DNA of 63,101 nt, counting the filler, from Collodictyon triciliatum (lineage: Eukaryota): assembly GCA_043381765.1 (NCBI GenBank). It is 5 parts of 5 records of this genome, joined end to end, with 100 filler letters (N's around TTAATTAATTAA, not from the genome) between each part and the next. Parts side by side here need not be neighbours in the genome. Positions count along the whole stretch, not along the records: positions 37,789 to 53,775 come from JBHJMP010001606.1; 4 more parts are not named here. One strand, written 5' to 3'. Below, in pieces: positions 1-63,101 of the stretch (positions within the stretch are counted from its first letter, which is position 1; each line of letters opens with the position of its first letter). The notes under the pieces were generated by a model. It saw nothing but the letters and a program-made list of their open reading frames with translations. It was not told where the DNA came from and did no database searches. Both the position numbers and the translations under genes were made by a program.

Positions 1-3000
1 TTTTCATTTATTCTTTCTGAGTGTTCCTCTCAGCCTCGAGACAATTGCACTCCTCGTCATGATTCCTCGTGAGGCTCGTTGGGATGAATGGTGCCAGCTT
101 AGCAACGCTGCTTCATGATGCTTGTTCATGCGATGGATTTCTTTCTCAGGCGAGTTAAATACACAACCCATTCCCAATCGACGCGGAAGCGAACATCCGC
201 TTTATTGCTGGTTGGGAATTGCGCCCTCAGTGGTGCGCGTGGGAATTGTTCTGGCAGCTGGGAATTCATTCACAGAATATGAGGTGGTACATAATATATA
301 GTATCTTTACATTATCCAAGTTGCATATATAATATTATTATGCAAAGTAAAATGATATCACAATAAGATATTTTAAAGCTACGTAGTATTTTAAATATAT
401 TTATATTAATAAGTTCCAAATATGTATAAAACATATGGTATGAGTAAGCGCGGTTCGGGTTTTTGGTTGCTGGCTTTTGATTGTGGGCGCTTTTACTTTG
501 GGCGCAGCCATTTTCTTGCTGGAATATAAGGTGAAATGTCCGCATCAGAGTACATAATCGCTGTAATATCGTGTGTTTAATCTCAGGACCACCTATTCTT
601 TCGCTGGCGCTGGCAGAGGGCTTCAATTCAATATTTGATATGGAAGTTATAGGGGTGCTAATTAGTTCATTCCAATTAAGAAGCAATGTAATACTTTTTT
701 CATGCTGTTGGTGGCTCTGTAAATGGATTTATTTCGATAAGATACCGTCGGGTGTCAGAGCAGATAAAAAAAATTGTCATCAGTGGCATCAGCAGGCAGA
801 AGTGTAACTCTGGAACATGGTGCCAGAATAGCCGACTCTGTGATTAAAATTGATTGAATTTTTTCAACCTCGAGTGCACTTTATCGAAAACTGGATGTCC
901 TTGCTCCAAAGAATTAGTTGGTCATCTCCATCAAAGATCCAATCGAGTAAAATACCATGTCCTCTAACTACTTTCACATCATCTCATTTTAATATTGACC
1001 CTAACATTCAATCATATTATCCGCAGAGTTATGAGTTATTTGGGACAGCCTACATATACATCTATATAATGAAATTAAAAGAATGGTCTCTAGCAATCTT
1101 AGCGCGCTCTTTGGAGTTACTACAACATCGCAACGGGACCCGGTTGGTGATGAAACTTTGGTAGCTTGTTTACCAAAACCAGAAATTCTTATGGGATGTG
1201 CAGGAGGTGACCCTGTATTTGTCCTAAGATACCTTTGGGCTCTGAAGGCGTGCCGATTCCACTAATAACTCATTCCCAAAAATCTTATTTTTCCATTTCC
1301 ACAAAGGAATCACAAGTTTGTCATTGAGGGTTTTTGGAATCAATCTTGAAGAATCTTGCCTTTCTCATGGCTAGCCATAGGCTGGATGATTGGGAATCGG
1401 ACACTACAACAACATACACATAATGGCTCGAACAGAAGCACGAAGGATTGTTCACCAAAGTACTCAAACACATGATGAAGGAAATATGCAAACAAAAACA
1501 GAAACACAGAAACAAAAAACCCCATTTTGAAAGAAAACCTAGTTTTCACAAAATTACTTTATGTGTAAGAGTTTGGGTCGGTACACAGAATATGGGTGTG
1601 ATGTTTTACATTCCCTCTATTTTTCCATTCTCTAATCTCTTTTCCTTTTTTCTGATTTCATTCATATTGTTTTCCAAGAGAAATTAAACCCCGATGCGAA
1701 GCATGGTACCAATTATAGATGTCGTCTTAAAGGAAACGAATTAATATTTCTATCACACTAAGATGTATATTTGTGCTTGGACGATTTTTTATTAGTATGG
1801 TATTAATACCACAATTAGTTAAATATAAAGAAGTTTATTATTGGAGAAGACAAATATTGATTTTGATTGTTTTTTTCATAAATGCCCTGTTTTTGTGGAA
1901 ATCCCAAATCCAAGCTCTCTCAAAAGTTCTTCGCAGGGCAAATTTGCAACAAAATTTTATTAACGAGTACATTTTATCCTTTCTCAATCACTCGCCAGTG
2001 AGGTTCTTAAACGTTTTAGTATATCAGTGAAGGCTGTCCGAATAAACACAAAATAATTTCCTAATCGCGCTTGTTGAAAGGTGAAATTGAACCGAGGAGT
2101 AACTTCGAGCAAGTTTAGCACAAATTGATATGATTTTCAGAGTGCCCGAAATGTGGCTGGTGTGTTTATTGCTTGGCTGACTTCAGTTAAGAAATGTAGC
2201 ATAAATTATGAATCTTCCGCCCATAAAATCCCAGAACGATGGGCATCACAGACACCATCTCCTGGTAATCAAGCAAGTCTCGAAGAATTGCGAATACTCT
2301 GTAATATCCTATCAATATACATTTCATAAACCATCTGTAAATAGATTCACACATATAATCACAAAAAACCGGGCCTTGTATTGGCATCACATTTATATAT
2401 CGCCATGAGATTATTTAAATTGCAAAGGTGGTAGAAGAAAAAAAAGGAGAAGCTGCAAAATTAAAACTGGAGATGCGACCCCTCTCGCTCTGGAGAGGGT
2501 TCGCACCGGAAAGGAACATTTTTGTTTATCTGCTCGCATTATGCTCTTGCTCGTCATCGGTTTGCGCGTCAGAAAAACAAACCTAGGAAACAGTGCATTA
2601 AAGGAAGTTAGCAATGAAAAAAAAATTAGAGGAAATTAAAGGAACTCCAAGGCGAGCATACATACAGAACATTTTTGTGATTTGTGTCGCTGTGGTCAGG
2701 GACACTGGCTAACAGAGTTACACGCCCAAAAGTGGGTGGACAAGTTATCATGCGACTTGTTCTTGCAAAACATATAGACTTAGCCATAATGCAATTGAAC
2801 TCATAAATGTAATCTACTATGGAATTAATTTGTACAAACTAGGAGTTTTATAATTTCTTGTGTAATATCCAGATATGAACACAAAAGAAAGTTCGAGATA
2901 GACCACATTGAGAATTCATACCATCTCTGGCAATTATATACTTCAATAAAGCAGAAATCAAAACCGAAAACAACAACCAAAAACTAGTAAAGCAACTGAA

Positions 3001-3145
3001 GCAAAGCAACAAGCAGCACTGTGGCCTTTTCTGCACCGCTTCCTAACATAACTGAGTGCCTGCTGTTATTGTCGAGGAGGCTTTTTTTTTTCGCACAGCA
3101 TCTCTAAAATGAAGTATCCACAAGGAAGACAGCAACACAAGAGAA

Positions 3146-6100
3146 ATGGAGGAAGAAGAACACGAGGCTAAAGTTCCAAAGCAGCCACCGATGCGAGGGA
3201 GTGCCACCCTGGCTAAGATTTCTGGAGACACTCCAGGCAAATTGCAGGACGTAAGCTTTTATTATTTCTCTTTCTCTTACTCTTTCTCTTTCTCTTTCTC
3301 TTTCTCTTTCTCTTTCTCTTTCTCTTTCTCTTTCTCTTTCTCTTTCTCTTTCTCTTTCTCTTTCTCTTTCTCTTTCTCTTACTCTTTCTCTTTCTCTTTC
3401 TCTTTCTCTTTCTCTTTTCCCTTTTCCCTTTTCCCTTTTCCCTTTTCCCTTTTCCCTTTTCCCTTTTCCCTTTTCCCTTTTCCCTTTTCCTATCTCAACG
3501 CCTATCACTGAGTTCTGCAAATACAAGTTAATATTGTCTGGTCACTTGTTATACTTCTGATATATTGCGCTTTCCTTCCCCTCCGCAGATGACGAGTCTC
3601 AACTTAGCCAATAAAGGAATATCAGAGTTGGACGATCTTGCCATATGCTTGTCTCTCCGCCGCTTGGACCTGCGCCGGAACTACCTAACCTCACTCTCAG
3701 TGCGTTTCCATGTCTATATAATCACCTATACGCTTGTTCTCTTGAGTATATTGCGATTTGTGGATAAGTGTTTGTCAAGATAATTTAATTTCTGGAGAAA
3801 AAAAAAAAGGAAAAGGCTGTTTGTCAAATATCATTTGGTTCCTCTCTTGGTGGGCTCTCGTCCCCAGAGTCGCTTATGTTATGACACAAGGGGCTAATTA
3901 TTTATAATATACCTGATAGGCATTGAAGTCATTGACGCTGTCTTGGCTACATCTGGCCGATAACGAAATCGAGACCATCCAGCCGATATTGCATATGTTT
4001 CAGTTGAATGGTAAATATCTCGCGCAAAAGAGTCTGTCTGAGAGCATGATGTGGAACATTTCCACAGATATCAATATCCGCAATAAGGAAAACTTTACCC
4101 ATACTTCTTTTGTCATTACCAAGTATAGATGGCTTCATTCAGCCTTTGAGTTTTTTTTTTTTTCCTTTTCTGAACCGAATACTCTTATATAATAATGTTG
4201 ACTCAAATTACCAATATTTTTTCTAGTGTTGAATATCAGCAATAATAAAATCGTGCTGTTGGAGGGGCTGGACAAACTGGACTCCCTGAAAGCCCTTATC
4301 GTAAGCAATAACCGGCTGCGAAGGTTTGAAAATATCGGGAGGTTGAATTCTCTAAATGCTTTAGGTAACTTTATTGGGCTTTGATGCAACCACGTCTATG
4401 TTTCACAAAGTCGCAACAGTCCATTTTATTTCCCTCCTAGCTCCGTCTACTAATCAGGACGACTTCAACTGTATAGTTTTATCGTATAACGAGATCGAAA
4501 CTGCGCGAGGTCTTGTTGGCCTTCCAGCATTAGCTAAACTCTCCCTGTCCCACAATGCTCTTCGTGTAATCCCAGACCTTAAAAATAACACAGAGTTGAA
4601 GGAACTTCGCTTAAATGACAACAGAATCGTCGATATACCAGTAAAAGCTTTCTTCAATTTCTATTTTTCTTTCCATTTTGTTCGTATCATTAGCACATTT
4701 TAAAACGGCATCCATATTCATTAACATTCTTATAATTTAGCCAAGTTTGTACATAAATAAACTATTGAAGTTCATCGACCTGGGAAATAACATTATTAGC
4801 AACATGACGTAAGTTCGTTTATATCATTTGCGGATTGAGAGGGAAAAGTGTGCATACAGGGGAGGAAAATATACTTTAGGGCATTTACACACTTTTTCCG
4901 AGCTTTTAACCTTCATTGCATTGCAGGTCTTTGGAGGTACTGAAAACACTCCCTAACTTGACGTTCTTGAATCTGAAAGGAAACCCTATTTCCAAGACAG
5001 AAAACTACAGGGAAAAGGTATTATATTAGAAAGACAATGTGGTAAAAAAAAAAAAAGAAGGAAGAACGATTTCAAAAGAGAATGCGAAGGACGAATGGCA
5101 AAACTGAGACCAATTTTCGCCAATGCAGGTCCTGGAAATGCTTCCTGGTCTTTTTTTCCTCGATGGACAGCCTACGCCCCGTAACACAAAAGTAATCAAA
5201 AAGCAAGAGCACAAAAAACTAGTGAAGCTTCGTGAGGAGGGAAGAAGCAGAAGGAAAATGAGGAAAGAATCCTCTCAAGAGACCACCGACAAGGACACAG
5301 CCCCAAGAAAGAGTCTGACAAAAGAGGCTTCCATGAACGAAAACCCCCGTGACTCAAGAACGGCATCGATAGCATCGCCTCTGAAAAGCTCAACAAGAAG
5401 TGTCCTCGAAGATTTCAAATCTGCGCCATTGCCAAAACCTGAGGCTGAATCGCAAAAAGCGACGACAGCTGTGTCCGAAACAGAAGCAAAGACTCAGGCA
5501 GAGACACCAGCTCCAAAGAAAGCAGCTGTCAAAAACAGCTTTGATATCGCTGCTGATAAGCTGTACAAGGAGAAGAAGCCTGCTAGTTTGGGCGAAAAAA
5601 AAGGCGATACAGACGCCAGTGATCTAAAAAGCAAGAAAAAGTATCCAAATTCATCAAATAAGACCACTCAGTTCAATTGGTTTTTTTTTTTTAAAAAAAA
5701 AAAGTAGTACATCTCGCATCATCGAGAATAATGATTTATTTCCTAATTAATATCTCTCTCGCTCAATTTAAGTCTTGGGATGGATATCTGTGTTTTGGTT
5801 CCACGATATGCTAATTTATATTTGTGCACTCAGGAAGCCTAAAGAGAAGGAGCAAAAGAGGAAAGCAGAAGGTAATAATTTTTCACGACCTGAATCATGA
5901 ACTTCAATGGGTGTTTTGCTGCCTTATATTTTCAGAATACAACTTACCAACTGAGTGAGGTTTCAAAATGTCTAATACTTCAATAACCTCAACGCCAGAT
6001 GTAATCATGGCGCTCGATGGAAAGACTGATGACTCTGGTGTTTTGATGATTAAGGAAAACAAAAAGTAAGTGTTTTTTTTTTTTGAACTCAGCAGCGGCC

Positions 6101-6601
6101 ATATCTGCACTTTTTTCCTCTGGGATTCAGACAAGACGGATATGCCATACTATGCATATCTATAAGAGTTCAGCATCGTGTCTGTATATCATGTCAATGT
6201 GCAGAAATAAGCACCAAAACGTACTCCCTCACCAACCCCCTCACACGAACCAATGTCGCCAACGCATCTTGCATACACCCAACGTTTATGTCAATGATTG
6301 CTTCTTATTTCACAGGAAACACAAAGGCATGCCTATCTCCATCGAAGGTATTTATCACAACTCTCTTTGTCTCTCTTCCTCTCTCCCTCCACCACAACAA
6401 CCAAATAATTTTCGCTGCGCTGGTATATACAGAATCTTTGATGAATGCCGAAAAAACATCTGTATCTAGAGTTTTCTATATCTTTCACATGAAACTACGT
6501 CTTCCTTTCGTTAACATTTGTATGCACTTGCAGAATGGGTCAGTGCACAAGGCTCGAGTCAAATTGGTGGCAGCGGTAATGTGGGAGGCTGGGATGACTA
6601 A
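3146..6601 (+). CDS. SDS22-like leucine-rich repeat protein with LRRcap and a Lys-rich low-complexity tail (multi-exon)
   Basis: GT-AG exons splice in frame: MTSLNLANKGISELDDLAICLSLRRLDLRRNYL, LNISNNKIVLLEGLDKLDSLKALIVSNNRL, LNLKGNPISKTENYREKVLEMLPGLFFLDG; ends IGGSGNVGGWDD-TAA at 6599-6601. Confidence 0.85.
3266..3490. repeat. Intronic microsatellite (TCTCTT)n followed by (TTTTCCC)n
   Basis: Tandem repeats seen directly inside intron 1 of the LRR gene. Confidence 0.95.
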
Positions 6602-6722
6602 GCCCATCATCTCTGCAATAAGCACGTCACAAAATATAAATACTCTCAATGTTCCATTCCCTTTCGCTCTCGCTGTCTCCTGAAAATATACAAATGAAAG
6701 TACGATAACAAATCTACATACG

Positions 6723-6724
<2 letters not shown>

Positions 6725-6809
<85 letters not shown>
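6725..6809. repeat. (CA)n microsatellite
   Basis: Seen directly. Confidence 0.98.
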
Positions 6810-6811
<2 letters not shown>

Positions 6812-7182
6812 CTCCAAGCTTATCATCGCTGAATTATTATTATTATTAAAAAAAAAAAAAAAAAAAGTGGATTAAAACGGGGAAGTCCTCCCGACTGTTC
6901 TTCCGCACCCGAGAAAGTTGCGATTTTCTGTCTTGTTTTATGTGTATTTTTCTTGCATCTATCTCGGTCCACTTGGCGTGTTAAAGTGTAGATGGTACGT
7001 GTAACTTGGATATTAAATCAGCCGCACCCCGCAGACTCTCGCTTTGTGGTTGGTGGCGGCATCTGCGTCGTTGTCATAAGCGCATGGTGAACTGCGGCAC
7101 GAGAAGGAAAAGAAGCAGAAGAGAGAAAAGACAACAAACAGAGTGGAAGGGATGTAAAGTGGAGGCGGTGAGGTGTGGCTCG

Positions 7183-9625
7183 TCAGACGCCGGATATGAC
7201 TTTCCAGCTCTGCAGGTCGGAGCGCATTTCATCGCTGAAGAAGATGACAGGTTCCTCGAGGGCGTCGTCGGGTTTTGTGTAGAAGGAGCCCAGGCGCTTT
7301 TAAAGGAGTCGTGGTGAGGCGATTGTGGAGCATGTTTCCTTTCCTTTCTTTTCTTTTCTTTTAACTTTTATACTTTATCCTTGAATGAAAGTACCTGCTC
7401 GCCTGTTGAGCTGATGAGCGCCTGTTCGATATCGCTTGTGACCAGGCCGGCAGGAAACTTGGTTGACCGGAAAATGTTTGCGATTGGAATATTTGTCTTG
7501 TACCCTGTATACAAAGAAGAGAAAGAAGAGAAAGAAGAGAAAGAAGAGAAAAAAGAGAAAAAAAGAGAAAAAAAAGAGAAAAAAAGAGAAAAGAGAGAAA
7601 AAAGAGAAAGGAGAGAAAAAAGAGAAAAAAGAGAAAGGAGAGAAGAAAAAAATGAAAAGAATGTTTGGACAGTATTGAGATATACATACACAAATTCTGC
7701 AAATACTAAAAGGAAGATACTATGTATTTTTAGATAATTTTCTCGCAATTGAGATAAAAATGTGAGTAAAGTGGGAACCTTTTAGGCAAAATAACATGGC
7801 CTCTCTTGGATCTGATGAAATCACGTTCTCGGCTGCGACATTCGAATCACCTTTGAGTTGTTTGAGAATCAGAAAGAGTGTAAGTTGCGTGAAGATCGCT
7901 GAGACAATACTGTGTTATGATTACCGGCGGGAAGTATCCCTAAAGTCCATTTCTTAAAGCACATGTCGTTGTCGAATCGACGAACCATGCTCTGAACAAC
8001 TTCACACAATAAATGGTCGCCCCCAACTGATAAACAAACAAGCAGAAAAAAAAAGTCCAGTAAGGGTCAACCATTCAATAAAAAAAAAAAAAAATACTAG
8101 CAGGAGTATGAATAGAAAAGCTGCGAAGTACACTTGGGTATACATGATAAACACCAGTATATGTAGTTCCAGCAAAGCATATATATTTTCCTTTATTCTT
8201 TCTTTCAAACAATGCAAAGGTAGTTTTTGTTTGATACATGGTGTGGCCATTGCAGAGCGCATACGCACACATTCGCTACTGATAGATAATGCTTACCTAT
8301 GAGTATGCCATCACAATTCATTTCCAACGAATTCACCACCAGCAATCCATCACCGGGAGAATGAACTCCTAAATATATATATATATATATATTGTCAAAA
8401 ATCATTAGTTGAAGATATATATTGAATTTGTTGATTGAATGGTTTCAAAAACCGAAAGAAAATATGTTGCGTTCATACAAAGGGGATTTTCTACTGTTAT
8501 TGGCGGCTTAGGCACAAAGAATCCCATATTTCTGAACTCGAATAAAGCACACATGATTGCAAATATAAACATACAAAAGGACTGATAGAGACATACTCAT
8601 AACAGTTGGCTGTATGTAGTCTGTAGTCATAGACAGCATCGGATGCACAATATCTTCATACACAGAATGGCCACCCTTTCTGCCGTGCATCTGTTCCACC
8701 AGAACGATAATATTTCTCCTCGGACTTTGCCCTGTCACAAAGAAGAGGATAGAATGGGAATACATAAGATATATATACTGAATATCACACTGAAAGCACG
8801 CGTTTCAAAGTTGAGAGCAAATGTCTCTACCTGGGAATTTCGGGATGGCCATCGAGTACATGGTGCGAGCCCACATGATACTCGTCTCTTGACTATCAAA
8901 CAACAGATAATATTCCTTGGAAACGCGCTTGGACTTTTTTGGGTTCTTCCGTTTCACAAGAAATAGCATCAGGTTGGCATTGTAGACTGGCCGGTACTGT
9001 ACAGAAAAGACGTCCTCGATAAGCACTTTTTTCTGGGTGATGAGAACGATGAGCAAGAAGAAGGAGAAGAAAAAAAAGAGTTTGATTGTTAGCATGACAC
9101 CAGAATACATCATCACAAGAGTAGGAAAAGCTCGGCAATAAAAACCAACATGGAACAAGTATTTTCAGCATTGTAATGATAAACGCAACATCAAAAACAA
9201 CAACAAAACCAAAACCAAAACCATACATCCTTAAAGCCAACATGGATCAGGATGTATTCTTTGGTCAGCGTCACACGCACATCCTTTTTGTTGTCCAGGC
9301 GAGCGAGCCCTGAAAGCAGAACGACGCCCGCAGACGAAGGGATCGGAGCAGACAGTTTCTGCACGGTCGACCAAAGTCATCAACAAGGCGATCAACGAGA
9401 GCCACGAAGGAGGACGGTTTACATAAACAAAAGAACAAAAGAACAAAAGAACAAAAGAACAAAAGAACAAAAGAACAAAAGAACAAAAGAACAAAAGAAC
9501 AAAAGAACAAAAGAACAAAAGAACAAAAGAACAAACAAAACAAAAGAACAAAAGGTGAATAAGACCAGAACAAATCATGATATACACAACAGCGGGAGGA
9601 GAGACACCTGGGCCGACGGATCCAT
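7183..9625 (-). CDS. Sphingosine/ceramide-kinase-like protein: PH-like N-terminus plus a degenerate, truncated DAGK catalytic domain
   Basis: 9 GT-AG exons: MDPSAQ|KLSAPIP...; RRNIIVLVEQMHGRKGGHSVYEDIVHPML; DGILIVGGDHLLCEVVQSM; LGILPAGDSNVAA; stop TGA at 7183-7185. Confidence 0.75.
7515..7652. repeat. A/G-rich intronic simple repeat (AAAGAAGAG/AAAAAAGAG-like)
   Basis: Seen directly; lies in an intron of the kinase-like gene. Confidence 0.9.
9426..9553. repeat. (AAAAGAAC)n intronic tandem repeat
   Basis: Seen directly in the first intron of the kinase-like gene. Confidence 0.95.
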
Positions 9626-9787
9626 ACGACTAGCGACACACTCCTAAGGCAGACGAACGCTCACACTTTTATCGTGATTTTTAGATTTGTAAACGACTGA
9701 ATATATTACGTCTGAGCTTTTATGGTTGACGGCGCTATATTCATACTGAATGTGTAAGTCAACGTGCGCTTGTCTTATTGGCTTTTG

Positions 9788-10600
9788 CTATGTGGTTTTG
9801 TCGTTTTCATCATAATGGGTGATGTGCTTGTAAGCTGCACGGTTAATCCTCCCGGTCATGGTCTCATAGAGGCCAGAGACAGACTTGCCTTCCGCCGCCA
9901 TTGCTGGCCGCATGAGCTCCTCCACCCCGTTATGGGACGATATAGGATGGTACAGTCCGCCGTTATGGAGTCCATTGCTGGTCTGCGACATAACAACGAT
10001 GCTCGGGGACGGCTTCGCTAGAAACTTACACCACCAACGCCGCGATTCAAGGGACGGAATCCGATGAACACATGGCTGAGTTTGCACTCGATGCTTCTGT
10101 GTAGCGAGCACGCAAGTGTTGATACTTACTTTCTATCCCGTATTTGTGACTGTAGATCGAAAATTTCCTATGGAAGAAAAGTATGTCTTTAATTGTATTA
10201 AAAAATAGGTATCGATTATGGGTACCTGGGATGTTTTCTTACCATATGTGTATTGCGATGATGGCAAGGGGAGGATGGTGAGAACCGGCTCTGTCGGACT
10301 GAAAGCAGCCCTGGTGCGACACAGCTTAAGAACAGTGCGCAAGCCGACAGATGAATGCTTCCACAACTGTGACTCACAACACGTGACGTAGAAGACGCGC
10401 CCTTGTGTAACAGTGTTTCTTTTTCTCTTTTTCCTTCTGTTATGTAGGATTACTTTCAACACACCGTTTTGCTGGCTGGCTTGTGTGTGCCTTGCGATGC
10501 TGTGTTCTGAGTTTCTGGTAATTCCCTCAGTTCGCAAGGACGAGATGTTGACAACTCCTTCGAAATATCAATGATGCAGTGCGAGTCAATAGGCATTACA
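9788..10600 (-). CDS. Possible small uncharacterised spliced gene
   Basis: GC-balanced open segments bounded by plausible AG/GT sites (about 9788-10017, 10243-10310, 10455-10600); no recognisable motif and the frame joins are ambiguous. Confidence 0.25.
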
Positions 10601-10926
10601 TTTCGTTTTTCTTCTGTGTGGGGAGATTTTGGATCCAACCACAGTTTTACAGGAAGTTTCTCGGTGAAAGAATAATAAATTCACTTCGGCAACGGAAAAA
10701 AGCCATAAAGAACAGTTTTCTCATCAGGGGGAGTATAGACTTTCGGTTTTATTAAGGTCTTTTAATTTGAAAAAGGAGTGCGCGGAAGGCTGGCAGAAAG
10801 GTGTAACTTTGTTAATGGAAACCGATTGGAGGGAGATGAATTTGTGATGACTTCATGCAAGAATGGTCGAAGGTGCGGGGAAGTTAGAAAAGACAGCCAC
10901 GTTTTGGGACTTTCGTTCAAATCCCC

Positions 10927-13900
10927 TTACATCAAGTCCGAGCGCTCAACACCCCGTGGCTCGCGGATGAGCGACAGGCGATAGAGTACGTCATCTTCCA
11001 GGTGAGGGAGAACAGATAGATATTGTGCTAGTTGGGCGCTCTTGGGGAATGGGTACACGCCTAATTTGATGTGCGAGAAAAGAAGGACGAGGAATATGTG
11101 TAGGGGAAAGTAAGTTTGCGGTAAAAGCATATACTAAAAAAACCCGACATATTGTAATATTTTTTTTTAAAAAAGAGGGAGCATGAAAGAGATATGAAGT
11201 GAAAATGAACGGCTACCATATTGATACCGTCTGACCTCATCGATAACCTTGTATACTAATAAAAAGAGAAGGTAAATCACATATTAAACCCTTCTAAGTA
11301 GAGCTTTTACAACGTTGGATAAAAACAGTTCGAAAATAAAGCACAGAACCGATTAGTCAAATCGCAGGAGTGCATAGATTGAGAAGCAAACCAAGTTTTA
11401 GTTTGTCAAAGTTTATCTGTCCGTCTATGATGGTGGGATTTCCATCCTCGATATGTGTGAGGTCAGTCAAGTATATACCTGCAGATATATAAAATGATAG
11501 ATAAGGACAAAAAGATATAACGTGGGAATATGTGCCCATCAAATGCGTTATTTTTATGTCTTATGAGGTAGTTGTGTTGTGGGCAGATGCTTTTTTTTTC
11601 CTTTCGTAGTCTCAGCGGTCATGACTTAACATGGCTGAATAGAAATTTTTTTTATTTCTTGGTAAACTAACCGCTATCCAGTAAACGCCGTGAAGGTAGA
11701 GAGGAGTAGATTTTGTGGGGACAAAAGGAAATGAAATTTTAGCCTAATAAACTAATGTACGATAGAATACATAGCCGCTATACATAGACACCAATACTGC
11801 ACACAGTAAAGCCGCTGAAATAATACATGTAGGGCATGCAGGGAGGTCGGCATTGGTGCAGTGCTTCTCGATACTTTTTGAAGGAGCTTTCTGAACTCAT
11901 TAGCTCCTCAAGGGCAGCGAAGGCCTATCGTTTTCAAAGATATTGTAAATAATGTACTTTAGGAGACATGTTTGCCGCATGGTGTACATCACGAAATAGT
12001 GGCACAAAATAAAAAATGATTATGGTATTACTTCAAGACTTCGTTTCGGTACTTCATCTTTGGTATGCTTCAAGCGATGTACGGCAGATTTATTCAACCC
12101 AGATATCACAGCCATGAGGAGATGGTAATTATTGAGCTCTTTGAATTGCTGTAAATGGAAAGAAAAAAAAGGGGAAGAAGGCAACAAATGTTTTGTTCTG
12201 CTTAGAAATAGCCAAACACTGAATTCACTTGGAAAGCTAAATATACAAATCTATTGAAATAGACCTCTCCCAATGAAATCATTCGAGCCCATGTAAGAGC
12301 ACGGGAAGCCAAATCATCATGCCACAGTATACAGCTAGCAACCCAATTGGAAAGAGAGTTGAAGCGCTGGATGTAGTATAATAGATTTGATGCCCTGTGC
12401 TTGAACTTTGCGACATTCCAAGCTTGATTTAGGAATTCTACGGGCTGGGTTCAAAAAATAATAATAATAGAGGGGTGAGAAAAAATATTTCCCGTCTATT
12501 TAAGCATAAAGCCATGCCATATATCAACGTTTGAATATACGCACCTATGGCACTAAATTGAAAATAGGGTTATGGAAAGAGGAGAGACAGAGAAACCATG
12601 AACAAAAATGTATTTAAACCTTGATTGCACTATAGACTTCCATATCTAGTAAACTCATTTGTTTCGCAATTTCTGCTATGGGGAAATCCTGAAGGATTTT
12701 GAGGGGCAAGTATGAACTGTCTATGAACCGCAGGCCATCCTCGCGATTGTAAGGAATACTGGATAACCCTGTGTTCAACTGAAGAGAAAAGAGGAAAATA
12801 GACATAAAAATAAAAAAAAGAGGAGGAAAGGAGGAAAGAGGTTAACTGGTTTTGCTTAAATACTATCTCTATCTATGAGCCGCCTTATGAAATTAGAACA
12901 TTAACAGAAGCCAGAACTGCTCACAAGTGTGTAAAAAATGAATATATAATTTGTGGTGAAAAAATGAGATAGCGATGGCTAAGTTTATGACCTTTTTTTC
13001 TATTGTGGTCTTTAATTTCTGGGCAACGTTGGGGAAATTGTCGTTCACCAATGTCACTTCAGTAAACTCTGTCAGTTGTCTAATTAAGTCGTCGTTGAAG
13101 TCGGAGAAATGTGTTTCTAACCTAGTAAGTAGTCATTGTTATTTATTTTATATACAAAAAAAAAGTACATATTGTCTCATATTTCCATTTTATTCGGGTT
13201 GGTGGGCGTGCTATACCAGTTTTGAATGACTTGGCAGACTCTAAGCTTAATAGAAGATGCAGCTTTTTTGAAGCTCTCTTCATCGGGATATTCCTCCGTT
13301 TGAGGAACAGCGTATCTTTTATTTTCATCATAGCAACCGGAAAATATAAATATAATGCAGTTAGTAACGTGATGAGAGTTTGTAACGTTGAACGAGATAA
13401 TATACACTAATGAATTTATATTTGATCAAAATAAATAATAGGTTTTTGAATTTTTTTGGAAGAATGACCAAATCATTCCTATTTACCTCTCCATCAGTTT
13501 GCCAAAGAATTTTTCAGAAGATGTAAAAGATTGATAAGTCATGATGCATGCTTTCAGGAACATCGGGTCTACATATTGCGATGGACGTTTAGCAGCAGAT
13601 TGATTGACATAATATTGGGAAACGACTCTACGACCTTATCCTTTTTGCTCTTTATTACAATTTATTTTATTTTTTTACATAAAAGTAGATTTCCAGATGC
13701 ATATACCATGGGTTTTGTCAGATGTTAGGATTCGAACAAGGGAGTTCAGATTTCCTCTTGACGATGGCTCCTCGGCAGGTGTGTCCGTCCAAATATTGAC
13801 GTCAGATGTTTCATCAAGTATGAATTTTTCTAATTTGAATAGTATTTTACTTTATTTTAAAAAAGAGGAGATGGGGATAATAAAGGGAAAAAAAAAGAGT

Positions 13901-15863
13901 TAGATATGGGGATATCAAGGTTGCAGTCGAGGGTTTTTTCGTTCCTCCTCTACTTTACCATTTCACTACCCAATCATGCATTTATTATAATAGGATGTTA
14001 AAGAAGAAAATGAAGAGATATGTATAAAGGCATTCGCCATTACTGTAATTTATGAGAAGGATTTGATCTTTTTTTTTAAAAGGAAAAAAAAACAATACTA
14101 TTAAAAATAGGAGTTGCTATAATCGCAGAATAATATTGTCGAATTTTTTTTGTATTACTTCTTGAGAAACTCATCGAGACACGAGAGTCTGGTGCGGCTG
14201 TCAGGACGTGGTTTACCAAAAGTTGGAGATGATGAAGAGAGGCGCGAATGACGCCCACCAATTGCAGATATACATTGGGCTCAGTGCCGTCTGATGTACG
14301 GAGGCGATCGTCCTCTTCAAAGGTGTTGATTGCAGCCATCAAATGAGGGAGGCCGTTGTCCAAGGCACAGACGAGTCGAGCAAAATGAGGGGTGCACCGG
14401 ATGTAATCCGAGAAGTTTAGCAAAACAGCATGCAAACGGAGGACAAAAGCGTATCCGGAGGAGCTTGAGACAAGAGGGGGCTGGTCGGCCCGCAGGGTCT
14501 TTGTCAGTTGGCCAAGGGAAAGGGCAATGTCTTCCAGGGTGGCCTTGAGGCCTGTCAGGAATGCAATTTCCTCGGGCGTGGAGTCATCAGCAGAGGAGTT
14601 TGCCAAGGCTGCAGATGGAATGGCCGCCATGGCAGTGACCATCTGGATGAGATGGGATATTTCAACCTCAGCTATGAGCTGGAGGCGAGCAGAGCGGAAG
14701 GTGGCGAGAAGAATGGGGACGTAGTCGGCGATGCGACGGGCGTTTGGATCTGTGCGCTTCTTCCTGCGCATGAGCTCGAAGGTCTCGATGGGTATGTGAT
14801 GGACCTGCTTGGCCCACTCCAGGAGATTGTGCCTGTGGCGCGTGTGCGTGAGGGCGCTGCCAAGATTGAGGCAGGTGACGGACAACTCGGCCATGGTGGC
14901 GAGCAGGCTCTTGAACACGTCAATCCCAGACTCGTCCAGCGCGGTGCTGATGCGGAAGAGATCCTCCAGGCGGCGGCTTGTGGCTGCATAGCTGCTGCAG
15001 AGCGGGCCGATGTCAGCATCCTCAAAGTCGGGCCCTTGCAGAGACGCAGTGGCCAGCACATCCAGCACCATGGACGCCGATTGGCGCAGCGCTTTGGCCG
15101 CCGCTGTCGCCAGTTGCTGCGAGTACCGGTCCGTGGCTGGCGTGCTTGCATTTGCGACGGATCCGCCTGTTGATGCTGTTGTTGTTGTTGCTGCTGCTGC
15201 TGCTGCTGTCGATGCTGCTGCTGATGATGATGATTGATTGGGCGGCGTCTGCTGGGAAAATGATGATGAGGATGATGTTGTTGTTGGCGTTGATGATGAC
15301 GGTGCAGTCGATGGTGGCGGCGTGGATGCATTTGCGACGACGGAGGGCGGCGGGGACGAGATGGGTTGTCCCGGCTGCGTTTGGGGCTGGTTCTGCTGCT
15401 GGTTCTGCTGGTTCTGGGAGAGCAGGATGGGCAGCGCGTTGGAGGTGACGATGGAGGCTGTGGCTGTGGCTGTGGCTGTGGCTGTGGCTGTGGCCTGTGC
15501 GGCGTGGCGGCAGACGGTGTAGAGGCGCGTGCGGTGGAACTTGAGGGCCTGGACCCACAGGGCGAGGCGCAGCTGCGTGGCGGGGTCGACGGCCGGGTCG
15601 TCCTCTGCGCGGCAGATGTCGCGGGTCACGTCGTTGAGCGTGGCGGCGGAGCGCATCAGCTGCTCGGAGACTCCGCGGAAGGAGTGGCCCAGGAACTTGC
15701 CCACCGCGTCCGGAAGGCGCTCCCCGGCCTCCTTTGCCGTCAGCGTCGTCTGCAGCGGACTCAGCCCCAGGCGCTGCAGCGGGGTGGCGGCCGTGCGCGT
15801 CGCGGTGTGCCCGGAGGCGGAGGTGTTGCTGTCGCTGTCGATCGTCTTGGAGAGCTCGTCCAT
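10927..15863 (-). CDS. Ras guanine nucleotide exchange factor (REM + CDC25 domain) with a long helical/low-complexity N-terminal exon
   Basis: Spliced exons give FLKACIMTYQSFTSSEKFFGKLMERY (REM), [69 protein letters not shown]...QINFDK, LYRLSLIREPR...TAA; the 5' end lies near a contig end and may be incomplete. Confidence 0.93.
11672..11673 (-). other. 2-nt microexon (CG) of the RasGEF gene
   Basis: Minus strand reads ...ggatAG|CG|GTtagt...; joins TAC AT + CG + GT ATA TAC = Y-I-G-I-Y and restores the frame. Confidence 0.75.
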
Positions 15864-15886
15864 TGGGCGTCTCTGCTGTGTCGTGG

Positions 15887-15994
15887 CTTTTTTGTTTTTT
15901 GCTTTTTGTTTTTTGTTTTTTGTTTTTTGTTTTTTGTTTTTTGTTTTTTGTTTTTTGTTTTTTGTTTTTTGTTTTTTGTTTTTTGTTTTTTGTT
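15887..15994. repeat. (TTTTTGT)-type simple repeat at a contig end
   Basis: Seen directly next to the N run. Confidence 0.9.
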
Positions 15995-16038
15995 NNNNNN
16001 NNNNNNNNNNNNNNNNNNNNNNNNNNNNNNNNNNNNNN

Positions 16039-16050
16039 TTAATTAATTAA
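16039..16050. other. Artificial contig linker TTAATTAATTAA (stops in all six frames) between N runs
   Basis: Identical N-TTAATTAATTAA-N block also at 37733-37744, 53820-53831 and 61823-61834. Confidence 0.9.
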
Positions 16051-16094
16051 NNNNNNNNNNNNNNNNNNNNNNNNNNNNNNNNNNNNNNNNNNNN

Positions 16095-16487
16095 ACGCTC
16101 CCGGCCAAAGATGTACAAGCACTCGGAAAAGACGGTCAGGTACTGCATCAGGATGAGGAGCACGTTCAGCACCACAAAGAAGTGCTCCATGGCTGCCAGA
16201 GTGACTGGGAAAAGGCGGGTGCACCCAAACAGCAGCGTGATCAGCGAAAGCGGAACTATTGCAAGGACAAGCGAGTTGTAGAGCAGCCATGCTGTCATGC
16301 TTGCTGAGTACCGACCCGAGCCCTTCAGGTTCGGTGCATGCGGCGGGCGGATGAATGTGTCTGCTCTTGTGATCGATTCAGGACGGGTATGCCTTGTGTT
16401 TGTCTGTGCATCTTGCACACTCTGCACGGCAGCTTGGCTCTTGTCCGCGATGGGTTCGTGGTTGGGTGAGTCGGTGACTTTGCTCAT
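16095..16487 (-). CDS. N-terminal part of a predicted membrane protein, truncated at the contig end
   Basis: ATG at 16487: MSKVTDSP... followed by two hydrophobic stretches (WLLYNSLVLAIVPLSLITLLFG; FFVVLNVLLILMQYLTVF), then runs into Ns. Confidence 0.55.
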
Positions 16488-17669
16488 GTCTTGTGGTTGT
16501 GTGAGCTTCTGTGTGTCTGTGTGTTTGTGTGTTTGTGCGTCTTTGCGTTTTCCTTCTGCCACAAGACGCTTCTCCTGGCCTCGTCAGTGTACAGAATGTT
16601 TTTTTTTTGCGTACTCTGAAAAAAAGTCGATACCCAGCTGTTAAAGCTAAGAGAAATGTTAAAACTAGGCCTTGTTATTTGCTGTTTCGTTACTCTTTGT
16701 GTGTTGGTGCTTTTCGTTTTTATTCTGAATATTACTTCGTAGTTTATATCCTGGATTTCTCATTGTTACTCAGTAAGCCAGCAATTGGGTATGTGATTGA
16801 AGCATAAATAATATAAATTCCACATTAAATTTCATTGAAAATCATGGGTTACGAGTACTTCCCAAAACTTTGCCCACACTCTATTTATTATCCCGCTTGT
16901 TGTGAGGGGACAAAGAGTCGCAGACCTGATAAGCGTATCTCGCCGCCGGGTAATCCGAATGGACGAGTGCAAGGAATCTTCCACACGTTTCCAAGGGGCT
17001 ATGCACAATACTTTNNNNNNNNNNNNNNNNNNNNNNNNNNNNNNNNNNNNNNNNNNNNNNNNNNNNNNNNNNNNNNNNNNNNNNNNNNNNNNNNNNNNNN
17101 NNNNNNNNNNNNNNNNNNNNNNNNNNNNNNNNNNNNNNNNNNNNNNNNNNNNNNNNNNNNNNNNNNNNNNNNNNNNNNNNNNNNNNNNNNNNNNNNNNNN
17201 NNNNNNNNNNNNNNNNNNNNNNNNNNNNNNNNNNNNNNNNNNNNNNNNNNNNNNNNNNNNNNNNNNNNNNNNNNNNNNNNNNNNNNNNNNNNNNNNNNNN
17301 NNNNNNNNNNNNNNNNNNNNNNNNNNNNNNNNNNNNNNNNNNNNNNNNNNNNNNNNNNNNNNNNNNNNNNNNNNNNNNNNNNNNNNNNNNNNNNNNNNNN
17401 NNNNNNNNNNNNNNNNNNNNNNNNNNNNNNNNNNNNNNNNNNNNNNNNNNNNNNNNNNNNNNNNNNNNNNNNNNNNNNNNNNNNNNNNNNNNNNACTTTC
17501 TTGATGGTTTCTTTTTGATCATGCTGATCGAAATGATTGCTGAAAGATCTTTAGGAAACTTCCATTCTCGCCTATTTGCGTAGTTTTTAATCGATTCGGT
17601 CTATTACATATCAAGCTTTATACTTCAGTATTTTGTGCGATTTTTTGAAGTATTTTGACTCTTCGTTCA

Positions 17670-18114
17670 ATGAAAAGTGACACGGCCATTGCGGAAAAAG
17701 GATTGGTTGACGAGAATCAAACACTGGTGCTAGAGTGGTTCCGTAAATCTGGATTGCAAGACGAAGCTGTTTCAACAATAGCAAGCTACCAAGGTTTGCC
17801 AGCATTCGTGAGCTCTTTTATTTTATTTGTTTTATTCCTCACTCCAACCGTAGAAGGGCTCACTTTCACTGTTTTAGAATCAATTGCTCCAATCATATGG
17901 AATCTTATTGGAAGAAGTGTTGGTCGGAATCGGTGTTTCAAAGTAATAATTATGGTGTTTTGTTTTGTTTTGTTTTGTTTTGTTTTGTTTTGTTTTGTTT
18001 TGTTTTGTTTTGTTTTGTTTTGTTTTTCAGAAAATGTAATGCTGCTTGCCTTTTTGCACCTGTAGGATTTATAAAAGGAAAATAAATCAATGTAAAAGCA
18101 TGCTACAGTGATCA

Positions 18115-18210
<96 letters not shown>

Positions 18211-21200
18211 TTGCAGAGCAAATGCCATGACAGATACGAGAAGGCCAAGGAGCTATACGAAAGAGCAAAGTCCCCATTTCCGTTCCAAGGTCTTATTGTC
18301 ACCACTCTTTTGCACATACATTCTGAATGATGGTCTCTTTCACTCTTCCATATAGACATACTATTTGCACGAATAGGTCTTGGCCTAGAGGAAAATGGAT
18401 CCATAGTCCTTATCCGTACCTGCATTCTTCTTGATAAGGTATATTGAATCAATCTTGCACTCATTCTATTGCTATAATCTCCCTATAATTTTGGTATAAA
18501 TATTATTATTATAATTATTTTTATCATCATTTATTTATTTAGGCTTCTTTTGCAATTGTAAATCTTTGTCAAAAATAAAATCAATGAAACCGCGACTAGA
18601 TGAAGCTTGCTCGTGAAGACTTGAAGGAGAGACAGTTCAAGAAATGGAATCCAGCACCGCAAAGATACACAACACAAACAAAACTCTCTCCAATTATATT
18701 CGAGGAGCGTGTTATACGTGTCTTCCTTTCCTCCACATTCCGTGATATGCAACGTGAAAGAGATGAATTCTTCAAGCACGGAGCCCCCGAGTACGTCCTT
18801 TCCACTTTGATACCTTTCCTTTCCTTCCCTTCCCTCCCTTATTTGAAGGCGAAACGTCTAATTATGGGCTTATCATATCACCGATAGATTGAAAAGACTC
18901 GCAAAATCGAAAGGACTTGAGCTTGTTTTTATCGATTTACGATGGGGACTGACCTCCGAAGACAGCAGTGAAGGATGGGTAAGAGGCAAAAATCTGGGAT
19001 GTAGTTCTGATACACAACATTTATTTTTGTTCACTGAATGTAATAACTGAATAGGTTGTTATTCGTTGCTTGGACTCCATTGGAAAATGCCCATACTTTG
19101 TGTGCTCTCTAGGTGCCCGCTACGGCTGGATTCCCGACCAAAACAAAACCGAGCTGAATAAGACAGCCCGCCTTGAAGAATTGCAGAAAACAAAGACTGC
19201 TGCCACTATGAATGACATTTGGGTGGAATGGCGCAGTGAAACAAATAGCCGCTTCCCTTTTATTAACGAAATGCCAGGATTGAGTGTGACTGAATACGAA
19301 GTAAATGATGAGCTAAATTTCTATCAATATTTTGGGAACTTTTTCCTCGATCTAATACCATACAACTATCTAGATTCAATACGCTTGCCTCGTCCAAAAA
19401 GCTGCGTGCAGCCGTGCCTTCTTTTATCTTCGTGATGAGCAATATGCCATCCAAATTGCCAAGAGTGAAGAAGAAAGGAAACTGTTCCAAGCTGAAAGCG
19501 AAGAAGCGGTAGCAGCTCGACTTATTATTTATACAACTATCATAACTATTACTATTATAATTATAATTACTACAATTATTATTTATCATTCTATAGTTAA
19601 AGTATGTAATTGAAGTAAACTAATGGGGTGTATTTTATTCAGCGAAAAAGACAGGATGAACTCAAAGGGAAAGTCAAGGCCAAGTTTGGGCATGTTGTCT
19701 ACAAAGGAGCGAAGGAGTATTCGGACTTTGTGACTTATCATCTCACATACGCCATCGAGCGTGACTTTGGGAATCAAATCGTAATGATATTGGAAATGGA
19801 TAATTTATTCAAAGATTTTAAATAGATATTTATTACTCGTATATTTTTGTCGATGAAAAGGAAAATAGTATTCGATAGTGGCCACATTTCTTTCTTCTTC
19901 ATTCCATTGTTATTTAACTTTTTATAAGCCTGATTTTTCTTTATTATCTACAACATGCATATCCACTTACGAACAATCCTATTATTGAAATCCACTGAAT
20001 TTAGGTGAGAGACCCCGAAGACCAAGCACAACATCAGTTTAAAATGCACAGACTTGCAGGATTTGGTGGAAGAAAGGCCCTTCTCGATACTATCTCAGAT
20101 TTGGTGATTGTGATACTTATCTACACATTTGGTTCAATAGCCCAAGACCTCCCTCCTTGTGACCTAACCATGATTTCCATTCATTACAGACCACGAGACA
20201 ACTGGCTATTGAAAAGTCCAAAATTGTTGTTCTTGCAGCCGAATCTGGTATTGGAAAGTCGTCTCTCATGGCTGCAGCTGCCAGAGATCTTGGGACATTA
20301 GAGCAACCAGGATTGAATGTCTTCTTTCATTTTGTTGGCTGCACTAACCTCAGCAACTATGTGGAAAGGTTCACTTAAAATTGAATCCTGATTTGACATA
20401 AACAGTATTCAGAACTTCTGATGTCCGTGATTATATAGCATCTCTATTCGCTTTTGGACTTTGGTTGCAAAATCCATCAATTTCTCTGAAGAAAGGAGGC
20501 AAGACACTGGTGAGTATATGCCATAAATGTGCCCATGGTTAGGAATGTTGAATTGGAAAGTAATAATTTCTTTTTATAGAATATGAAAAAGAAGGACTCC
20601 AAGGCTTGCTTAAAAGTATTCAGCACAAAAACAGGTGCATTAATTTAGTTTCAGACCCCTTCCTACTCATTTTTCAGAAGAAAAAAATCAACCAACATTC
20701 GACACGTCTTGTTTATTTTATTTTTACTTGACATATTTTTCATCTAGGGATCAAAAATTCGTTTTCCTCATTGATGCCATCAATCAAATACATCCCTCTC
20801 AAGAGACGCCCGCCCCGCATCTTTTGACTTGGTTACCCAAAGAAACACCCTCCAATATTGCTATAATTGTTTCGACCATCGATACGCACGAGTCATGCAA
20901 GGTAGTATACTAAAAAAAATAATCATATTATTATTAATAAGCCAAGTTTTTTTTTTTTTTATTGCCTGCGGAAATAATATGTTGAACCTTTTCGGCATCA
21001 TAGTCCGCCGTTAGAAGTGGCTTACAGCCTATTCCAGTAACCAAATTGACAAAAAGCGAAATCAAAGATAGTGTAGAATCTTTTCTCGTTCGGTTTGACA
21101 AAACCTTAAATGAAAGCCAAATAAGGATGATTCTAGACGACTTTCAAGATACTGGTATTTCATAGTTCCATGAAGATATACCATCCATGTCAAATATTTC

Positions 21201-24200
21201 AACGAGTTAATGAAATAATTGTTTCTTATATTTTCTTGAAATAGGTCACCCTCTTTACCTCCGTATTGTGCTTGATGAAATCAGGGTGTTTGGTGTCTAT
21301 GAGAAGCTTGACGAGGAGCTTAATACATTATTATCGACCAAGGGTGTTGTTGACCTTTACACTCTTATCATCCAACGCTGGAAAACCAAGTTCGACAGGG
21401 AGGGTTAGTCAAACCAGTTTAATTTTTTGGTTACTTTTTGGCTGAAACCATGGGCTATTCGTAATAGGTATTGAATATGTTGCTGAATCGATGAAAGCTC
21501 TTTTTGTTTCCCGTATTGGCTTAAGTGAAGGAGATTTAGATAGTTATATGAGAGACGCAATAGGCAAGAGATTCGAACTTTCGGAATGGTATCTATATAA
21601 TACCACAAAAAAATCATGAATTTATATAGACGAAATACTCTGACATTCTTTTTTTTTTCAGAACGCTAAATTCCTTTTTCTTCTAAAAAACAACAGGAAA
21701 TCCTTTTTCTTTACTCTCATAGAGTCGCTATTTGTTCGAAATGGGAGGTTTGGTGCTTAGTTTATATATGGATATTGTCTTACAGTATTTAATTCATCTT
21801 TGAACAGATATATGTACTTCCATCAGTTGCTTTTGGAGACTACCGAAATATTCTACTTTTCTGAAGAACAAGAAAAAATCAAGACTCACGAGAAATATGG
21901 TAAATGGTTGACTGGTCAATATTCAGAGACGATTGATGTTGATCAAGAACTCGTGGCTGAAATGTGTCACCAGCTTTTGAAGGGGCAGTCATTTGAGTTA
22001 CTTGTTGAATATCTCAAGCAAAAACACGTAAGTGATTATTACTATAGCAAAAATAACTAAAATAAAAATAGAAAACTCTTAAATAATGATTTCCTAGCTT
22101 TTCAATTTTACGTATGATTTCAAAAGGTTATAAGCATCATGCTTGAAGGGCGATATCGCTATGAATTCTTTTCATGCTGGCGTGCCATCAATGCCAGCGG
22201 AACCGCAAATTATAAAGAAGTTTATGGAACTATGATAAAGGTTCGATCATTTTCTTTGGGCCGCACTTTAATTTTATGTTTCATATTTGGCGTTCATAAT
22301 TACTTTTTATGTTTATATATTTATTTAATTGGTTTAATTTATCGCAAATAGAATTTGGATAAGGTTGGTGGCCTTCTTGTAGATTTTTTCCTGGAATCTT
22401 TCGAGAACTCATTTCTATTGTCAGTCTTAAATGTACGTCTAGGGAAGCACCAGACAGAAGGTATTTATCAAGACCATTAAAAGGACACCATTCCTTTTTC
22501 ATTTACTGTGTTCTCATTAGAATCATCATAAGCCTGCTCTGTTTAAATACATCCACTCGCAGAATCTAAATCTGAAGACTATATGAATCTCGGGCGCATC
22601 TACAAGAATCTCCGCAAGTAAGAAATGGCATTAAACCTCATGGAAAAAAAACTTCTATCACTCGGGGAGTTTGAATATTTTAATTTTGTCTTTTATAGTC
22701 AGAGCGAGTCGATGCACTTCTTTAAAAAATGCCTTGATGCTATGGAGGTGAACGAGAAAAATGAACCAATTATAGCTACTATTCACGAAGAACTCGGTTC
22801 AATCTACAAACAAGATAGCAAGTATGATCTCTGATTCGAATTACAATAGTTTATGTTTCTGCAACTTGAAAAAATTGTGACTTCTTTATATAGTTTTGAG
22901 CAAGCATTGTCAGAGTACAAGAAATCATTAGAGCTCAGGATGAAAATTTATGACGAAAACAACCTCGAAGTTGCTCAATCATATGATTGTTTTGGAGATT
23001 TATATGTGGCACAAAACAAGTAATCAAATATCATATGATAGTTGTTTGACTTTTTTGTTTGTTTGATGGATTGATTGATTCATTGATTTTTTAAAAAAAA
23101 GCCCAAATCGATTCAATATTACAGGATTGGGCAGGCGGTAATTGAATACAAAAAGTCTATGGAAATAAGACTAAAGTCAGTCGGAAGTGAACACCCTCTT
23201 GTTGCAATATCACACCAAAACTTTGGTCACGTATCTATGGCTGAAAAGAAGTATATATAAGCCGAAAGGAATAATCCTAATATGAACATCTGGGCTTGGA
23301 TTTACACATTTTTAATGTTTCTTTATGTAGATTTGAAGAATCTGTTCAGAGCTACCAACAAGCCAGAGCTATCTTTGAAAAGTCATTGGGGGATAAGCAT
23401 GCCTCTGTGGCAACTACTATTCAATTTATCGCCAATGCATTTTGTGAGGATGAAAAGTAAACCTGCCTTGATCTTTCACTTTCACTGTATATTCGATTTT
23501 TATGATGATATTTTACTCACTCCTTTTTTCTTTATCAGAAAATCAGAGGCTTTGGCATGTTTAAAGCAATCGTTAGATATTTTCTTGTCCGCCCTGGGTG
23601 AAAACCATCCTAGCGTTGTGAATTGCTATGAAGTTATTGGCAATATTTATCATGATATGAAAAAGTACTATTCTTTGGAGTATTCATTTTCATAATATTA
23701 AATGTTTGTCAGTAGAAAAAGATAGGTTGATAAAAGCTACAATTTTTTTTTTGTTCAATTTGAAATTCCTCTCTTAATTGTAGCTATAAAGAGGCTCTAG
23801 ATGCATACACGAAGACCCTAGATATTCGTAGGAGAACGCTTGGTGAAAAACATGTTGACTTTGCGACCTCTCTTGAAAATGTCGGAAGAACCAACTTTGA
23901 AATGAAAAGGTGAAGTTTAAATGTGGCATTTTATAAATAAATACCAAAATATTCACACTAAATTCCGGACGCATGAATTGACGCCCTCTATGTATCAGCT
24001 TTGCACAATCGACTGATTGCTTCCAACGGGCTGCTATTATCAGAAAGGAAACACAGACAGTAATGTCACTGAGAGATATCAATCAATTGGACAGAATTTT
24101 TGACTCGATACAGGCGAGTGCCGATAAAAAGGTATTGACCCAGCTTTCACATTCAAAAGTTGAATACTTTGACAAAATGAAGCAGTTAGCGCAAAGAGGC

Positions 24201-25100
24201 TCAGAAGACTATTACAAAAAGCTACATGAAATGGCTGGAATGAAAACGGACATTCTTGAATACAGAACCTGGGGAAAGAAAATCGGGGACAAATATAAAT
24301 ATCCTGAAGCCGTATCCAACCTGGCTGAATGTTATTACCACGGATGGGTTGTCGGAAAAGATACTCAAAAAGCTCTTGGACTACTTCGGGCTGTCGAAGA
24401 CTTTGAAAAACTGAGGGATCTATCACAGCAGAATTCAAAGGAAGCCTTCCAGATTCTGAGAGAAATGGCCGAGCAGAAAGACTGGTCCAAATATCCATCA
24501 GCCGTCTCGAAAGTTGCTGAGTGCTACGAAAACGGGTGGGCTGTTGAGAAGGACTTTGAGAAATCACTATCATTGTATAGCAAAGCCAAAGACTTTAAGA
24601 AGCTGAAGCAGTTATCCCAGAGTGGCTCGGTGCCTGCATTTAATGTTTTGTTGGGCTTGGCTGAGATGAAAAGAGATTTGAACGACCCGTGGGGGAAAAA
24701 ATATGGTGAAGAGCCCTTGTATCGGAAGGCGGCCTCAGCTTTGGCACAGTGCTATGAGAACGGTTGGGGTGTTAGCAGAAGCATGGTAAAGGCAGTTGAA
24801 TGGTATGGGCATGCTGAAGAATTCGAGACACTGAAGGAATATGCAAAGCGGGGATCAAAAGATGCATTTAAAATGCTAATTGCGGTGGCTGAAATCGTGG
24901 TAGTGGACGAAGTTGAGCACATCTCAGCCCAAGGCGTTGATATCTATGATGCTGTTTTCAGATACCCCAAGGTCTTTCAAATTATTGCTGATTGCTACGA
25001 GAATGGTTGGGGTGTCCAACACGACATAGAACAAGCCAAAGCCTGGAGGACTAAAGACAGAATCAAAGGTGGAAGACGCAGCGCTTATATAAATCGCTAA
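17670..25100 (+). CDS. NPHP3/TTC41-like STAND NTPase: DUF4062 + NACHT-like P-loop + TPR array + C-terminal SEL1-like repeats
   Basis: RVFLSSTFRDMQRERD and IDLRWG, CPYFVCSLGARYGWIP, SVTEYEI (DUF4062); IVVLAAESGIGKSS (Walker A); FVFLIDAINQ (Walker B); HPLYLRIVLDEIRVFG; 42-aa TPR exons; AECYENGW-type SEL1 repeats; exons before 18600 are tentative. Confidence 0.9.
18115..18209. repeat. (ATT)n intronic microsatellite
   Basis: Seen directly; a (TTTGT)n tract also lies at about 17957-18024. Confidence 0.97.
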
Positions 25101-25972
25101 ATAGGTGGATTCAGGAATCATCTGGGGGGGTTTTATTGCACGCCAGCTCGTTTTTTCCTGGAAAAAAAAATCACACATATCAAAAAAAAAAATACTCAAA
25201 AAATTATTGAAAGTCTGCAAAAACATATTATTCTCCAAGAACAATCCAACCGTCCCTTCCCTTGAATCGAATAAAGGAAAAAAATAATTCTCCAACAACA
25301 ATCCGGTATTTCCTGGAACGATTCGTAGCGAAGCAGCAAAAGAGGACATAGTCTTTCTTTTTCATACTTTTTTCTTTCCTTCTTTTTTGTTAATATTTCA
25401 CAAATAGTCTCCAGCGTTCCTGGCGTTGGGTAGTATCGCCTTCGAGTGTTACACAGCTCCATCGGGAAGCTGCAGCCTTTCCTATGGCATCGATAATCCC
25501 GATATTCCAAGCTTTATTATAACGCAGCACATTTTCACTTGTTCCTTAATCGCCCCCAACCGCAAGACTGCGCCCTGCTTCGACCTGCCTTTTCTGGATG
25601 AGGATCCAGATATAGGAAACTCATTCGCAGATACCAATTATGTTTTACATTTTTGGCAATAGATGAAATGCGTTTTGCTGCGTTTTTGTGCCAACAAGAA
25701 AAAACAAAAACAAAAAAAAACAAAAAAAACATAAAAAAAACAAAAAAAAACAAAAAAAAAACAAAAAAAAGAAAAGAAACTTGAGTAAAGAAGCGAAGTG
25801 TGGGCAGTTTCCCAAGCAGACTCAATCAAAGCAACAGAGATCTGCCAGAGTTGAAGCACTTCGAGGTTCGGTGTTCTGAGACTACCTGCGTTTGAACCTG
25901 TGGGCTAATTGGAGGAACCTCGGCTTGTAGGGCGTTGGAAATCAAAGCAGCAGGAGCTTGGAAAGGATTGCG

Positions 25973-26946
25973 ATGGACACAGACCCGGACAAGAACCTTT
26001 CAAAGAACGTGCTCAAGATGAAGGTAAGCTTAAGTTGCTTGGAGATAAACCACGATGCCTTTGGGGTGCATTGTGCATGTTCTCTGCCGACGAGCCAGTG
26101 TTTCTAATTTCCGTGCTCAGTTCATGCATCGAGTCAAGGAGCATGAGGAGAAGCTGCAATCCGAGCGTGAACGGCACACCCGCGCCTTGGAGGACGAGTG
26201 GAACACGGAAGACCCTATTCTCAAGCGCATCAAGTACACCTTTCTTTTTTGTTCTTTTTTTTGTTCTTTTTTTTGTTCCTATTTGTTCTCTTTGTTTTAT
26301 TTTCTTCTTTTCAAAGGTTTAATCATGACTTTAATACCCATGCCTATGGACAGTGCGCAGATCACCAGAGACGAAACTTCCCTTACCTCGCATAATTTTG
26401 GTCGAAAGTCCTTTATGAACTTCAACCCGAGCATCCAGGTGCAGACCGGGTTTCGCTATTGACATAAACCGATATGATTGAACCACAATTTCATTCTTTC
26501 CTTTGTCGATTCCACTTATTGTACCTCTGTACAGCACTATATTAGTACTTTATTTCGATTAATGCAGTTATTCACCCACTTTTTCTTCGACTTTACAAAA
26601 CATACCTAAAAAAATCACCTAGAAAATCCAAGAAGAAAAGCAGTCCAAGATGAAAAAGGTGGAACACGTCCCGGCAGAACCTGTTGCTAAGCACAGTGGC
26701 GGAACTATCGAAGTTGCTGATATGGCTCATCGGTAAGTGTTTAATCCCTCCAAAGTTTGAGCACCAACGAGCGGAGATTATGAGAACGTGGATCACCTCT
26801 TGTATATCGATGTTGAGGCAAACACTTTTCTCTGCTCCAGGTACCAAACTCTGGTTACTGGCCACGACAGATATCTTCCAAAGCGCCCGTTGTCTGAGCA
26901 ACCCAGCCCGAAAGTTTTTAATTCAACAAAAAAACCAAAGAACTAA
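25973..26946 (+). CDS. MPP6: M-phase phosphoprotein 6 (nuclear exosome cofactor)
   Basis: 5 exons: NLSKNVLKMK|FMHR, EDEW, FGRKSFMNFNPSIQ|K, EVADMAHR|YQTLV, matching MPP6 motifs recalled from memory; TAA at 26944-26946. Confidence 0.85.
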
Positions 26947-39453: not shown

Positions 39454-40010
39454 AAGTATTCTGCTTTGCCTTTTACACTTCGCTTCCATGTGTCCTCGCC
39501 TGCGTTCGTTGCAGAAAAAGGACTTCAAAAAATATGGAAATAAAAAAAACGAAAGAAAAATGGCAATTCATAATCATTTGGTTGGTGATAAGCCCTCAGA
39601 GTTGATTGTGACTAAGATGTGAGATGCGGTAAAAAAAGAAATCTCAAAAGGAACTAGACTATTATACGTCCCATTTATACTATAGATACTTTGGTTTGAG
39701 GAGAGGAACGAATGAATATGTATATCGGAACACATTAGAATGAAGCCTGAAGAAAAAGAATGGTAACCCCGATTGTGTTACAGAGCACGAATAATTGACG
39801 CACAGCTATTATCCTTCGAATACGAGATAAAAAAAAAATAAAAGAACTGAAAAGAAGTGAAAGGTGCAAAGGTAAAAATGACAACAACACCAAAGAAGAG
39901 GCGAGAGACATGAAGAGAATTGAAATGCAAGCACATGCGATAGGGATGTATAGAATTATATAAAAAAGAGGTATATTGCCGTAAAGCCGTTAATCTAAAA
40001 GTATGGTCCT

Positions 40011-43925
<3,915 letters not shown>

Positions 43926-44469
43926 ACCTGTGTAATTTCGAAAGAGAGCAGCTAAACAAAACCTGCCCATTCCCCCAGCACACACATACATCGCACACAT
44001 ACACCGCACACATATAGCATACTCACCCAAGCAAACACTGGGGCTGCTTCCAACCTCCATCCAAACACTGCCCCAAATAAACTCTGGCAAAAGTGCAACA
44101 ACCAAAGCGCAAACCACCCAAAATACTCGGGCCTGTCGCGTACTTGCCTGAGGCCACGAATGTTGGATAACCGCCACAGACGGCGCCACGCATCTCCTTC
44201 CGGAATAGGCATCTCCGACCTGAGTCTGACAAATGTGGAGATTATATGTTAGCCTCGATTCAATCTGATATCCCTTCCTTCCCTTTAATTGAATGAGAAA
44301 AAAAATTGTTCGCCTAGCTTCTCAGCCGGGTTAGAAAAGGACGTTCCCTCAGTGGGCCAGATACGTGCGAATCGTTCGTGCCTGTCGCTGCGTATATTGC
44401 TGCCAAGCTGACAAAATGCTTCGGGTGCACATAAGCCTGAGGTTGGGGTTGGGGAATGAGAGGGCGGAT

Positions 44470-46446
44470 TTATTCGGCGTTGGCAGCATCGCGCTGGGCA
44501 ATCTTTGCCTCGATGCGCTCCTTGCGCTGGGCATAGGTCAGGCGGACTGGGCGGTGGCGCACCTGCTGGGCAGGGACCTTCTTTGTGGTGTTCTTGGCTG
44601 CGGGGTCCTTGCGGATGGCGGCGTGGCAGGCCTTGTACAGCGACTCCAGCTTGTCGGCTGTGGCGCCGGCCTTGATGAAGGTGCTGAAGTGGGCGTTGTA
44701 CTTCTCCTCGTCGTCATCCTGCATCTGGCGCATGTAGTCGGCCACGTGGCCTCCGAAGATGCGGCGGCGGAGCTCCTTGGGGTCGAAGCTCTTCGCGTCC
44801 TTGGTGAAGCCAGGGAAGCGGTTGGGCTTGTGCGGGATGCGGAGGCCTCCATCGACGGCTCCCTGGTTGGTGTGCGAGGACGCATCAGTGGTTGTGTTGG
44901 TTCACTCAGACAGTTAGTTGGTTGGGTAAGAGGTTTGTATGGCTATGATGTGGCGTGGGTCTGCGAATAGGGCTTGCCTTGAGGGCGCCGAAGACGCGGT
45001 GGCCGGTGGTGGTGGCGACAAGGCCGACGTCAAGGAAGGTCTGGAAGGGGCGCGGCTGGCCCTCCTCAGTGGGGTCTTCGACCAGGTAGAACTCACCAGT
45101 GGCCTGTCAGTTACGTGTGGGCCAGAGTGTGAGTCAGGGGGTCGCGGTTGGGGTGACAGGTTAAGCAGGGAGTGTGGGCGTGAAGGTGGGGTCAGCGAGT
45201 GTGGGTGCTCTGGAGCTGACTCACTTCCTTCTTTCCGACGTATTGGGTGTCGAGCTTCAGCTTCTGGAGAACACGGCGGGCAAGGAGGAGGCCGGTGGCG
45301 TAGGCTGTGAGAGTGGTATAGTTGTGAGAATGCTGTAGCATGTCTTTGGACGCGACTGAACAAGAGTAGAATGTGACAAACCAGCGGCGTAGTTGGTCAG
45401 ACCGAAGCTGACACCATAGCGGGGGAGCTCGTGGGCGTAGGCAGCTGTGAGGCACACATCACCAGAGATCTTGGCATAGAAGACCTGGGCGATGACATCC
45501 TTGTTGGTCTGGAAGCAGTAGGTTAAGGTGTGTAACATGGAGGGTGTCTCAGAGGCAACAGAACCCGTGTGTGGACGATCCAATTTTCAGGGAAATTGGG
45601 TGCATATATGAGTCTGTTCGTCATGTCTAATGTCTGGTTCAGTCTCAAAGGATACGAAACGGACAACGAAGCGGTACTTGGGCGAGTTGTACTTGTTCTT
45701 GTCCTGGATGATAAGTCCTTTGCGGGCGCGGTAGTCGGTCTTTCCCTCTGTTAGTAGACATAGGTTAAATACTAGAATGGTGTGATAAGTAGAGGGGGAA
45801 GAAAATAGGGACACTCTAGATCTCCCATTTCAAAAGATGAATTATGGCGTGGAATTGCAGCTACTAACGGCGGCGGCGGCGGTACTTGACTTGGAAGCGC
45901 TTGAAGTAAGCTTTGTTTTTGACGAGCTTGACGAAGGCCTGGGTGGAGGTTGGGTTAGAACTTGTGACAACTCTCCTACGGAGATATGATCTGGAAACTG
46001 GGCGAGAAGGATCGGGGTGAAACTGAGGCTCATGTCCGCGATCGAGATCAGTCCGTTGTGACATGTTCGTCCTGGGTGGGAATATATGCCAAAAGTCATG
46101 TCGGCCAATCTTGTGCCGGAAATTGCGCCCTAATTCTGTCAGGAAATGGTGGACTCGATACAAGTGCGCTCGATACTCGCACTGAACCACGGATTATTTT
46201 TTTGCGGTCTTGAAGGTCTGATAGAGCCAATCCAAATTTTTCTCGCTTCGTAAGGTCTTGACATGGTTACCAAGTGTTATGATAAAACAGAGCAGTGATC
46301 GAATTTCGTTTTGCTCTTCTCTTACAACGGAGTTGTGCGAAGAGACCTCCTCCGACGGGCTTCGTTACTTCTCTTATCTCTTTGGCTAATGTTGGTATAT
46401 GGGAAATCTGCTGTGGTTCTTGTTTTAAGGAGGAAGCACTTACCAT
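44470..46446 (-). CDS. RPL5: 60S ribosomal protein L5 (uL18)
   Basis: ATG|intron|[29 protein letters not shown]...[22 protein letters not shown]...[10 protein letters not shown]...[17 protein letters not shown]...FGALK|GAVDGGL...AHFSTFI...HAAIRKDP; strong C/G-ending codon bias. Confidence 0.99.
44863..44977 (-). other. GC-AG intron in RPL5
   Basis: AAG|GCAAGC...ACCAG|GGA; removing it gives the conserved FGALK-GAVDGG. Confidence 0.85.
45509..45655 (-). other. U12-type (minor spliceosome) GT-AG intron in RPL5
   Basis: 5' site GTATCCTTT; branch point ACCTTAAC about 13 nt upstream of the CAG end; removal gives VVRF|TNKD. Confidence 0.85.
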
Positions 46447-46928
46447 TTGATGTCGGGGTCTGAGGGAGGTGCAAGATTGCCTCTGGTGTTTGCACAATAA
46501 CGGGTTGCCGGAGGCGGAGCGAATGTACGAAAGAGACTCATTGCTTTTGCGAAAAATACTTTCTCCCGAACTTGATCAATTTTTGTTATCGACGCCAGCC
46601 AAAAAAGGCAATATATTAAGTTCGAATGATGTAAATCTATCAGCATAAAAGGAAATTTCTCCGACTTCTCCCATTTTCCACAAGTTCGGTCAATTGATGC
46701 CAAAATCGTGACCCATGCATGAAGTTACATCTAGATCATGAAAATTGTAATAAAAATACATAAAAAATAAAAGTATAATCATTATATTTAATAAATTTAA
46801 AAATTTAAAATCAATTACATATATTCCACATTAAGAAAATAGAATATTCTGATTGCTTTTTCCCAGCCTCTGATGGCTCTAAACCGGCGCTTTTTCTCCT
46901 GGCGCGACAGAATTCTTAAAATCTTTGA

Positions 46929-46930
46929 AA

Positions 46931-46986
<56 letters not shown>

Positions 46987-46996
46987 AAATAAATAA
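46929..46996. repeat. (AAAT)n microsatellite
   Basis: Seen directly. Confidence 0.95.
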
Positions 46997-47518
46997 AAAC
47001 AAACAAATAAACATACAAACATACTAACATACAAATAAACAAATAAAAAATAAACAAATAAACAAATAAACAAACAATTATTAAATAAAATAAGAAAATC
47101 ATCAATCAATCTGCTATTCTCTGCCTATTGTATTTCATTCGTTTCTCTTCCTTTTCTTTCTTGACCCAAAGAGTATCCCATCCATCCCAACTCGGTAAGA
47201 CATGCTAACCTGCCCCTTAAATCTAATTAGGGAGTTAGATACTCATTATGTTCTTTTAAAATGCGTATACACGAATAGCTACTAACTAGCAGAAGCACAG
47301 AACATTATTCAAAAAAAAAAAAAAAAAGGGACAGGAAAGAGATATGCTCATAGCCAAAAGTTTATTTATTTTACCCCTTTATTCATTAGAGATCAATTGA
47401 ATTGCAACGGAGCAAACAGATATATAAAAAGAAATATTGCAAATGACTAGCTAGCTAGTCGTAACAATTGTAGGTAAGTCAATTCATGTAAGCAAGAAGC
47501 AAGAAGCAAGAAGGTGTA

Positions 47519-50500
47519 TCATGCGGTGTCCAGTACTGATTTTACAGGCTTCCTTGAGAAATTACTTCTTACCGCAACAAAAATGTCGACATCAGGGTGA
47601 TTCCCTACAGCACAATTTTGTGTGACCTTGTCTACAAGTTCAAAGTCAATGGAGGGACAGAATCCTTGCAAGGGGAGTAGCCTTTCGAAAACCATTGCCG
47701 TTTCATGGTATATGTCCTCGCTTTCCAATAAAACAGAAAGGCTCAATATCGTATGCAGCAAGTCATTGCTTTGCAATTGCTTGGAAAGTTTTTCAACTAG
47801 AGGATTTCCATCTACTTCCTTCAATTTTAACAATTCGCATATAGTCAAAATCAGAGATAGGAAGCGCAAAGTTTTGGCGTGGAGTTGTGCCTTTCTGATT
47901 TGGGCGTTATCGGAAGAACGTTGAGAAATCGATGGAATGGATGAGATTTGTTGAGTCAAGAGCCACCCGTACCGACGGCAAACGTGGACGATGTTTGTAT
48001 TTTCTTGTACAACAAAATTAAGGCCCAAATTTGTTTGAATAAAGGACTGGAGGCATGCCCAAGATAAAGTCGATAGGAGATGAGAAGAGTGAAAAAGAAG
48101 CGACATTAATACTGGCAATATGTCTGGCTTGCTCTCTACAAACCATTCCATAGATCCATGCATTGAGGTGTTACAAAGACCGATGATGGATGCCTCTGTC
48201 AAACAAGGAGCCTGGCTTGACATAATACAATGTCCGTAAGTTGCAACAAAAATCTCCTTATTCGAGGTTACGTGTTCTTTCACCAAAGCCATGTTAGAAG
48301 AGAGATGAAGAGCAAAATATTTCAAGGTCATTTGAAGCCCTGGAAGATTTGTCCAGCTGTTCGTTTCATAAATATGAGTGTTACTTGCAACATTCAAAGA
48401 TAACACACATAAATCAGGATATTTAGCCAGAATATTGACCCATTTTTCATTGAGCTTGGAATATATGATTTCTGCAAACTCTAAATTTCTTATTGAGCGT
48501 GACAACACACCCAAGACGATTAAGGCCAAAGGATACTTCGATGCTAGTTTGATTAAGACAGGAACAACATAGCGAGATGAAATTATGCCCAGCAAACACT
48601 TTTGATACGTTTCAATTTGCGCAAGAAACCATAGTGGACAAGACTCTGGAAAGTATTGCAACAACAGGTCATTAAAGTATGGCTTCACCATTGAAAATTC
48701 CTGGGCAACTTCTGCAAAATTGGCATTTTCTTCGCTCAATTTCGAGAAAATATGGGAAATTATAGACAAAAACAAGGGAGCACCCAATACTTTTTTGATT
48801 CGCATCATTTTGTTCACAAAGTATGATTCACTGGAATCTGTGAACACTATTAAAGAGCCAATGGCGTACATGATACTTGATGAGTATGTCAAGGATGAAT
48901 GATATTCCATTAGGTTCAACATCGAAGTATCATTCAAGGGGAATGCTTTCATACATTCTTCATAAGCGTGCCTACTTTGCTTGCTATGACCTAGTTGAGA
49001 GTAAGCATATGCCATGTTCAACACCAAAGAAGGGTCATCAAAGTTGGAACCGATAAACTTCTCTGCAAGTTCTATGCTCTGATGTAAATAGAGCTGTCTA
49101 ATGGAATCAAATTCAAAAGAATATGTCGGCATATTAGATTTTGACTGGGTTATTATGGTACTGATTTTTTCTATCCAGGGAAACGATGTCCATCTTGTTT
49201 CAGGTCTTATTTCACTGATGTCGTCAACATATTCTAAATGGCAGCTTTGCAATACCTCATTCTTGAGCCTAATCCCAAGATGGTCCAGCACACGCATAAA
49301 GACGATATTGGTATTTAGTGTGTTACCAAATTCTTCGTCTGAAACGAGTGGTAAACTAGAACACATGGGGTATTTTAATTTTATCCGTCCAAGCCAACTC
49401 AAGCGATCATTTTCGTGCTCCAGGATCGATAAAATGAATCCAAATATATGGCCTTTCAATTCTGAATAGGGCATGTTGCACTTTGCACGGAGAATGGCTC
49501 TTCCCTCTTCTTTCATAGTTCGACTCAGCATTTCACAAGCCAGTAGACATTTCCACATTTCACTCTGAGGAGAAGGTTTCAATGCGAGCATTTGATAAAT
49601 TCGCCCCATGAATCTAAGGTTGATCCCAACTTGATGGAGGTAGACGCATACATGTCTTTGTGGTTCAATGGGAAGGCAATCAATCCAGGTTGAAATATGC
49701 TCATTTAAAAGGTAATAAGTTGCCCGCTGGATAGAGGCTCTGGCCAAAAATTTCTCTTGAGGACGGCTTGAAACTGTTCCAACATCCTCTGCCTCACAAC
49801 AAACGGGCTCAGGGTATATACGAAGAAACTCATGCCTAAAAAAACTTGTATTTTTCATTTCAGGTAGGAATCTAGGGCTGGTAAAATACTGGTCGATTAC
49901 TGTTCCATCAATAGATGGAAAAATATTTTGCGACTCGAATAAGTATATCCGTTGGTCTGTCGATCTATTACAAAAAAAAAAAAAAAGAAGTTACTGTAGA
50001 TATTAAGTCATGTATATATACATGAATAAGAGTTGAGTAATGAAGGAAAAAAAGAGTAAGAGAAAGAGGAGAACGAGGAGAAAGATATGGAAAATGAGAC
50101 ATACCGAAATGCCATCATCCCTGGGTGGCCATAGTACCATTTTTGCTGATTAAGAGAACCTTGCACATTGCAATATTGAAAGAGAGACTGAATATGGTGA
50201 ATGACGATTGGACTATCCTTTGAATCTTCTATACCCACAGAATTATCATACACCAAATTGCTATTTTCTTCAAAAATGCCTGTATCTGCTGTAAATAGAA
50301 ATCGAAAGCCAAAATAGTTTATCATAATTGATAGCGGAGAGAATATTCCTCTCTTTGATACGTAATGGGGATTCGGTGTATTTTCAAAAACAGATTCCTC
50401 CTTCCATGATTTCCTCATAAAGTTTTCCAATGTGATAAAAGATCGAAATTCATTCGCGAGGTAATTCTTTGCCAAATGCTCATAATCAAATTTTGAACAA

Positions 50501-53077
50501 TCCGGTCTTGATAGCTAGATGGCAAAAATAGTTAAATGGTAGATGCTAGGAATGTGTCCTATATTATTTTGATATCATATTTTGTCAAGTAAATTTATTT
50601 ATTTATTTATTAAAACAAATGAATAAAACAAAGATTAAAATAAATATAATATTTTACATGCATACCTGAAACATAATTCGATTGGAACAGAACACGTTTT
50701 TTCTAACCAAATAATCGTGCTTCAGAAGAGGAGAAGAGGTTCTATTCAGTGATCGGGATTGCCTTAGAAACCGATAAGCGACCGAGAGGCATGCTTTTTC
50801 GAAACTGTAAAGCAAATTTTGTATTTCTCTAATCAAATCAAGAATGTCACTCAAATCTGCTAGTTTTTGAATGTATTCATGATAGCTTTCCTTGAGCTCT
50901 TGATATTCCCAATCCCAATCCCGGTTGACGTGATATATGAATGATTCTGTCCAAGGTATATACTCCTCTCGAGGCACTAGAATGAATTGATGAGAAAAGC
51001 GGGTATCTCTCAACTTTCGATTCCTAAATGAAGATGATGCCATGTGAGCCCATATAGTTACTCTTAAAAGAGAAAATCTCTGGGAATCAAAAACAGGAAT
51101 AGATGAGGGACCAGTCCAAGTTGTCCATCCATCCTCATTTGTAGTAAAGAGCTCATTTTCTTCAACTTCTTCACACCACCGTATTTGATGTTGTGAGATT
51201 TGCAAATAGCTAGTGTAGAATCCATAATCAACAGATAATATTGCATGATAAGGTTCCCATGTTCGGAACCGACTAGATTTATTTACTGGGATCCAAATTA
51301 GACCAGACATTCTTCCAAGACTCTTTTCAGAAACTTCAGGTAGGCACTTTGGTCGAGTCTCTATCGATTCAACCCCATTGTGTGATTCCTTACTTTTCTC
51401 CCTACTTGACGAGGATGATTGGTTCCTGATTGGCCCAGAGACTGTTCTCCTCCTTCTGAATAAAGAGAATGTTACTGAGCCTTTTGTGGTCCATGTCGGT
51501 ATATCAGCCAAACCGGTTGATGGCTGAGTTTGGTTGCCATCTTTTCTGGTATGGACATTAAGAGCGGCATGCATAATCGGGGCTGTCGTGGGGCCAAAAG
51601 TTGGTTTCCATGTGACATGTCTCGGCAAGGATATTTGGTGGTTTGTGTGGGAAGCTTGCGTGGCCTGGGAAAGAGAATTGGTGTTCGAAGATGTGGATGA
51701 CGATGAACTGCTATTAGGTAACATCGCAGAGGAGGATATTGCCGACAGAGCCATAGACGGGGTTCTTTTAGAAGACGCAGATCGTACAGCACACCGGTGC
51801 TTCCCTGTTTGCTGTATAGATGACTCAGAAGTTAATTCATTTGGAGACCAATCTGAGTACCACAAAGGGTCATCCTTCACCAAGTTCAGTAGGACCTCCT
51901 GCAAGGAAGCCTTTTGCAAGGGAGACTGGCTGGTTTGATTGCAATGTATGGTGAGCAAACACCTGAACCAGAGAAACGTGTTTTTCTTTGGAACGAAATA
52001 GCATTCAAAGATATTGGTCTCCTCAGACCCAGAAGACGGAGGGTGTGCAGAATTGGGGGCAGTGGAATGGTCTTGCGACGAGTGTGTGGGGGGATTGGCG
52101 GTAGCGCTCGAGACAATGCAAGTCTGCCTCTGCTGAGGCAAAGGCTGCGAGGGAGTCGCGATGCTGGAGAAAGAGGAATGAAACGAGCGCGAATTCCCAA
52201 CCACAGCCAAGTGCGGAGTGGTTTGACCTGCCACAGACGCCTCCGGCTGGAGATGAGGATCCAGGTAAAGGTGATCTTCGGCCACGTTTTCGCGCTGAGT
52301 CCTTGCGCTGGGGGCGTCGGAGCCGACCGATGGCCTATGCAGAGCAGCTGCCTCGGGCTGCACGGCGATGCGCAGATGGATGGATGGCGTGGATGAAGAT
52401 GAAGATGAAGAGGAAGAGGAAGAGAAAGAGGAAGAGGAAGAGGAAGATGAAGATGAAGATGAGGACGTAGATGAGGACGATGCGTGGCGGGCCAGAGATA
52501 CGGCCAGAATCTGGCCGATGTTCCATTCACCCTTGGGCTGGGCAGCCGCGTCCGGCCGCTCCGAGAAGTAGACAATGCGGTCTGTGTGGAGGAAAGCGTA
52601 GCGCCGGCGCCATGTCTTGAAGAGCTGTCCGCGCTTTGTGATCCAGCCCTCGAGGACCGAGCCGCTCTGGTGCTCGTTTATGCTGCAATCCCTGCCCGTG
52701 GCTGCTGCAGACGTGGGCCGATTGAAGCCAACCTGGTCTGCGCTTGGATAGGGCGCAGCCTCAAGCGCGTCGGTGATCTCCTCGCCGCAGCTTGTTCTGT
52801 CCGACTGGTCGTCCTGGAAAAGGAGCTGTGTGGTGTCGATTTCGGTCTCCTCTGGCTGGGCAGGCGTTCGCAACATGTGGCGGGGATGCTCGGCTGGCTT
52901 GTGGGGTGAATCAGATGAAACGTGGCTGATCTTTAGAGAGACGATGGGCGGCTTGTCGTAGGTTTTCTTGTATTCTGGTGCTATGTCGCTCTTCTTTTTG
53001 TGCTTCGTTTCTCTGCTTGTCTGCTCGGGTTGTGTTTGTGCTTGGGCTTGTGTTGGAATAGATTTGGGACATGACAC
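47519..53077 (-). CDS. Large PH-domain + Clu (clustered mitochondria)-like domain protein with a helical C-terminus, 3 exons
   Basis: PH: LEGWITKRGQLFKTWRRRYAFL; Clu-like: LANEFRS, PLSIMINYFGFRF, DQRIYLFE, FFRHEFLR, LHQVGINLRFMGRI, LACEMLSRTMK; GT-AG joins near 50666/50515 and 50104/49965; first in-frame ATG is at 52876, so the start is uncertain. Confidence 0.8.
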
Positions 53078-53875
53078 AAGGCACGTACTTCCAGATTTGA
53101 ATCATAAATGTGGATATTATAAATATACCTTAATTACATGTACAAATTGCAATATAAGCATATTTAGTAAATTAAAAAAATCGCAACATGATAAACAGCG
53201 TAAAGTGAGAATATTTCGGTATAGCAGTTGCCAACTTCTATATAAAGACAAAACAAATTGTCTGCAATTCCGCGACCGTTCCAAAAAAATAGACCATACT
53301 TGGAAGAAATCTGGCACAAACGGCATGAAAGACCAACATCCGGTGACGTCATGCTATTACACCCCGCCAAAGCAAAGTTGCAAAAGTCACTCGCCTGCCA
53401 CACGCAAGGCACAGCAAAGCGAAGCAAAACGCAACACACACAATTCAGTCACAGGGATATTCGCGCTCGAGAAAGAGCAGAATACTTGCCCAGGCCTCCG
53501 GACGATTTCTTTGCTCTGTGCGCGCGGCCTTTGTGCCTGCGAAGCAGCCCGGCTGTGGACAGTTCCGGTCTGTGTTCTCTGTCCCCTGTCTTCTCTCCCT
53601 TTTCTCCAACGGGCCAAAAGAATCGTGGTGGTCGAAGAAAACAGCGGGGCCTACCTCCAACCACAGCATCCCCTCCCCATAAAAAAAAAAAAAGAAAAAA
53701 AAAGAAAAAAAAAGAAAAAAAAAAAAAAAGAAAAAAAAAAAAAAAAAAAAAAAGAAAAAAAGAAAAAAAGAAAAANNNNNNNNNNNNNNNNNNNNNNNNN
53801 NNNNNNNNNNNNNNNNNNNTTAATTAATTAANNNNNNNNNNNNNNNNNNNNNNNNNNNNNNNNNNNNNNNNNNNN

Positions 53876-53911
<36 letters not shown>

Positions 53912-54736
53912 AGGAAAAAAAAAAAAAAAAAAAAAAAAAGGATTGTTGCCTCTGGAAGAATGCATGGAAAGAGCATACCCCTTCACTCATTTATGCGTCC
54001 TCCATATGCCCATTGACAACCTATTCTATACATCAGAATCATTACATATTTCCATTGCATTAGCTCAAAAATAAAGTAAAAAAAAATGCACCAAACAATG
54101 TCAGAAGAAGAATAAAAAAAAACAAAGGTGAATAGATGGATGCGTGATGTCTGGGGGTGGACACACAAACAAAAGTCGCCGAATCTGCAGACACAGTACA
54201 CCCGCCCCTACCGACTACTATCTGTATTTCCGGTATGAGAATGCAGCTGCCCTTCGATAAAGATAAGATCATCAAATATGGACATAGATTACAACGATTC
54301 TTCGAACATTCCATCCAAATATGGAGCCGCCTCCCTTTTTCGCCCAACTTGAAATCATTGCACTACACTTTCATCATTTGTGGAATACATACCGTGGCCA
54401 TAAAACCCTATTTCAAAACCAAACCAACATTAATTTTTTCAATCTCAGCTCCCGTAATTATCGACTTCAGAGAGCAGAAATCGCCCCAAGGTCTAGCCAA
54501 CCAAGCGCCCGCACCCATATTCAGCCATGAAAAGCTCGACCACTTTGCCTCCTCACATGATCGAGCGGATATATGGCTAGGAGTGAAGCCAAGAGAAAGA
54601 AGATTATCATTATCATTATCATTACTCTAAAAATAAAAAGAAGGAAGGTGGCTGCCGCTCAGCCTGTTGCTTCTTGGCTGGCTTGCCCTGTCGATTTACC
54701 CGAGCGTTTTCTGCAATAAAGTCAAAACAGGAAAAC

Positions 54737-54888
54737 ATGATGAACATCTTCCCCCAAATCGCCCGCCGATCCCGTCTGATTCTTGGGATGGCCTCGGTCT
54801 CTGTCGGAGTCGGAATCGCCGCGTCTCGAGGTTACGTGCGCCCTGTCGTTGCCGAAGAAGAAGGCGCCTTCAGCCCAAAGGAGTTCCG
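54737..54888 (+). CDS. First exon of a probable mitochondrial NADH-cytochrome b5 reductase (MCR1-like); remainder not visible (gap follows)
   Basis: Presequence plus anchor MMNIFPQIARRSRLILGMASVSVGVGIAA, then AFSPKEFR|GT, resembling the ALSPKEF start of the FAD-binding domain. Confidence 0.55.
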
Positions 54889-55714
54889 GTTGGCCTAAAA
54901 ACAAATATTCGCATTTTNNNNNNNNNNNNNNNNNNNNNNNNNNNNNNNNNNNNNNNNNNNNNNNNNNNNNNNNNNNNNNNNNNNNNNNNNNNNNNNNNNN
55001 NNNNNNNNNNNNNNNNNNNNNNNNNNNNNNNNNNNNNNNNNNNNNNNNNNNNNNNNNNNNNNNNNNNNNNNNNNNNNNNNNNNNNNNNNNNNNNNNNNNN
55101 NNNNNNNNNNNNNNNNNNNNNNNNNNNNNNNNNNNNNNNNNNNNNNNNNNNNNNNNNNNNNNNNNNNNNNNNNNNNNNNNNNNNNNNNNNNNNNNNNNNN
55201 NNNNNNNNNNNNNNNNNNNNNNNNNNNNNNNNNNNNNNNNNNNNNNNNNNNNNNNNNNNNNNNNNNNNNNNNNNNNNNNNNNNNNNNNNNNNNNNNNNNN
55301 NNNNNNNNNNNNNNNNNNNNNNNNNNNNNNNNNNNNNNNNNNNNNNNNNNNNNNNNNNNNNNNNNNNNNNNNNNNNNNNNNNNNNNNNNNNNNNNNNNNN
55401 NNNNNNNNNNNNNNNNNNNNNNNNNNNNNNNNNNNNNNNNNNNNNNNNNNNNNNNNNNNNNNNNNNNNNNNNNNNNNNNNNNNNNNNNNNNNNNNNNNNN
55501 NNNNNNNNNNNNNNNNNNNNNNNNNNNNNNNNNNNNNNNNNNNNNNNNNNNNNNNNNNNNNNNNNNNNNNNNNNNNNNNNNNNNNNNNNNNNNNNNNNNN
55601 NNNNNNNNNNNNNNNNNNNNNNNNNNNNNNNNNNNNNNNNNNNNNNNNNNNNNNNNNNNNNNNNNNNNNNNNNNNNNNNNNNNNNNNNNNNNNNNNNNNN
55701 NNNNNNNNNNNNCT

Positions 55715-63101: not shown

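What the first reader, a model, noticed from the sequence alone, without database searches (positions are those of the whole stretch)
11672..11673. A 2-nucleotide microexon is needed to build the RasGEF catalytic motif
Seen: one exon ends CCC TAC AT|gtatta (11827) and the next begins ctgcag|GT ATA TAC TTG ACT GAC (11478). Joining them directly frameshifts into a TGA within a few codons. Midway, the minus strand reads tttactggatAG CG GTtagt after a pyrimidine-rich tract, splitting the gap into ordinary introns of 153 and 193 nt. Adding CG gives [10 protein letters not shown], the CDC25 consensus PY[LI]GxxLxDL. Known: exons of 1-3 nt are very rare and usually missed by annotators. Inference: this lineage splices ultra-short exons, and skipping could act as an on/off switch for the GEF.
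Basis: partly seen in the sequence, partly recalled or inferred. Interest (0 to 1): 0.85.

Follow-up and report, generated by a model that had tools for sequence, protein, structure and literature searches.

The report
Two-base exon in a RasGEF gene
A Ras-activator gene of an unidentified microbial eukaryote most likely carries an exon only two bases long (CG), because its spliced RNA holds two letters that neither neighbouring exon supplies; such tiny exons are rare but already known in fungi and plants.

Summary

- **The gene.** On the minus strand, exon A ends ...CCC TAC AT at 11827. Exon B starts GT ATA TAC at 11478. Joining them directly gives a stop after PYMYILD.
- **RNA evidence.** Spliced contigs from two runs of one study bridge 11827 to 11479 with one extra letter. 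Read together with a chance-matching G at 11479, the mRNA is ...CCCTACAT-CG-GTATATAC.
- **Source of the CG.** The 347-nt gap holds one AG|CG|GT, at 11675-11670. The chance of that hexamer occurring there is about 0.027. Using it gives introns of 153 and 193 nt, within the 95-213 nt range of the seven other RNA-verified introns.
- **Relative.** Two of two transcript-derived proteins from a relative read [14 protein letters not shown], without the 11-residue insert.
- **Rival.** The main rival (about 0.09) is a 2-nt indel between the assembly and the RNA source. I could not lay any DNA reads to test it.

The claim that the lineage commonly splices ultra-short exons is untested. The idea that skipping acts as an on/off switch has no support.

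Two-base exons are already in print: 57 in Coprinopsis cinerea (PMC12230235). This is a new member of a known kind. Interest is moderate.

The parts
11672..11673 (-). Proposed 2-nt microexon CG. It supplies the third base of the Ile codon (AT+C) and the first base of the Gly codon (G+GT).
   Evidence: It is the only AG|CG|GT in the gap. The mRNA contigs carry C then G between 11827 and 11478 (tables 5, 5c, 8). With it the frame stays open.
11827..11924 (-). Exon A, 98 nt, encoding AFAALEELMSSESSFKKYREALHQCRPPCMPY plus AT.
   Evidence: RNA contig pieces 11827-11923 in X1 and 11827-11893 in X2. Pfam RasGEF profile positions 119-154.
11674..11826 (-). Upstream intron 5a, 153 nt: gtatta...ctggatag.
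   Evidence: GT..AG ends. The 40 nt before the acceptor are 62% pyrimidine, within the 53-90% range of the gene's other acceptors. No RNA contig cover (table 2).
11479..11671 (-). Downstream intron 5b, 193 nt: gttagt...tctgcag. It sits at phase 1 of the Gly codon.
   Evidence: GT..AG ends. A distant RasGEF locus, L001, has an intron at the same codon position and phase.
11392..11478 (-). Exon B, 87 nt: GT + [28 protein letters not shown].
   Evidence: RNA pieces 11392-11479 in X1 and X2; the last base, 11479, is a chance match of the intron's final g. Pfam RasGEF profile positions 152-180.
11774..11779 (-). Look-alike site AG|CG|GC. It would need a 49-nt upstream intron and a GC donor.
   Evidence: Judged unlikely, but the mRNA sequence alone does not exclude it.
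11811..11816 (-). Look-alike site AG|CG|GC, 12 nt after exon A's donor.
   Evidence: A 12-nt intron is not workable.
10927..13121 (-). C-terminal part of the RasGEF gene, as verified by spliced RNA. Exons: 13121-12992, 12778-12620, 12444-12265, 12148-12032, 11924-11827, 11673-11672, 11478-11392, 11255-11217 (39 nt) and 11060-10927 (including the stop TAA).
   Evidence: table 8, refined. The translation is open to the stop and aligns over all its 314 residues with the relative P0001.

Best explanation
The minus-strand gene at about 10927 to beyond 16000 encodes a RasGEF, a CDC25-homology guanine-nucleotide exchange factor. Its coding sequence is interrupted inside the conserved [10 protein letters not shown] stretch by two spliceosomal GT-AG introns of 153 and 193 nt. 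These introns lie only 2 nt apart and leave a constitutive 2-nt exon, CG, at 11673-11672.

**Shown.** The mRNA carries CG between exon A and exon B. The assembly has no CG at either exon end. The gap holds one canonical AG|CG|GT.

**Inferred.**
- The CG in the mRNA comes from that site.
- The 3' splice site and the next 5' splice site are too close to be occupied together. The two introns are therefore probably removed one after the other, by intron definition with a recursive-like second step. This is the model proposed for the 1-nt exon of Arabidopsis APC11.
- Skipping would shift the frame into a stop three codons after the junction and remove the last third of the catalytic domain. Inclusion is therefore needed for function rather than regulatory.
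- The downstream intron sits at a position shared with a distant RasGEF. The microexon probably arose when a second intron was gained 2 nt upstream of an older one.
For: 1. **RNA.** Spliced contigs of X1 (1374 nt) and X2 (546 nt) join 11827 to 11479 with one letter between, G on the + strand, which is C in the mRNA. Base 11479 is the intron's last g, so the mRNA reads AT-C-G-GT.
2. **The same contigs are properly spliced elsewhere.** They are spliced at the other introns of this part of the gene: six joints in X1 and four in X2, all GT-AG once the cut ambiguity is resolved.
3. **A single canonical site.** Only one AG|CG|GT lies in the gap. The chance expectation is 0.027.
4. **Intron sizes.** The resulting introns of 153 and 193 nt fall within the seven other RNA-verified introns (95-213 nt, mean 143). 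An undivided 347 nt would exceed all seven.
5. **Splice signals.** The donor GTTAGT and the acceptor GGATAG are no worse than the gene's other sites. Exon A's own acceptor is CGATAG.
6. **Frame.** Only the CG model gives both an open frame and an uninterrupted motif. The Pfam RasGEF profile runs on from exon A (to position 154) into exon B (from position 152), leaving no room for an insert.
7. **Relative.** Two of two transcript-derived proteins from a relative read [14 protein letters not shown].
8. **Selection.** Of the three differences between RNA and assembly that I could place, two are synonymous and one is L to I. The assembly's copy does not look like a decaying pseudogene.
9. **Precedent.** Two-nt exons exist elsewhere: 57 in 50 genes of Coprinopsis cinerea (PMC12230235).
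Against:
- **RNA and assembly differ.** The RNA source is not identical to the assembly: SNPs at 12665, 12703 and 11059, and a 1-nt homopolymer difference just after the stop codon. A CG indel between strains, or an assembly error, is therefore not excluded. A single 347-nt intron after ...ATCG| would also sit at the conserved phase-1 position seen in L001.
- **RNA evidence is thin.** The two RNA runs belong to one study and share their differences from the assembly, so they are not independent. Their RNA label is a guess by the tool, although their contigs are spliced. The run of the second study (X3) does not reach the junction.
- **The length argument is weaker than it looks.** A predicted intron of 329 nt, not RNA-verified, lies upstream in the same gene.
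- **No direct trace of the splicing.** No splicing intermediates, no lariats and no related genome were available.
- **A second site is possible.** The mRNA cannot tell 11673-11672 apart from the AG|CG|GC site at 11777-11776.
Confidence: 0.85

Rival explanations
1. There is no microexon. The RNA-source genome has ...CCC TAC ATC G|gtatta, with one 347-nt intron at phase 1 of the Gly codon. The window's assembly lacks those two bases, either through an assembly error or because it holds a frameshifted allele.
For: - The RNA contigs differ from the assembly at several places, including a 1-nt indel next to 10922.
- The single-intron layout would match the intron position in the distant relative L001.
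- A predicted 329-nt intron upstream shows that introns of this size are conceivable in this gene.
- No DNA run was laid.
Against: - It needs a 2-nt loss that is not in a homopolymer, exactly at the last two bases of an exon, leaving a usable GT.
- It also needs a chance AG|CG|GT in the intron (p about 0.027), with a pyrimidine-rich run before it and introns of ordinary size on both sides.
- The rest of the gene in the assembly is intact, and the differences I could place are two synonymous and one conservative.
- The RPL5 gene in the same window translates without any frameshift against a 99% identical transcript-derived protein.
Confidence: 0.09
2. A 2-nt microexon exists, but it is the CG at 11777-11776 (AG|CG|GC). 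It would be flanked by a 49-nt GT-AG intron and a 297-nt GC-AG intron.
For: - The mRNA sequence would be identical.
- AG precedes this CG.
- A GC-AG intron occurs in the distant relative L001.
Against: - A 49-nt intron is about half the shortest RNA-verified intron of the gene, which is 95 nt.
- The donor GCTATG is far from the GCAAGT seen in L001.
- All other introns in the RNA-verified part of this gene start with GT.
Confidence: 0.03
3. Exon A is 35 nt longer and uses the donor ATT G|gtgtct. This inserts 11 residues ([21 protein letters not shown]).
For: The frame stays open.
Against: - Both contigs that span the site (2 of 2) end exon A at 11827.
- The Pfam profile and two of two relative proteins have no insert here.
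- It could at most be a minor isoform, which contigs cannot show.
Confidence: 0.01
4. The two letters are added after transcription, by insertional RNA editing or a non-canonical splice with untemplated bases.
For: None beyond the bare fact that the mRNA has two letters more than the flanking exons.
Against: - I know of no such process for nuclear spliceosomal genes (recalled; no literature search was made for it).
- Over about 1.2 kb the same contigs show no other inserted letters within the coding sequence (table 4).
- A templated AG|CG|GT is present.
Confidence: 0.01

Closest known systems
Two-nt exons in the long-read annotation of the mushroom Coprinopsis cinerea (PMC12230235; passages read)
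   Same: Internal exons of 2 nt (57 exons in 50 genes). In most cases, leaving out the exon of 3 nt or less creates a premature stop (63 of 89 gene models). The genome is intron-rich with short introns.
   Different: The lineage differs: a fungus, against an unidentified microbial eukaryote whose RNA turns up in a freshwater metatranscriptome. There the enrichment is in P450 genes. Here the exon lies in the catalytic motif of a RasGEF. That paper's supplements were not seen.
The 1-nt constitutive exons of plant APC11 and VPS55 (PMC4674806, abstract and discussion read; PMC8831610, passages read)
   Same: An ultra-short exon that is not a multiple of three, is needed for the frame, is flanked by ordinary GT-AG introns and is missed by annotation. 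The proposed mechanism is intron definition with stepwise, recursive-like removal of the two introns.
   Different: 1 nt against 2 nt. The plant cases are proven by RT-PCR, reporter constructs and conservation across land plants. Here the support is assembled RNA contigs of one study and a single genome.
The 1-nt exon in Fusarium CYP621A (PMC12940212; only the search listing and the start of the abstract seen)
   Same: An ultra-short exon needed to assemble a correct open reading frame.
   Different: A fungal P450 gene and a 1-nt exon. I did not read the paper's evidence.
Recursive splice sites or ratchet points, AG|GT with a zero-length exon (named in the discussion of PMC4674806; details recalled)
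   Same: A 3' splice site directly followed by a 5' splice site inside a longer non-coding stretch, so removal must be stepwise.
   Different: A ratchet point leaves nothing in the mRNA and serves very long introns. Here two coding bases remain, and the introns are under 200 nt.
Neuronal microexons of animals, 3-27 nt (abstracts in the listing)
   Same: Very short exons that challenge exon definition.
   Different: Those are mostly multiples of three, are alternatively included and tune protein surfaces. This one shifts the frame and appears constitutive.
RasGEF / CDC25-homology exchange factors (Pfam PF00617)
   Same: Four exon translations pass the Pfam cut-off. The C-terminal motif [14 protein letters not shown] matches the conserved block of the family, whose consensus is recalled.
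   Different: The long N-terminal region, rich in Q, T, S and A runs, matched only the relative's transcript proteins. Which GTPase it acts on is unknown.

Membership tests
Spliceosomal ultra-short microexon (3 nt or less) | The mature RNA holds bases between two exons that neither exon end supplies. | tested here: met
   contigs of X1 and X2 join 11827 to 11479 with one unplaced letter. Read together with the chance match at 11479, this is C then G.
Spliceosomal ultra-short microexon (3 nt or less) | The same bases lie in the intervening DNA, directly flanked by AG upstream and GT downstream. | tested here: met
   AG|CG|GT at 11675-11670, unique in the gap. Chance expectation 0.027.
Spliceosomal ultra-short microexon (3 nt or less) | Both flanking introns are of workable size and carry ordinary signals. 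| tested here: met
   153 and 193 nt, against 95-213 nt for seven other RNA-verified introns. Pyrimidine content before the acceptors is 0.62 and 0.72, against 0.53-0.90 for the others.
Spliceosomal ultra-short microexon (3 nt or less) | The genomic sequence at the exon ends is confirmed by independent DNA of the same strain, so there is no indel. | not tested
No whole genome is held.
Spliceosomal ultra-short microexon (3 nt or less) | Splicing intermediates or lariats use the two inner splice sites. | not testable with these tools
   Only assembled contigs were available, and none covers the gap (table 2).
Spliceosomal ultra-short microexon (3 nt or less) | The microexon and its splice sites are conserved in related genomes. 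| not testable with these tools
   No related genome was reachable. The one metagenome locus found (L001, 51% identity) has a single intron at the downstream position.
Alternatively spliced (regulatory) microexon | Both the included and the skipped form are present in RNA. | tested here: inconclusive
   Both spanning contigs (2 of 2) carry the included form. Contigs drop rare variants, so absence of the skipped form is not shown.
RasGEF (CDC25-homology) domain, Pfam PF00617 | A match to the family profile above the curated cut-off. | tested here: met
   4 of the 6 exon-bearing open frames submitted score 26.5-48.6 bits against a cut-off of 23.1. Together they cover profile positions 18-180 of 181.
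RasGEF (CDC25-homology) domain, Pfam PF00617 | An uninterrupted conserved block P-x-x-P-[FY]-[LIM]-G-x-[FY]-L-[TS]-D-[LI] (consensus recalled). | tested here: met
   It is met only with the CG exon: [14 protein letters not shown]. A direct join destroys it.
RasGEF N-terminal (REM) domain, Pfam PF00618 | A match to the family profile. | tested here: inconclusive
   The relative proteins P0001 and P0002 carry PF00618 in the precomputed column. Of the window's two upstream open frames, 12614-12841 had no family at E up to 1 and 12893-13132 only a chance-level hit to an unrelated phage family.
RasGEF (CDC25-homology) domain, Pfam PF00617 | Nucleotide-exchange activity on a Ras-family GTPase. | not testable with these tools
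   This needs a biochemical assay.
Recursive splice site (ratchet point) | AG directly abuts GT, so that nothing remains in the mRNA. | tested here: not met
   Two bases lie between AG and GT and appear in the mRNA.

The most novel reading that the evidence does not exclude
The organism is a deep-branching microbial eukaryote. Its RPL5 is only 64% identical to the next-best database protein, measured over the C-terminal 143-residue query. It may be so intron-dense (9 introns in the last 314 codons of this gene) that neighbouring introns often come within 1-3 nt of each other. Ultra-short, frame-critical exons would then be a regular feature of its genes and a systematic source of broken gene models. 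The three AG|CG|G copies inside this one gap (0.14 expected) could be traces of the local duplication or insertion that created the extra intron, which would make this a caught-in-the-act example of microexon birth.
Probability: 0.15. Interest if true: 0.6.

Novelty: new member of a known kind. Interest (0 to 1): 0.4.

Why it matters
- **Annotation.** A gene finder that cannot place a 2-nt exon will truncate this RasGEF, shift its frame, or insert 11 false residues into its catalytic domain. If this organism has many such exons, its proteome would be systematically mispredicted.
- **Mechanism.** It adds a case outside plants and fungi in which the spliceosome must remove two introns that share a 2-nt exon. 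That fits stepwise splicing under intron definition.
- **Evolution.** The downstream intron sits at a position shared with a distant RasGEF. This suggests the microexon arose by gain of a second intron 2 nt away.
- **Limit.** None of this changes what is known about microexons in general.

Tried and rejected
- **Whole genome.** None is held for this window, so no genome-wide microexon scan was possible.
- **Metagenome scan.** It gave one distant locus, L001, and no DNA of the same species. A slip in frame and a query that was too short came first.
- **Same-species protein fragments.** A search for short fragments spanning the junction found no candidate. This is no evidence either way.
- **Runs X3 and X4.** X3, from the second study, has contigs only at 12085-13122 and does not reach the junction. 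X4 laid nothing. Neither counts for or against.
- **Odd joint at 11058 to 11215.** The intron looked as if it had AG..GC ends. This is an aligner shift caused by a synonymous difference at 11059, and the intron is an ordinary GT-AG of 156 nt.
- **Intron length as a strong argument.** I dropped this. A predicted 329-nt intron at 14158-13830, not RNA-verified, lies in the same gene.
- **Copies of either flanking intron elsewhere in the window,** as a transposon-like origin would give. Only short chance-level hits came back.
- **Short direct repeats inside the gap.** These are two-copy families of 12-18 nt, too short to interpret.
- **Naming the lineage from RPL5.** The atlas gave only 'Eukaryota' with mixed phyla. 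The named sequence hits are at 44% and 51% identity.
- **RPL5 as a second gene to look for microexons.** Its 5 junctions are all ordinary.
Full report
**What is there.** The window is eukaryotic DNA of about 38% G+C with short introns. A multi-exon gene on the minus strand runs from about 10927 to beyond 16000. Its exon translations match the Pfam RasGEF domain: 4 of the 6 exon-bearing open frames submitted score 26.5-48.6 bits against a cut-off of 23.1, and together they cover profile positions 18-180 of 181. Exon A covers the profile up to position 154 and exon B from position 152, so the family leaves no room for extra residues at this junction.

**The observation.**
- Exon A ends ...CCC TAC AT|gtatta at 11827, and exon B begins ctgcag|GT ATA TAC TTG ACT GAC at 11478.
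- I built three models from coordinates.
  - The direct join reads PYMYILD and stops.
  - A 35-nt extension of exon A to ATT G|gtgtct stays open but inserts 11 residues.
  - Adding the CG at 11673-11672 gives [15 protein letters not shown] and an open frame to the stop TAA at 10929-10927.
- The site reads ...ctcctctctaccttcacggcgtttactggatAG|CG|GTtagt and divides the 347-nt gap into 153 and 193 nt.

**RNA evidence.** One run search with the gene listed four runs. X1, X2 and X4 come from one study, with the RNA label only guessed by the tool. X3 is a freshwater metatranscriptome from a second study. I laid all four on 10900-13200.

- X1 gave one 1374-nt contig and X2 a 546-nt contig that cross the site.
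- Both join 11827 to 11479 with one letter that lies on neither side, printed as G.
- The letter must be given on the + strand. In mRNA sense a G would have matched base 11826 and been aligned.
- The mRNA therefore has C after ...CCCTACAT, followed by the base aligned to 11479. That base is the last g of the intron's cag and matches by chance. GTATATAC follows.

The same contigs are spliced at the other introns here, six joints in X1 and four in X2, so they derive from processed RNA whatever the run label says. Two joints needed care. The 12031/11925 intron has a one-base cut ambiguity. The 11058/11215 joint seemed to have AG..GC ends, but it is an ordinary GT-AG intron (11216-11061, 156 nt) displaced by a synonymous GGC/GGT difference at 11059. 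X3 has contigs only between 12085 and 13122, and X4 laid nothing. Neither bears on the junction.

**A relative.** A protein search with the 82-residue open frame at 12202-12450 found 2 proteins among 17 candidates. Both are Trinity transcript translations from a relative, 72% identical to that exon. Both read ...[32 protein letters not shown].... The relative's mRNA therefore has Ile-Gly here, with no insert. This fits AT+C and G+GT.

**Is the CG site more than chance?**
- AG-NN-GT of any kind is expected 0.85 times in such a gap, so before the RNA evidence the pattern was weak.
- AGCGGT occurs 10 times on both strands of the 63-kb window, which gives 0.027 expected in the gap. It appeared in 0.026 of 20,000 shuffles of the gap.
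- Of the 10 CG dinucleotides in the gap, one is AG|CG|GT. Two are AG|CG|GC, at 11814-11813 and 11777-11776, with upstream introns of 12 and 49 nt. Seven have no AG before them.
- The seven other RNA-verified introns measure 95, 213, 175, 116, 107, 136 and 156 nt. Introns of 153 and 193 nt fit that range, while 347 nt would be the longest.
- I do not lean on the length argument. Upstream, beyond the RNA contigs, the best model needs a 329-nt intron at 14158-13830.
- Donors in this gene share little beyond GT: GTCATA, GTTTAA, GTCTAT, GTAATA, GTATTA, GTTAGT, GTTTGC, GTAGCC. The acceptor GGATAG resembles exon A's own CGATAG. The inner sites are therefore as good as the proven ones.

**The main rival.** The RNA source is not the assembled strain. 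The contigs differ at 12665 (synonymous), 12703 (Leu to Ile), 11059 (synonymous) and by one G in a G-run just after the stop codon. A 2-nt indel between strains, or an assembly error, could in principle explain the extra CG. The true gene would then read ...ATC G|gtatta with one 347-nt intron.

That layout would even match the one related genomic locus I could fetch. A metagenome scan with a 76-residue part of P0001 matched 262 stretches, of which 1 was confirmed: L001, at 51% identity. In L001 the homologous Gly codon is split at phase 1, CCA TTT CTT G|gcaagt...tttcag|GC ATG TAT TTG ACC AAC. In the window, however, the downstream intron of the microexon model sits at that same position (CG|gttagt...cag|GT). 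L001 therefore fits both readings.

Against the rival:
- It needs a non-homopolymer 2-nt loss exactly at an exon's last two bases.
- It also needs a chance AG|CG|GT (0.027) with workable introns on both sides.
- The gene is otherwise intact in the assembly.
- The RPL5 gene in the same window translates without any frameshift against a 99% identical transcript-derived protein.

For the microexon, the prior is not tiny in intron-rich genomes with short introns. The Coprinopsis cinerea annotation lists 57 two-nt exons in 50 genes (PMC12230235, passages read). I put the microexon at 0.85, the indel at 0.09, the 11777 look-alike at 0.03 and everything else at about 0.03.

**How it probably works (inferred).**
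- The acceptor AG and the next donor GT are 2 nt apart, so the two sites cannot be occupied at once.
- With introns under 200 nt, recognition is most likely by intron definition, and the two introns are removed in sequence.
- After the first removal, the CG is part of a normal-sized exon, and the second intron sees an ordinary splice site.
- This is the model put forward for the 1-nt exon of Arabidopsis APC11 (PMC4674806, discussion read).
- The order of removal here is unknown.
- The CG carries the third base of Ile and the first base of Gly in the conserved block of the catalytic domain. Without it, translation stops three codons after the junction.
- Inclusion is therefore needed for any exchange activity. 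I found nothing to suggest regulated skipping: both spanning contigs (2 of 2) carry the CG, and contigs cannot show rare forms.

**Comparison with what is known.**
- Exons of 1-3 nt are documented in plants. APC11 and VPS55 have 1-nt exons that are RT-PCR-verified and conserved across land plants (PMC8831610, passages read; PMC4674806).
- In fungi, Coprinopsis has 13 one-nt, 57 two-nt and 27 three-nt exons (PMC12230235). A 1-nt exon is reported in Fusarium CYP621A (PMC12940212, only the listing and the start of the abstract seen).
- My two literature searches listed no paper on such exons in protists among those shown. This is not a claim that none exists.
- The case here is a new member of a known kind, in a lineage without close sequenced relatives. 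Its RPL5 is 99% identical to a protein from JGI environmental data, and over the C-terminal 143-residue query the next-best protein is only 64% identical.
- The supplements of the cited papers were closed. They may list further 2-nt exons that bear on how common these are.

**Verdict.** The core interpretation, that a 2-nt exon supplies the CG, is well supported but lacks a DNA check. The wider claims, a lineage-wide habit and an on/off switch, are untested and unsupported respectively. Interest is 0.4.

Noticed in passing
window 11479-11826 (minus strand): The pentamer AGCGG occurs three times in this one gap (AG at 11816, 11779 and 11675), against 0.14 expected from the window-wide frequency. 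Short similar stretches link these places: 11668-11680 with 11772-11784, 11679-11694 with 11804-11819, and 11761-11772 with 11817-11828. They may be traces of local duplication tied to the origin of the extra intron. This is unexplained.
   Followed up: partly
window 11217-11255 (minus strand): The same gene has a 39-nt exon (YKVIDEVRRYQYG), verified by the RNA contigs of X1 and X2. The last 314 codons of the gene carry 9 introns, so it is very intron-dense.
   Followed up: partly
window 10922-10926: The RNA contigs of X1 and X2 have one G more (minus strand) in the GGGG run directly after the stop codon TAA. This is either a homopolymer-length difference between strains or a small assembly or contig error.
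   Followed up: no
window 12887-13122: One X2 contig (305 nt, 8 differing letters) runs unspliced from the exon at 12992-13121 into the intron below 12991. It could be a retained intron, a second allele or a paralogue (table 8).
   Followed up: no
window 44473-45938 (minus strand): A ribosomal protein L5 (uL18) gene of 6 exons. It is 99% identical to a 296-residue protein from JGI environmental data (P0003). Over the C-terminal 143-residue query the next-best protein is 64% identical, so the organism has no close relative in the protein collection.
   Followed up: yes
L001 6431-6550: The distant RasGEF locus from a metagenome has a GC-AG intron (G|gcaagt...tttcag|GC) at phase 1 of the Gly codon of its PCVPFLGMYLTNI motif. 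This is the same position as the window's downstream intron.
   Followed up: partly
window 14076-15990 (minus strand): The long upstream exon of the RasGEF gene is G+C-rich (0.56 against about 0.38 for the window). It encodes long runs of Q, T, S and A and an (AT)-dipeptide repeat. It aligns at 38-39% identity with the relative's P0002.
   Followed up: no
window 15995-16094, 37689-37788, 53776-53875, 61779-61878: Runs of N come in pairs of exactly 44, separated by 12 bases, at four places. There are also five single runs of 81-795 N. The cause, whether scaffolding or masking, is unknown.
   Followed up: no
window 42095-43263 (minus strand); 3532-5704 and 56277-58305 (plus strand): Open frames that look like a Ser/Thr protein kinase ([21 protein letters not shown]) and like leucine-rich-repeat proteins. 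I judged this by eye and did not search them.
   Followed up: no

Follow-up and report, generated by a model that had tools for sequence, protein, structure and literature searches.

Among the introns that interrupt the gene for ribosomal protein L5 (uL18/RPL5), six in number, the third is very probably a genuine GT-AG intron of the U12-type, or minor, class. The gene lies on the minus strand of the stretch of DNA that we analysed, which is 63 kb in length and is hereafter called the window. We show the borders of intron 3 and its precise excision in RNA, and its splice-site and branch-site motifs with their spacing are far beyond chance. Judging from these motifs, we infer that U11, U12, U4atac and U6atac are present in the source organism and act on this intron.

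The RPL5 gene and its splicing in RNA

Joined by their coordinates, seven exons on the minus strand give a coding sequence of 891 nt that encodes 296 aa (Table 1). Pfam searches of the exon frames found both the Ribosomal_L5e (PF17144) and the Ribosomal_L18_c (PF14204) domain, and the gene model thus has the two domains and the length of about 300 aa by which uL18/L5 is recognised. The protein is 61–64% identical to L5 of plants and protists. The model agrees letter for letter, at 296/296 residues, with P0001, a protein that was predicted from cDNA-like contigs of at most 1017 nt and that contains the same two domains. A length of 1017 nt is mRNA-sized, as compared with approximately 2 kb for the RPL5 gene. 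The preliminary description of this DNA had named RPL5 as the host of the intron, and the 296-aa model, its domains and its identity with P0001 bear this out.

Splicing was observed in contigs from four metatranscriptome runs of four studies (X1, X2, X5 and X9), which we aligned on positions 44300–46600 of the window. In all four runs, position 45508 is joined directly to 45656, with 147 nt skipped between CT and AC on the plus strand, i.e. between GT and AG on the minus strand, so that the intron has matched GT..AG termini and its placement carries no ambiguity. The shorter side of this joint measures 83–92 nt in X1, X2 and X5, and only 21 nt in X9, which is under the 31 nt required of a bridging record. 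The same junction is found in L001, a cDNA-like contig from a metagenome collection, whose positions 183–274 and 275–401 correspond to 45747–45656 and 45508–45382, respectively. L001 aligns on the window as exon blocks, and the borders of these blocks are equal to those of the model. The four sets of RNA contigs together with L001 fix the borders of intron 3, and they are exactly those that the preliminary description had given for an intron with a U12-type donor. The joint of intron 6 has a placement ambiguity of 3 nt, and of the placements that this allows, only GC..AG gives, in our reading, a recognised pair of boundaries.

Because the RNA data consist of assembled contigs, they tell us that the spliced form exists and are silent on splicing efficiency or retention. 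A suggestion made earlier, that intron 3 rate-limits ribosome biogenesis, is therefore unsupported, since the contigs hold the spliced form only and cannot measure retention. The depth of RNA contigs inside intron 3 was zero, an observation that we do not use as evidence on either retention or efficiency. On the window, the RNA contigs have identities of at least 95%, with most records at least 99% identical, and they come from lake, freshwater and aquaculture metatranscriptomes of the four studies. Nearly all of them are only a few letters off the window, and therefore the source organism or near-identical strains were present in those metatranscriptomes.

Table 1. The RPL5 gene, its introns and the signals of intron 3 (positions along the window)
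Feature	Position	Strand	Description and evidence
uL18/RPL5 coding region, ATG to TAA	44470..46446	-	Exon model, P0001 identity, Pfam, RNA joints, L001
RPL5 exons	46446-46444, 45938-45869, 45747-45656, 45508-45382, 45304-45225, 45103-44978, 44862-44470	-	
Intron 1, U2-type	45939..46443	-	GTAAGT..CAG, 505 nt, directly 3' of the ATG; joint 45937->46443 (cut +1) in X1 only
Intron 2, U2-type	45748..45868	-	GTTAGT..CAG, 121 nt, phase 1 in codon 25; joints in X1, X2 and L001
Intron 3, candidate U12-type GT-AG	45509..45655	-	GTATCCTTT..AG, 147 nt, phase 0, between F55 and T56 (FVVRF|TNKDV); X1, X2, X5, X9 and L001
Intron 4, U2-type	45305..45381	-	GTTTGT..CAG, 77 nt; joints in all four runs and L001
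Intron 5, U2-type	45104..45224	-	GTGAGT..CAG, 121 nt; joints in all four runs and L001
Intron 6, GC-AG	44863..44977	-	GCAAGC..CAG, 115 nt; joint in all four runs and L001
Intron 3, 5' splice site GTATCCTTT	45647..45655	-	Full match to the U12-type consensus [G/A]TATCCTT; RNA-verified border
Intron 3, branch-site motif CCTTAAC	45522..45528	-	Candidate branch A at 45524 and 45523
Intron 3, 3' splice site AG	45509..45510	-	Context TTCCAG|ACC

Signals of intron 3 and their chance expectation

Passages of a study of U12-type introns (bioRxiv 10.1101/2020.10.12.336362) give [G/A]TATCCTT and TTCCTT[G/A]AC as the motifs of this class, each of them base-pairing exactly with an snRNA that belongs to the minor machinery. 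The branch-site motif of intron 3, CCTTAAC, agrees with the latter at seven of nine positions, the two upstream bases being CA where the consensus has TT, and it lies near the 3' AG exactly where the preliminary description had put it. Of its two candidate branch adenosines, 45524 is 15 nt and 45523 is 14 nt away from the final base of the intron. According to excerpts from Turunen et al. (PMC3584512), either A of the motif can be used as branch point and the optimum distance to the 3' splice site is 11–13 nt, which places intron 3 just 1–2 nt past the quoted optimum. When compared with the U1-pairing consensus CAG|GTAAGT, the donor of intron 3 fits at 3/9 positions and the other five RPL5 donors at 5–7/9, and CCTT[AG]AC is found in none of these five introns.

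The five other introns of RPL5 provide an internal control. They resemble intron 3 in their length range (77–505 nt), in a G-poor and C-rich sense strand (13–20% G across all six introns), in having branch-like motifs near the 3' end, and in the pyrimidines before the AG. They differ in their donors, which read GTAAGT, GTTAGT, GTTTGT, GTGAGT and GCAAGC as opposed to GTATCC in intron 3. The excerpts from Turunen et al. (PMC3584512) also describe U12-type introns as being without a distinct polypyrimidine tract, and intron 3 had at first been credited with little of one. This part of the preliminary description was not confirmed: the spacer of 11 nt between CCTTAAC and the AG is 9/11 pyrimidine, and the final 30 nt contain 21 pyrimidines, which is the highest number in the gene (17–20/30 in the other five). 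As all RPL5 introns are G-poor, pyrimidine content does not discriminate among them.

Either motif singly is unremarkable in the window. We found GTATCCTT twice as against 1.26 copies expected, and 32 of 100 shuffles reach at least two copies. The second copy (48529–48536, minus strand) lies inside an open reading frame of 779 aa, in agreement with the earlier statement that no other intron in the window has the same donor. CCTTAAC was also found twice, as compared with 6.72 copies expected, and one of the two is the branch motif of intron 3. A composite of both motifs with matched termini within 500 nt arises somewhere in 90 of 1000 simulated random 63-kb sequences. For a given intron with both ends fixed by RNA, the chance that the two motifs fall at the offsets they need is 3.6e-4 x 2.8e-3, or about 1.0e-6, when calculated for ATCCTT at +3 to +8 and for a CCTT[AG]AC whose end lies 8–20 nt ahead of the 3' end, using base frequencies pooled over all six introns. 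Taking the number of introns in the window as approximately 100, which is a rough guess and not a count, the expectation becomes about 1e-4.

A strict scan of the window for the composite returned three rows, intron 3 among them. The second row combines the donor of intron 3 with a distant CCTTGAC..AC and spans exons, and the third couples an AT with an AG that lies 2.8 kb away, across open reading frames; both were rejected. This leaves intron 3 as the window's one sensible candidate for the composite. The neighbouring 779-aa open reading frame gave UNC-45/TPR-like leads only in the ESM Atlas, all of them sub-0.9.

One alternative would be that intron 3 belongs to the ordinary U2 type and is spliced out by the major spliceosome, and that its likeness to the U12 type arose by chance. 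The TTAAC core of the branch motif indeed also fits YTRAY-like, U2-type branch motifs, and by eye we see CTAAC-, CTGAC- or CTCAC-like motifs near the 3' ends of neighbouring U2-type introns, so the branch motif is less discriminating here than in animals. The predicted donors of the adjacent AMPK/SNF1-like kinase gene, again judged by eye, are very degenerate (GTAGCC, GTGCGT, GTATTT, GTTGAT, GTACAC and others). The major spliceosome of the source organism may thus be tolerant of odd donors, so that a donor poorly matched to U1 carries less weight here. For the kinase gene itself, a search for a transcript-derived protein gave no match. A chance origin would also agree with a pyrimidine content before the AG that is no lower than elsewhere in the gene, with the fact that no component of the minor spliceosome was found within the 63-kb window, and with the phase of intron 3, which is 0 and hence contrary to the phase bias of U12-type introns, where phase 0 is disfavoured according to passages of bioRxiv 10.1101/2020.10.12.336362.

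Against this stand the nine donor and seven branch positions, all of which match together, and a donor with a fit to the U1-pairing consensus at only three positions. The joint probability of about 1e-6 per intron would still amount to only about 1e-4 at the guessed number of 100 introns. None of the counterpoints, whether the pyrimidines, the TTAAC core, the degenerate donors or phase 0, outweighs 16 matching positions, and we consider a chance resemblance very unlikely. The claim that intron 3 carries the defining U12-type signals at the right spacing thus stands, with precise excision in RNA and a probability of about 1e-6 of having both motifs by chance.

If intron 3 is of the U12 type, as we favour, its removal would proceed by steps that belong to the established knowledge of the minor spliceosome. 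The U11/U12 di-snRNP would recognise the intron as a unit, with U11, and later U6atac, pairing with the rigid 5' splice site GTATCCTTT, while U12 would pair with CCTTAAC such that one of the two adenosines is bulged as the branch point. The AG located 14–15 nt downstream would then be picked as the 3' splice site, and the remaining five RPL5 introns would be left to the major spliceosome.

Known U12-type introns and the position of intron 3

Intron 3 shares several properties with the canonical GT-AG U12-type introns of animals, plants and various protists: the 5' splice site GTATCCTTT, a CCTTAAC motif at a short, fixed distance (here 14–15 nt) before the 3' AG, the GT-AG termini of the commoner U12 subtype, and its status as the single such intron among the U2-type introns of its gene. 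It differs from them in being in phase 0 and in its host, a cytosolic ribosomal protein gene. A search of the full text of papers, as distinct from the supplements and databases that hold the minor-intron catalogues, returned no paper that links a U12 or minor intron with RPL5. The text of PMC1386722 contains neither RPL5 nor U12, PMC4615840 mentions ribosomal protein genes in its reference list only, and a c.3+1 variant in PMC3972785 turned out to belong to RPS26, not RPL5.

Physarum polycephalum is likewise a protist with GTATCCTT donors. In passages of the study describing it (bioRxiv 10.1101/2020.10.12.336362), its U12-type introns are reported throughout the gene set, with retention not raised, and CCTT[G/A]AC is present in only 20 of 3,648 introns with a perfect donor; the motif reported is TTTGA, 9–12 nt from the 3' end, along with a co-evolved U12 snRNA. 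Going by these passages, Physarum is mostly without the classic branch motif, whereas RPL5 intron 3 has it, and in RPL5 only one of six verified introns is U12-like.

The splicing of intron 3 by a minor spliceosome would be compatible with its recent gain from a mobile element with U12-like ends, as proposed for Physarum. The position of the intron would fit such an origin. A human RPL5 splice variant, c.189+1G>C, reported in PMC10555097, implies that an exon of the human gene ends at c.189|190, behind codon 63, and the position of intron 3 after codon 55 differs from this human border if the N-terminal alignment is assumed to be gap-free. However, blastn of the six introns on the window gave self-matches only and no second copy of any of them, the branch motif is the classic CCTTAAC and not of the Physarum TTTGA type, and the U12-like type is confined to one of the six introns of RPL5. 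We regard a recent gain from a mobile element as highly improbable.

Genomic relatives of the gene were sought by searching P0001 against metagenome contigs. Among 438 matching stretches, 172 encode relatives, and 80 of the 172 were kept. Each of the 80 kept relatives is listed with one match span of about 750–920 nt, unbroken by introns, and no intron-bearing genomic RPL5 relative was found among these 80 loci.

The minor spliceosome and the lineage

The motifs of intron 3 make it likely that the minor spliceosome is retained in the source organism, on the argument that such motifs would not be maintained without U11 and U12. The distribution of minor introns and their snRNAs, documented as wide but patchy, points the same way: excerpts of PMC10639083 report them from numerous lineages of protists and early fungi, with Amoebozoa, early-diverging fungi and oomycetes among them, and for this reason the prior for a U12-type intron is not low. 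The same excerpts describe minor introns and snRNAs as having commonly been lost wholesale, in a punctuated manner, across eukaryotes (PMC10639083). Intron 3 might accordingly be a relic or 'hybrid' that was once U12-dependent and whose splicing has passed to the major spliceosome, the minor spliceosome having recently been lost or being in the course of loss. Yet without U11 and U12 there would be no selection on 16 specific bases, and both motif cores are perfect. In a highly expressed ribosomal protein gene, moreover, such an intron would probably soon be lost or converted. A relic of this kind is thus scarcely credible to us, and a retained minor spliceosome is the explanation that we favour.

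Searches of the 63-kb window with Rfam gave 0 matches of any kind at the gathering score and none to minor snRNAs at E<=1, a result that for the window alone is uninformative on the genome. The only match in the window at E<=1 was a weak, SNORA73-like one at 9826–10043. On the RPL5 gene region, Rfam found no intronic snoRNA and one sub-threshold match to a bacterial sRNA, which we take as chance. The proteins specific to the minor machinery are 65K/RNPC3, 48K, 35K, 31K/ZCRB1, 25K and 20K; a six-frame Pfam search of the 63-kb window (146 + 94 frames and 12 ORFs) found no minor-specific protein domains, which is again uninformative on the genome.

As a marker of a retained minor spliceosome, a machinery that was lost many times in eukaryotes, an RNA-verified, perfect U12-type intron is both cheap and strong. 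The finding by itself enlarges a well-described class by one intron and leaves existing concepts as they are; its interest would be higher if the minor spliceosome of this lineage was previously unknown or is unusually active. Slow splicing is commonly ascribed to minor introns, and one in a highly expressed ribosomal protein gene such as RPL5 is a natural place to ask whether this holds outside animals. A more far-reaching proposal would be that a widespread freshwater lineage keeps a fully working minor spliceosome that acts efficiently on highly expressed RPL5, at an intron position differing from that in human. We consider this unlikely as a whole. If true, it would point to a lineage with unusually efficient or frequent minor splicing, as a second case beside Physarum.

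With regard to the lineage itself, the closest relative of the full-length RPL5 protein is P0123/P0227 (L002) at 74–76% identity, and all others, including those of land plants, are at about 60–66%. Named EukProt rows at 62–64% are Rigifila, Paradermamoeba, Sappinia and Welwitschia. The C-terminal exon alone gave its best matches to early fungi, at about 47–52%, and Amoeba proteus appeared at 48% in that search only. In a maximum-likelihood tree of RPL5, built from 24 rows that were chosen from 232 proteins, the query pairs with the 74–76% relative (support 100/99), and the pair falls into a clade with two other rows, Rigifila and two further rows (support 88/87), separate from the fungi, the plants and those Amoebozoa that were sampled. 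The tree weakly suggests that the query RPL5 joins the CRuMs flagellate Rigifila, and being based on a single protein of 296 aa it cannot settle the placement. Elsewhere in the window, the six-frame Pfam search found LRR, RasGEF and Sel1 domains, a Roc-COR LRR protein, a PI3/PI4-kinase, a protein kinase, an eIF3_p135-like domain and PH domains.

RPL5 intron 6 and the possible sources of RPL5 transcripts

Intron 6 of RPL5 (uL18), with GC-AG boundaries, is spliced out in assembled RNA contigs from all four metatranscriptome runs (X1, X2, X5 and X9). The contigs leave a 3-nt ambiguity in the placement of this joint; of the positions it could take, only the one with GC..AG ends gives a recognised boundary pair. 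At intron 2, one contig from run X9 has a joint with slightly shifted borders and one extra letter between the two sides. This contig also carries several substitutions; it is probably the product of a related strain or gene copy, and alternative splicing is the less likely explanation.

L001, a cDNA-like contig from a metagenome collection, encodes a protein identical to that of the window's RPL5, and its exons are 98.4–100% identical to those of the window. Its 5' UTR (L001 1-109, compared with window 46444-46560), however, has no match anywhere within the window, while the window's own first exon is joined by a run X1 contig, unlike the L001 5' UTR. The mismatch points to one of three explanations: L001 comes from a second copy of the gene or from a different strain, or it uses an alternative first exon that lies beyond the window.

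Features located in the window
Feature	Window position	Strand	Basis
Shifted joint of one run X9 contig across RPL5 intron 2	45748-45871	-	
RPL5 intron 6, GC-AG type (GCAAGC..CAG)	44863-44977	-	Gene model and RNA contig joints
AMPK/SNF1-like protein kinase gene, directly downstream of RPL5	40700-43940	-	Pkinase (Pfam) matches
ROCO-like open frame, 1263 aa, intron-free	27396-31187	-	Leucine-rich repeats (many) and COR-A (weak match)
RasGEF exons	12023-12450	-	Pfam scan
Weak SNORA73 match (H/ACA snoRNA family, U17/snR30-like), full-length	9826-10043	-	Rfam search of window

Base composition and the downstream kinase gene

The RPL5 coding span (44470-46446) contrasts sharply in G+C content with its surroundings, at 54% as against 34% at 42000-44000 and 37% at 47000-49000. 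A second G+C-rich island (56%) lies at 14001-16000, where long open frames overlap on both strands without a Pfam match. The kinase gene next to RPL5 has many short exons; a search for a transcript-derived protein of this gene found none. One of its introns is taken up by microsatellite sequence rich in CT (about 43650-43850), a second by an (ATT)n run (about 43330-43440), and, read by eye, its apparent donors are very degenerate.

Other genes and a weak snoRNA match

At 28.8 bits (E = 0.0032), the SNORA73 match falls below the family's gathering score, which is 74. The 1263-aa frame, with its leucine-rich repeats and weak COR-A match, encodes a ROCO-like protein. The Pfam scan also found further LRR frames elsewhere in the window and, together with the ROCO-like frame and the RasGEF exons, these make up a gene content that we take, as an impression, to be typical of amoeboid or amorphean protists.
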